Assembly (NCBI RefSeq): GCF_009834535.1
Contig: NC_045696.1
Coordinates: 60,886,001 to 60,950,000 of the forward strand
Direction of reading: 5' to 3'
Length of the DNA stretch: 64,000 bases
Source: Camelus ferus
Lineage: Eukaryota
Under the pieces are notes generated by a model. That model saw nothing but the letters and a program-made list of their open reading frames with translations, did not search any database and was not told the DNA's origin. Positions 1 to 64,000 of the stretch are shown here, one piece after another (positions within the stretch are counted from its first letter, which is position 1; each line of letters starts with the position of its first letter). The position numbers and the translations under genes are program-made.

Positions 1-139
1 TTTCCAAACTCTATTTTTTCCTTGACAAAAAAGTGAGCATTTAGACATATCACTTACTATATGTGTTATTAAATCTCATCTTCAGTACCCTAAAGTGTTT
101 TCAATTATATAGTACAGAAGGCAATATGGCAAGGTGTTT

Positions 140-375
140 AATGCAGGTTCTCAGGTCAGCCAGATATAGATTTGAACCCAGCTTTGTACTTACTGGCTAT
201 GCAACTTCGGACAAGTCACATTCTGGACATTCTGTGCCTCAGTACTCATTTGTAAAATGGTGATAAATTTAACATTCTTAAGGTTGCTGTGAGGAGTGAA
301 TGAGATAATTCTGGCAAAGCATCTGGATTATCATAGGCTCTCAATATTTTTCTACATTAATTTATTATTTGCTAT
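140..375 (+). mobile_element. MIR SINE (one representative of many MIR/L2 relics in the window)
   Basis: CORE-like TGTGCCTCAGTACTCATTTGTAAAATGG...GTTGCTGTGAGGAGTGAATGAGATAAT. Confidence 0.75.
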
Positions 376-1360
376 TCATGCCAATTAACTTCAACTAAAA
401 CTCCAGAGCCTGGTGGTTGTATTTCTTTATAAGACTGCCCAGTTAAAATGTGCTTTATCTGTCTCAAAGGCAATGATCACTGCAGAATACACAGAGACTT
501 TGACCAAGAAAGTTTACATAATAGGAACCTCATGCTGAAATACGTAGTTCATGCAGTAGTATGCACAATGGTGGCAGCTACTAGCTCAAAAGACAGGAAT
601 TGCTACAAACAATAGACTTTTGAACTGCTAGTTTTCAACACTATGGTGAAAAAAATAACATAAAACATGATGGGAAAAGCAATTACATAAATGGTTAGAA
701 TTCTCTGGCAAGGCTGATAAAAGTAAGACTTTTAATAAAGCTCTCATACTCATTTTCAGCTGGCGAAACAGGCAATAAAAGTAAACCAATGTTAAAAATG
801 ATCACTAGATAGCATTCCAAATTAATGTTTCCCTGAGTTTAAAACAAAAAATGAGTATGGAGGGATAATTTTAGATGTAAGTTATTTTTTAAAAGTTTAG
901 GATTTGCAGTATCTTAAAATAGGTAATAAAATAGGATGCCAAATAGACAGTTGTATAATTAGCATCAAGGAGTAAGGGAATCCATTTATCATACAGGTGA
1001 CTTATGAGACTAATTAATGATTAATAAAGTACACATGTAATTAGAAACAACATCATAAAAACTAATATACTATGCCTGCTCGCCCCAACGCACATACAAA
1101 ACCAACGTGATTCTCAATGCAAATATTTTACTTTTGGAAACACTAACAAAGATAATTTGAATCATAGCTAAAGAACACTAGAACACTAGGTAAATCACGA
1201 AGAGTAAGGCAGAGGCAGTTCTAGGTATTTGTAAAGCATTTAGTAATGATGCTCATCATGTTTTATGGTATTTAGATCATTTCTGAATGTAAAGTACAAT
1301 AGCTACTCTCCAATCTCTAGACACAGCAATGTAAAACTTCATTTTGTGCAAAGCTCTTAC

Positions 1361-1414
1361 CACTAACAAGGCACTATCATCAGTGTGCTGAGACCTTCTG
1401 GATGGGAAGGGACA
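1361..1414 (-). CDS. LRCH3: LRCH3 exon 14 (54 nt): CPFPSRRSQHTDDSALLV
   Basis: ctccag acceptor, gtaaga donor; lies within supplied ORF 1277..1462. Confidence 0.92.
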
Positions 1415-2915
1415 CTGGAGAGGTGGAGAAAAATGAAGCAATGTCAAAAACAAATTGCACACACAGGGCGTATTTCACAAATACACAAGAAAAGAGACAT
1501 ATTAAGACATACTTGTGAAGATGCTGACATACAGGACCGCATTCACATTCGTCTGGAATTCATGCATCACAATTGCTAATAAGTTGTTTCTGAGTAACAA
1601 TTTTCTTCCAAAGAGCTTAAACAACTTCAAATACAATCTTATTGCCTAAAATCTTTCTAAAGTGAGGAGGGCTCAGGGATTATCCTCTGCTCAGAGAAGA
1701 AAAACCTGAAGTATAGATGCAGCAATAACAAAGAATTTGTGGTCATGGAGTGAGCGAGGGACAAATTTAAAACAAATACAGGAATATTGATTTCTAGGCA
1801 TCTCTTTGTTACCTTTCTCAGATAAAACAAGGATACAACTGGAAATTTTAAAACTGCACATGCTATTTTCCTAGGGGCTTTAGTTTTTAGATAATGAATT
1901 ACTCCGTAATAACCATTAAGAAGGAAATGTTGGAGTGAAAAAGGAAGAATGTATTAACTAATCAAACTTTGGTCATCAAAAGTTTTTACAGAATTATTAC
2001 CATGTGAAGAAAAGACAACTGAAAATGCTTTAGTGACTCTTCAGGTATTACACCAACACATAAGTTCTCAAAGAAATAAAATGTCCAATGAGTTTTTAAA
2101 AAGCTTTATAATGGTTAATTTAAAACATTTCAAACAATATACTTTATCATTCCAGAAACACTTGTGCTTTAAAAACACTGCGCTGAAGACTGATGCTTTA
2201 TAAAAGCCCAACATGTTAGGTTTTCAAGTAACTTACTTTACAAAAAGCAAAGTCAATGCTCACATGAAATACTGCCTTTATCCACTTCTTAAGGAAGTAA
2301 TGATCATGAATTGAAAAAATGAGAAGGCAAAGATAAAGGAAAATAGCTAATGAAAAAGCCAACTACAATAAAAATACTCAGTAAGCTTCATTTTAACAGA
2401 TTCAAAATAGGTGAACATATTCTTAAAAGGTTAATAAGCAATTAATCTTACATGTTAACTTGTAATAAAAATGAACTACTTAATATTATAAAACTAATGT
2501 GTATAAAGTATAATCAATAATATACACATTTAGGAACTGAGCACTGAAGGTCAAATACTATGCAGAGTTTTTTATTTAATACTGACACCATTCACCTGTA
2601 CCAGATACAGCTCTCAGGACCATCTCTCATTACATGGTAGGTTTGAAATGGATGAGGGAGATGACACCTCTGCAGAGGATGGCAAGAGGAAAATAAATAA
2701 TCTCCTAATGGATGTGTATAGATTAAAAAACACCCAATCTATAGATCCTGATAAACTCCCTGGTCTGTGTCTTTAAGTAGAATTTTGTGAAGGGAAAAAA
2801 GAAAATGGCAGTATTTTTATCACTGACAACATATGATAATCACATGCAAAAGATTTCATTTTCATTGCAGTAATAAAAAATTTCAAAGAAAAGGTGATTG
2901 ATTATATAGACTTAC

Positions 2916-2966
2916 CTCACCATCTAAGGGGGAGTGTTGTTTTTGTGGACTTTGTGATGCTTTTTG
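2916..2966 (-). CDS. LRCH3: LRCH3 exon 13 (51 nt): QKASQSPQKQHSPLDGE
   Basis: tatag acceptor, GAG|gtaagt donor; phase 0-0. Confidence 0.88.
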
Positions 2967-4467
2967 CTATATAATCCCCACCCCCCAAAAAAGGGAAGTT
3001 GGTTAGAGTCTGGAACACTAGAAATGAAAAATTCTATTTATTAAAATAATCATATTAATTTCTGTATCTCTTGTGTATAGCACTTCTCTAGATTTACTAG
3101 TTAGAAGATGTTGCCCTTTCCCTTAAATAGCTTATAATTTAAATGAGGGAAAGCAATAAGCTGACAAAGAGTATTTTCCTATGTCTATAAGCATCTATAA
3201 ATAGAAAACTTTAAAACATATTTTTTATATGTACATGGATACAAACAAATTCAAGGAGTAGTGATCTCTCACTAAATTCTCTCAGTGAAATTATTCTCTC
3301 TTTCACTGATGGCTTTAAATATCACTCTAATGCTAAAAACTTAGTCCTCTTCTATCAGCCAAATTTCAGATTTGCATTTTAAACTACTGTGGAAATACTC
3401 TATTTGGAAATCCCACTGTAATCTCATGTTCAGCATAACCAAAAACAAACTCAATTTCCCATAACAACTGGCACTTTCCCCCAATTTGCTAGTTTCTGTT
3501 ATTATGTCAAATAATAGTATTATAACACCTGTACAGTCAATGTTTTACAATGTGTTCTTAGGCAAGAGTATCTCAAGTGATTCTTCTCACTGTGAGATAA
3601 ACAAACATCACAATCATATTCTTTTAAAGATGAGAGAACCAAGGATAGAGAGGTTGTAGATATGGGCAAGATCACAAAATTAGTTAAGTAGCATAAATGA
3701 AATTTGCATTTATGTCTTCTAACTCCAAATTGGACATTCTTTCCACAAAGCTAACTCCCGTTAAAATGACTCTTTTAGCTTCAAAATTCTGCTTTGGAAT
3801 CTTCTTTTTTTTTTCTACTCAGTGGTAGTAGGGGGTGCAGGACACACCATACTAGTAAAAGTACTAGGTGCATCCATAATAGTTTCGAAATAGTCAGTAT
3901 TTGATAGTTAAATATTACGAGGAAAATAAAAGTACAGAATGGTTCGCCAACTTTACAAAAGTCAAGCACATACTCAGTGGAAAAGCTGGAATCAAATTTA
4001 AGTATTTCTGATTCTAAGCTCTTACCACTGGGAAACACTGTCTTTCTTTAGAATCCTTAGAAATTATCTAATGTGCCTTCATTTTGCACCCTAGTCTAAC
4101 TACTGCAATTACTCTTTTTCATTTTCCTTCTTTCCTTATCTCTTCCTTTCTAATATACTCTAACATGAGTAGATTAGTTTTTCTGAAGTATCTGTCCTCT
4201 CATGTTTTTCTCCTGCTTAAGAATTTAAAACTATTCCCTTCTGCCTAACTGATCAAGATCAAACCCTAATTTGACATTTAATCAATGCTATCTACAATGT
4301 AATTATCTCTTATTAGTTATCTGACTTCTACAGAAGGCAAGCTAAATGAGTTAATTTATGTAAAATGTGTAGAACATCACTTAGGACAGTATGTGTTAGC
4401 CACTATTGTTTACTGAGAGTTAGTTTAGCATTGTGGTCATAGACCAGGGTTTGGAGCCAGCCTGTCC

Positions 4468-4965
4468 TTTTTTTTTTTCCTCCCTCCCCTTTCCAGTTTT
4501 ATTGAGATATAATTGACATACAGCATGGCATAAATTTCAGGTATACAGAATAATGATTTGACTTATGTAAATCATGAAATGATTACTGTAATAAGTTTAG
4601 TAAATATCCACTATCTCATATAGATACAAAATAAAAGAAAAAGAAAAAAATGATGAGATGATGAGAACTCAGGATTTACTCTCTTAACAACTTTTATATC
4701 TAACATACATGTTGTATATTACATCCCTGGTTCTTATTTGTCTTGTAACTGGAAATGTGTACCTTTTGACCACCTTCATCCAATTCCCCTTCCCTACGCC
4801 CTGCCTCTTGTAACCACAAATCTGACTTCTTTTTTCCTATTAGTTTGTCTGTTTGTTTATGACAAATAATTGACCTAAAACACTATGTTAGTCCCTGGTG
4901 CACAATACAGTGACTTGATATTTCTATACAATACAAATGATTACCCTGATAAGTCTAGTTACCAC
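4468..4965 (-). mobile_element. L1 3' end inserted into a MIR
   Basis: T-tract, then TTTATTGAGATATAATTGACATACAGCA; AGCCTGTC repeated at about 4459 and 5025. Confidence 0.75.
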
Positions 4966-5243
4966 CTAGACTTTAAAAAAAAGAAACTGTTTATTTTCCA
5001 TCAGTTCTTTTCCATTTTCTGTCAAGCCTGTCTTGATTAGAATCTTTGCTCTGCCACTTACTAGCTGAGTATTTAAACTGAGGCAAACTGTTACCCTCTC
5101 TGAGCATCAGAGATCATCATCATGGGCTTGATATATTTGAAAAAAATAAGAGAATTTATCATGTGTATGGTACTTAAAGAAGATATACTTTGGCTAGAGT
5201 TATGAAACACAGAGAGAAAGTATTTAGAGGCTGAATGATTTAA

Positions 5244-5305
5244 TTGTTTAATCATTTATTTAAAAAGTATTTATTTGTTTAATCATTTATTTAAAAAGTA
5301 TTTAT
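5244..5305. repeat. Perfect 31-bp tandem duplication at the tail of an L2-like element
   Basis: TTGTTTAATCATTTATTTAAAAAGTATTTAT occurs twice in tandem. Confidence 0.9.
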
Positions 5306-6100
5306 TGGGCTTTACTACTAGCTAAGACCAATGATCTTGAGATCTAGGGATACAGCAGTGAATAAACAAGACAGATACGGTCCCCGTCTTTATGGAGTTT
5401 ACAGATAAATGAGAGAGACAGATATTAAACAAACAAAAATACAAATAATTATTTAACTATAAAGAAATAATCCAAGGTAACTTCAGAACAAAAGACTTAA
5501 ATAATACAGGTAAAAAAGAAAATCAGGTTTAGGGCAACTACAGAGGCTGCAAAATGTTAAAAAAAAAAAAAAGTATTAACGAGGGTTGTTAACTGAGTAG
5601 GTGTGGAGAGAACAGAAAGGAAAAGTCAAAGATTCAGAGATTGCTGTAAAGTATTAAGCCTGTGAGCCCTGCAAATTTTTGGTATTCACTAGAGTAAGGA
5701 AGTCAGAGACAGGTTCTGATAACAACAGTTTACATTTGCGTGGGCACTTTGCGGTTTACATAGCTCTTTCACCTACATGATGCACTCAAGATTGAGGAAA
5801 CGCAGATGGACAGTAAGGTGATAATGTCTAATGACACACAGCTAATTAAGGGTAAGAGAGTATCACTGTCCTAAAAGCAAGATCAGTCACTTCTGATTGT
5901 CCTCAAGCCTATCTGCATGAGGACAATTAATCTAGTCACAAGTAGGAAACAGTTATACCCGCTGCTCAAGATTTCTTATAATTAAAATGTCAACTCTTTT
6001 TTTTTTCCATTACGACAATAAAAACTGATAGCCTAAGAAAACAAAAGCACTACTTCTGAGAAACTTTAGGAATATCATTCAATGAATCCAAAGGACTCAC

Positions 6101-6250
6101 CTTGACAAAGTCCATGACAGCATCTCTCTGAATCTGCTTGGTCCTTATTTTCTCCTCCTCATACTGTAGGGCAGCAAGCTGTGCCTCTCTCCGAGTTCGT
6201 TCTACTAACTGTTCTCTTCTCCGATGAAGTTCCAAGTCTGTATGTGATAA
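6101..6250 (-). CDS. LRCH3: LRCH3 exon 12 (150 nt): LSHTDLELHRRREQLVERTRREAQLAALQYEEEKIRTKQIQRDAVMDFVK
   Basis: ttccag acceptor, gtgagt donor; lies within supplied ORF 6050..6319; charged helical segment. Confidence 0.95.
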
Positions 6251-6638
6251 CTGGAACAAAAGTATCATTTTGTACACGCAAGTAGGGATAAAGATCAACT
6301 TATTAATATTCTTTATCAATTTGGAGAACTATTGCAAACCCAAGCAACATTTACTTTGCAGTCACCTAGCACTATTTCAGATGTGATCGCTAATCTTTTC
6401 CCATCTTTGCACTATTTTCTTATAGGTATCATAAAGCCATCATGTGGGTGAGTATTTTCTGTCTGGTGTCTAAAAACACTATTAGCAAGTACCAGGTGCA
6501 CATATTATATTAACTGTACAATCAGAGACAGGTAGTGAAATTTATAGATATTTGGCAATTAACCATAATTTAAGTATTATAAAAGAAGAAAACCATCTTA
6601 GAAAAAAAACTAAAACTGAAAAAAAAATTTTTTTTTAC

Positions 6639-6687
6639 CTGATTGTGACTTGGTGATAGTGACAAGAGAGATGGCTCAACTGGAACC
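6639..6687 (-). CDS. LRCH3: LRCH3 exon 11 (49 nt): VPVEPSLLSLSPSHNQ
   Basis: gggtcag acceptor after a T-rich tract, gtaaaa donor; restores phase 0. Confidence 0.9.
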
Positions 6688-9227
6688 CTGACCCAAAAAA
6701 GAAAGAAAGAACTCTTTGATAAGGCAGACAGGAAGATAAAAGACAAGTAAAATTTTATTGTTAATATGGTTTTCTATTAATCAGTAGGCAAATTGTCTGG
6801 TCAGCACTGAAAGACCAACTGCATTTGTAAACTTGAGCCCAAGTCATTAAATTAAGCACAGGAACACCTGATGTCTCCCACTCACATTTCATGTGATGGT
6901 ATCACTGATCAAGCTACTGACAGCTAAACACTGTCTATGTCAGCCAGTGCTGACAATACAGTTATTTGAGATCACTTTTCAAACAGTATCATTTCTTTAT
7001 AGCACATGGAACTATAATCTTCTTTACTACTATGACTGAAACAAGATACATGTAAATGGAGGTCATTTTATATACAAAGCCATTTTACCAACAAAAATCT
7101 GGAAAACTACAGAACCTGGTAACTGTACTTGTAAAGCAACCTTATTCCCATTTTTAATTGAAGAAGCAATTTTAGTAACAAAAGTAAAGGTTTTTTTTTT
7201 TTTGATTAAAAACAATGAAATCTGACTTGATGCTTAAAAAAAATTAACAATAAAAAACTTGCTTCTCAGTTTTATCAGTGTTAATTCTTATACTCTGGTA
7301 CTTATCCTTTTCCTGAACTTCATTTAGTGTCTCATAAACTAACAATGTTGGAGCAATGACTTTTTGACATTTAGGACCTGAAAGTTTAAACTATGATTAT
7401 TAGCCTGTCAGGTTGATGTAAATGCATTAACTTAGTCTGTTATCAGGGAAATAAAAACACATCCCCCAAAGCTACAGTGGTTTCTTATTATCTAACATAA
7501 TAATAATACAAATTCTTTAACCTGGCATTTACAACTCTGACTCTATTTAATAAACACACCCTGTATGGAATCTTTTCTCTAGCAAGATCTCTTCAGTTAT
7601 CAAATATTAATTCCTGAGTTCAAGCCTTTTCCAAAGACCCAATCGATGGAGATCCTGTTAGAAAGGGTCTTTTTTAGAATCTTATTTTTCTTTGATGTAC
7701 ATGTATAATCAATATTTGTTTTGCATTTATCAACTATGATTTGTGTCTTTTTTTGGACAATATTTTTCAGAGGCATATAGAAACTAATATTCCTTGAGCT
7801 ATTACCATATACTACATACATATGCCCTGTGAAGTACTTTATATTAACAGTATTTCTCAATTACCCCTCACAACAGTCTTATGGAGTAAGAACAATTATA
7901 ATCCTTTTTCTGCAGTTGAGAAGCTGAGGCATGGACATTAAGTAACTTTCTCAAGTTGATGTAGCCAGTAACTTTTGGAGCTGGATCTGAATTCTTAACT
8001 ATTTGATTTGTACTCTGTAACTACTTGGTATGCAACTGGGAACTGGAAGAGACCTCAGAAATCATGGAGTCCAAGCCACTAATTCTACAAATGAGAAAAC
8101 TGAGGCCCTCAGAGGTTAACTGATAGTTGATATTTACTAGCAGAGCCTGGATTAGAATTCAAGCTACTTTACTTGTAGTTTAGTGCTTTATATCTCCCCA
8201 CTCTACAGCCACAGAATCTAGGAAGGAGAAAGGGAGAGCACAGAGATTTAAAAGCATATGGGTATACATGCAAAAAGAGATGGCAAAAACTATAAACTGT
8301 GAAAAGTTAAAGATGGAAGCAAAGAGGGACGCATGGCATATGAGAAAATAAAAGTGGCAGTCAAGGAGAAATTTGAGAACTGACAGTTCCCCCCCGGCCA
8401 ATCAACAAGCAGTAATGTTGGCCCATTACAGCTTTGTTACTCCTTGTGTCGCCATGTTACTTCATGTTGCATGACCTTTTCATCTATGAATATGTTTCTC
8501 AATGGAAGAATCACTGACACTTCAGATAATTCTTTTGTGGTACTTGAACATTATATGTAGTTTAACCTTAATGCCTGCCAGTAACATCTGTAGTCATTTT
8601 GGCAACCAAGTCCCACAACACACATTTTTCAAATATCCCCTGAGAAGTAGTACTATTTCCTATTGTATACGGTTGAATAAGGTCTACCTTATACTTTCCT
8701 GAATTTTAAAAATGTAAGAAAATAAAAACTTAAGCTATTCTATTGTTCTCTTTTGCTCCACTTTTTTTTTTCTTATATTGGTTCCAAATCTTTGAAGTAT
8801 TTACAAAATTCTTTTTAAAAAAAATTTCTAGACATTATAAAAAAAAAAACTTTTGACAGGATAAATTAGGTTTATAATTTTTAAAAGGAACAGAATAAAT
8901 TACTTAATAACTTCCTATATGAGGTTTAAAACAACATTAAAGCTGGGAAAAAATTTCCTTAACTTTCTACTAACTCTTGCTAACTAACCTTTACCCTAGC
9001 ACTCCTAATCAGTACATCCTCAGTCAAAAGCTTTTAAGATAAGAGGAGGAGAGTGGGTTGGTAGGGTAAGATTTTTAACTGGGATATAACCAATAAAGGA
9101 GAGATAAGTTATTTCAGTACCATGTACTAGTCTTGGAGAAGAAGAACAGTACAGTGGTTAAAAACATGGATTTTAGAATTAGTCACGACTGATTTTGAAT
9201 CCAAGGCCTTTCACTTAATAGGAGGTG

Positions 9228-9541
9228 ACTGTAAATACAAATGGAAAATTCCTAGGTCTGAAAGGCACAATTTCAGAAAAGAGAAGACTCCCCCAGTGCT
9301 GGCAGAGCAAGAATTTCAAGGCTTGGAGCCTGGATATTACATCTGGGTGATGGGGCTTGCTGAGTACCAGAAGTATGGTTCCATATGGTAGCAGAGAGTG
9401 AGCTCTGCAAGGCCCTAAGCAGAGGATTAAGGCAAGCCTACCCAAACTTCTATTCTACAGAACTGTATTACAATAAACAGGGGTACTTTAAGCTGCTAAA
9501 TTTGTGGTAATTTGTTACACAAGCATTAGAAAATTAGTACA
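9228..9541 (+). mobile_element. Degenerate MaLR LTR fragment
   Basis: 3' end TAAATTTGTGGTAATTTGTTACACAAGCATTAGAAAATTAGTACA; 5' boundary uncertain. Confidence 0.55.
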
Positions 9542-10594
9542 TAAGGGAATTAATGAGGAAAGCTGGCTTTCACCTTGAGGGTGTGTACTATATCCTGGAG
9601 ATCTTGAGCTTCACTTATGATGGATGGAGGAGGTAAGAGGAACAAAAGATAAAGCCTAGGTCCACTGAATATGGGGAAACGTAACAAGAAATCCCTATAT
9701 GAAATTGGAATCTCAAATGACCACAACTTCAGTATAAGGAGACATGGCAACTAAAAAGCCATGTTGAGATATATTTCAAAGACATGAAATGTAACTGAAT
9801 CACCATGAACTAACTGGTAAGACTATAAGAAGGCCAAGTTATGAGATTTCTTTCTTTCATTATTCTCCCCACATTTTCTTTATCCACCTATAACTTAGTC
9901 TCCTCAACAACTTTAATATCCTGTCAAGTATAAGAATTATGTATGACATTTTCTACACAGTAAATTTACTGTTATCTCAGAATAGGCATATCAAGTTTTA
10001 AGACTTCATAAAAACAGAGAGGAAGCAAAAAAAAAAAATCAAAGGCTGGGAATTTCTGAACTATTGTGACACAGTGTATGGCAAGAAATGTTTTGGAATT
10101 CAAGAATAAGAAGCAGTGCTCTAAATGGTCAAGCTAATTTTAGAAATATTCTGTAAGGCACTAATTGTAGATAAAAGATCACTTTACTTGAGATAGGAAT
10201 CAGAAATAGATTGCTGTCTCTGTCTACCACTCTGTTATCTAATCGAAAGTTTAAGGGAAAAAAAATTTCAGGACTCCTGAAATTCATTTAGCTCTCTTTA
10301 TGCATAAATCCAGACATATCACCATAAAATCTCATTGCTATGAAGTACCTTCAAATCAGATAATTATACAGGTAATTTAGGTGATCTGAATTTAGAATCT
10401 AATAAATCAATTTTACTTCTTTTTCTATTACATGAGTACAAAGGCACTTCTCACTTAGCTCTTTTACATTGTACTTAAAACGCACAGTATCTAAACATCT
10501 TTATTATATATAGATCTACACAAAGCAACATCATTTCACGCTCTTATTACTGAGTTTTAAGACAGAAACAAATGAGTAGAATCAGTTTTCAAAC

Positions 10595-10671
10595 CTGTTT
10601 TGATGTAAGTATCTTCTCATGTCTTCTGTTTTTTGAAACTCCCTCATGGGTACTGGCTTGATTGGTGATGT
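10595..10671 (-). CDS. LRCH3: LRCH3 exon 10 (77 nt): TSPIKPVPMREFQKTEDMRRYLHQN(R)
   Basis: ttttttggcctag acceptor, gtttga donor; phase consistent. Confidence 0.92.
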
Positions 10672-12079
10672 CTAGGCCAAAAAAAGAAAAATGAATCAAT
10701 TTAACATAAATATTCAGAAAACTGTAATTACAGTTCACATTCACCTTGGCATTTAGGGACCTGTATATTATGCTAAAAATATTTTAACAGAATCTTCAGA
10801 TGTGAATTTTTATGTTTAAAAGCATTATAGGCCATATTACTGCTTTGGTAAACACAGAACCATTCACAATAGAAAACATTTTTTAAAAAGTAGATTTCCT
10901 TCTTACTGTATTATGTAAATTATAATGACCATACAGTAATATTTACTGAATGGTAAGAGGTTAAAGTTGGAAAGGATCTTAGAGGTCATTTAGTACAAAC
11001 TTTCATCTAGAACAGGAATTCCTACCAACCTTACCCTGACTTTTGCTCAGTCTCTCTTGAATATTTCTAGTAATAGGGAAAGTTCATTGGGCTGATTACA
11101 TTTCTTTACTTCTTCATTACCATAAATTGTTACCTATATTAGTCATATAAATAGTCCTGAGGATGTTGATGGAATAAATATCAAGATAAGGCAAAAAGTA
11201 ACTTCTATTTACAGTAAAATATGGTATTAATTAAAAGAGAAATATTGGCAAATTATTTATAAACTGAAAAGTAAAAGTTCATTTCAAAAAACATTACTGA
11301 AGAAAATCAAACTGGTTTAAGCTATATGAACTATATACTGAAAAAATAAAATTATAAATCAAAGATAGAGGCTCATAGGTTATCACAGCATGTATTTTGT
11401 CAAATGAGAATCAGTACAATGAGAAGAATACAAATGAGAAGCAATACAATCGTATTTCAACACCCAAAATAATCATCAAAATGGGTATTCTTGAAGGCAA
11501 AGAAAACAACTTATCCAAAAAAAAAAAAATCTAAGAAACAAATGTCAAACTATTTGTAATTTATCTCCAAGAAATAGGTACATCACACATAACTAGAAAA
11601 TCTGGTGAGTTATTCCGAAGGGCTAAAACTGACTCCCATAAGGTCTGGGCACAAGGATCATATTAAATGAGATACAATTCTGGGATCTTGATGAGAGAAT
11701 AATTATTCTAATTTCAGTGAATGTGACTTTTTAAATAAACAAAAATCTCTCCTGGTATGTTCACATCAGTAACCTATCACCCTGGTTTTACAATAGTGCA
11801 ATTACCTAAAACTACTGCAAGAGGTATGTGAAATTTTCATAACAAAATGAATGTAACATTGGTTTAACTTTAAAAATAAATGTTTCATATTCTATCAATA
11901 TGCCATACCCTATTTTACCACAATATTTCTATGTATGTAAGAGGTATGATAATAAAAGTAAACAATAGCAGAGTGTTTAAAATCTCAAATAGTTTAACAA
12001 CTATGTTTAGATAGTATTCAAGAATATTAAAAAACATTTTTTCACTGGTTATTAAACCATTTAAAATAATATTGCTTCA

Positions 12080-12336
12080 ACCCACAGATATAGAGAACAA
12101 CTAGTGGTTACCAGTGGGGAGAAAGAAGCAGGTAGGATCAATATAGGGGCAGAGGGGTAAGAGGTACAAACTATTAGGTAAAAAATAAGCTACAAGGATA
12201 TACTGTACAGCACAGGGAATATGGCCAATATTCTATAATCGCTATAAATGGAGTATAACCTTTAGAAATTGTGAATCACTATGTTGTAAACCTGTAGCTT
12301 GTATAATATTGTACAGCAACTATGCTTCAATTAAAA
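12080..12336 (+). mobile_element. Artiodactyl-type L1 3' end
   Basis: CACAGATATAGAGAACAACTAGTGGTTACCAG...TACTGTACAGCACAGGGAATAT...TTCAATTAAAA. Confidence 0.8.
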
Positions 12337-12848
12337 CATGTATTATATGTGTGTGTGTGTATACGTATCTACACACACACACAGATCCAGAGCCTCAAAG
12401 TTCCTGACAACAAATAAAGAAATAAAATATTGCTTCATCTTATTTTTGTAGATGCCCAGACAGCCTTGACACAAGTCATAAAGAGCCTTAAGACACAGAA
12501 TCATAAAGACTACTATACATAACACATAGATGGAATCAAAAAAACATATTACAAAATACCCAATATAATGGATAAACATACATTTTAAATTCTTCACCAG
12601 TAGTATTTTCACTTCTAGTAGAAATACTTCATCTACACAGCCTAATTAACCATAAAATGGTCAAAGAGAAAGACCACAAGAAAAGAAAAAGGATTCCCTT
12701 TAAGATTATACTGTGCATTGTTGATATAAATTTTATTGCAGAAGCAGTTGCCCTTTGCTCCAGCAGAAATGCTTACAGCCTGAACCACAAGTGGTTTCAT
12801 TTATCACTAGTACACACTGCTATCTCTAGGCTGCAGGACTTTGATTTA

Positions 12849-13682
12849 CAACAATCCACTTTATCTGCTGGTTTCATTTTTTGAGGTTTCAGTCAACCAC
12901 AGTCAACCATGGTCTGAAAATATTAAGTGAAAAGTGTCAGAAATAAACAATTCAAAAGGTTTATTATGCACATCATTCTGAGCAGTGTGATGAAACCTCA
13001 TGCTGGCCGGCTCCGTCACACCTGGGATGTGAATCATCCCTTTATCCAGTGTATCCCGCCTTTTAGTCTCTTAGTCACTGGATGGATTAGTCTCGGTTAT
13101 CTGATCAACTGTCATGGTACGGTAGTGCTTGTGTTCAAGTGATGCTATTTTACTAATAATGGCCCCAAGTGCAAGAGTAGTGACATTGGCAATTTGAATA
13201 TGCTGAAGAGAAGCCGTAAAGTGCTTCCTTTAAGTGAGAAGATGAAAGTTCTTGACTTAATAGGGAAAGAAAAAAAAATGTATCCTGAGGTAAGATCTAT
13301 GATAAGAACAAATCTTCTATTCATGAAATTGTGAATAAGGAAAAATGCTAATTTTGCTGTCGCATTTCAAACTGCAAAAGTTACAGCACAGTGTATGATA
13401 AATGCTTAGCTAAGATGGAAAAGAAATTAAATTTTTACAATAAGGTATTTTAAGAGAGACCATATTCACATAGCTTTTATTATCATATATTGTTATAATT
13501 GTTCCATTTTATTATTATTATTCTTAATCTTTAACTGTGCCTAACTTACAAATTAAACTTTACCACAGGTATGTATGTACAGGAAAAAACACAGTACATA
13601 TAGGGCTCCGTATCATGCCTGGTTTTAGGCATCCACTGGAGGTCTTGGATCATATCCCCCACATACAAGGCGGGGACTACTT
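12849..13682 (+). mobile_element. MER44/Tigger7-type TcMar DNA transposon (internally deleted)
   Basis: TA flanks; TIR-like end AAGGCGGGGACTAC; transposase N-terminal remnant (KRSRKVLPLSEKMKVLDLI) near 13160-13280. Confidence 0.85.
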
Positions 13683-14548
13683 TATCCAACTTTAAATACA
13701 AGAGTGTCTCTGAACCCCCAACAAAAAATACTGTGTTCAGATAGAAAACCAAGGGATTTTTTTAAAAGAATGATAATAACTCCATAACATATCCCACTCT
13801 CAGTGATTATTTGCTATTTCTAAAAGACTAAATACATCATTCTCCAAAAAGGCTCCAAGTGTTTCTCAAATAACCCCTGCTCAGAGCCTGGGACGGACTC
13901 CAGACATTAACATCATACACTGAAGTGGAGCCATTATATTATGCTGACTAGACACACTGAAGAATGCTATTTCTACTTGAGACCCTTGGAGAATTGGCAG
14001 ATACTCTGCAGTGGGCTGAATGCTCATTTGTTTTCTAAGGCAACTCAATGCTCCACTATAAGAGACACCAAAGAATTTTAATGGCAAACAATTTACATTC
14101 TGTGTGATTTAGTATAAAAGGATCAATATAATTAAGCTCATCATAAAATTCTATGGTTAAGTTTGTATGTGCTTTAAAAGTTAGCAGTTTGCTTCAATTC
14201 TTAATTACAGATCAAACTATGATTTACCAGTTAATAACAATAAAAAAAAGCAAACAGAACAACAATGAAAAGCATCATATTCCTTTGCATTTTACTTAGG
14301 ACTCCTTTCATTCCTTCTTCAAAATTCTGAAATCTGTTTATTTGAAAAATAAACCTAAACTCTACCTGAGACTATTGTCTGATTTTAAAAACAAATCTGA
14401 AAAACTCACTAATAAAACTGGAACTAAATATAATAAAACAAATAATTAGGTCTAACCAACGTATCATTGATAGGACAGAAATTTACACTGTTATAAACTA
14501 CTTTTACTAGGGGACAGCAACAAATTTAGGCTTAAATGTGTGTACTAC

Positions 14549-14697
14549 CTCATGAGAGATCCGCCGTTGTTCAATATAGGCCATAAACTGTGAACTAAGG
14601 CTGTCTGAGTCCAGGCCCTTGGGTGGTCTCACCTCATCCTCTTCTTCCTCTGCAGTACAGCTGTCAATGTAGTCAATCTGATCCAGATCATGTTCCA
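14549..14697 (-). CDS. LRCH3: LRCH3 exon 9 (149 nt): (V)EHDLDQIDYIDSCTAEEEEDEVRPPKGLDSDSLSSQFMAYIEQRRISHE
   Basis: gacag acceptor, gtagta donor; lies within supplied ORF 14507..14737. Confidence 0.95.
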
Positions 14698-15804
14698 CTG
14701 TCCATATGACACACACACACAAGGAAAAAACATTCAAATTAGGTAGCCAACAAAAGACATCAAACTGCAGTATTTCCTTTCCCCTAAGATTTTCTATTCT
14801 TACAGTGGGAGGAATGAGAAGTTTAAATTATATAAGTCTTTATTATTTAGTCCATGGCCACCCACAAATATAGGCTACAGAAAAAATTTTAGTCCTAATT
14901 CACTAAAGAACATAATAATTGAAGGTAATTATTGGGATATAGACCTCTAATATTTCTTTTTTCTTTGGATAGCTCTTGACTATTTTAAACAAGATAGTTT
15001 GAGTTTGTAAGACAAAGAAAGGAAGAATAATATTTTAACATCAGAGGGTATATTTTCTTTTGGGGTTTTTTGTTTTTTGGTTTTTTTTTTTGCATTTTTT
15101 AGGTTTGGGGCTTAATCAAATATCTCTTTAAGGAGTTGGGAGGCAGAAAACCTAACACAATCAGCTCAAAATAAAATTGAAAGAATATGAGAAAAGTGGA
15201 CTTGGTGATAAAGAAATAGATATTGGCTACTTTTCCCCATAACTGTAATTTTCCTATATAGAAAATTATCTTCTAGAGGTCAGTATTACAGATATTTTGT
15301 AACAGTTTGCGGATGGAAGGGAATCATTTGAGAAATTTTTGCTTCTCAAGGGTTGAGGAGAGGCATATAAATAAGATATAGCCACATCATTATTCCTTCA
15401 AATACATTTGGGGATATTCCTTTTTTTTTTTTAAGTTTAAAAAATAACTATTTTAAAAAGCCAGTTAAAATGGCACAGTAGGAAGAAAAACTTGCTACTA
15501 AGATGTTTTCTACAGAAATTTGTTAACCCCAAGCCATTACTACAGATTGTCTAAAAGTTGCTGCTGCTGGAAATAGTGCATACATTTGAAGAAGTCTATT
15601 TCTCAATTTAGTTTTCCAATTCAATTATTTCTAAATAATTCTATAACTGCAGCTGATATAAAAATGAGTTTTCAGCTACTGGAGTTATATAAATAGGTAC
15701 ATAAATGAATTTTTTCCAGTGTGCTACAACTTGTGTGACTAAATAATGGTTCATTTATAGCTATTACCCAAGAAAGCTACATTACTTTTTCATAATATCT
15801 AGAC

Positions 15805-16134
15805 CAGCACTGTCCAAAAGAAATGGAATGCAAGCCACAAAAGTGAACCACGTATGTAATTTTAAATTATCTAGCTGCTACATAAAAATGTCAAAAGAAA
15901 AGGTGACATTAATTTTAATAATATATTTTATTTTGTTCAATGTATCTAAAATATTATCATTATAACATATAATCAATATAAAGTATTACTGGTATTTTAT
16001 ATTATTTTTCTTACAGAAAGGCTTCAAAATCTGATACGCATTTTACACTCAAAGTACATCTCAATTCAGAAAAGCCACATTTCAAGTGCTCAACAGCTAC
16101 ATGTGGCAAGTGGCTACCATACTAGATAGCACAG
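15805..16134. mobile_element. MER33/MER3-type hAT-Charlie MITE
   Basis: CAGCACTGTCCAA start; GCTACATGTGGCAAGTGGCTACCATACTAGATAGCACAG end. Confidence 0.8.
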
Positions 16135-17006
16135 ATTTACATGTTCTTTTAAGTCTGAAATGAACCAATGGGAAAGATATCTCATATGAAAGCAAGATCA
16201 GAAAGAAAACTACTGAAATGGTAAGTGACAGGAGTAAAGAAAAGAACATAAGATGGTAAGAAACAAGACAGCAAACCACTTAACTGATATCATCATTCAG
16301 AGATGAAAGCTCTTCTTAGATAACATAATAGATTTCTAGAAAATCAAAGTCATTACTCCCTTATATCTGGCCCTTAAAATTTAAACATTAGGATTTGGTA
16401 ATTCACACTAAAGCAATATTGAGTGCAATGCTAAAATCAAGAATCTGCCTCAGAAGCACAAGAAAGGAGAAAGAGCTCTATTTGTTAATGAACTATAAAA
16501 ACAATTATAAATTAAACTTTTTAAAAATTTAAATCACAAAATTTAAAATACCAGAATAAGGAAAACTTTGATTTATATGCCCTTGAAAAGCACAATTTCA
16601 GATCAAAGGAAAGGAAGACATCAAGAAATGCACTGAATTCCTGAAGAGGTCAAATAATGACCACAAAGAGAATCTTCAAGAAGGAGAATAGTGCTTCAAA
16701 AGATCATGGTTAAATGAAGATTAACAAAGATCTATTCCAGGTAAACTGTCTTCAGTAAAGTTTCCTCCCAAAATAAACATAAGAGAAAAACACTATATTT
16801 TAACTGCAAGCCTGAAAACAGAGAGAAACTGAAATTTAATCCCAAAAGAAATAATTTTTTTCCAGTCACATGAGAAGGGGAGAGAGGTCTTTAAAAGAAG
16901 AGTTGAAGAAGCTACAAATACACAAATAAAAGGAATGGATGTGAAAAAGCCACTTAAAAAGTCAGGGTAATTATAAAGACTGCTTGTTATCAGGAATCAT
17001 GTTTAC

Positions 17007-17127
17007 CTCCACCATTTGTTACTACTAAACTGCTGCGATTCTCCTGGTACTGGCTTTCTCTTCGCAGTCTTTGTTCTTTAGTAATTTCTGCTACTCGAAG
17101 AGGCAGATCCGAAAATTCATCTGTAGG
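17007..17127 (-). CDS. LRCH3: LRCH3 exon 8 (121 nt): PTDEFSDLPLRVAEITKEQRLRRESQYQENRSSLVVTNGG
   Basis: tttttaag acceptor, gtaaac donor; phase consistent. Confidence 0.95.
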
Positions 17128-17239
17128 CTTAAAAAAAGCAGAAACATTAAAATTTTTATTTCAAATTTTAGACAACATAGTTTTAAAAACAGAGCTATAA
17201 ACTCATGAGAATTTATATTTAAGAAGAAATAGCAAAAAA

Positions 17240-17635
17240 GTTTTAGAGATGCATCTGGAGATGAACATATTATTCCACAATTTGAATGTACTTAATGCCA
17301 CTGAACTGCACACTTAAAAATGGCTAAAACGGTATCTTTTATATTATATGTATTTTACTATAACTAAAAAAAAGAAGAAATACAGCAGAAAGAGGGGGGA
17401 AGGGATAAATTTGGGAGTTTGAGATTTACAAATGTTAGCCACTATATATAAAAATTGATTTAAAAAGAGTTTCTTCTATGTAGCACTGAGAACTATGTTC
17501 AATATCTCATAGTAACCTTTAACAAAAAAGAATATGAAAACGAATATATGTATGTATGTGCATGACCAGGACATTGTGCTGTACACCAGAAATTGACACA
17601 TTGTAACTAACTGTACTTCAACAACAACAAAAAGA
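17240..17635 (+). mobile_element. Two tandem L1 3' fragments (older about 17240-17373, younger about 17390-17635)
   Basis: ACTTAATGCCACTGAACTGCACACTTAAAAATGG, then GGAAGGGATAAATTTGGGAGTTTGAGATT. Confidence 0.75.
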
Positions 17636-18360
17636 AATAGAAGGGTATATATGACTCTCTCTCTCTATACATACTTAAATGAATTTAATGTATCGACGTA
17701 TATGTATCTGATTTGATATAGCTACAGTCATGTTCATACCCATCCACACATTAATACACAAGCAATTCCAAATATAAATGGGCTGCAGTCTAAAATTAAT
17801 TTTCTTTGGACTGCAATAAAACAATGTTATAAGTGGTAAGTTAGCAGTCTTACTAATAAAACCTTCATCATTTAACCCAATTTATAGCTAAAATACTATA
17901 CCTCAATCATTTTAAAAGAGAAAACATAATACTAAAAAATTAAACAAAAGAGAAAATGATATAATTAGCTGAGAAAGTTATTTATCTTGAGCATGTGGAT
18001 TCTTCACTAAGGTTCCCATCTCATTACCCATCAGCCCGTAGTTCTATTTTCTCACCTTTCAGTCCCTCTTCTCAAATTTCAGGCTTCATTAATTGGTTCA
18101 GTTCCCACTGGACTTCCCAGTATACAAAATTATTTATATGAGACAATGAGGTAACAAACATGTAAAACATACATGGTACAAAGATGGTAAAGAAACATAA
18201 TACTATCTTTGTATGGTAGGACCATGTGGGATTTTTTAAACTTCCCTTGGCTTTTCTATATTTTACATAATGAGAAATTGAATTCAGTTAAGACATTTTC
18301 CATTTTCATCATTTTCTCCTAATCAGAAGTTATAACATGCAGAATAGAAGAACCACTTAC

Positions 18361-18454
18361 TTCATTCCCTGACCATCTCTTATCACCACTGTCCACACTA
18401 TTGAAACCTGAATCAAGGGCTCCATAGGGGCGACCTGAGTACAGTTCTTCGTGG
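18361..18454 (-). CDS. LRCH3: LRCH3 exon 7 (94 nt): HEELYSGRPYGALDSGFNSVDSGDKRWSGNE
   Basis: ttgcag acceptor, gtaagt donor; LRCH-family DSGFNSVDSG motif. Confidence 0.95.
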
Positions 18455-19185
18455 CTGCAAAAAAGAAACTTTAGTTGTTAATGTGAACTAAATAAAATAA
18501 ATAAAAATAAAAATTAAAAAAATCAGATGCAATTTTACTAATAAACATTTTCATGGCATTTAGGTTCTTAACTATTTAGAATGAAGTAAGTATTCTTTTA
18601 ACTTTTTAATATGAAAAATTTCAAATTCAAACAAAGTAGATAGAATAGTATAATGAACTCCCATGTACTCATTAACCAAGCTTCAAAAATACCAACATTC
18701 TACCATTCTTATTTCATCCACTCCTCCAGCCATTCCCCATACCCCCCTCAATTGTTTTTATTTTTAATAGTATTCTTTCTTAAGGTAAAATTTACATACT
18801 TTGAAATACACACACCTCAGTTGTAATTTTGACAAACGAATATATCTTTGTAACACACACCTCTATCATGATATAGGACATTTATACTTTGCCAGAAAAT
18901 CCCCACACATTCCTTCTCAGTCAAGTCTCTTCACCCTGCGACTATGTGTTCCTCAGAGGCAACCACCATTTTAATTTTTTTCATCTGAAATTAGTTTAGA
19001 AGGCAGAATAGTGGTTCTCAAAGATGTCCAAGATCTAATCCCTGGAAGTTGTAAATATGTTACTTTACACTGCAAATGGGAATTAAGGTTGCAGACAGAA
19101 GTAAGGTTACTAATCAGAGGACCTTAAAATAGGGAGATTATCTTGAATTATCTGAATGAGCTCAGTGTAATCACAAGGGTTCTTA

Positions 19186-19345
19186 TATATATTTCCCTGT
19201 GCTATACAGTATAATCTTGTTTATCTATAATGAATACATGTATGTTCATGTATAACTGAAAAATTGTGCTCTACACTGGAAGTTGACAAAACATTGTAAA
19301 CTGACTATAACTCAATTAAAAAAAGTTTAAAAAAATACAAACCAT

Positions 19346-19383
<38 letters not shown>
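19186..19383 (+). mobile_element. Tiny L1 3' insertion with 5' inversion and (AC)n tail
   Basis: TSD CACAAGGGTTCTTA at 19172-19185 and 19384-19397; both halves match the L1 3'UTR at 62779-62970. Confidence 0.88.

Positions 19384-19387
<4 letters not shown>
19349..19387. repeat. (AC)n microsatellite
   Basis: Read directly from the sequence. Confidence 0.95.
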
Positions 19388-19388
<1 letters not shown>

Positions 19389-19789
19389 GGGTTCTTAAAA
19401 GTGGAAGAGGGGGACAGAAGAGGAGGTCAGTGTGATGCAATGTTGATTTGAAGATGGAGGAAGCAGACCAAGAACCAAGTAATGCAGACAGCCTCTAGAA
19501 TTTAAAAAGGCAAGGAAATACATTGTACTCAGAACCTATAAAAAAGAATGCATCTCTGCCAGCATCTTAATTTTAGCTCAATAAGATCAAGATTTAGACT
19601 TCTGACCTAGAGAAGCATAAAATAATAAATTTGTATTGTTTAAGCCTCTAAGTTTGTGGTAATTTGTCACGGCAACAGTAGAAAAGTAATACAATTAATT
19701 TTGCTTATTCTAGAACACATAAAAACGGAATAATACATACTTTTTTCCCACTCAGCATCATGTCAGTGAAATTCTTGATGTTTTTAATA

Positions 19790-20880
19790 CCTTGGAGTAG
19801 GGTGGAAGAATTACATGGTAAATGTAGGTTTGACTTAAAAAAGAAACAACTGCCAGTCTGTTTTCAAAAGTAGCTGTATCGTTTTGTATTCCCACCAGAA
19901 AAGTAGTGGTGGAGCTCCAGCTGCCAACACTGTATTATTCTGATGGGTGTAAAGTGGTATGTCATTGTGGTTTTAATTTGTATTTTTCTGATGACTAGTG
20001 ATATTTAACATCTTTTCATGTGCTTATTGGCCATTCATTTATGTTCTTTTGTGAAATGCTGGTTCAAATCTTTTGCCCATTTTAAAATGCAACATCAATA
20101 ATCTTAAAAATATTTTGCTAAGTAAAAGAAGTCAGAGACAAAATATCACATAATGTATGATTTCATTTACATGAAATTATAGAAAAGGCAAAACAATACT
20201 GACAGAAAGCAGATCAGCAGTTGCCTGGGGCAGAGGCAGGCATTTTTGTGACTGTATCTATTTACCAAAACTCACTGAACTGCACACTTAAAATGGGTAA
20301 ATTTTATTACTTGTAAATTATATCTCAATAAAGCTATTAAATCTGCCAAATCATTTTTCCAAAGTGGATGTTCCATTTTTAGTTTTTATGTCTCATGTTA
20401 CCTAAGCAATGTAAGAGCACTTGTTGCTCCACATCCTCACTAACATTTGGTGTTATCAGTGATACCTCATTGTGACTTAACCTGCATTTCCATGATGATT
20501 TATGATGTTGAACACTTTTTTGTGTGCTTACTGGTCATTTACATATCTTTCTTTGCAAAGTCCTTTCAAGTTTTTAGTCCATTTTCAATTGCGTTTTGTC
20601 TTTTCAACATTAAGTTGTAGGTACTCTTTAGATAGTCCAGATACAAGTCTTTTGTCATACGTATGTTTTGCAAATATTTTCTCCCAATCTGTGGTTTGCC
20701 TATTCATTTTCTTAATAGTTTCATGACTAGATGTTTTAAATTTGATTAAATTTATTTTTATCATTTCTTTTTTAAATGGTTATTGCTTTCTGTGGTCTCA
20801 GAAATCCTTGCCTATGCCAAGTCACAAAGACATTATTCTCTATTTTCTTCTAAAAACTTTACAGCTTTAGTTTTTGCTTG
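19790..20880. mobile_element. Old L1M fragments: minus-strand ORF2 3' pieces with a nested plus-strand 3' fragment (about 20090-20340)
   Basis: TTTTCATGTGCTTATTGGCCATT and TTTGCAAATATTTTCTCCCAATCTGTGG-type L1 motifs. Confidence 0.7.
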
Positions 20881-23800
20881 TTCTTTAACATGCTTTTAAA
20901 AGTTAGCTTAATTAGAAATCTGAAACATGATAAAGCCTATGTTTAAAAATTGGTCTATTAGAATTTTATTTAATAAGCCTGCCTGCTTAGGCTGAAAAAC
21001 AACTTTCAATGGTACAAATTAAAAATGTGTAGTGTTCTTCTGGTATTGAATTTTGTATTCAATGTATTCTTAGATAGTTTGCATACATAACTTTAAAAAA
21101 GTTATCATCATGCTGTCAAAATGAATCAGAACTTAAGGTACAGGGAAAGAGCAACACATTTGAACTTCACAGATAAGGTACCAGCTTTACTACTTACCCA
21201 CTATTACCTCAAATAATTCACAACTTTTATAAAATGAGGTTAACCATTCTTACTCATATATCTTTCATATAAAGTGAAAGCTTTATGTTAACTAAAAACA
21301 AACAAAAACAAACAAAAACCTTGTGAATGTAAGACAATTCTTAAAACTTGTCATTTATTTTACTGATAAAGATCTATCTTTGTATGTAGTAATATACAGA
21401 CATATTTGTACAATGTGTTAAATATGCTCTGATTATAAAGATCCAAAAACATATGTAACTTCTGGCTATCTATCTCATTGTTCTACCTGCTACCACAAAG
21501 GTCATTTAGCAAGATAAGTATCTTCATATAATCCTTAAATTACTTCTCTAAAAGTAGTTAATTTCCCCCCAACTATTTATCTTAAAAAAATTCATACCTA
21601 CACAACAGTTGGGAGAGTAATACAATGAATATCCATTTGCCCTTCATTTAGATCTCCCAGTTGTTAGCATTTAAGTAAAATGATTTATGTGTATTGCCTA
21701 CATGACATGTCTGCTTTTACACTTGTTTTAGAGTCTTAAGGACAGATACTGTAGTGTTTTATCACAGTAAAGTCAGGTCAAGGGGCGTAATTTTAAAAGC
21801 TTTCTAATGAAATCTATATCTAAATCATATTTTTCTGCAGTTGCTAGAAGAAACACGTGTATTTCAGGATTTACTGAACAATACTTTTTAATATTATATA
21901 AGTTTTCAAGTAAAGATTTCAGATCTCTAGAGGATACTGTTTCATACAATGTATTTTCTATGAAGTGACCAATCAAGATAAGCCTAATTTTACTGTGAGA
22001 GTTTTAAAGTTGGCAACATACAGAGAATTAAAAGAATCTTTGCATCAAGCTATTATATTATCTTCTTTATTCAATGACCTTTAGCTTCTCCACATATTTG
22101 CTCCAGCTCAGAGATTAAACTGGTAAGATTAAAGTAAGACATAGGTTTACCAACTCTCCAGGTTTGTTCAAGATTTTCCTGGTTTCAGTACTACAGTCCT
22201 GTGTCCCAGAAAACCCGAGTCACAGGCAAACCAGGACAGATGTTCACCCTATTATAATTACGGGCTTTGGGAAGCCAGGCAGAGTAATGCCAGCCAGGTT
22301 CCAGTATGTCCTATCAGAAAGTCCAGTCTCTTTAATAAACTACCTAGCATAACATGGATTCAAATGTCTAGGTGAATTCTCTGTGGCAGGAAGATAAACT
22401 GTAAATCAGTATACCGCAGTGATGAGCTTAAAATACGGCTTTTTAAGAAACAGTTTTACAGATCTGGACTGATGACTTGGCATCATCATTTATTAGCTAT
22501 GTGACTAATTAACTTGCTTCCCCACTCTCAACTTCTGTTTTCTCATGAGTTAAAAAAAAAGATTAATACCTACTTCATAGAGTTGCTATAAACATTACTT
22601 GAGAAAACATAAGCCAAAGACTTGCACAAAGCCTGGCACAAAGTATTAAATAAAAAGTTAGTTATCATCCTATGAGAATGCACCCTTAAGAAAGAGCATT
22701 TTCTGTTGTGACAAGTCACTAAATCTGCTTCATTTGTTTAGTTCACCAAACATTTACTGAATGCCAGGCAGCATTCTAAGTGCTAAGAATATAAATATGA
22801 ATAAAAGATGGCCATGGCTTTTACAAGCTCAGGCTTGTTGTAGAGAATTATTTCCATTAGTAGGGTTACAGAGGCAGGGCTTTTCTTACCAGTGGCTTAG
22901 TCTTTCTTAGTTTTGGTTCACTGCCACATCATCATAAATAAATATATTTAGTCTGTAAAATAAAGCTGCTTAAAATCATTGCAGTAAACAAGCATAGGTC
23001 ACTTTAGATCACTATTAAAAACATGTGCCGATGTATAAAATGAAATAGTTATCACAACAATGCAATTTACTAAAGGAGTTGAAAATATTTATGTCTGGAA
23101 ATGAGTAAAAATATTTGTGACCTTTATAAAATGATTTAAGAAAGATTGTGTGTTGTTTTTATCTTACACAAAAGTAGTTGGAAAGATACATCTAAAAACT
23201 GAAAGTTCCACAGCATCTAATTTGTACTGAATATCTGAAGAGCTACAGAATTAATAAAAATTCTCTTTAGCAAGACAGGACTCTTAAGACTAAACTGGCT
23301 CTAGATCACAGTAGAAAGCTAGTAACTATAATGCCTAATATTCACATAGGGTTTTATGGTCAGCAAAGAACTTTCAGACATAGGTCATTTGATCCTCAGA
23401 GAGTATAAACAGGGTAAAGACCATTTTGAAGAAACCGAGATTCAGAGTGGTTAAGTGAACTGCTTAATAGTACAGGAATCCAGAACTAGAATCAAGGCCT
23501 TCTGACCCCATGACTAAATTTTGAATAAACGTACTGCTAACTACAATGCAATTTTACTAATCTACTTCAGAGAGAAAGACATGAAAGTATGATTTGTTGG
23601 TGCATGAGGAGTTGAAGGAAATACTTCTGTAATATATACATATGTAAATATGTATATATTTTTCTAGGACATTCTGAAACAATTACAAATAAAGTAATAC
23701 AACTCTGGAAAAAATTGAAAATATAGAGAATTAATCTAGTGAGCATAATTAAGGACTATTATAGGGACTGGAATACATTAGATCCGTAATTACTAATTCC

Positions 23801-24434
23801 TTTGGAAAGACATGACATGTTTATGCTATTTAGATTTCCTATTTAGGAAAGGTTTCTTCATTGATTCAAGCCTTCTTGTATCTCTTAGCAAACACACACA
23901 CAAGTTTCTTCCCAGGTTTTTTGATAAACGTTTTTTAAGTAAAATAATGAAGATTGCTATTAAAAAAAAAATTAGGCCAAGACTAATCAGTCCTCAAAAC
24001 TCAGGACAGAGCCACAGAGAGAAGTAGGTTCTGCAATTAGCACTGCAGCCCTCAACCAAAGCTCATTATTCATACAGGTTATGAAGCTTCCTCCTTAGGG
24101 GAAGCTTACCCTCACATACACATACCAGTAATTATGATTTGTCATTTTACACACAAACCTCAAAGGCAGCAGTAGCAGTTTAATGTTCCTACTCTGATAT
24201 TTCAGTAGCGGTAAAAACTCTTCCCTTGCAAGGATTACTAACTCCAAGGGAGAAAATAATTTAGTGTATATATAAAATAAAAGCTACTTTTATTTGTTGT
24301 ACAACTTTTTTAAGACAATAGGAGTAGAACACTTTTAATGAAAAGTTTAAATAGGAAAAACAAAACTTTCTTCCATAATAAGAAATGAGTTCCATCTTAT
24401 AAGCAATGAACTAGGGAAAAGGAAAAAGAAATGA

Positions 24435-24625
24435 AAAAAAGGAGATAATAGGGGGAGAGGCAATACAGGGATGGGGGAGTTGGGGGTACAAATTATTGGG
24501 TGCAAGATAGGCTCAAAAATGTTTTGTACAACACAGGGAATATAGCCAATGTTTTGTAATAACTGTAAATGGAAAGTAACCTTTAAAAAGTGTACAAAGA
24601 TAAAATAAAGCAAAATCAGAAAAAA
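24435..24625 (+). mobile_element. L1 3'UTR fragment
   Basis: GTACAACACAGGGAATATAGCCAAT; similar to 12080-12336. Confidence 0.72.
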
Positions 24626-25227
24626 AGAGAAAATAAAAAATTCTTGGTATTAATTGGTCTGAGTTTCCTCTAAGAGAGTCCTAGATCTCTCACTCAGTAT
24701 GTAAGACCTAATCCCTACCATCTGCAAAAACCTTTTACATCCTCATTAATTTCACACATGTGCTTTTAGTCTTCTCAGAGCCAAAAGTGTTAGGACTGAG
24801 TACGTTCCTGGTAAGAATCTTTCATGTGTGTGTATGATTTTGGTTAATTTCTCCTTGTGTATTTGTATAAATACACTAAAACCTGTATTATTACATGCTT
24901 AAACAACCAGATTAGAGCTGGTATCTTAAACATCCTTCAGTGACTATGCTGGGCTAGGGCTATAGTGGTAAAGACAAAAGGCATGGTCTGTGGCAAAGGA
25001 CAAAAATCAAACCCATGTGGAGTAATATTTATTTTACCTGAGAAATCATTTATTAGTGAAATTTTCAGATAGCTTGAGATTACTGCTTTATACCATAAAC
25101 ACTGAAGTATTTAATTTTAATAATTTCTGATAAAAAAAATTTAAAGTATAATGCATATTTCCCTTTAGGAAGTGATATAACTTAATATATCTTAGCTTTT
25201 TTTTTTTTCTTTAAAAAAATTTTTAGG

Positions 25228-25478
25228 AGTGGGTGGGAAGGGACAGACTGGGAGTTCAAAATTTGTAGATACTGACAGGCATATACAGAATAGATAAACA
25301 AGATTATACTGTATAGCACATGGAAATATATACAAGATCTTGTGGTAGCTCACAGTGAAAAAAAAATGTGACAATGAATATATGTATGTTTATGTATAAC
25401 TGAAAAATTGTGCTCTACACTGGAATTTGACACAACATTGTAAAATGACTATAACTCAATAAAAAATATTAAAAAAAA
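25228..25478 (+). mobile_element. Young L1 3'UTR fragment inserted into the poly(T) tail of an opposite-strand L1 fragment (about 25480-25765)
   Basis: Nearly identical to 62720-62970; flanked by AAAAAAATTTTT repeats. Confidence 0.88.
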
Positions 25479-26562
25479 TTTTTTGAAGTATAGTTGATTT
25501 ACAATGTTGTTAGATTCTGGTGTACAGCAAAGTGATTCAGTTTATATATATATACACATATACATTCTTTTTCATATTCTTTTCCATTATGGTTTATTAC
25601 AGGATATTGAATATAGTTCCCTGTGTAGTAGGACCTTGTTGTTTATCTATTTTATATGTAGTAGTTTGTATCTGCTAAACCCAAACTCCTAATTTATCCC
25701 TCCCTCACTCCCATGAAACAGTTTGTTAATCATAAGTTTGTTTTCTATGTCTGTTTTGTAAATATTGATATTTTCTTAATGAGTACCAATTACTGTACTC
25801 TGCTAAAATTTAGTAATAACTTAAAATATTACCAATACATGAAGAGTTCTTTGCATATATGCCTAGTGGTGGCAAACTGCTGTTTTTAGAGCTTCATTGT
25901 TTTTAAATATCTTATTAAAATTATGAAATATACCATGTAGATATAAAAGAATATCTATAACTGACAGCTTTTAAGACATAAGACATTATGAATACCTTTA
26001 AAACCCCTTTATGCCTCTTTCACAAGGAATCTTCCTCCCTCAGTTTACTACTAATCTGAATTTTTAATATGCATCTGGTTTTTATAATTTTATTTTTTCC
26101 TTCAAATTATTTTTGTAATTTTAACTTCTGCTTTTACACACTCTATGGAAACAGAAATTTGTTAACCTGTTTTAGACTAAGACACTGAGAGGATTAAAAC
26201 TGTGCTTTTACATAAAATGTGACAGGTTCTAAGAGAAGGCCTGAAGGGTTCTTTTTTGAGTAAAGTCTTTGAGTATTACTGCACCTTCACTGAGACATCT
26301 ATTTTCTTGTTTGAAGGCCTTTTGAATTTAATTCCTGATACTTAAGATTGTTCCAATGGTTGGGAATGCCAAGAAAATGACTACATAAAAGTAAGGGTGC
26401 TATGCAGTTGAAAGATTCACAAACTAAAAGATCCTGAAGTGACATTAATGGTCATCAAATCCAACCTCTTTAATCCCTCTGGAAAAATGAAGGCCAAAAA
26501 GTGTGTGTGACTTGTCTTAAGTTACACAGCAGAGCCAAGGTTAGTATTCAAGTCACTTAGAC

Positions 26563-26752
26563 CAGTAGTTTTCAACTGTGGACCCCCTGGAGGATATCTG
26601 ACAATGAATGGAAACACTTTGGCTTGTCACTTTGGCAGGGTGCTACAGAAGCCAGGGATGCTGTTAAACACCTTCCAATGTACAAGACAGCTCCTCACCA
26701 CAAATAATTATCTGGCTCAAAATATCAAAAGTGCTGAGGTGGAGAAACTCTA
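26563..26752. mobile_element. MER20 hAT MITE
   Basis: CAGTAGTTTTCAAC...GGTGGAGAAACTCT; 8-bp TSD ACTTAGAC/ACTTAGAA. Confidence 0.82.
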
Positions 26753-26930
26753 ACTTAGAACTATACTTTGTCATGTCTATGTAATTAACTTTTTACTTAA
26801 TATAAGCATTCTGAGAAAAATCATGTTAATAAGCTATTTCCCCTCAGTCAAACAGGCAGATTTAAAGGTCCAGTTTATCTGATTCTCCATAAAATAGAAT
26901 ATGACAGATAAAAGAATATAACATACTCAC

Positions 26931-27040
26931 CAGGAGCCAAATCCTATGGGTCTCCTATCATAATCTGGCAGATCTGGAGCAATCTTACAAGCCTGGATGT
27001 TCAGGTATTTAAATATGTGGATTTTGCCTTTTATACATAT
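26931..27040 (-). CDS. LRCH3: LRCH3 exon 6 (110 nt): ICIKGKIHIFKYLNIQACKIAPDLPDYDRRPIGFGS(C)
   Basis: tttag acceptor, gtgagt donor; LRCH-family ICIKGKxHIFKYL motif. Confidence 0.95.
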
Positions 27041-28135
27041 CTAAATAAAGTAACACATAAATATAACCAAATTATTTACTCATCAGAAATATATGTGTCA
27101 CCCTTCCCTTTTAATCACAGTCAGCTTTTTACTTAATGTTTATTGGAAACAGAAGGCATTTCTATCAAGTATATACAGTAATACTAAAAATCTACCCATT
27201 ATAACAAATTATATCATTTGTTATTTTAGGTGCTTAAGTGATATAAATATAGGTTTGTGTTTTCTAGTCACTATTAAGTTTCAGTAACATATAAAACAAA
27301 TAATTTATGATTACAAACACTTAGAATACCAAGTAAACTTATACTAATTAGTTAGGCATAGTCAGGGATTTAAAGCATTGCTCCCCATGGATTGTATTGG
27401 CAACTTTTGTTTTTAGGAATCCAACAATAATGCACAATTATGTTTTCAATTCTACTTCCTGTAAGAGAGAAAAGCAGGAAATGATTAAGTATTAAAGTTA
27501 TATATACTTCTGTTGCTACCTACTGACTTCTGTCCCACAAGTCAATACATAAATTCTTTAGGATTATGAGACCTTTCTATAATTATGAAGTTTACTCAAA
27601 GTTTTACAGTTGCCATAAAGACACTTACACAAGACCATCAATCGATTGCAGAGTAAGAAAAGCCAGTGAAAAATATGGGCCAGTAAAAACTTTTTAGATT
27701 GAAAATGTCTAGAATCTACATGTTAAGGTAACTCATAATAACTTTATTATTAAATAGTTTCATTTTAGTCACTGACAAACAAAGGACAAAACTGACTAAA
27801 TGAGGAACTTAAGATTTTAGAAAATAGGAAGGTAAAAAACAATGGTCAAGAAATGCACAGATATCTTTAGTCTGGAAGTTGAGTATTTTTATTTGTCTTT
27901 AGCATTTACATTGTCTACGTTTAAAGTTTAGTAGAAAGAAATAACTCAAATTTTATTAGAAAAAAAATTTAAGGAAGAATAATTCAAATTTTTAAAAAGT
28001 CAACTTAGTAAAAGGAAAAACACTGTTGAAAACATTACCTATCTTCCATCCAATTTATTCAAGGCTTCCAAAGAATACATTTGGGTATGAATTTATTGAT
28101 TTCATTTATTTTTTTTTTCACTATTTGCCAATTTC

Positions 28136-28821
28136 TTTTTTTTTTATGAAGTTAGTCAGTTTACAATGTTGTGTCAATTTCTGGTGTACATGTACATACA
28201 TGTATTCCTTTTCATACTCTTTTTCATTATAGGTCTCTACAAGATATTGAATATATTTCCCTGTGCTATACAGTATAAACTTGTTTATCTATTTTATTTA
28301 TAGTAGTTAGCATCTGCCAATCTCGAACTCCCAATTTATCCCTTCACACTCCCTTTCCACTCTGGTACCCATTAAGTTTGTTTTCTTTGTCAGTGAATCT
28401 GTTTCTGTTTTGTAAATAAGTTCATTTGTGTCTTTTTTTTAGATTTCACATATAAGTGATATCATATGGTATTTTTCTTTCTCTTTCTGGCTTTCTTCAC
28501 TTACAATGACAATCTCCAGGTCCATCCATGTTGCAGCAAATGGCATTATTTTATTATTCTTTACGGTTGAGTAGTATTCTATTGTATAAATATAGCACAA
28601 CTTCTTTACCCAGTCATCTGTTGATGGACATTTAGGTTGTTTCCATGTCTTGGCTATTGAAAACATTGCTGCTATGAACCCTGGGGTGCATGTATCTTTT
28701 CGAATTAGAGTTCCCTCTGGATATATGCCCAGAAGTGGGATTGCTGGATCATATGGTAAGTCTATTCTTAGTTTTCTAATAAATCTCCATACTGTTTTCC
28801 ATAATGGCTGCACCAATTTAC
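28136..28821 (-). mobile_element. 5'-truncated L1 3' end
   Basis: ORF 28439..28816 ([11 protein letters not shown]...[12 protein letters not shown]...MPFAATWMDLE) is the ORF2 C-terminus; T-tract at left end. Confidence 0.93.
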
Positions 28822-28940
28822 ATGAATTTATTTTAAAAGAACTTAATTTCTAATAAAAAGATAAATGCATATAACTTAAGTTTTAAACTTCATCCTTTGT
28901 TGAAAAAGTGCGTAACATATTCAAATAAACTATGGTTTAC

Positions 28941-29077
28941 CTGTGCAGGAGGAGACTGTAGTGGATTATTATCTAGGATGATCATCTGTAGGTGCCTGAG
29001 ATTCCGGTAACAAACAGGAATTGTTGTAATTTTATTGCAGGAAAAGTCTAACCGTATCAAAGGCAACTCTGCTAGCT
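28941..29077 (-). CDS. LRCH3: LRCH3 exon 5 (137 nt): LAELPLIRLDFSCNKITTIPVCYRNLRHLQMIILDNNPLQSPPAQ
   Basis: ctgcag acceptor, gtaaac donor; last LRR and cap motif NPLQSPP. Confidence 0.95.
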
Positions 29078-29849
29078 CTGCAGGGCAATGAGATGGAAAT
29101 GAACAATTAATGACATTTCAAAACTAGACAATTTTCACAGGAGCTTCTAGCTAAATACAATGGATTTAACATAAGTATTTACTTCCATTCTTTCTTAGTG
29201 ATGAACTGATACAGCAAAGTGGCGTAAAATGAAACCTAGGTGCTTACAGACAGGAATACTATTAAGAAGCACATTACCTGACCCCTTATAGAATAGAAGG
29301 TCTCAGAAACTAGGCCTGATACCACAGAAAGGTGGGAATAACAAGAAGATTAGATGATAATCTATATAAAGGACAAGTTAGATGCCCAGGTCTCCAATCC
29401 CAACTCATGCAGCTAGGACGTTATCCATCTCTGGTCACCACAGGAGTCAACAAGTTATCCTCTAGTGAAATTGAATTGAAAGGCTCTGAATTCAGGGACC
29501 AGGCACAATGGAAAGACAGGATTACTGAAAGAGGAGGCTTTAAGTGAAAGTCTATGCACAATGGCAAGATCTTAGCACTTCCTACCCAGCCTTACCCTAC
29601 TCCCAATTCTAAAATGGCCGTAGTTAGGCATATGTACAGCAATGTAGAAGAAAGAAAACACCTTTCTTTGGAGAAACTACACAGCCCCATATAGAAGGCC
29701 TTTAGATACTGATATGGAGTTTCCCCTAATAAAATACCTAGCTTGCTGTTTAATTACCATTATACAATTCCTCCCCAGTATTCTTAGAACATCTAATCAG
29801 CTCTATACAGACAGTATACAACCCATGGGCATTTAGAAAAGCCTCCAAC

Positions 29850-31385
29850 ATGTAAAACAGAAATCAAAACCCACAAACCAATCAAAAAAAGAACTCAAAA
29901 CACAGGCAATACACAGGGAAACTCTGAAAAACTAGAATTGTTGTCTCTAATTTCAGAGAGATAAGATTCTAAATTACTGAAACAAGGAAGGAATTTTTTT
30001 TTTAAATCAGAGAAAAACAAAGGTTCTTATACATGAAAAATATGATGGTGGAAATTAAAAATTCAGAAGAATGGTTAGAATATAAACAGTTGGAACTGTT
30101 TACCACCCGGTAAAACAAAATGACAAAGAAATGAACAATAAACAAGTAAGAAAACCATAGGGTCAATTAAAGAGGTTCAATAACCAATTTATAAAAATTA
30201 TAAAGAGAAAACAGAAATAAGAACACAGGAAATTATCAAAATGAGATATAAGACAATTTTGCAGAATGAAAGATGTGATTCTCTGGTTTAGAAATAAACC
30301 CATCAAGTATATAGCATATTGAATTAAAACAACTCAGGAGGGGAGGGTATAGTTCAAGTGGTAGAGCGCATGCTTAGCAAGCACAAGGTTCTGGGTTCAA
30401 TCCCCAGTACCTCCATCAAAAAACATAAATAAGTAAATAAACCTAATTACCTCCTCCCCTCTAAAAAGATGTTTGAAAAAACAAAAACAACTAATATTAT
30501 GGCACATCATCATAAACTGCAGAGTGGTAAAAAAAAAGGAAGGATCTTAAAATCTTCCAGAGAGAAAAAAAATTGGTCACAAACAGTGGACTAGAATTAG
30601 GAATGGCATCAAATTTTCAACCATTAATTTTTAAAATGAAGAGCTAAAAGTGAAAAAACACTTGAAAATCCTAAGAGAAAAAATCATTTTCAACCTAGAA
30701 TCTATAACCAAATTATTAATCAAGGGTAAGCACAGAACAGAGATACTTCTTTTTAAGTGAAGTCTCAGGAAATGTTTTCCTATAACATGTTCTTAGGAAA
30801 CCATAGAAAATGCCCTCCAGCAAAACAAGGAAGTAAAGTAAGAAAGAAGAATTATTTGTCAGTTATACCTCAATAACTGAAAGTTTTTTAAAAAGTAAGA
30901 AAGAAGAAGACATGAAATCCAGGAATAAGAGTATTTAGCACAGAAGAAAGCAGGCTAGGCTGCAATAACAGAGAACAACCAGTCCAGACTGGAAGAGAAG
31001 GAAAAAAGACTCAATGAGGGAGCTATTCAGGGGTAAAAAAATGATAAAAAATAATCTGGTTTGACTAATAAGGCTGCTGGGAAAAGAGGGAGGAAGTAGC
31101 CACTGGTACAAAAACCAAGTAAATTTTTTAAAAAGGGAGGAATTATTAACTCTAGAAAAACAACAACAAAAACAAGATGAACAGTTGATAAATCCAATAC
31201 ATCATTTAGAAATATGTCTGTAAATACCAGTGGAAAGAGTCAAAGAAGTTGAAGGTATATGCTATTGGCCACTGAAACTGGGGACGGGGAATGGTTGAGG
31301 CAGGGGAATGCTATTATGTACTTTAAGCTTTTTATTATTATTTGACTTTTTGAATAATGTATTTCAGAAAAATTAAAATTTAAAA
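29850..31385 (+). mobile_element. Very degenerate L1/HAL1 ORF1-like relic
   Basis: A-rich, with ORF1-like motifs (TTCAACCTAGAATCTATAACCAAATTATTAATCAAG); boundaries approximate. Confidence 0.5.
30337..30480 (+). mobile_element. tRNA-Ala-derived SINE (camelid Vic-1-like)
   Basis: A-box TAGTTCAAGTGG, AGC anticodon-like loop, B-box GGTTCAATCC, AT-rich tail ending AACCTAATTACCTCC; flanking repeat AAAACAACT at 30326-30334 and 30484-30492. Confidence 0.85.
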
Positions 31386-33082
31386 TCAAAATGGCAACAC
31401 AACAAAAGACATCATATATTTATCTACCAAACTGTAATATATTAGAGACCACTAATTAACATGAACTTTCATACTAATTTGTGTAGCTGTTGGATAAAGC
31501 TTTCCTGCCATCTCAATTTAACTGAATATGCTGAGATTACAAGATAAGTCAAGAAAAAAAACACTTGAAACTATCTGTGTGACAATTTTCTTGGTAATAT
31601 GCATTCTAAGTAAGATATAGAAATAAATTAGATGATAAAACTATTAGACTGCAATCATCATCTGAAACCCTAGATTTTCCTTTTCAGCAAAACCCCAGTA
31701 TTTTCATTAATTAATTTTGTATTAAGTCAGTAATATTACATTAGTAAACCTTTAAAGATCAACCACAGTAGGTAGGTCCTGAGTAGACGGGCAATCCTGA
31801 TAAGAGATTTTTGAGTTATAAGGTCCTATGTCGTGACTTTGGTCAGTTCTGCTGATGGCCTCATTCCCTTTCCTGAGATGGCAGAAGGCAGAACCAGGAG
31901 TAAATAAGGAAGGCTCTTAGGATAAAAGGTAAAAAGGTTACTGGACAAGCCTAGTAAGAGGAAAGATATGCAGGATTTGGGGTAGTATGGGTGGAGTAAG
32001 TACATAAAAGTGGACTGGAAGAGTCACTCTTTCAGATGCCTACTTGCGATCAAAAAATGTCAAAGCTACATACACTAATTATGTTAGGACTAAATACTAC
32101 ACCATATCAAACTGGTGTAAACATTTGGATTTTACAGTGAAGCAAAAGCATCATTAGTTAATTCAACATTTATTATACACTAGAAGTCATGTTTATAGAA
32201 GAACCTAGATAATTATTGTCATGAAAACATCTTTTCAAGATTCCTTATCTTTGAGACAGACACTCTGAAATGTTTACAGATGAATTTCTGGAAACTGTTA
32301 ATCTAGAGGACAGAGTAAGAGAAAGTGAATGGGAGTATAGATGAAACAAGGGTTTCCATGAACTGATGACTATTGTGGCTGGGTGATTCACTGCTCTCAG
32401 TTAGCTATGAAATTTTACATTTAAAAGTTATAGAAATACATAATCTAATAAAATAATGATTTTCATCATTCTCATTTCCTTTTATAGGTTTTCCTTTCAT
32501 GAATTTGTATTTCCGAAAGATTGATAAATTATACTTATGAATCATGTTTATCATTCAAATACATATTCCAGAGCTTATAGTCAGCTTAAGATAACCAGTC
32601 TCCCAGTACAGTCTCTCACTCCATTCATAATTCACTTTACATTTCACCTCTACACAGTTAAATAGCCTCTATCTGAATATTTCCAATGAAGGATAGTTAT
32701 TAAGTTCAAATCAAGTCCACTTTTAAGTCAATCAGTGCTAACTGCAGGAATGTTTTCATCATACAAAACTAACCCCTTATCAAAAACATGCTGTATTTCT
32801 CCCAAATAGTTATGTCTACTGAAACTTCCAGTGACCCTACCCTGAATTATCGATTACATCAGTTAACAAGAACTAAAAACACAATCACTGTTCAATAGTT
32901 ACTAGAGTTTCTCACTATAGAGTCTAGTTTTTAAAATCCACAATGGAAAACATAATAATAAGCCATTACATCTCAAACACTGGCTGTAACTTTCATACAT
33001 TTTGTCTTATGCTCATCAGTCTGAGAGATCTTTAATACAAAAAGGCAAATAATAATAAAACAAGTATTTCACAGTTTCTTAC

Positions 33083-33188
33083 CTTCAGGCAAACGTACTA
33101 AGTGATTTCTTCTTACATTGAGGTCTCTCAAGGCCTCCAAATTACCAATTTGGGAAGGTATTGTTTGAATTTCATTGCAGCTCACATC
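33083..33188 (-). CDS. LRCH3: LRCH3 exon 4 (106 nt): DVSCNEIQTIPSQIGNLEALRDLNVRRNHLVRLP(E)
   Basis: atag acceptor, gtaaga donor; LRR; phase consistent. Confidence 0.95.
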
Positions 33189-34702
33189 CTATATCAAAAA
33201 GATACAAAGTAAAGAACTGTACTAATATTACACACTTGACTACTTCAAACTATCTGTGAAATGAGGCTGGACAAGATACCTATGGTCCTTCCTAGCTGTA
33301 AAAAAGTATTATGATTCTGTGTCCAAGAATAATCTCATAGTTTGTACTAGCATTTAATTTTCAAAACATACAGGCTTTTGATCAACTTTATACATTTTAT
33401 ATAGATCTATATTAATTTTGAGAGCAGAACTGAAATTAAATGACTTAAGATTTGAGTAGGAGGTCTAGAACATCACATCAAATGAACATGTTGGTGAAAA
33501 GGTAAAAAAAGTAATAAAAACAGATTTAGAATATTTTTATTTCATATTGTTTTAAAGAAACTAGAAGAAAAAAACCAAAACAATGATAAAAATTACAATA
33601 AAATTATTTGAAAGAAAATTCTATTTTCAGAATATCAGTTCAGCTGTTCAAGAATATAAAATAAAAATGCATTGAAGATGACTCAAATCATTCTTTATCA
33701 AACTGAATGTGAGGAAAAAAAATAAAGTACACATAACTCAAAGGCTATAGAAAAAATAGATACTGCTTTATTAGCATCAGCTCAACCTAATTCCAATACA
33801 TATATTAGGCTGGCCTTCTGGAATCTTGATAAATAGCTTTATTCCACTGGTTCTAAAAAGAGACTGACTATAGGTTCCAAGATTGGTAAATTCAGAATTC
33901 CGTAATTCTGAGACAAGCCAGAAGAATTTATAAACCCATGCATAGCAAAAGGGAGCAGCCCACGTTAATAAAATCTCTAAGATGCCACAGTAACACTTAA
34001 AATTCCTCTAATATATGAATAAAAAGAAAATATTGAGACTTACTACTGGAAAAGACCACTTACCAAAAACTTCAATAAGCTTCAGATATTATTTTTAAAT
34101 TTTCCCAAAATATTCTTAGGAAAAAAAAACAACTATGTTTACCTTTCCTACCCACTAATGACTGAAGTAGAATCAGAAGCTAGACTTCTTAGTCCAGTGC
34201 TCTAGGTATCAAAGTTAAAAAGATTCTAAAAGAAGTTGAAAGGATAGGAAAATTAAGCCTGAGCCAGAAGGGAATAGCAATCTATAATATTTCCCTGAGG
34301 AAATGTGTTATGTTGAAAGACAGCAGTTCACTTTCACTGAAAAAAAAAAAAAAAAAAGGGAAAAAAGCAATAAGGAAGCTGGATAAGACCGTCAAGTGGG
34401 AATCAGAAGCATCAGGATTATTAATTTTTACTCTGCCACATACTGTTTGTATGATCAGAGATGTCAGTTCACCTCTTTTGTAGAAAACTAAACTCATCTT
34501 CTGTGAAACACATCTTGTGAAACATATCTCTTTTCAGTATTTAGGATTCAGTAAGTAGAAACAGAAAGTTTAAACAGTGGTCTAGTATCTAGACTCAATA
34601 TTTAATATATTTGTGAATTCTTATAGATGACCTTTTATATTCATAATTCATCTGAAAAAAAAAAAGTGAGCTAACAAGTGGTCCAATTAGACTATATGCG
34701 TA

Positions 34703-35025
34703 CAGCCAGTCATCTCTCAGTATCTGCAAGGGATTGTTGGTACCAGGACTCCAAGAACACCAAAATCCAGGGATGTTCAAGTCTCACATAAAATGCTGTG
34801 GTATTTGCATATAACCTGTACACATCTTCCTGTATGCTTTAAGTCACCTCTAGATGACTTAAAATACCTAACACGATGTAAACACTATGTAAATTGTTGC
34901 CATGCAGAGCAAATTCAAATTTTGCTCTTTGGAAATTTCTGGAATTTTTTAAAAAATATTTTTGATTCACAGTTGGTTCCAGTTCCAGTTCCAGACACGG
35001 AATCTATGATACAGAGAGCCAACTG
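34703..35025. mobile_element. MER2-type TcMar-Tigger MITE
   Basis: TA|CAG...CTG|TA termini; core GTATTTGCATATAACCT...CTCTAGATGACTTAAAATACCTAA. Confidence 0.8.
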
Positions 35026-35836
35026 TATTTATTTTTTGTTTATGATATCTATCTTTGTTAATAAACCTACAAAGAACTGCACTCCCAAATCTCAATCGAC
35101 ATAATTATATTTGACCATTTCAGAAATATGAAACATGGGCTTTGGAGTTAAAGTAGACTGGTTTCAAATTCTACTTTGGTTATGGAACCTTGGGCAAATT
35201 ACTCAACCTTTCTGAATGCTATTCCCTTAGCTGTAATATGATGATGATTATAGTACCCAATTAATAATGTTAATGTGGTGATTTAATAAAAAAAGTTTTA
35301 TTCCTATGCCCAGAACTTAAGCATGTAAGGGTAACAAGAAGTGGAGATGAAGGTTAAGCTTTTTAGAAATATAAAGCAGTTAAGAATAGCTTACTTTAGA
35401 GTGGGAAATATTTTCTAAATATAGCATGTAAGGCAAAAAAAGAATAAATCTGACCTTTGTACTGTCCACTCCCTATACGGACTAGCCAAAAATCAGAATA
35501 TTAATGCTATTAACAATATTTAATTTGAAAAATTCAAACGCATTATTAACTTATGTCTCAAAAGTTTAATAACATAGAAATCAATTAATATTGGTTAGAA
35601 CCTAATTCTAAGGACCTTTTCCCATTCCATGTGAGCCTATTGGAATTAAGAAAGAGCCTGTAAGAACTCTTTCTTAATTCTGTGTTGAAGCACTTGAATG
35701 CTGATCAGTCAGTAAAACTTCATCATCAATACCTGAAAATAACTCAAAACACACCCTAATAACAGGTCCTTACCACATAAGAGTATGCGGAAATATATAC
35801 ATGTATGGGACAATAAAAAAAGAAATATTAACTTAC

Positions 35837-35963
35837 AAGTTCTGTTAAATGTCTGAGATGTCCAATTTCTTCTGGAAGTGAGACCAATTTGTTATTACTA
35901 GCTATTAAGACTTTCAATGGTAAATTACACAAGTGTATTGGCAATGTTGACAGTTGGTTCCGA
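35837..35963 (-). CDS. LRCH3: LRCH3 exon 3 (127 nt): RNQLSTLPIHLCNLPLKVLIASNNKLVSLPEEIGHLRHLTEL
   Basis: tcgtag acceptor, gtaagt donor; LRR repeats; phase consistent. Confidence 0.95.
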
Positions 35964-37464
35964 CTACGAATGGGTAAGCAGAGAAAGAGAATAGTCAGAG
36001 CTCACCATTCAAGGAAAAAAAATTGCCATCTTCTCATTCTGTACTCAGTAAAAATAACAAATGTTAAGTCTTGCAAGGAACAAACAGAATATTAGATATG
36101 CATTCTAGCCTTCATTTCCTCACTTGTCAGCTTTGTGGTTTTAGGGGCAGCATTTAACTTAGTTGCATCTCACACAGATTCCTCATCTGTAAATTACAGG
36201 ACTCATAGGGCTCTTACACCATAAAACTTCTTTGTAAATAATGAAGTGTCATATAAACACAACATACTGTTATTTTATTAAAATTACATTTATATAGGAA
36301 AAAATTATTTTAAGATAGGGTAGATAACGAACATCCTCTCCTCTCTCCTCTTCATTCCAAAGAATTATAAACATAAAATGCAATCTACTTCCTTCATCAT
36401 TGCAGTATTTTAGCCAAATGTAAATAAATGACCCCAATATAGTTCTATGGAAAAAAATGACAGGTTGTGATTTCAAATATATCATATGAAGTATAGGTAA
36501 TGAATCTTTTATTATATACAATAAAAATATACAAATCAGAACTAAAAGTAAAAAACAGAGCTCTCATTAGGATAAGAATAAGTTAAAATTTTACTTATGC
36601 AGATTTAATCCCTTAATCCTTAGGACCAATTGCTTCCATTTTCAAGATCTTTTGATGATTTTACTAAGATAGATCATGAGCCTTAAAAAAATTTCATCTA
36701 ATAATAATTCTACTCCTAGACATTTGCACACAAAACTCTTACTAGAACTACTTTTATCATGAGAAAAAGCTGAAATAATAACTAAATATTCGAGAGGGAA
36801 AATGAATTTTAGAAATATACAATCTGTACATTAAAATAATTACATATGAAAATATTTCCAAAGGCTATTTCATGACAAGGGGAAAACATTTAAAAATTTG
36901 ACTAACTGCCTGGAAAAAAAGGTAAAGTTCATCTATACAACTATACAACTTCAGACACAACATTTTAATGAATTTCCTTTACTTTTCTACATTTGTTTAT
37001 TTTCTCTAATCAATATTTATAACTTTTATAATGAAATAAAATAACAAAAGAATTCTTGTAAGATGTGAAAAAATGGAGTAGATGAGTTATAAATGCATTT
37101 ATACATTCAGAACATAGTACACAAAATCACAAAACGAAACAAAGGAATTTCAGATCTACTATTCTCATTTGATGAAGCTTATTTGAAAATGTAATCGGAG
37201 AACCACAGCTACAAGACTGCTACAAGCCTGTTAAGCTAATGGCTCTTAGAATTTAATTATTGCAAAGACAAAAACAAAGTGAGAATTTAGAATGATATAT
37301 AAAATACTGCTAATTTAGCCTAAGAACATATAGAGATAACTGCTGATATAAACAGATAATGTAAATCTTAGTGAAAAGGAAGAGGGAAATTGAAAATAGC
37401 ACACAAAACTAAAAAATTCTTAAAAATTAAAAATTAAAAAAAGAGAAAGAAACAACATCCTTAC

Positions 37465-37609
37465 CTAATATTTAAGAATGTTAGAGCTTGCAGGTTTAGA
37501 ATTGCCTCTGGTATATACCGAATACAATTCTGGTATAAATTGAGATTCTCAAGAGACACGAAGTGACATGCTTCTATGGGAATTTCTGAGAGGCGATTTC
37601 GTGATAGAT
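37465..37609 (-). CDS. LRCH3: LRCH3 coding exon 2 (145 nt), LRR region: (D)LSRNRLSEIPIEACHFVSLENLNLYQNCIRYIPEAILNLQALTFLNI(S)
   Basis: tttcag acceptor, gtaagg donor; LxxLxLxxN LRR motif; matches recalled human LRCH3 peptide; frame continues into next exon. Confidence 0.95.
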
Positions 37610-39898
37610 CTGAAAGAAAAAATTAATTAAGTCTAAAATCAGTTCCTAGAACTTAGTTTACTGAAATGTTAAATGAAAAAGCAGGTTCCATAATTGAATT
37701 TCTGAGTTCCTATTCTGGAGATTGGTCCAGAGTTAATCAAATATTAACTGACTGAATAAACCATTTTAACATATGCTTCTACACTTGTTGCTGGGAAATG
37801 TTGGTTCCTTTCCAGTCTCCACATATACTAAAAATGAAATCATTATTCTTTGCAAGTAACACAAATTCTAAGGCATATCTGCCTACAAATTATATCACAG
37901 ATCATGCTAAGTACCAAACAGTCTAGAAAACAAATGGACCCCTAAAATCCACCTTCCCAAAAGCACAGACAACATTCTAAGGTTTTCAGAAAAGTGAAGC
38001 AAAACAAAACAAAAAATACTCTCCCTTTCTTTACCAGTTAAAAAGTATCAGGGACATGTCAAAGGGACTCAGGAACCATCTTTGCTCCCACTGGCTAAAG
38101 ATGAGACAATCTGACCTTCAATAAAGATAATAATTGCAAAGGGTTGAAATCTATCACATATTACTCAGTTAGATGAGTTTATAATGACCCCCTCCAAAAG
38201 ACGACAGAGAATCAATTCATTATAAACTGATAAAGGGGAAATAAATCTAACATCTACCTTGCCTTCTTTATATGAACTCTATCCATGAGTAGCCAAACAG
38301 ATGAAAGGAAGCATTGCTAAGTAAGTGCTCTAGCTATAAATGAAAAATAATGATAGAATATCACCATTTTGCAACCCTCAATGAATTAATGGGTCTAGAA
38401 TTTAGTATTAATGCCTATTATTTTTACAAAAAGACAATCAGAAAGTATATGCCTCCCTACTAGAATAACAGGACATCATTTATAGTCTTGCCAAAGGGAC
38501 AGAACCTGAATTTAATCAAGCTTTTGATTACCTGCAAACTTTCAGGAAATGCAGAAAACAAAAGAATATGCTGAAATACAGTCACTCTATCAGTATCCAT
38601 TTACATTTAATTAAATACACTATCAGATTCATTTACTCACCATTGTTTTCTCTCTTCTTCTGCCCCTTAAAATTTCTGTTATTTCATGAGAATCCTTTCT
38701 GAGAACTTTCCCTAGATGGAGTATGTGAATTCCTACATATCTCAAGTATGTTGCTTTTACACAAGTGAATGATATTTTGGCTAGGTATAGGCAGTTTTTT
38801 TCTTAGTCATCTGTAGATGTTACTTTACTACTTTTTAGTTTACAGTGTCACACTGAACAGTCCAGCACATATATGATTATTTTTCCTTTGTAAGCAGCTT
38901 GTTCTTTTTGTCTCTTCCACCCTTAAATTAACACTCTGGTCTGGAACTCAGTGGATTCTTTCAATCTTTCTTCAAACCCGAGAAATTCTCCTCTATTTTA
39001 TCCATAGTTTGAAGAAATAAAAGGGATTAACTTAAATTATAAACTGCTGTTTATATACATTTATCCCCACAAATGACAACTTCAGGCAATTAACAAACAA
39101 ATTAAATTTAAGCATGGACTGTTTAAAGTCAGTTTGCCTAATATCTGTATTATAAAGCTAAGTTACTTTAAATCCAGAAAATGAAAAAGATAACTCGTCT
39201 TTTTTTTGTCCCCATACTGACGAGGGGGAAAAAAAGACAGCAAAATATACACTAAGCTTAGATACATCTCAATAAATAAGTAATCCTTAATTTTCAAATA
39301 ATTAGCTAATTTAAAACATCTGTCTGCTTTTGAAATCAGAGTTTCTGAATAAAGGTTCTTATAAGTTCTTCCATTTAAATTATATTTTGATTCCAATTTG
39401 GCAAGACAAGTAGTTTCTTCCTTCTGTTAACTGAGTAACTTTTACATGCTATAAATTCATGAAAGAGACTGAATTAATCAGTTGTGTCACAGCTCTATAT
39501 TATGGAAAACAGAGCAACTAGTTTATTACTAGTTTATAAAGGGTATTTTTTGCCATATTCCCTCGAAGAAATAATTTTACAGCCAAAGAAATGTCATAAA
39601 AGAGGGAAAAAATCTGAAAAAAAAATCTTCAGTTAAAAAAGTATGGATGTTTTATTTTAAAAACTCCTTTTTTGAGTATAAAACAATGCATCTTAACTTC
39701 ATAGATGCAGAAGACTGCATTAAACATATGTATTCAAAGAAATAAAGTACTGCCAAGTCTCCTAGAAGCCCCAAGGTAGCTCTTCCTAATCATAACCCCT
39801 TCCCTCCCCAAAAGAGGAACCAATATACTGATTTTAGTGTTAATCATGTCTTCTATAGTTTTATAGTTCTAACCCTCTATAAAATCTGTTTTGCCTCC

Positions 39899-40384
39899 TG
39901 TACTAGTTTCCTATTGCTGCTGTAACAAATTACCACAAACCCAGTGGCTTAAAACAACAATTTTTTATTATTTTACAGTTCTGGAAAGGTCAGAAGTCAG
40001 AAATGGGTCTCACTGGGCTAAAAGCAAGATGTGTTGTCAGAGCTTCATTCTTTCTGGAGCTTCTAGGGGAGAATCTGTTTCCTCCTCTTTCCCAGCTTCT
40101 ACAAAACTGTCCACATTCCTTGGCTCATAGCCCCATTCCTCTACCATCAAGTCATCAATATCAGATGGAGTCTTTCTGATGCTGCCATCTCTGTGGTTCT
40201 CCCTCTTTTGCCTCCTTCTTCCACTTTTAAGGGTCAAGTGACTTTTACCATCTCCCCCATCTCCCTATTTGAAGGTCAGCTGATTAGCAACCTGAACTCC
40301 CGTTTGCCATGTAGGTCTAACATATTCATAGATTATAGGGATTAGGATGTAGACATCTTTAGGCGGCCATAATTTTGCCTACCA
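39899..40384 (-). mobile_element. MaLR LTR (MLT1-like)
   Basis: TGTACTAGTTTCCTATTGCTGCTGTAACAAATTACCACAAA is the reverse of the MLT1 3' end; TG...CA termini. Confidence 0.82.
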
Positions 40385-40389
40385 TTCCT

Positions 40390-43300
40390 CTGAACTTTCT
40401 AAAAGTAGATGCATGCTTTAGGTGTGTATTCTTTTGTGAACTTCATTCAACATTCGAGTTTCATTCATGTAGCTGCATACTGCAATAGTTCTTTCATACT
40501 ATTCTTCATATGCCTTCACAGTATTCTACTATATTAACGTGCTATAATTTATTCACTTATTCTACTTCTGATGAACATTTTGACTGTGCACTGATCTAGG
40601 AGTGAAAATGCTGTGTAATAAGATATATGCATCTTCAACTTCAAGAGAGAATGCTAAACTGTTTCCCAAAAAGATGGTACCAATTTACATATCCACCAGC
40701 AATGTACAAGGAGTTTTTGTGGCCTCATATCCTTGCTAATACTTGTTGCTGAGATGTTTTAATATGTCTATTATGTTTTAAAGATTTTTTATAGTGGCAT
40801 TTCATTGGGATTTTAATTTTAATTTCCCTGATTATTAATGAGGTACAATAGCTTTTCATATGTTTATTGGCCATCTAGATTTCCTTTTCTGTGTAGTACC
40901 TACTCAAGTCTTTTGGTTTGTTGGAGGTCCTTACAAATTCTGAATATGAGAACGTTGTCAGCTATGTTACAAGTACCTTCTCCAATTCTGTAATTTGAAG
41001 TTTCAGAGTCTTTGTGGTGTCTTCTGAAGAAAGTCTTTAATTTTAATAGAGCAAAAAATTTTATTAATACTTTTCTTTATGGTTAATGGTTTTTACAGTT
41101 TTAAAAGAAATCCTTCCCTACTCCAAGGTCATAAAGATACTCTCTTCTAAAAGTTTTATAGTCTAACCATCACATTTAACCTCCTCAGAATTTATTTTCT
41201 AGTATGACATGAGATAGGAGACCAATTTCATTTCTTCCTACAGGGATACCCTATTAATCCTGTGACAGTTATTGAAAAGACCATCTTCCCCTTACCCCAA
41301 CTATTTCCCTATAACATCTCTGTCATATATCACAGCCTGTTTGGGAGCTCTCTAATTTAATCCATTGCACTACTTGTCTGTCCTTAAGTCAATATTACAC
41401 AATCTTAATTACTATAGCTTTATAATAATTCTTGACATTGCAAACTGACTACACTTCAATAAATAAATAATAATAATTCTTGAAAACTACCAGAGTGTTG
41501 TACTCCTACATTACTACTAGTAGAAGAGGGATCCCTTCCTCTTTGAAGTTCTTCAAGGTGTCTTGGCGTTCCAGGCCTTTTGCATTTCTTTGTAAGTTTC
41601 AGAATGAGCTTGTTATATATCATAAAACACTTGTTTGAATTTTTACTGAGATTGCACTGAATCAAATATCACTTTGGGAAAAAAGACCGTATTTACTTGA
41701 TTTATTCCCAGGTCTTTATTATTTTATACATGATAGATATTTAACCATTAGTTACTCACAGAACTAAAACTGATTTTAATATACTGACTTTGTACCTGGC
41801 ATCTTTGGTGAATCTTTTTATCAGTTTACAAAATTTATCTGTAGATCCTTCTGGATAGCTCTAGATCCAATATTACATAGTTCTGTGAACAGTGAAGGTT
41901 TATTTCTTCCTTTCTGCTATATATTTATTTATTTTTCTCTCTTACAGTGCTGGCTAGGACCCATAGCACAATGTTGAATAAAAACAGTAATTGTTCCTAA
42001 TATCAAAGGTTTTCTATAGATATCCTTTAAATATTAAGGAAATTCTTTCTAGTTCTAGTTTGCTATGAGCTTTTATCAGTAACAAATACTGAATTTAATC
42101 AATCTCTTTTTCTCCATCTATTGAGATGATTACAGGATTTTTTAATTTTATTATACTGATATGGAATTAATTTTACTCTTTATTCCACTATTCTTTCATT
42201 TCATTAGTATAGAATTAACTTTTGTCCTCATTAAAACTTTATTTTATTAGATATTAAATTTCTTTTTTTCCTTTTTTTAATAGAAGTATAATCAGTTTAC
42301 AATGTTGTGTCAATTTTAGTGTACAGCACAATGCTTCAGTCATACATGAATATACATATATTCATTTTCATATTCTTATTTTCTAAAGTTAAATCTTGTA
42401 TTCCTGACATAAACTAAATTTAGCCATGATATATTATTCTTTATATTAGCTAGATTCAGTTCATTAATATTTGTTTCAAGATTTTTGTATATATAATCAT
42501 GAATGAGTTTGGACCATTTTCTTTTCTCATACTAAATTTGTCAGGGTTTGATACCAAGGTTGTACTAGTCTCATAATATTTAGTTTGGGGGCATTCCCTC
42601 TTCTATTGACTGAAAGGATTTATATAGATATCTAATAACTTCACTAGTGATGCCATCTGGGCCTGGAGTTTTCCTTGAAGGAAGATTTTTCACTACTGAT
42701 TGAATTTCCTTAATATTGATAAGACTATTTAGGTTTTATATGTATCTTCTTTAAAAAATATTATTAATTAATTTATTTTTTGTCCAGGGGGGTAATTAGG
42801 TTTATTTATTTACTTATTTATTTTAATGGAGGTACTGGGGATTGAACCCAGGACCTTATGCATGTTAAGCATGCCCTGTACCACTGGGCTATACCCTTCC
42901 TTATATATATCTTCTTGAACCAGTTTTATTATAGTCTAGGAGTTTGCTATTTTTATCAGAATTTTCAATTTTATTACTGTAAAGTTGTTCATAATAGCTT
43001 CTTTAATTTTTTTTAAATGTTTACAGCATCTGTGGGGATCTCTCTATATTTTCATTTCTGACTTTGTTTTTTGTACCTTCTTTCTCTCTTGATCAATCTC
43101 ATCAAAGGACTGAAAATAACATTAGTGTTTTCAAAGTATCTGGCTTCGCTAACCCTATTCATTACTGTATAGTTTCTATTTTGTTAGTTTCTGTTCTTAT
43201 CTTTATCATTTTCCTTCTATTGGGGGGAGAGGTGGTATTATTCTTTTCCTAATTTATTGAGATGCTTAGCCCATTAATTTTCAGACTTCTTTCTTTCTAA

Positions 43301-43990
43301 ATATATGTATTTAAAGCTATAAAATTCCATCTGTACAATGCTGCTGTAGCTATATCTCACGAGTCCTTAAATATATTTTATCAGAATATTTTATTAGAAA
43401 ATATTTTCTAATTTCCATTATGATTTCAATTGTCCCATTCTGTTAGAAATGAATTTCTTAATTTCTGAACATATCAGGATATTCTTATTACCTTATTCGT
43501 TAATGATTTCTTAACATTGATTAACAACAGTACTATGGTAAAAGAACATGTTTTATGTGATTTTAATTCTTTGATATTTGTTTAGATTTCCTTAATGGTC
43601 CACATATGGTCTATTCTCATACATATTCTACATGAGTCTAAAAAGAATGTGTATTCTACATTGGCATAATGTTCTGTTATGTCTATTAGGTCACATTTGT
43701 TTCACTTCATTGTTCAAGGCTCATCCTTAACGGATTTTTTTTTTTTTTTGGCCAGCTTTTTCCTATCAACTGCTGAGAGAGGGGTATATTACAGTCTTCC
43801 ATTATTGTTGCTATCTCATTTATTTCTCTCTGTAATCCTTTAACCATTTCCTTATGTATTTTGGAGTTTTGTTACTAGATACCTACAAAGTTTTAAATTA
43901 TTATCTTCCTAATAAATCAAACTTTTTATAATTCTTAGGTTACCTCTTATATTACTAACACTGTTGCTTGCTTTGAAGTCTCCTGTTTTG
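40390..43990 (-). mobile_element. Long degenerate L1M ORF2 relic with nested younger repeats
   Basis: T-rich plus strand with L1 ORF2-like motifs throughout (GGTACCAATTTACATATCCACCAGCAATG, GCTGGCTAGGACCCATAGCACAATGTTGAATA). Confidence 0.7.
42752..42900 (-). mobile_element. tRNA-Ala-derived SINE (Vic-1-like)
   Basis: Reverse complement of the same head and tail; flanked by near-identical TATAT(G/A)TATCTTCTT repeats. Confidence 0.85.
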
Positions 43991-43996
43991 GTTGGT

Positions 43997-44391
43997 TTGG
44001 TGGACTCACTCTAGTGTGACTTCCATGATCCTGCTCACATCCTTGTATAGACTTGCTCCTAACCATCAGAATAATGCAAAGGTGATATGATGTCACTCCT
44101 TTGGTTATGACTTCCATATGATCTATCTCTGTTGCTAGCTTTGAAGAAGTAAGCTGCTGTAAATTCTATAGCTGCGAAGAAATAAATTCTGCCAACAACC
44201 TGAGAGAGCTTGGAAGCAGATCCTTCCCCAGTCAAGTCTCTACAGAAGAACTCAGCCTTGATCAACACCTTGACTGAAGCCTTGCAGCAGACTAGGCTAA
44301 GCTGTGCATAGAATCCTGATCCAAAGAAACCAGGAAGTTTCTTAAGCTGCTAAGTTTGTGATAATTTGTTACACAGCATAGGAAACTAACA
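43997..44391 (+). mobile_element. MaLR LTR (MLT1-like)
   Basis: Ends TAAGTTTGTGATAATTTGTTACACAGCATAGGAAACTAACA. Confidence 0.7.
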
Positions 44392-46345
44392 GTCAATACT
44401 TCCACAGAGTAACTTTTCCTTTTCTTTTATTTCTAATTTTCTGAATCATTATGTTTTAAATGTGTTTCTTATAAATAGCACAAAGGTAAATTTTGTTCTA
44501 ATTGTCTGACAATCTTTATCTTTTAACTGAAATGCCCTCTATTTAACATAATTACCCAATATATTTGGATTTTTAAAAAGGTCATATTATTTGTGACAGA
44601 TGTAGTTTACTGTCCTTTGAATATCTATGTTCTTTCCTTCTTTCTTACTATTAAAAGGTCAATTGTGGCCAAAATAGCAAAGGGTTTGGCTAGACCACTA
44701 ACTGATACTTCCAATTTTATTCATTATTAAAGTTCAAACTAAGGAAATAAAGACTGATATAAAATTCAGCAACATTTGACTTGGTAACTAAATTGATGTG
44801 GGAAATTCTCACTTATAGGCAGTGTCCTGAGTATATATGCAAACTGAATGTTTTAAAATTACCTCATGTTTTTCTATAGAGGGGAAAAAAAGACTTCTGA
44901 GCTTTTGAGGACTAACTTTGCACAACAATGCCATTAAAATGTTATATATTCACAAATATATTCCTTTCCACTATTTCCTATCACAATACATGATGATTTG
45001 TCCACACAGTTGTTTAAGTCAGACTTTCTTTTTTTCTCAATCTAATCCTATCAACAAACACTGTCAGTTTCTTGGTCCAAATATATCTTGAGCCCATCCA
45101 TTTCTCTTCATTTTCTCTGTCACTAATTCCTAGGATTATTCTAAGAATCAAATCAAATAATGCATGAAAAAATTACTTGATAAATTGTAAAATGCAAAGA
45201 GGTATACACACACACAAAGCCAGCTTCATAGGTTGACAGCAATACAGCAAAAACAAAAATAACCCCCCACCCCTGCTAAATTATAGGGTATTGTATACTA
45301 TGCAATAAAATAAAGCAGAGTACAATAACTTATGACTTTTGGTCACCAAAAAGAAGTAATACTGCTTTATTAATACTTCTAGTTTTAAAAGGCAAAGAAG
45401 CAGTATTACTTCTACTTTGAAAAGGCAAAAAAGGTAGAAAACATTTATTTAAAGATTCACATTAAAATGTTTAAAACAGTTTCTTTATCTTTCAGCGGGG
45501 TTAAATAAGCAGAGAGGTTACGGAATCTTTATGTCACGAGAGTAAGCTTTTGACTTCACACATTTAGATAAGACTAGTTATTTTCACATAAGCCTCCTAA
45601 ATTTCCATCTCTGTTGTCAGTTGTAGGTTGTTTTCCAGACTTTGAGCTCAACTGAGATTTGCCAAGTATTGTAAAAAGCCACAAACTGGATAATATACAA
45701 CTTTGCAATTAAGCTATTAAGTTACTTCTATGTATCATTCCCTGAATGTGGCCTTGGTCTTGCACCAGCGAGTATCTTTTCTTCTAATGCTAGTAATATG
45801 AGCTAACAACTATACCACTCTTTGGCACAGCCCTTGGATGTATCATTCAGTTGAGCAAAGCAGAAAATGCCTATTTTGGAGTGATAAAAAAATGAGAAAA
45901 AAATTTTGGCTAAGAAATATATTATGGAAGTTTCAATTAACTAAAAGAAGTATTTCAATGAAAAAAGTTTTAAGACATTTTGTTTGCAATCATATGTGAT
46001 TATTTACCTTATTCACCAAGAAATTAACTTCAAAGTTAAACTTACCTCAAATACACTGTAAGTTTAAAAATGATATGTTAAAGAAAAAAGCCTAAGAGAT
46101 GGTAAAAAAAGAATCTTCAATATTAATTGAAGGAGGGGTGTTGTACAAGAATGAGCACGTTAGAGTCACAAAGCAAATATTTAATGAGTATCTTAGGAAC
46201 GTGGTGAGTGTTTTGTTCAACTCTATACTTGGCACTTATTAGTGCCATAGTACATAGCACAAAGTAGGTGTTCAATAAAGTATTTGTTTTTAAAAAAAAG
46301 TAAATAAATGAAAGAAACAAAAACTGTGGAATCAGAAACAAGTAT

Positions 46346-46470
46346 GGGGGGAGGGTACAGCTCAAGTGGTAGACTGCATGCTTAGCATGCAGGTCCTGGG
46401 TTCAATCCCCAGTACCTCCTCTAAAAATAAATAAATGAACCTAATTACCTCCCTCCCCCTGCCAAAAGTA
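46346..46470 (+). mobile_element. tRNA-Ala-derived SINE (Vic-1-like)
   Basis: GGGGGGAGGGTACAGCTCAAGTGGTAGA...GGGTTCAATCCCCAGTACCTCC followed by the shared tail. Confidence 0.85.
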
Positions 46471-46609
46471 AAATGAGTACAAATCCTGTCCTCCACCTAT
46501 AGAACATCATCTATAGTAAGACTATAACATAATTAACATACTTGAAAAAGGACCAAAGCACTTTAAACAATTTTTTTGTTTTTAAGAAATACTACATGAC
46601 ATATAGATT

Positions 46610-48456
46610 TTCTGGTCAAGATGGTAGGACCACAAGCTTGCCTCTCCTGGCGACTAAAACAAAACCACAACTGAATGCTAAACAACCATTGAAAAAAGAC
46701 TGGAACCTAGCAAAAAAGATCTTCTCCGACTGGAAACACAGAGGGAACCACAGCAAGACGGCAGAAGGGGCCTGCTCAAGATATAATTGGGCCCCATACC
46801 CCTTGGGTGGGCGACTCACAGATGAAGATTTGTTAAGTCACAGAGGCCCTCCCACAGAAGTGAGAGCTCTAAGCCCCATGTCAGGCTCCCCAGCTTGGGT
46901 TCTGGCATTGGGAAGAGAAGGAGACCCCAGGATGCTTGGCTCTGAGAGCCTCCCAGGACTGGGGGAAACAGAGACTCCATTCGCTTGGGAAGCATAAATG
47001 CAAACTCATGAGCACCAGGTCCAAGGGCAGAGGCAGTGATTTCATAGGAACATGGGCCAGACCCGCCTGCTGGATTTGGAGGGTCTTCTGGGGACATGGG
47101 GGGCGGCTGCAGCTCACTCAAGGGACATAAAAGCTGGTGGCAGAAATTCCGCGAGTGTTAATCTACACGAGCTTTCCTGGAGGCTGATACCTTGATTGGA
47201 TCATTAGCACCAAGATCTAGTCCCACCCAACAGCCTGTAGGGAAGCCTCAGGCCAAACAACATACAGGGTGGGAACACAGCCACACCCATTAGCAGACTT
47301 CCTAAGCCACAAAGGCCTCTAGACACAGCCCTACCCACCAGAGGTCCAGGGCCAAGCTTCTCCCAGCAGTGGGCAGGCACTGGCTCCTCCTGCCAGGAAA
47401 CCTGCATAAGCCTCTAGTCCAGCCTCATCCACCAGGGGCAGATACTAGAAACAAGAAAACAACAATCCCAAAGCCTATGGAAGGAATCCACAAACACATA
47501 GAAAGATAGAAAATATGAGGCAGCAAAGGAATATCTCCCAGGCCAAAGCATAAGATAAAATCCCAGAAGAAGAAATAAGTGATGAGGAGATAGGCAACTT
47601 ATCTGAGAAAGAGTTTAAAGTAATGATGACCAAGATGTTCAGAGAACTCAAGAGGAGTATAGATGCACAGAGTGAAGTTTTTAGCAAAGAGTTGGAAAAT
47701 ATAAAGAATACCCAGGGTTGAAGAATAAAATCACTGAAATGAACAAAACACTTGAAGGAACCAAGAGGCAGAAGAACGGATCAGTGAGCTAGAAGACAGT
47801 TTAGTGGAAATCACTACTTCAGAACATAAAAAATAAAAAAGAATTAAAAGAAATGAGGATAATTCAAGAAAACTCTGGGAAAACATGAAACACACTAATA
47901 TTTGCATTACAGGGGTCCCAGAAAGAGAAGAGAGAGAAAGAACCTGAGAAAATTTTTGGAGAGATAATAACTGAAAACTTCCCCAACTTGGGAAAGGAAA
48001 CAGTCACCCAAGTCCAGGAAGTGCAGAGAGTACTACACAGAATCAACCCAAAGAGGAAGACACGAAGGCACCTAGTCATCAAATTGCCAACAATTAAGGA
48101 TAAGGAGAAAATATTAAAATTAGCAAGAGAAAAGCAACGAATAACATACAAGGGAACTCCCATAAGGTTATCAGCTGATTTTTCAGCAGAAACTCTACAG
48201 GCCAGAAGGGAGTGGCAAGATACATTTAAAGTGATGAAAGGGGAAAACTTAACAAGCAAGAATACACTATCCAGCAAGGCTCTCATTCAGATTTGATGGA
48301 GAAATCAAAAGCTTCACAGATAAACAAAAGCTAAAAGATTTCAGCACCACCAAACCAGCTTTACAACAAATGTTAAAGTAACTTCTCTAGTCATAAAACC
48401 GTAAGAAAAGAGAATAAAAAGAAGAGAGAAAAAGAAAAAAAGAGAGACCTACAAAA
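46610..48456 (+). mobile_element. LINE-1 5' portion: 5'UTR plus disrupted ORF1 (47515-48390), ending in the inter-ORF spacer
   Basis: CAAGATGG YY1-type start; GC-richer UTR; ORF1p C-terminal motifs (RINPKRKTRRHLVIKL, ITYKGTPIRLSADFSAETLQARREW) with stops and frameshifts. Confidence 0.92.
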
Positions 48457-48970
48457 GATTGCTTTGGCTGTTCAGGGTCTTTTGTGGTTCCTTACAAATT
48501 TTGGAATTGTTTGTTCTAGCTCTGTGAGGAATGTCATGAGTATTTTGATGGGGGTTGCATTGGATCTGTGGATTGCTTTGGGTAGTGTGGCCATTTTGAT
48601 AGTGCCGATTCTTCCAATCCAACAGTGCAAGAAATCTTTCCATTTCTTTGTGTCATTTTGGTTTTCAGAGTATAGGTAACCTCCTTGGTTAAGTTTATTT
48701 CTAGGTATTTTGTTGTTTTTGATGTAATGGAAATGTCTCTGCCAGTTATAAATTCCGGTTTTTGAAGTGAAAAAAAAAAAGTGAATGAATGGCTGCAAAT
48801 GGCAAAATATCCTTCTTTTTCTGGGTGAGTTGTATTCCATTACATATATTTATATATGCTGCATCTTCATTATCTATTCAACTATTGATGTACACTTAGG
48901 ATGCTTCCTTATCTTGGCAATTATAAATAATGTTGCTGTTAATAGCAGGGTATATGTATCTTTTGGAATT
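48455..48970 (-). mobile_element. Two inverted L1 ORF2 fragments (about 48455-48730 and 48790-48970)
   Basis: Minus-strand peptide KKWKDFLHCWIGRIGTIKMATLPKAIHRSNATPIKI is homologous to the ORF2 peptide at 61159-61515; second piece resembles the ORF2 C-terminus. Confidence 0.88.
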
Positions 48971-49090
48971 AATTCTTATTTTGTAGTTGGTTTTATTCCT
49001 TTGATAACTATGTAAATTTAAAAAGCTAAAGCTCTATACATTCTTAGAAACAATGAACAGTACATATATGTAAATTTAAAAATACATTTT

Positions 49091-49627
49091 TCAGTAAAAA
49101 AAAATCGACCTATCAAGCCATGAAAGACATGGAAGAAACTTAAAAGACATATTACTAAATGAAAGAAGCCAGTCTGTAAAGGCTACAAACTGTACAATTC
49201 CAACCAAATGACATTCTGGAAAAGGCACAGCTACAGAAACAACAAAAAGATCGTGGTTTCCAGGGTTTTGGGGAGAGAGAGGGAGGGAGGAATGAATAGA
49301 TGGAGCACAAGGGATTTTTAGGGCAATGAAATTATTCTGTATGATACTACAGTGGTGGCTACATGTCATTATGCATTTCTCAAAACCCATAGAATGTACA
49401 ACATCAAGAGTGAACCCTAATGTAAACTATGGACTTTGGTTGATAATAATGTGCCCATGTTGATTCATCGATTGTACCAAATATGCCATAGTGATGAGGG
49501 ATATTGAGGGCAGAGGAGTATATATGTGTAAGTTGGGAGGGCTATATGCAAACTCTTTATATTTTCTGCTCAGTTCTGCTGTGAACCTGAAACTGCTCTA
49601 AAAGAATAAAGTCTATTAAAAAAAAAA
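49091..49627 (+). mobile_element. Older L1 3' end (L1MC1-like) with AATAAA and A-tail
   Basis: Resembles recalled L1MC 3' consensus (CTATCAAGCCATGAAAGACATGG...); AATAAA at 49605-49610. Confidence 0.75.
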
Positions 49628-49648
49628 GAAATACTACATAATCTATAT

Positions 49649-50128
49649 ACAATGGAATATTACTCAGCCACAAAAAGGATGAAATAATGCCATGTGCAGC
49701 AACATGAATGGACCTGGAGATTATCATTCAAATGAAAGCAGTTAGACAGAGAAAGACAAATATCATATGATATCAGTGATACATGGAATCTAAAAAAAAT
49801 GCTACAAATGAACTTATTTACAAAGCAGAAATAAACTCACAGACATAGAAAACAAACTGTTGGTTATCAAAGGGGAAAGGTGGGGAAGGAGGGATAAATT
49901 AGAACTTTGAGATTAACAGATACACACTACTATATATAAAACAGAAAAACAACAAAGACCTACTGTATAGCACAGGGAACTATATTCAATATCTTATAAT
50001 AACCTATAACGAAAAAGAATCTGAAAAAGAATATATATGTATAACTTTGTATATATATGTAATCACTTTGCCATATACCTGAAACACTGTAAATCAACTA
50101 TACTTCAATAAAAAAGAAAAAAAAAAAA
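49649..50128 (+). mobile_element. 5'-truncated artiodactyl-type L1 3' end
   Basis: ORF2 C-terminal remnant (CAATGGAATATTACTCAGCC...GCAGCAACATG), G-rich 3'UTR, A-tail. Confidence 0.88.
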
Positions 50129-50754
50129 GAATGAGGCATAAGACAATTAACTTGCACAAGATGATATAATTAGCTGTTATTAATTTACTCGATTTTGTAT
50201 CTAAAATATGTACCAGTTTATTGTGTGTGTGGGGAAAAAAGAAATACTACACAATCTATATTGAAAATAATTTATTTCCAAAAAAGTATGTATTTAGATA
50301 AAATGAATCAAATTCACCTCAAGGGAAAAACTATTATGTGTATCTATAGTTTTACAGATAAATATTTTATAATTTTTTAAAAAGCTGAAATAGATTACAG
50401 TCATAAAAAGAGTGGTTTAAGTGTACAAAAAATGTCATCACGACTTTTTTCCATTCTGAAGTATATAAAATGTTTTTAATTGATGATATTTGCCTTCCTA
50501 TTAAAAAAAATAGATGTGCATGATATATTGACCTGTTTGCTATGTGGACTCATGGGTTTTCATTTTATTCAATGTTATAATTCATTAAGACTCAGACTTG
50601 ATTATGAAAATGCCCCCTTAAGCTAGATCCTATATCTTTTTGATATGCCATCTTCACTTTCTTTTAGCATTTCCTCATATTCCGGCAAAAGATGTTCCAG
50701 AATTATCTTGCAACTTCTGTGCCCTAGTTCTAAATCAGCTACTTTTCACCCCTG

Positions 50755-51130
50755 TGTAACAGAAACTTCTGTGGCAAGTTAGATTTGTGGAAAGGGGGCA
50801 AAAAGGGAAAGACACCAATCTCAAGAGAAGTTTCAGAATTAATGACTATTGGTTTTTCTGTAAGACACTAAGCTTTGTAGTCGTCTGAGACACAGCAATA
50901 AAAAACAAAACAGAAATTGGTATCTGGAAGTGGAGCGCTGCAGTAACAAAGACCTAAAACATCTGACATTGGCTTAAAACAAGAAAGCAGACAGTGGCCC
51001 TAAGGGGCCTCCATGAGCCTGTTCATGGAGACTGAAAGGCAGTGAAAAAAAAATGCTATTGAAGTCTGGAGAAAAAAGCAACCTAATTCTGCTCTAGCAG
51101 AACAATTAACGGAACTGCAGTAACATGACA
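50755..51130 (+). mobile_element. MaLR LTR end plus start of internal sequence
   Basis: ...CAGCAATAAAAAACAAAACA followed by GAAATTGGTATCTGGAAGTGG, an MLT-int-like start. Confidence 0.5.
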
Positions 51131-51530
51131 GAAGAGCATCTAATGGATTTAACTCACCATAAATACACGTGGCTATCTGTAGTGAAACATGTTAGCTGAA
51201 GTTACAAAATATGTGACAACAAAGATCACTAAATATTAATTTTAAAGATGAGAAAAGGGGTATATGTATTTACATACACGTACATATTTATTTTCCTGTA
51301 ACTTCCCATTTAATTTTTCTCCCCTTACTTATTTTTTGGTATCATTCAATACACTACATTTTTCCTTTTCCAATACCGCAGAGAAAGCAAAATACGTTAA
51401 CTAGCTTAAAAGACCATCTTTGCTCACAAAGAAAAGAACATGAACTTCTGCCTCGAATGGATTTTGGTTTCATATAACACTGGAAAACAAGCTCAATTTC
51501 TGAGTTTATAAATACCATCCTTAAAACTGA

Positions 51531-52230
51531 TCCTTTTGGCCGGAACCACCATCTTCCAGGAGTGGTAGTTCTGCCCTTGGATGATCTAAAACAATCAAAA
51601 CTATTGTTTTGACATTTTGGGAAACAAAGTGAAGAATTCAACTCTAAAAGCCTATAGGTGAATTTCTAGATAAATAATTTGACAAAATGACCAACATAAA
51701 GGGAAGAGGAGAGGCACCCGCTACATGTTCTCTAGGCCTTTTAGAAAACATGGAGTTCTTCCTTTGGTCACATACATGCGAATCTGTAAGAAAGATGATA
51801 TTGTAGACATCAAGGGACTAGGTACTGTTCAAAAAGGAATGCCCCACAAATGTTGCCACCGCAAAACTGTAAGAGTCTACAGTGTTACCAAGCATGCTGT
51901 TGGCATTATTGTAAACAATGAAGGGCAAGATTCTTGCCAGGAGAATTAATATGCATTGAGTATATTAAGCACTCTAAGAGCTGAGATAGCTCCCTGAAAT
52001 GAGTGAAGGAAAGTGATCAGAAAAAGGAAGCCAAAGAGAAAGGTACGTGGGTTCAGCTGAACCACCAGCCTGCTTCACCCAGAGAAGCACACTTCATGAG
52101 AACCAATGCAAAGGAACCTGAACTGTTGGAACCCGAACTGTTGGAACCCATTCCCTATGAATTCATGGCATGATGGTGTAAAGAAAATAAAAGAGCTGGA
52201 CTATGAACAAAAAAGGCAAAAAAAAAAAAA
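51531..52230 (+). pseudogene. RPL21: Processed pseudogene of ribosomal protein L21 (eL21), antisense within LRCH3 intron 1
   Basis: 5'UTR-like TCCTTTTGGCCGGAACCACCATCTTCCAG; CDS remnant 51687-52173 (MTNIKG...[12 protein letters not shown]...EPIPYEFMA*) is intronless with frameshifts and in-frame TGA; AATAAA at 52186-52191; A-tail to 52230; TT|AAAA just upstream. Confidence 0.95.
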
Positions 52231-54204
52231 CAACCAAAACCCTGTGATTCAATTCTCACAGTATTTTCTCTCATCTTGAAATGTGGCTGATTATAACCTT
52301 GCCAATAAAGAGTCTTCAAAACCATACCCTCAAACAATGCAATTTACAGAAAAACTATTATCTTAAATGAGACAAATGATAGAGCCAGGTTTTAGTCCCA
52401 GCTCTACCATTTATTACCATCTTAATCTCTAAAGCATTTCAGAATCTCCCTTTCTAGCACTTTCAGTGAGATTTTTTCAATTATTTTACTTTTTCTGCAG
52501 GCAGGAAGCCTGCTAAGAGGTACTTTTTCCTACGTCTTTCTTTCTCTTTAACTATTTAATAACTTAATGATTTTATGAATTAGGAGTAGTTGAGTCCTAC
52601 TTTCATGGGACAAACCCAGAGCCCAAAGACAACAGTAACGTGGCTTCTGACACCTGAAAAAAAGTTCTTTGGAAACATTTATTTAATTGACGTGGCATTT
52701 TTCTCTCAGCTAATTTTCTAACTTTCAATTTCTCTTTGAGACTGTGAAGGTCACAAGGTCCAGAAAAAGAATATAATAATCATGATATACAGAATATAAC
52801 ATGATATTGCTCACTTCTCTTAAGTTGGCAAAAGGAAAAACCTTAACTCTTTATAATACAAAAACTTGTTAATAATATAATTTCATAAGTTAAATCTCTT
52901 ACAAGAAAATAACTATAAATATCTAAGAAGTGATTCAATATTTAGTTCAACAAATTCCCTCTTTGCTCTTAAAGAAGTCTGCTCAATTTTGCCCCTTCTT
53001 TCAGTCACACTGTTGTTGCAACCACCATTCTTGATTCTTTCCAGCGTTGTGGGAAGCCCACTTCTTTTTTCTTAGACCAGTGTCTGACTTTTATAAGGTA
53101 CCTGAGATAATTTCCTTCGACCCACCAGATCTAATTCATACTTTCTTCTGCCCCTCTATTCTTCTCTCTATTCTCATGTGAGCTATCAGAAGAAATAATG
53201 CAGTGACATTTCTGTTCAAAGGAACCACCTATTTGAATCATGCCCAAAATAATTTAAATTCAGTCGAACCAATTAATACAAATATTCTGGATTTAAACTT
53301 AAGTTTTCTACATCACAATAGGTCAACTTGAACTTCTCTGATTCTATATATTCTGAATATTTCTAGCTCTTATGCATGAGCAGGTTACCTAAAGCACAAA
53401 GGGAAAAGGGACCAAATCTCTCATTTAAAAAATAGATTTTTTAGCCATTGTGGAATGCTTACTATCATAAACATATGTATGTGTGTGTATATATATATAT
53501 TAAGACATTTTTCAGGGCGTTTGCTCAGCTCACAATGTTCTTAATTTCTCTCTCTCATTCACAGGGGCTGGCTTTCCTTCCCTCCCAGCTTTTCAGAGTC
53601 ATATATACCAGTGATTTTTAACCTTGAGGACCCTCTCAAAGGAAGTAACACTAAACTCTGTGGCTCCACGCAGTCTTGATGCCCTGGGAAACTCCTGTTT
53701 CTCCTTTAAGAGCCATCTCAAGCATAATCTCATTATACTTCCTTGAATGGTCTAGGCACTCAAATGATTCCTTGGCTGTGTTTCTCTTACTTTAGTGTAG
53801 CAATTATCACATGGTAACTCTTCATTAGATTTTAAGTTCCTTGAGACCAAGAGCTTTGTGTCTTTAGCATCTAACACAATACCTGACTTATTAAAAGGTC
53901 AAGTTTATTTGCTAGAATTAAGTTAATTCAGTGTGCCAACACTGGATATTTCATGCTGATCAACTCAGTGTTAGTTGTTTTTAAATTAAAAATTGGAAAA
54001 TTATTTCTGAATAAACTAAGTTTACTTGGTCGGTAATTAATTAATTTTTAAAATGTGGGCTTCATGAAGGGAATCACAAGAAAAGATCCTTAGCAGCAGC
54101 AGAGGAAATGTAGGAGACATACAGACCAAGCCAGATTATACCCACACCACCACCAACCGTCTGCAACATGAATTATAAATAAAATGGGTAAATCAATTTA
54201 TATC

Positions 54205-54212
54205 ATATATAT

Positions 54213-54275
<63 letters not shown>
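54205..54275. repeat. Compound (AT)/(AC)/(AT)n microsatellite
   Basis: Read directly from the sequence. Confidence 0.95.
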
Positions 54276-54278
<3 letters not shown>

Positions 54279-55280
54279 TCCTAAAATTCAACAAGAAAAT
54301 AAACAACTCTATTAAAAAATGGGCAAAGAACTTGAATAGACAGTTTTCCAAAGAAGGAGGAGGGTATAGCTCAATGGCAGAGTGCCTGCTTAGCATGCAT
54401 GAGATCCTGGGTTCAATCCCTGGTACCTCCATTAAAAAATAAATAAATCAACCTAATTACCACCCTCTCCTCCCAAAAAACCAAGCTGCAAAACGCACAC
54501 AAATAGTCAAAAAGCACATGAAAAACACTCAACATCGCTAATCATTAAGGAAATGCAAATCAAAACCACAATGAGATATCACTTCATATAAAGCAGGATG
54601 GCCTTCATTAAAAACAAAAGCCAGAAAATAACAAGAGTTGGTGAGGATACAGAATAACTGGAACCCCTGTGCATTGCTGGTGAGAATGCAAAATGGTACA
54701 ACTGCTGTAGAAAACATAAGAGTAGTTTTTCAAAAATTAAACATGAAGTTATGTTTATGATCCAGCAATTACACTTCTGAATATATACCCAAAAGAACTG
54801 AAAGCAAGGACTCAAACAGGCATTTGTTTACCAGTACTATGGCTACATTGTTCATACTAGACAAAAGGTGGAAACAACCCAAATGTCCATTAACAGATGA
54901 ATGGATAAACAAAATGTAGTATATGCATACAATAAAGTAATATTCAGCCCTAAAAAGTAATTAGAAATTCTGATACATGCTACAGCATGGATGAACCTTA
55001 AAAACATTGTCCTAAGTGAAACAAACAAGACACAAATACTGTATGATTCCACCTAATGAGGTACCTACAATAGAGACAGAAAGTAGAATGGTTACCAGGG
55101 ATAGAAGGAAGAGGTATTGGTGAATTGTTGTTTAATAGATATAGTTTCAGTTTGGGATGATGAAAAAGTTTTGGAGATGGATATAGTGGTGATGGCTGCA
55201 CAACAATGTAAATGTACTCAAAACTACTGAGAAGGGCACTTTAAAATGATTAAAGTGGTAAATTTTATGTTACAAATATT
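54275..55280 (+). mobile_element. L1M (L1MB-like) 3' portion
   Basis: GGAAATGCAAATCAAAACCACAATGAGATATCAC...GATGGCTGCACAACAATGTAAATGTACTCAA. Confidence 0.82.
54356..54480 (+). mobile_element. tRNA-Ala-derived SINE (Vic-1-like) nested in an older L1
   Basis: Same head and tail as the other three copies. Confidence 0.85.
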
Positions 55281-56557
55281 TTACCATGATAAAAAAAATC
55301 CAACTGTACAGTACTCAAAGTAGAAAATAAATGTAATCTGCCTCTTTTTTCGTGATATGTACCTTAAAAATCTTTCTCTAAAATTATAGACTTTTCTAGT
55401 AACCATATCTTACACCTTAGCAATAAACTAAATGATACAGAAATTACAGAAACAAAAGTTCAAAGCATTCTGTAATGCCAAATCTCAAAAAGTTAGTTTT
55501 ACAACTATGTAACAAAGAATGTTGGTTGTTTATTAGTTCTTTTCTCCCTAACTCCATTTCTCTTTCCCAAGGGAAAAAAAAGTGTTTAATATTTCATTCT
55601 GTTCAGCTATGTAATTAAGACAGTAGAACTTACTTCTTTAAATTTCTAAAGCTAAGCCAGGAAAACCTAGGTTCATTCCCGTCCAAACACAAATTAATGT
55701 TTTCAACTCTATGGCATTTATTAAAAAATGCTAGTAATCAAAAGTCTTATGTTCTTCTAATAACTCCTTCAGGCCATCCCACGCAATGACATCATCCTTA
55801 CCAAATAAAGCCCATTATGTAATACCCATATATATACACTACTATAACTTTCTATGAGAACAGTCACTGCTGTGAATGTTAAAAGGGCCTGAGATAATGA
55901 CAGATATTCTGTATAACAGGTTTTTAACACTAAGCTATATAAGCTTTAGGAGAATATTATAGAAATAATGTCCTTTAACATATAAAGAAATGGTAAATAT
56001 GAATTATTAAAAAAATATAAAACACACATTTGAGATGAATAATTCAGTAAGAAATAAAAAGTACAACTGTTAAGGAAGGTCAAGTCCCTAAAGAATTATA
56101 TAAAACTAGTAATTTAAAATATGATTTAATAACTGTTTAACAAACCACAATAATACCGTTTAGAGTACTACCCAGACTAAAAAATACCAAGAAGAAAGAA
56201 CCATACACTATTGCTTATTAAATGAAGATACTGTGATGACTGATAAAAGTTTGTTACACTTTTAAAACCTCCTCTTTAAATTTGCTCTAAAATTTTTAAA
56301 TATTAAATCTAAAAAACACTCTACATTTAGGTATTTCCTTTATGATTTCAACCACTATGCCATTGATATGAAATTTTGTTGATAGAAAATACAACAAAAA
56401 TCATTTTATTTTAGCTATTAATAAAATTATGTGACCCAAAGAGGTCAAAAATAAGAATATATGAGAAAGCATATATGGATTTTCTTTTTTAAATCGTTTT
56501 TAACTTTAAATTTTTATGAAAGGTATTAAGTTCATATGATTTTAAATATCAATTAGT

Positions 56558-57250
56558 GACTTCTGCTTCCGGAAGATGTAACAGAGGTACTTTTCCCTAC
56601 TTCTAAACTGAAAACCCTGGCCATCACATCTAAAACAAAGATAAGAAGACTCTAAAGAGTTAAAAGAAGACAACTAAGGACTTTAGGATCCAAGGAAGGA
56701 CAAGGTGATCAGTTCCTCGGGTTTTCCTTTTGCTTCATGTATCCTAGACTTGGAACTGACGTCTCCGAGTTGGCAATCCAGAAACACCAATGGACAGAGA
56801 CAAAAACAAAAGAAACAAACCAATAAAAGCCTGCTTTCTCTAGCCAAAAGACCAGGAAAGGGGCAACTTAACAAGACAGAAAACTTTCAGACAATAACTT
56901 CTCTACTCCAGTCAAACACCTCAGAAACAAATGTGGCCTCATCCAACCCATGTCAGCAAAGGCTAAGTGAGGAGCCTAAACTTCCATCCTTACAGGACTG
57001 TAATTTGGCATTTCAGTGGCTCCTATGGCTCCCCATTGATATGGTGTCAAAGAATGACAAGTGGAAAGCCAGGGCTTTCATGCCTACTGGAAGGTAATGT
57101 GGTCCCACTCCCCACCATGTAGAATCAGTGGAGACAGTCTGGAGAACCTGGACTTCCACCTCTAACCACCAGTTGTTACTCTCCACCTTCCTGCTGGTAT
57201 GATGTCAGAGGACTAGTAGAGTCAGGGCTTTGACCACTGCCAAGCTGATG
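56558..57250 (+). mobile_element. Probable old L1 5'UTR fragment
   Basis: Begins GACTTCTGCTTCCGGAAGATG, typical of old L1M 5' ends; locally higher GC. Confidence 0.5.
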
Positions 57251-60200
57251 GAGGGGTAGAAAGAAAAAAACAAATAATTTGTTATAAAATTACTATTCCT
57301 TTTCAGAAAGCAAGGGCCTTGAAGAAATCTCTTGATTCCTCAGAGGAAGCAAATAATGGGAAGTGTACAAGGGTACATAGTAAAAAAGTCAAGGACTGAA
57401 AATATTTCAAAATCGCAGCCTGATGCTAATTTTAAGTGTTCTGTCTTAAGAGTTTGAAAATTCAGACCACCATGTCTATGGTGTCATTACTGAAAAAAGA
57501 GAAAAAAATTAAAGGTACATTTTAAAAGGAGGTGTCATTGACCTAACTGACAAAACTGAAGTAGAGTGTTGGAAATAGGTAGAGAAAAATCCATTAGCAC
57601 CTCATTTTTGTTTATAATATTGGGATTCATCCTGAGTGACGACTACCTGACAAGACTAATTCAGGGAATACATATTTTTCTATGAATGCTCCAAATGTGA
57701 CTATCACAACTAATTTTCCTTATTTTTACTTTCACATAGCAGCATTTATAGAGATGCCACAATGTGCTTCATTATGAGGCAGATCTTCGTTTTAATCAGT
57801 TAGAAAATTAAAAATATAGATTATGGTCAAAACAGTCAAATTTTTAAATGATACAATGACATTTTTTTATGTTTCTCTATAGCACCTTAAAAGTCAAAAC
57901 TTTACGAACACTCTGAACAAATTTATTATAATCTCATCACAACAAACTTTAATGGCACCATGTATGGCTAATTCACTGTGGCCTTCTCCAGGATTAGAAA
58001 CTCTGGTCATAATACTATAAAGAATTTCTTTACAATAAGGTTTAATTCATTGCTAATAGACATTTGTTGAAATTGAGATCACCAGGTTAAATGAACACAC
58101 TGTCAAATCTTTTTAACATAGTAACATGTTATTGGAAATATAAATTGTTAGAAGTAACTTGTTTTCCCATCTTAAAATATCAGTGAATATTAATATATGA
58201 ACTGCATATATAGACATGAAAAAGTAACATATAGAAACCTAAAGTTTCTATACATTCCAAAACCTAAGGATTTCTATATATTCCTTTTTCATTAAAAGAT
58301 TAATGCCTTTTTTATTATAAAAAGATTGACCAAGGGTCTAGCTGGAGAAATTCATGATCGCATGTTTGCTTAAGAAAAAGGCTTTCTATTGTTGCTGTTA
58401 TTGTTTTTCCCTTAGCATAAACCAGATTATTTCTAACCGACAGAATTTGTATCCTTTGCTCCAATTATACTGTACTTTCATCTGAAATACCAGTACAGGT
58501 AAGAAAGGGAAGAATTCCTAATAAACTGTTAATATTTTTTGGTACATGGGGGTTTGATTTTTGATCTCTAATGAAATGTTTTAAACCTATTTCCAGTCCT
58601 GTATTTATACTTAATTTCACAGAAATGTATTGTTAGGCATATTACATCCTCAACAAACACCATAAAATGAAAATATTTAAATCTCAGTTCAGACTATTTA
58701 ATCAAAAATTTTTTTTGACAATTTCAGTTGTAATGAAAGAATTTCAATTCTGAATTTTTAATTTGCTGTAGTGGGCTTAATTTCTGTCAGTACTTGAGAT
58801 TGCATCATCAGTCTTCTTTCATGATGGAATCCCTTTACTGGTTTAGTATTTAATTTGAACATATATTTGCCCATTTAAAAAAGTGCTTGCCCTAACTTTA
58901 TTTTTAAATGCATGAAATAAGCACTTGTTCAAAACTTAACATTCCTGTAAAACTCTCCCTAAAATGTATGCAGAATTTAAATTGTGGCCAAATGTATTAT
59001 CACTACCCTATTTAAAATTTTAATCAGCTTTCCAAAAATCATTTCTTCATAGTGTAACTGTGAAATCAAATTGAGGATTTACTGGTAAAAGTGACAAGTT
59101 ATTTTATTTAACAAAAGGACTAAAACAAAGTGATACTCAAACAACATTTTTATTCTATAGTTCAGTCATTCTATAAAACTAATTAACCGAGGAGTTCTAA
59201 TGTAGTTTTCAAATATCACAATGGTAATCCTGTATACTCTAGCTACTAATGATACCCAATGTTTCCGAGGCTCCTACTAAACAGCAATTTGGTCTTACTG
59301 TTTATACTGAAATGTTCAAATTTTGTTCAAAACCCAAACTTTTATTTTACAGTAGATTTATAAAATTGCTAAATACTGATTTTATGTAAATGCTTTTGTT
59401 GATCATTATTCCTTCACAACTTAAAACAAGATGTTTCCAGCAACTTTGAGGATTGTGTGTGTGTATGTTTAAATTTTTTTTGAAGTGTAATTTATTTCCA
59501 GTGTTAGTTTCAGGTACACAGCAAAGTGATTCAGTTATATATATACACACACACACGTTATATGTATATATACACATGTATATACACACACACATATATT
59601 TTCAGATTCTTTTCCATTACAGTGAAATTTTTTTTATTATCTCAAGAGGCTCCCCTTGACCCCAAACTAGTACTTAACTTTGTGACTAATAAGTGACAAG
59701 GTTCCAAAATGTAAGCAATGCCATCAATTTTCAGCACAATTGAATCTAGGTTAATGGATTTTTATTTTTCATTGAAACACTATACTTTCATTTCATTTAA
59801 ACTATGGTACAGTTATCCCTTTTTTCTCCTGCTTAGAATGTTGTCTGCCAGCACATTCTAAAGAGAATCAATCAAAAATAATCAATTACATACTTTGCTT
59901 ATTAACATGAAAGGCTATTTAAAGCAAAAACAAATTTTATTTTAGAAATTGTTTTTAAAAAGAAGCAACTATTTTTGCATTCTCATAAAGTCTTTTAGAT
60001 CAGCTTGACAATCATCAGCTTTTGAAATGTGAATTCCTACTGCCAGAGTAAAGGTTTCATTTCTATAACACCATAATGTATTTTTTCTACCTTCTGTCTA
60101 CTGTCTGGAAGTTGTGCCAGAACCTAGGGCAGTCAATGTTTGGAGCTGAGTGCTCAATAAACAAACAAACAAAAAAAGTCTTACTGGAAAAGCTATCAAG

Positions 60201-60754
60201 GATGCTAGAGTCTAAGAAGGCCCACACACCATGCTTTATCATTTTGCATACACATTACCCAGCAAAGCAATAATGTATACTGAATGACTGGAAAAATAGC
60301 TTCCTGCTTCCCCCGACAGTGATGTTTTTCAATCATCCTAGGAGTGTGGGATGCTGAAAAATGTATGTAGGCTGATAAAATTTTGGTACATATTTCTAAA
60401 GCTGGGCCGTAATAAAAATATTAAACAAATTTAACAAGAGCAGTCAAAAATTAAATCAAACTTAGAACTCTTAATTTAATTTTGCTAAGAGAACTATCTT
60501 CCTAGTCTGGAGGCCTGGGTTCTAAACTTATATTGTTGGTGACATATGTTGGGCTGGGATGATACATAAGTCACTTTATTGTGAAATACAAAAGTTGTGT
60601 AATGAAAAAGAATGAGAACGTTGTTCTTTGGAAAAAGGTATTTTATAAATACAAGGGATTATTAATTATGGAAAATTTGCTGCCAAACATAAAGGTATTC
60701 TTTGATAGCTTCTTACTTTAAGTAATAAAAAAATCTAAAGATAGCTAAAATAAG

Positions 60755-62975
60755 CATAGTACTCAACAGTGAAAAATTCAAAAGCTTCCCACTAAAATCT
60801 AGGACAAGGCTGCCCACTATCACCACTCCTATTCAACACAGTCTTAGAAGTCCTAGCCACAGCAATCAGGCAAGAGAGAGAAATAAAAGGGATCCAAATT
60901 GGAAAAGAAGAGATAAAAGTGTCACTATATGCAGATGACATGATACTATATATAGGAAATCCTAAAAGGTCCACACAAAAACTACTAGAAATAATCTAAG
61001 AATTCAGCAAGGTAGCAGGTTACAAGATTAATGTACAAAAATCAGTTGCATTTCTTTACACTAATGATGAATCAACAGGAAAAGAAAGTAAAGCAACAAT
61101 CCCCTTTAAAATAGCACCCAAAGTAATAAAGTACCTAGGAATAAATCTAACCAACGAGGTGAAAGACTTATACATGGAGAACTATAAAACACTGATTAAG
61201 GAAATTAAAGAAGACTTTAAAAAATGGAAAGATATCCCATGCTCCTTGATTGGAAGAATCAGTATTGTTAAAATGGTCATACTGCCCAAGGCAATCTACA
61301 GATTTAATGCAATCCCTATCAAATTACCCAGGATATATTTCACAGAATTAGAACAAATCATAATAAAATTTATATGGAACCAAAAAAGGCCTAGAATTGC
61401 CAAAATATTACTGAAGAAAAAGAAAGAGGCTGGAGGAATAACTATCCCAGACTTCAGACAATATTACAGAGCTACAGTAATCAAAATAGCATGGTATTGG
61501 TACAAAGACATATAGACCAATGGAACAGAATAGAGAGCCCAGAAATGAACCCACAAACTTTTGGTCAACTAATCTTCGACAAAGGAGGCAAGAATATACA
61601 ATGGAGTAAAGACAGTCCCTTCAGCAAATGGTGTTGGGAAAACTGGACAGCAGCACATAAATCAATGAAGCTAGAACACTCCATACACCATACACAAAAA
61701 TAAACTCAAAATGGATCAAAGACTTAAACATAAGACAAGATACAAAAACCTCCTAGAAGAAAATATAGACAAAACATTATCTCACATACATCTCAAAAAT
61801 GCTCTCCTAGGGCAGTCTACCCAAGAAATAGAAATAAAAGCAAGAATAAACAAATGGGACCTAATTAAACTTACCAGCTTCTACACAGCAAAGGAAACCA
61901 TAAGTAAAACAAAATGACAACCTACGGAATGGGAGAAAAGTTTTGCAAATCATGAAACCGACAAAGACTTGATCTCCAGAATATATAAGCAGCTCATACA
62001 ACTTAATAAGAAAAAAACAAACAACCCAATCCAAAACTGGGCAGAAGACCTAAACAAGCAATTCTCCAAGGAAGAAATACAAATGATCAATAGGCACATG
62101 GAAAAATGCTCAATATCACTAATTATCAGAGAAATGCAAAACAAAACTACAGTCAGATATCACCTCACACCAGTCAGAATGGCCATCATTCAAAAGTCCA
62201 CAAACGACAAATGCTGGAGAGGCTGTGGAGAAAAGGGAACCCTCCTACATTGCTGGTGGGAATGCAGTTTGGTGCAGCCACTGTGGAAAACAGTATGGAG
62301 ATTCCTCAAAAGACTAGGAATAGACTTACCATATGACCCAGGAATCCTGCCCTTAGCATATATCCAGAAGGAACCCTACTTCAAAATGACATCTGCACCC
62401 CAATGTTCATAGCAGCACTATTTACAATAGCCAAGATTTGGAAACAGCCTAAATGTCCATCGACAGAGGACTGGATAAAGAAGATGTGGCATATTTATAC
62501 AATGGAATATTATTCAGCCATAAAAAAGACACAATGGAATATTATTCAGCCATTAAAAATGACAACATAATGCCATTTGCAGCAACATGGGTGTCCCTGG
62601 AGAATGTCATTCTAAGTGAAGTAAGCCAGAAAAAGAAAGAAGAAAAAAAGAACATAAATACAAACCAGAAACAGACTCATAGACAAAGAATACAAACTTG
62701 TGGTTGCCAAGGGGGAAAGGGGTGGGAAGGGATAGACTGCGAGTTCAAAATTTGTAGATACTGACAGGCATATGCAGAATAGATAAACAAGATTATACTG
62801 TATAGCACAGGGAAATATATACAAGATCTTGTGGTAGCTCACAGCAAAAAAAAAAAATGTGACAATGAATACTTATATGTTCATGTATAACTGAAAACTT
62901 GTGCTGTACACTGGAATTTGACACAACATTGTAAAATGACCATAACTCAATAAAAAAAAGTTTAAAAAAAAAGAA
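60755..62975 (+). mobile_element. Relatively young 5'-truncated L1 (ORF2 RT to C-terminus, 3'UTR, A-tail)
   Basis: [11 protein letters not shown] and YADD RT motifs; many supplied ORFs (61159-62764) are ORF2 pieces broken by frameshifts. Confidence 0.95.
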
Positions 62976-64000
62976 AAGAATTTCTTCAGAAATTTTAAAA
63001 GAGATCCTTAAAATGATAATCCAAAAATTCAAAGTAAAACAAAATGTTTAAAATACAATAAGGAGAAAATAAATCATACATACAAAAAAATAACTTCAAC
63101 AAAAGCTCTGGGAAAACATGATACCAACTACCAGTAATAACCAATCAACCACCTTTATCTTCTATATTGGAGGGGGACATGCACGTTTGGAACCACAGCA
63201 GTACAATATATCAATTTAATCTTGTTATATATATTTTATGACTCCATAATGATATGTAAAACAAGACAGAAACAATTGAAGGAATTTTGCAACAAACTGG
63301 AATTGGTTTATTTTAGATTCAAAAATCATACTTCGAAAAGCTCTCTATTTTTAAAAGCTATATTCATGCTTAGAACAGTGCCTGAGACATAGGCACAAAA
63401 TATAATTTTACTAAATAAATAACTAAATAAATAAATAACAATAAGGCATTGAAGTAAGCAGGAGAAAGAAAAGAAAGGAGAAAATAAACGAAGCTAAGTT
63501 TTACACATAAGCATGGGAACATTTGTTAATTGTTCCATATGGCTACAATCTTGTTCAATCAACAAAATGTCCTTATGAGGTAGGCACTGTGCACATGAGG
63601 AAACTACCATTTAGGAAGGTTAGGAAACATGCCTTGGGGTCACACAAAGTTAGTAAGTGACTGAACTGAAATTCAAATCTAGATTTCTCTGAATTCAAAG
63701 CCCATGCATAAATATACTTACACAAAACACTATTATACTATAAATTATTATTTTTAAATGCTGAAAAACAGGTACATGATTAACAGGCAGCTCCACTATC
63801 CCAGTAAAAATCAGGATTTTTAAAGATACTATTTAATACTGATATTATACAGCATCATTAAATTATTCTTCAGATAGAGACTCTTACTAAATGTTATCTT
63901 TAAGATTCATAGGAATTATAGGCTATATAACTACGGTATACTTGTATCCTGCTATGTTAATAGACTGGACTTTCCTTCACATCTTAAAACATAGAAAGGC

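What the first reader, a model, noticed from the sequence alone, without database searches (positions are those of the whole stretch)
51560..51674. RPL21 retrocopy carries a 115-nt insert at the 5'UTR exon1/exon2 junction: possible fossil of an alternative exon
Seen: CCTTTTGGCCGGAACCACCATCTTCCAG (to 51559) and TAATTTGACAAA-ATG (51675-51689) are separated by 115 nt that have no poly(A), no flanking duplication and no GT...AG ends. Recalled knowledge: in canonical RPL21 mRNA, ...CATCTTCCAG and TAATTCGCCAAAATG are contiguous and this is the first splice junction. Inference: the retrotransposed mRNA included an extra cassette exon from RPL21 intron 1, so the pseudogene records an isoform that may be unannotated or extinct. 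The insert contains a minimal uORF, ATG-ATC-TAA (51581-51589), which could dampen translation of this TOP-type mRNA.
Basis: partly seen in the sequence, partly recalled or inferred. Interest (0 to 1): 0.72.

Follow-up and report, generated by a model that had tools for sequence, protein, structure and literature searches.

The report
Retrocopy fossil of hidden RPL21 exon
A dead, reverse-transcribed copy of the ribosomal protein gene RPL21 in a camel genome carries an extra 115-base piece whose source elsewhere in the genome is bounded by splice signals, so it likely records an old, probably rare splice form of RPL21, a known kind of fossil with no function shown.

Summary
An RPL21 processed pseudogene (51532-52230, +) lies antisense in LRCH3 intron 1 and carries 115 nt (51560-51674) between its 5' leader and the 12 nt before the ATG. 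In 4 of 4 sequencing runs laid, exactly one contig aligned, only over 51562-51674, at about 88% identity. It is a second genomic copy of the insert. It continues with GTTAAGT right after 51674 and has AG acceptors 15 and 2 nt before 51562. The insert is therefore a spliced exon of 113 or 126 nt, not a transposon. That its source is RPL21 intron 1 is inferred, not shown. The donor resembles the known shifted-register U1 class (7 versus 4 pairs) but is weak. No spliced junction was seen in RNA contigs. The uORF is in the retrocopy, but 88% of local 115-nt blocks hold an ATG and its state in the source is untested. RPL21 has 113 human retrocopies, so capture of a roughly 1% isoform is expected. 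Verdict: a real new example of a known phenomenon; regulatory function unsupported.

The parts
51532..52230 (+). RPL21 processed pseudogene, from the pyrimidine-rich 5' end to the poly(A) tail, antisense within LRCH3 intron 1
51532..51559 (+). RPL21 5' leader (exon 1 by recall), beginning with a TOP-like pyrimidine run and ending CCAG
   Evidence: sequence; exon identity recalled, not tested
51560..51674 (+). Insert: copy of a cassette exon. Its source elsewhere in the genome is about 88% identical over 51562-51674, has AG before and GTTAAGT after, and is 126 or 113 nt long depending on the acceptor used
   Evidence: tables 7 and 8
51581..51589 (+). Minimal uORF ATG-ATC-TAA in weak context; presence in the source exon untested
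   Evidence: one search lists only 4 of 10 substitutions, none within 30 nt of the ends
51675..51686 (+). 12-nt 5'UTR part before the ATG (start of exon 2 by recall); begins with TAA in frame with the ATG, so the insert cannot extend the protein
   Evidence: sequence
51687..52173 (+). Disabled intronless RPL21 coding sequence: 155 codons aligned, 25 amino-acid changes including 2 stops, 3 frameshifting deletions, one 3-nt deletion, 15-nt tandem duplication at 52120-52149
52186..52230 (+). AATAAA signal (52186-52191) and decayed poly(A) tail (52206-52230)
51521..51531 (+). TT|AAAA L1 endonuclease-like site and 5' arm of a candidate degenerate target-site duplication (51523-51531)
   Evidence: L1 cut consensus recalled; the automatic TSD scan found nothing convincing without gaps
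52236..52248 (+). 3' arm of the candidate target-site duplication; matches the 5' arm only with a 4-nt gap
   Evidence: by eye

Best explanation
The insert is a copy of a genomic segment bounded by AG and GT, so it is a spliced cassette exon, likely from RPL21 intron 1, that was likely included in a rare mRNA which L1 machinery would have reverse-transcribed into LRCH3 intron 1. Shown: the retrocopy anatomy, the paralogous source, and the splice dinucleotides at its ends. Inferred: the source is RPL21 intron 1. Inferred: the spliceosome used a weak donor (GTTAAGT) that U1 would read in the +1 shifted register, giving low inclusion. Inferred: because RPL21 is retrocopied very often, one copy sampled this minor form, roughly 30-40 million years ago. 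I commit to leaky, low-level inclusion without a selected function. Such an mRNA would encode normal eL21 behind a 5'UTR about 113-126 nt longer.
For:: 4 of 4 runs laid (4 of 24 listed, 4 studies; X1 and X3 are flagged as possible sources of this DNA) each gave one contig aligned only over 51562-51674, with 10 substitutions and 4 gap letters, and identical loose ends: GTTAAGTCC.. behind 51674 and ..TTTGCCTTGTGATAGGAGTAGTTGCCAGCT before 51562. The retrocopy insert starts GAGT, as does the sequence after TGATAG. Chance of GT exactly at the 3' end and AG in register at the 5' end is about 0.003 from window dinucleotide frequencies. GT[CT]AAGT follows only 20 of 6402 GT sites in the window (pattern chosen after seeing the site). 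U1 pairing is 7 in the +1 register versus 4 canonical, like the shifted model oligo ACA/GUCAAGU in PMC4856993 Table 2. Three of four contigs end 779, 780 and 786 nt behind the donor if record coordinates are the record's own, as expected at a multi-copy exon 2. The RNA contig X15 is 2177 nt, close to my recalled length of about 2.2 kb for human intron 1. Human RPL21 has 113 processed pseudogenes (PMC4298173); at 1% inclusion the chance of at least one capture among 113 is 0.68. The retrocopy lost bases at 4 places in its coding part, so a 13-nt loss at the insert start is in character.
Against: No contig linked the source to an RPL21 exon. X3 runs 2584 nt upstream yet no exon-1 piece was reported (28 nt may be too short to seed). 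No joints were listed in any run (table 5), and the contigs of X15 and X18 run unspliced through both boundaries. The 5' boundary is not clean: it needs a 13-nt loss or two adjacent substitutions. The donor is weak: 24% of 2000 random GT sites bind U1 as well or better, and 9.75% have 7 or more pairs in the shifted register. A shared contig end could be any repeat, and under the other reading of the coordinates only two contigs share an end. The exon1/exon2 junction itself is recalled.
Confidence: 0.72

Rival explanations
1. Same origin, but the exon is a regulated and selected 5'UTR switch. Its inclusion adds a uORF and distance behind the TOP motif, lowering RPL21 translation.
For: RPL21 has several 5'UTR isoforms with different translation efficiency in mouse and human (PMC9957725) and alternative first exons in rat (PMC6825209). 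Both splice dinucleotides survive in the living source. Insert-to-source divergence (10 of 111) is below the 15.8 expected if both copies drifted neutrally (P = 0.085) and near the 7.9 expected if the source were frozen.
Against: The divergence test is not significant and rests on a rough rate. The ATG has weak context and is at chance level. Its presence in the source is untested. No spliced junction appeared in two RNA-type runs. The passages read on RPL21 isoforms concern start-site and first-exon choice, not an internal cassette.
Confidence: 0.15
2. The piece is an exon of another gene, joined between the RPL21 parts by trans-splicing or by template switching during reverse transcription.
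For: The source's link to RPL21 was not shown. The source has CCAG two bases before the aligned start, the same four letters that end the leader, which could serve as microhomology for a switch.
Against: It needs two independent events, in and out, both landing on splice dinucleotides and at the recalled RPL21 junction. The 3' join is exactly at the GT with no loss from either side.
Confidence: 0.07
3. The insert is a transposon fragment or a piece of unrelated DNA that entered the retrocopy after it was made (DNA-level insertion or repair patch).
For: No repeat library was available, so an ancient, highly decayed element cannot be excluded as the ultimate origin of the exon. A filter hides human-like contigs, so copy number is a lower bound.
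Against: Only one contig per whole run aligned at 80% or more in 4 of 4 runs. No second copy in the window. No poly(A) or duplication. A DNA-level insertion has no reason to end at AG and GT of its source.
Confidence: 0.03

Closest known systems
Processed pseudogenes as fossils of alternative transcripts (Shemesh et al. 2006, PNAS, PMC1360558; not held, seen only as cited in PMC4772013 and PMC5470649)
   Same: A retrocopy carries an extra segment at an exon junction that matches a splice-bounded piece of genomic DNA, so it archives an isoform.
   Different: Here the case is in a camel, in the RPL21 5'UTR, and the donor is of the atypical GTTAAGT type. Whether this exon is in that paper's list could not be checked.
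RPL21/Rpl21 5'UTR isoforms (PMC9957725, mouse and human; PMC6825209, rat)
   Same: Same gene, same protein, different 5'UTRs, with TOP-containing and TOP-less forms.
   Different: The passages read describe start-site windows, alternative first exons and four human isoforms. None describes an internal AT-rich cassette.
Atypical 5' splice sites read by U1 in the +1 shifted register (Roca and Krainer 2009, seen as cited; PMC4856993 Table 2; PMC11162779)
   Same: The donor AAA/GUUAAGU looks like the consensus with one base inserted after +2 and pairs better shifted (7) than canonically (4).
   Different: It lacks the +8 and +9 matches of the model oligo (-3.9 versus -6.5 kcal/mol), so it is weaker. 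The last three exon bases are taken from the retrocopy. No experiment.

Membership tests
Processed pseudogene (L1-made retrocopy) | Coding sequence of the parent without introns | tested here: met
   155 of 160 codons align contiguously over 51687-52173
Processed pseudogene (L1-made retrocopy) | Poly(A) tail behind a polyadenylation signal | tested here: met
   AATAAA 52186-52191, A-rich tail 52206-52230
Processed pseudogene (L1-made retrocopy) | Target-site duplication | tested here: inconclusive
   No clean ungapped pair; a candidate with a 4-nt gap and a TT|AAAA site
Processed pseudogene (L1-made retrocopy) | Disabling mutations | tested here: met
   2 stops and 3 frameshifts
Cassette exon of RPL21 | Source segment preceded by AG | tested here: met
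   AG 15 nt and 2 nt before 51562 in the source; which was used is unresolved
Cassette exon of RPL21 | Source segment followed by GT | tested here: met
   GTTAAGT directly behind 51674 in 4 of 4 runs
Cassette exon of RPL21 | Source lies in the parent gene between the two flanking exons | tested here: inconclusive
   Contig geometry fits but no exon-linked contig was seen; no genome held
Cassette exon of RPL21 | Insert sits at an authentic exon-exon junction of the parent | not testable with these tools
   Recalled only; searches gave no RPL21 leader sequence
Cassette exon of RPL21 | Junction reads in present-day RNA | tested here: inconclusive
   No joints in X15 or X18; contigs drop rare variants and human-like records are filtered
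Shifted-register atypical 5' splice site | More U1 pairs in the +1 register than in the canonical one | tested here: met
   7 versus 4; about 10% of random GT sites also reach 7
Shifted-register atypical 5' splice site | Rescue by suppressor U1 in the shifted register only | not testable with these tools
   needs a minigene experiment
Transposable element insertion | Many genomic copies, terminal repeats or poly(A), target-site duplication | tested here: not met
   One contig per run at 80% or more (with filter caveat); no hallmarks; no repeat library available

The most novel reading that the evidence does not exclude
RPL21 intron 1 holds an unannotated, conserved 5'UTR cassette exon gated by an atypical shifted-register U1 donor. 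Its regulated inclusion puts a start-stop uORF behind the TOP motif and tunes eL21 output, for example in the germline, and this retrocopy dates the switch to tens of millions of years ago.
Probability: 0.12. Interest if true: 0.6.

Novelty: new member of a known kind. Interest (0 to 1): 0.36.

Why it matters
It is a clean case of a pseudogene archiving an isoform, with the source exon found and both splice sites still in place. It gives a specific, cheap target: look for this exon in camel and other mammalian RPL21 transcripts. It also suggests that an atypical GTTAAGT donor was in use in the germline long ago, a class that standard predictors underrate (PMC11162779). If the exon proved conserved and regulated, it would add a splicing layer to TOP-mRNA control of a ribosomal protein. 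On present evidence it is more likely splicing noise caught by a gene that is retrocopied very often.

Tried and rejected
No whole genome is held for this window, so the source could not be mapped. A metagenome scan for leader, gap of 100-130 nt and exon-2 start found 0 matches. Scans for the leader end alone gave 8 metagenome and 1 viral loci; 9 of 9 lack RPL21 flanks and are chance matches. Rfam: no family over the insert at gathering score, and 6 weak matches (E 0.27-8.3) in 51450-51800 are chance, so the snoRNA idea was dropped. A local origin for the insert was rejected. An N-terminal protein extension from the insert was rejected: none of 36 RPL21 relatives matched its translations above chance, and TAA precedes the ATG in frame. 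The selection test on the source exon was inconclusive. RNA-labelled runs that hold the stretch (3 on record) are no evidence of retrocopy transcription: it lies in an LRCH3 intron and the runs may contain DNA. The absence of joints and of the retrocopy's own contig reflects filters and proves nothing. The contig depth of 137 in X18 was not used. The Atlas search of an LRCH3 exon gave nothing. Paper searches showed no description of an RPL21 intron-1 cassette; PMC4309852 (a GAPDH primer), PMC11604662, PMC2687790 and PMC3478165 did not bear on the exon. Shemesh 2006 is not held.

Full report
Observation. A 28-nt leader (51532-51559) ends CCAG, 115 nt follow (51560-51674, 33% GC), and TAATTTGACAAA-ATG starts at 51675. 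The coding part is RPL21: residues from 51707 match PDB eL21 chains at E 1e-36. A frameshift-aware alignment to stored camel RPL21 proteins matched 155 of 160 codons, with 25 amino-acid changes including 2 stops, 3 frameshifting deletions, one 3-nt deletion and a 15-nt tandem duplication. AATAAA and an A-rich tail follow. A target-site duplication is only a candidate, with a 4-nt gap, next to a TT|AAAA site.

Setting. LRCH3 exons for residues 86-543 lie on the minus strand between 37613 and 1361, and exon 1 is not in the window. The retrocopy therefore lies antisense in LRCH3 intron 1. Of four protein models compared, the Camelus ferus one fits best. Three organism labels hold the 401-nt stretch, most with all sampled words, which fits closely related camels. 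About 26 non-synonymous changes on 365 sites give 0.07 per site. At a recalled neutral rate near 2e-9 per site per year this is roughly 30-40 million years; the date is an inference.

The decisive call. No genome was held, so I laid contigs of 4 of the 24 listed runs (X1, X3, X15, X18; 4 studies; X1 and X3 may be the source of this DNA; X15 is RNA on record, X18 RNA by guess) on 51300-51700 at 80% likeness. In 4 of 4 runs exactly one contig was laid. It covered 51562-51674 and nothing else, with 10 substitutions and 4 gap letters, about 88% identity. The loose ends were the same in all four: TTTGCCTTGTGATAGGAGTAGTTGCCAGCT before 51562 and GTTAAGTCCTGCTTACTAGTTAGCACCTTC behind 51674. So the insert has a second genomic copy whose flanks are not RPL21 exons. 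A GT starts exactly where the retrocopy returns to RPL21. At the 5' side there are two in-register acceptors. TGATAG|GAGT matches the insert's first four bases and needs a 13-nt loss in the retrocopy (exon 126 nt). CCAG|CT needs two adjacent substitutions (exon 113 nt). The first has the better pyrimidine tract and the retrocopy is deletion-prone, so I prefer it, but the data do not decide. The chance of GT and in-register AG together is about 0.003. The retrocopy's own contig was not shown because human-like records are filtered. Other retrocopies with the insert would be hidden in the same way, so 'one copy' is a lower bound.

Is the source RPL21 intron 1? This is inferred. Three contigs end 779, 780 and 786 nt behind the donor and the fourth at 571, if coordinates are the record's own, as expected where the assembly graph branches at a multi-copy exon 2. 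The X15 contig is 2177 nt, near my recalled 2.2 kb for the human intron. Against: no exon-1 piece was reported on X3, which runs 2584 nt upstream; any repeat could cause a shared end; and no call confirmed the junction.

The donor. AAA/GUUAAGU pairs with the U1 5' end at 4 positions canonically and 7 in the +1 register. It resembles the shifted model oligo ACA/GUCAAGUAU in PMC4856993 Table 2 (passages). PMC11162779 (passages) says such sites look like the consensus with one base inserted, that about 1.5% of human donors use non-canonical registers, and that MaxEntScan underrates them. GT[CT]AAGT follows 20 of 6402 GT sites in the window, though I chose that pattern after seeing the site. The site is still weak: 24% of 2000 random GT sites bind as well or better, and 9.75% reach 7 shifted pairs. 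The last three exon bases come from the retrocopy.

Is it used today, and is it functional? Not shown. No joints were listed, and the X15 and X18 contigs pass unspliced through both boundaries; contigs drop rare forms, so this only hints at low inclusion. The uORF at 51581-51589 has T at -3 and A at +4, and 88% of 115-nt blocks of the window hold an ATG. One search lists only 4 of the 10 substitutions and none within 30 nt of the ends, so the source may lack this ATG. Ten substitutions in 111 nt lie between 7.9 (source frozen) and 15.8 (both neutral; P = 0.085), which is inconclusive. Human RPL21 has 113 processed pseudogenes (PMC4298173, passages). With that many draws a 1% isoform is captured with probability 0.68 and a 0.1% isoform with 0.11; the camel count was not measured. 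No special function is needed to explain the fossil.

Mechanism. Shown: retrocopy, paralogous source, AG and GT at its ends. Inferred: a germline RPL21 pre-mRNA was spliced leader to cassette to exon 2 through a weak, shifted-register donor; L1 machinery copied this near-full-length mRNA into LRCH3 intron 1; the copy then decayed. I give 0.72 to leaky inclusion from intron 1, 0.15 to a regulated exon of the same origin, 0.07 to an exon of another gene and 0.03 to a DNA-level insertion.

Comparison with what is known. Retrocopies as archives of transcript isoforms are established: PMC4772013 (passages) cites Shemesh 2006 for it; that paper is not held and I saw only its citation, also in PMC5470649. 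RPL21 5'UTR isoforms are described in PMC9957725 (abstract, passages, section 11, two supplement PDFs searched) and PMC6825209 (passages); the passages concern start sites and first exons. PMC9311317 (passages) reviews U1 registers. Searches listed no paper on an RPL21 intron-1 cassette. RefSeq and Ensembl transcripts, figures, and subscription papers with their supplements could not be seen, so the exon may already be annotated. Two earlier notes of this scan report the same kind of fossil for other genes, which shows the kind recurs; look-ups gave nothing.

Verdict. Observation confirmed; interpretation partly supported; new member of a known kind; interest 0.36.

Noticed in passing
window 37613-1361, minus strand: LRCH3 coding exons for residues 86-543; exon 1 lies beyond the window, so intron 1 is over 26 kb.
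   Followed up: partly
window 52120-52149: Exact 15-nt tandem duplication in the retrocopy coding part; the two units are identical, so it is likely younger than most of the decay.
   Followed up: no
protein P0027: A Camelus ferus gene model fuses RPL21 residues 1-133 to RASL11A. The two genes are neighbours by recall, so this is probably a prediction artefact at the parent locus or a read-through.
   Followed up: no
window 30343-30415, 42827-42898, 54360-54431: Three tRNA-like Rfam hits are heads of a tRNA-derived SINE with several copies in the window; probably the camelid Vic-1 type (name recalled).
   Followed up: no
window 47475-48849 and 61000-62976: Decayed L1 ORF1 and ORF2 fragments on the plus strand (identity recalled from the translations).
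   Followed up: no
source contig, 15 nt before window 51562: The upstream acceptor reads TAG GAG TAG, a tandem acceptor, with a further CAG 13 nt downstream, so the source exon could have several 5' ends.
   Followed up: no
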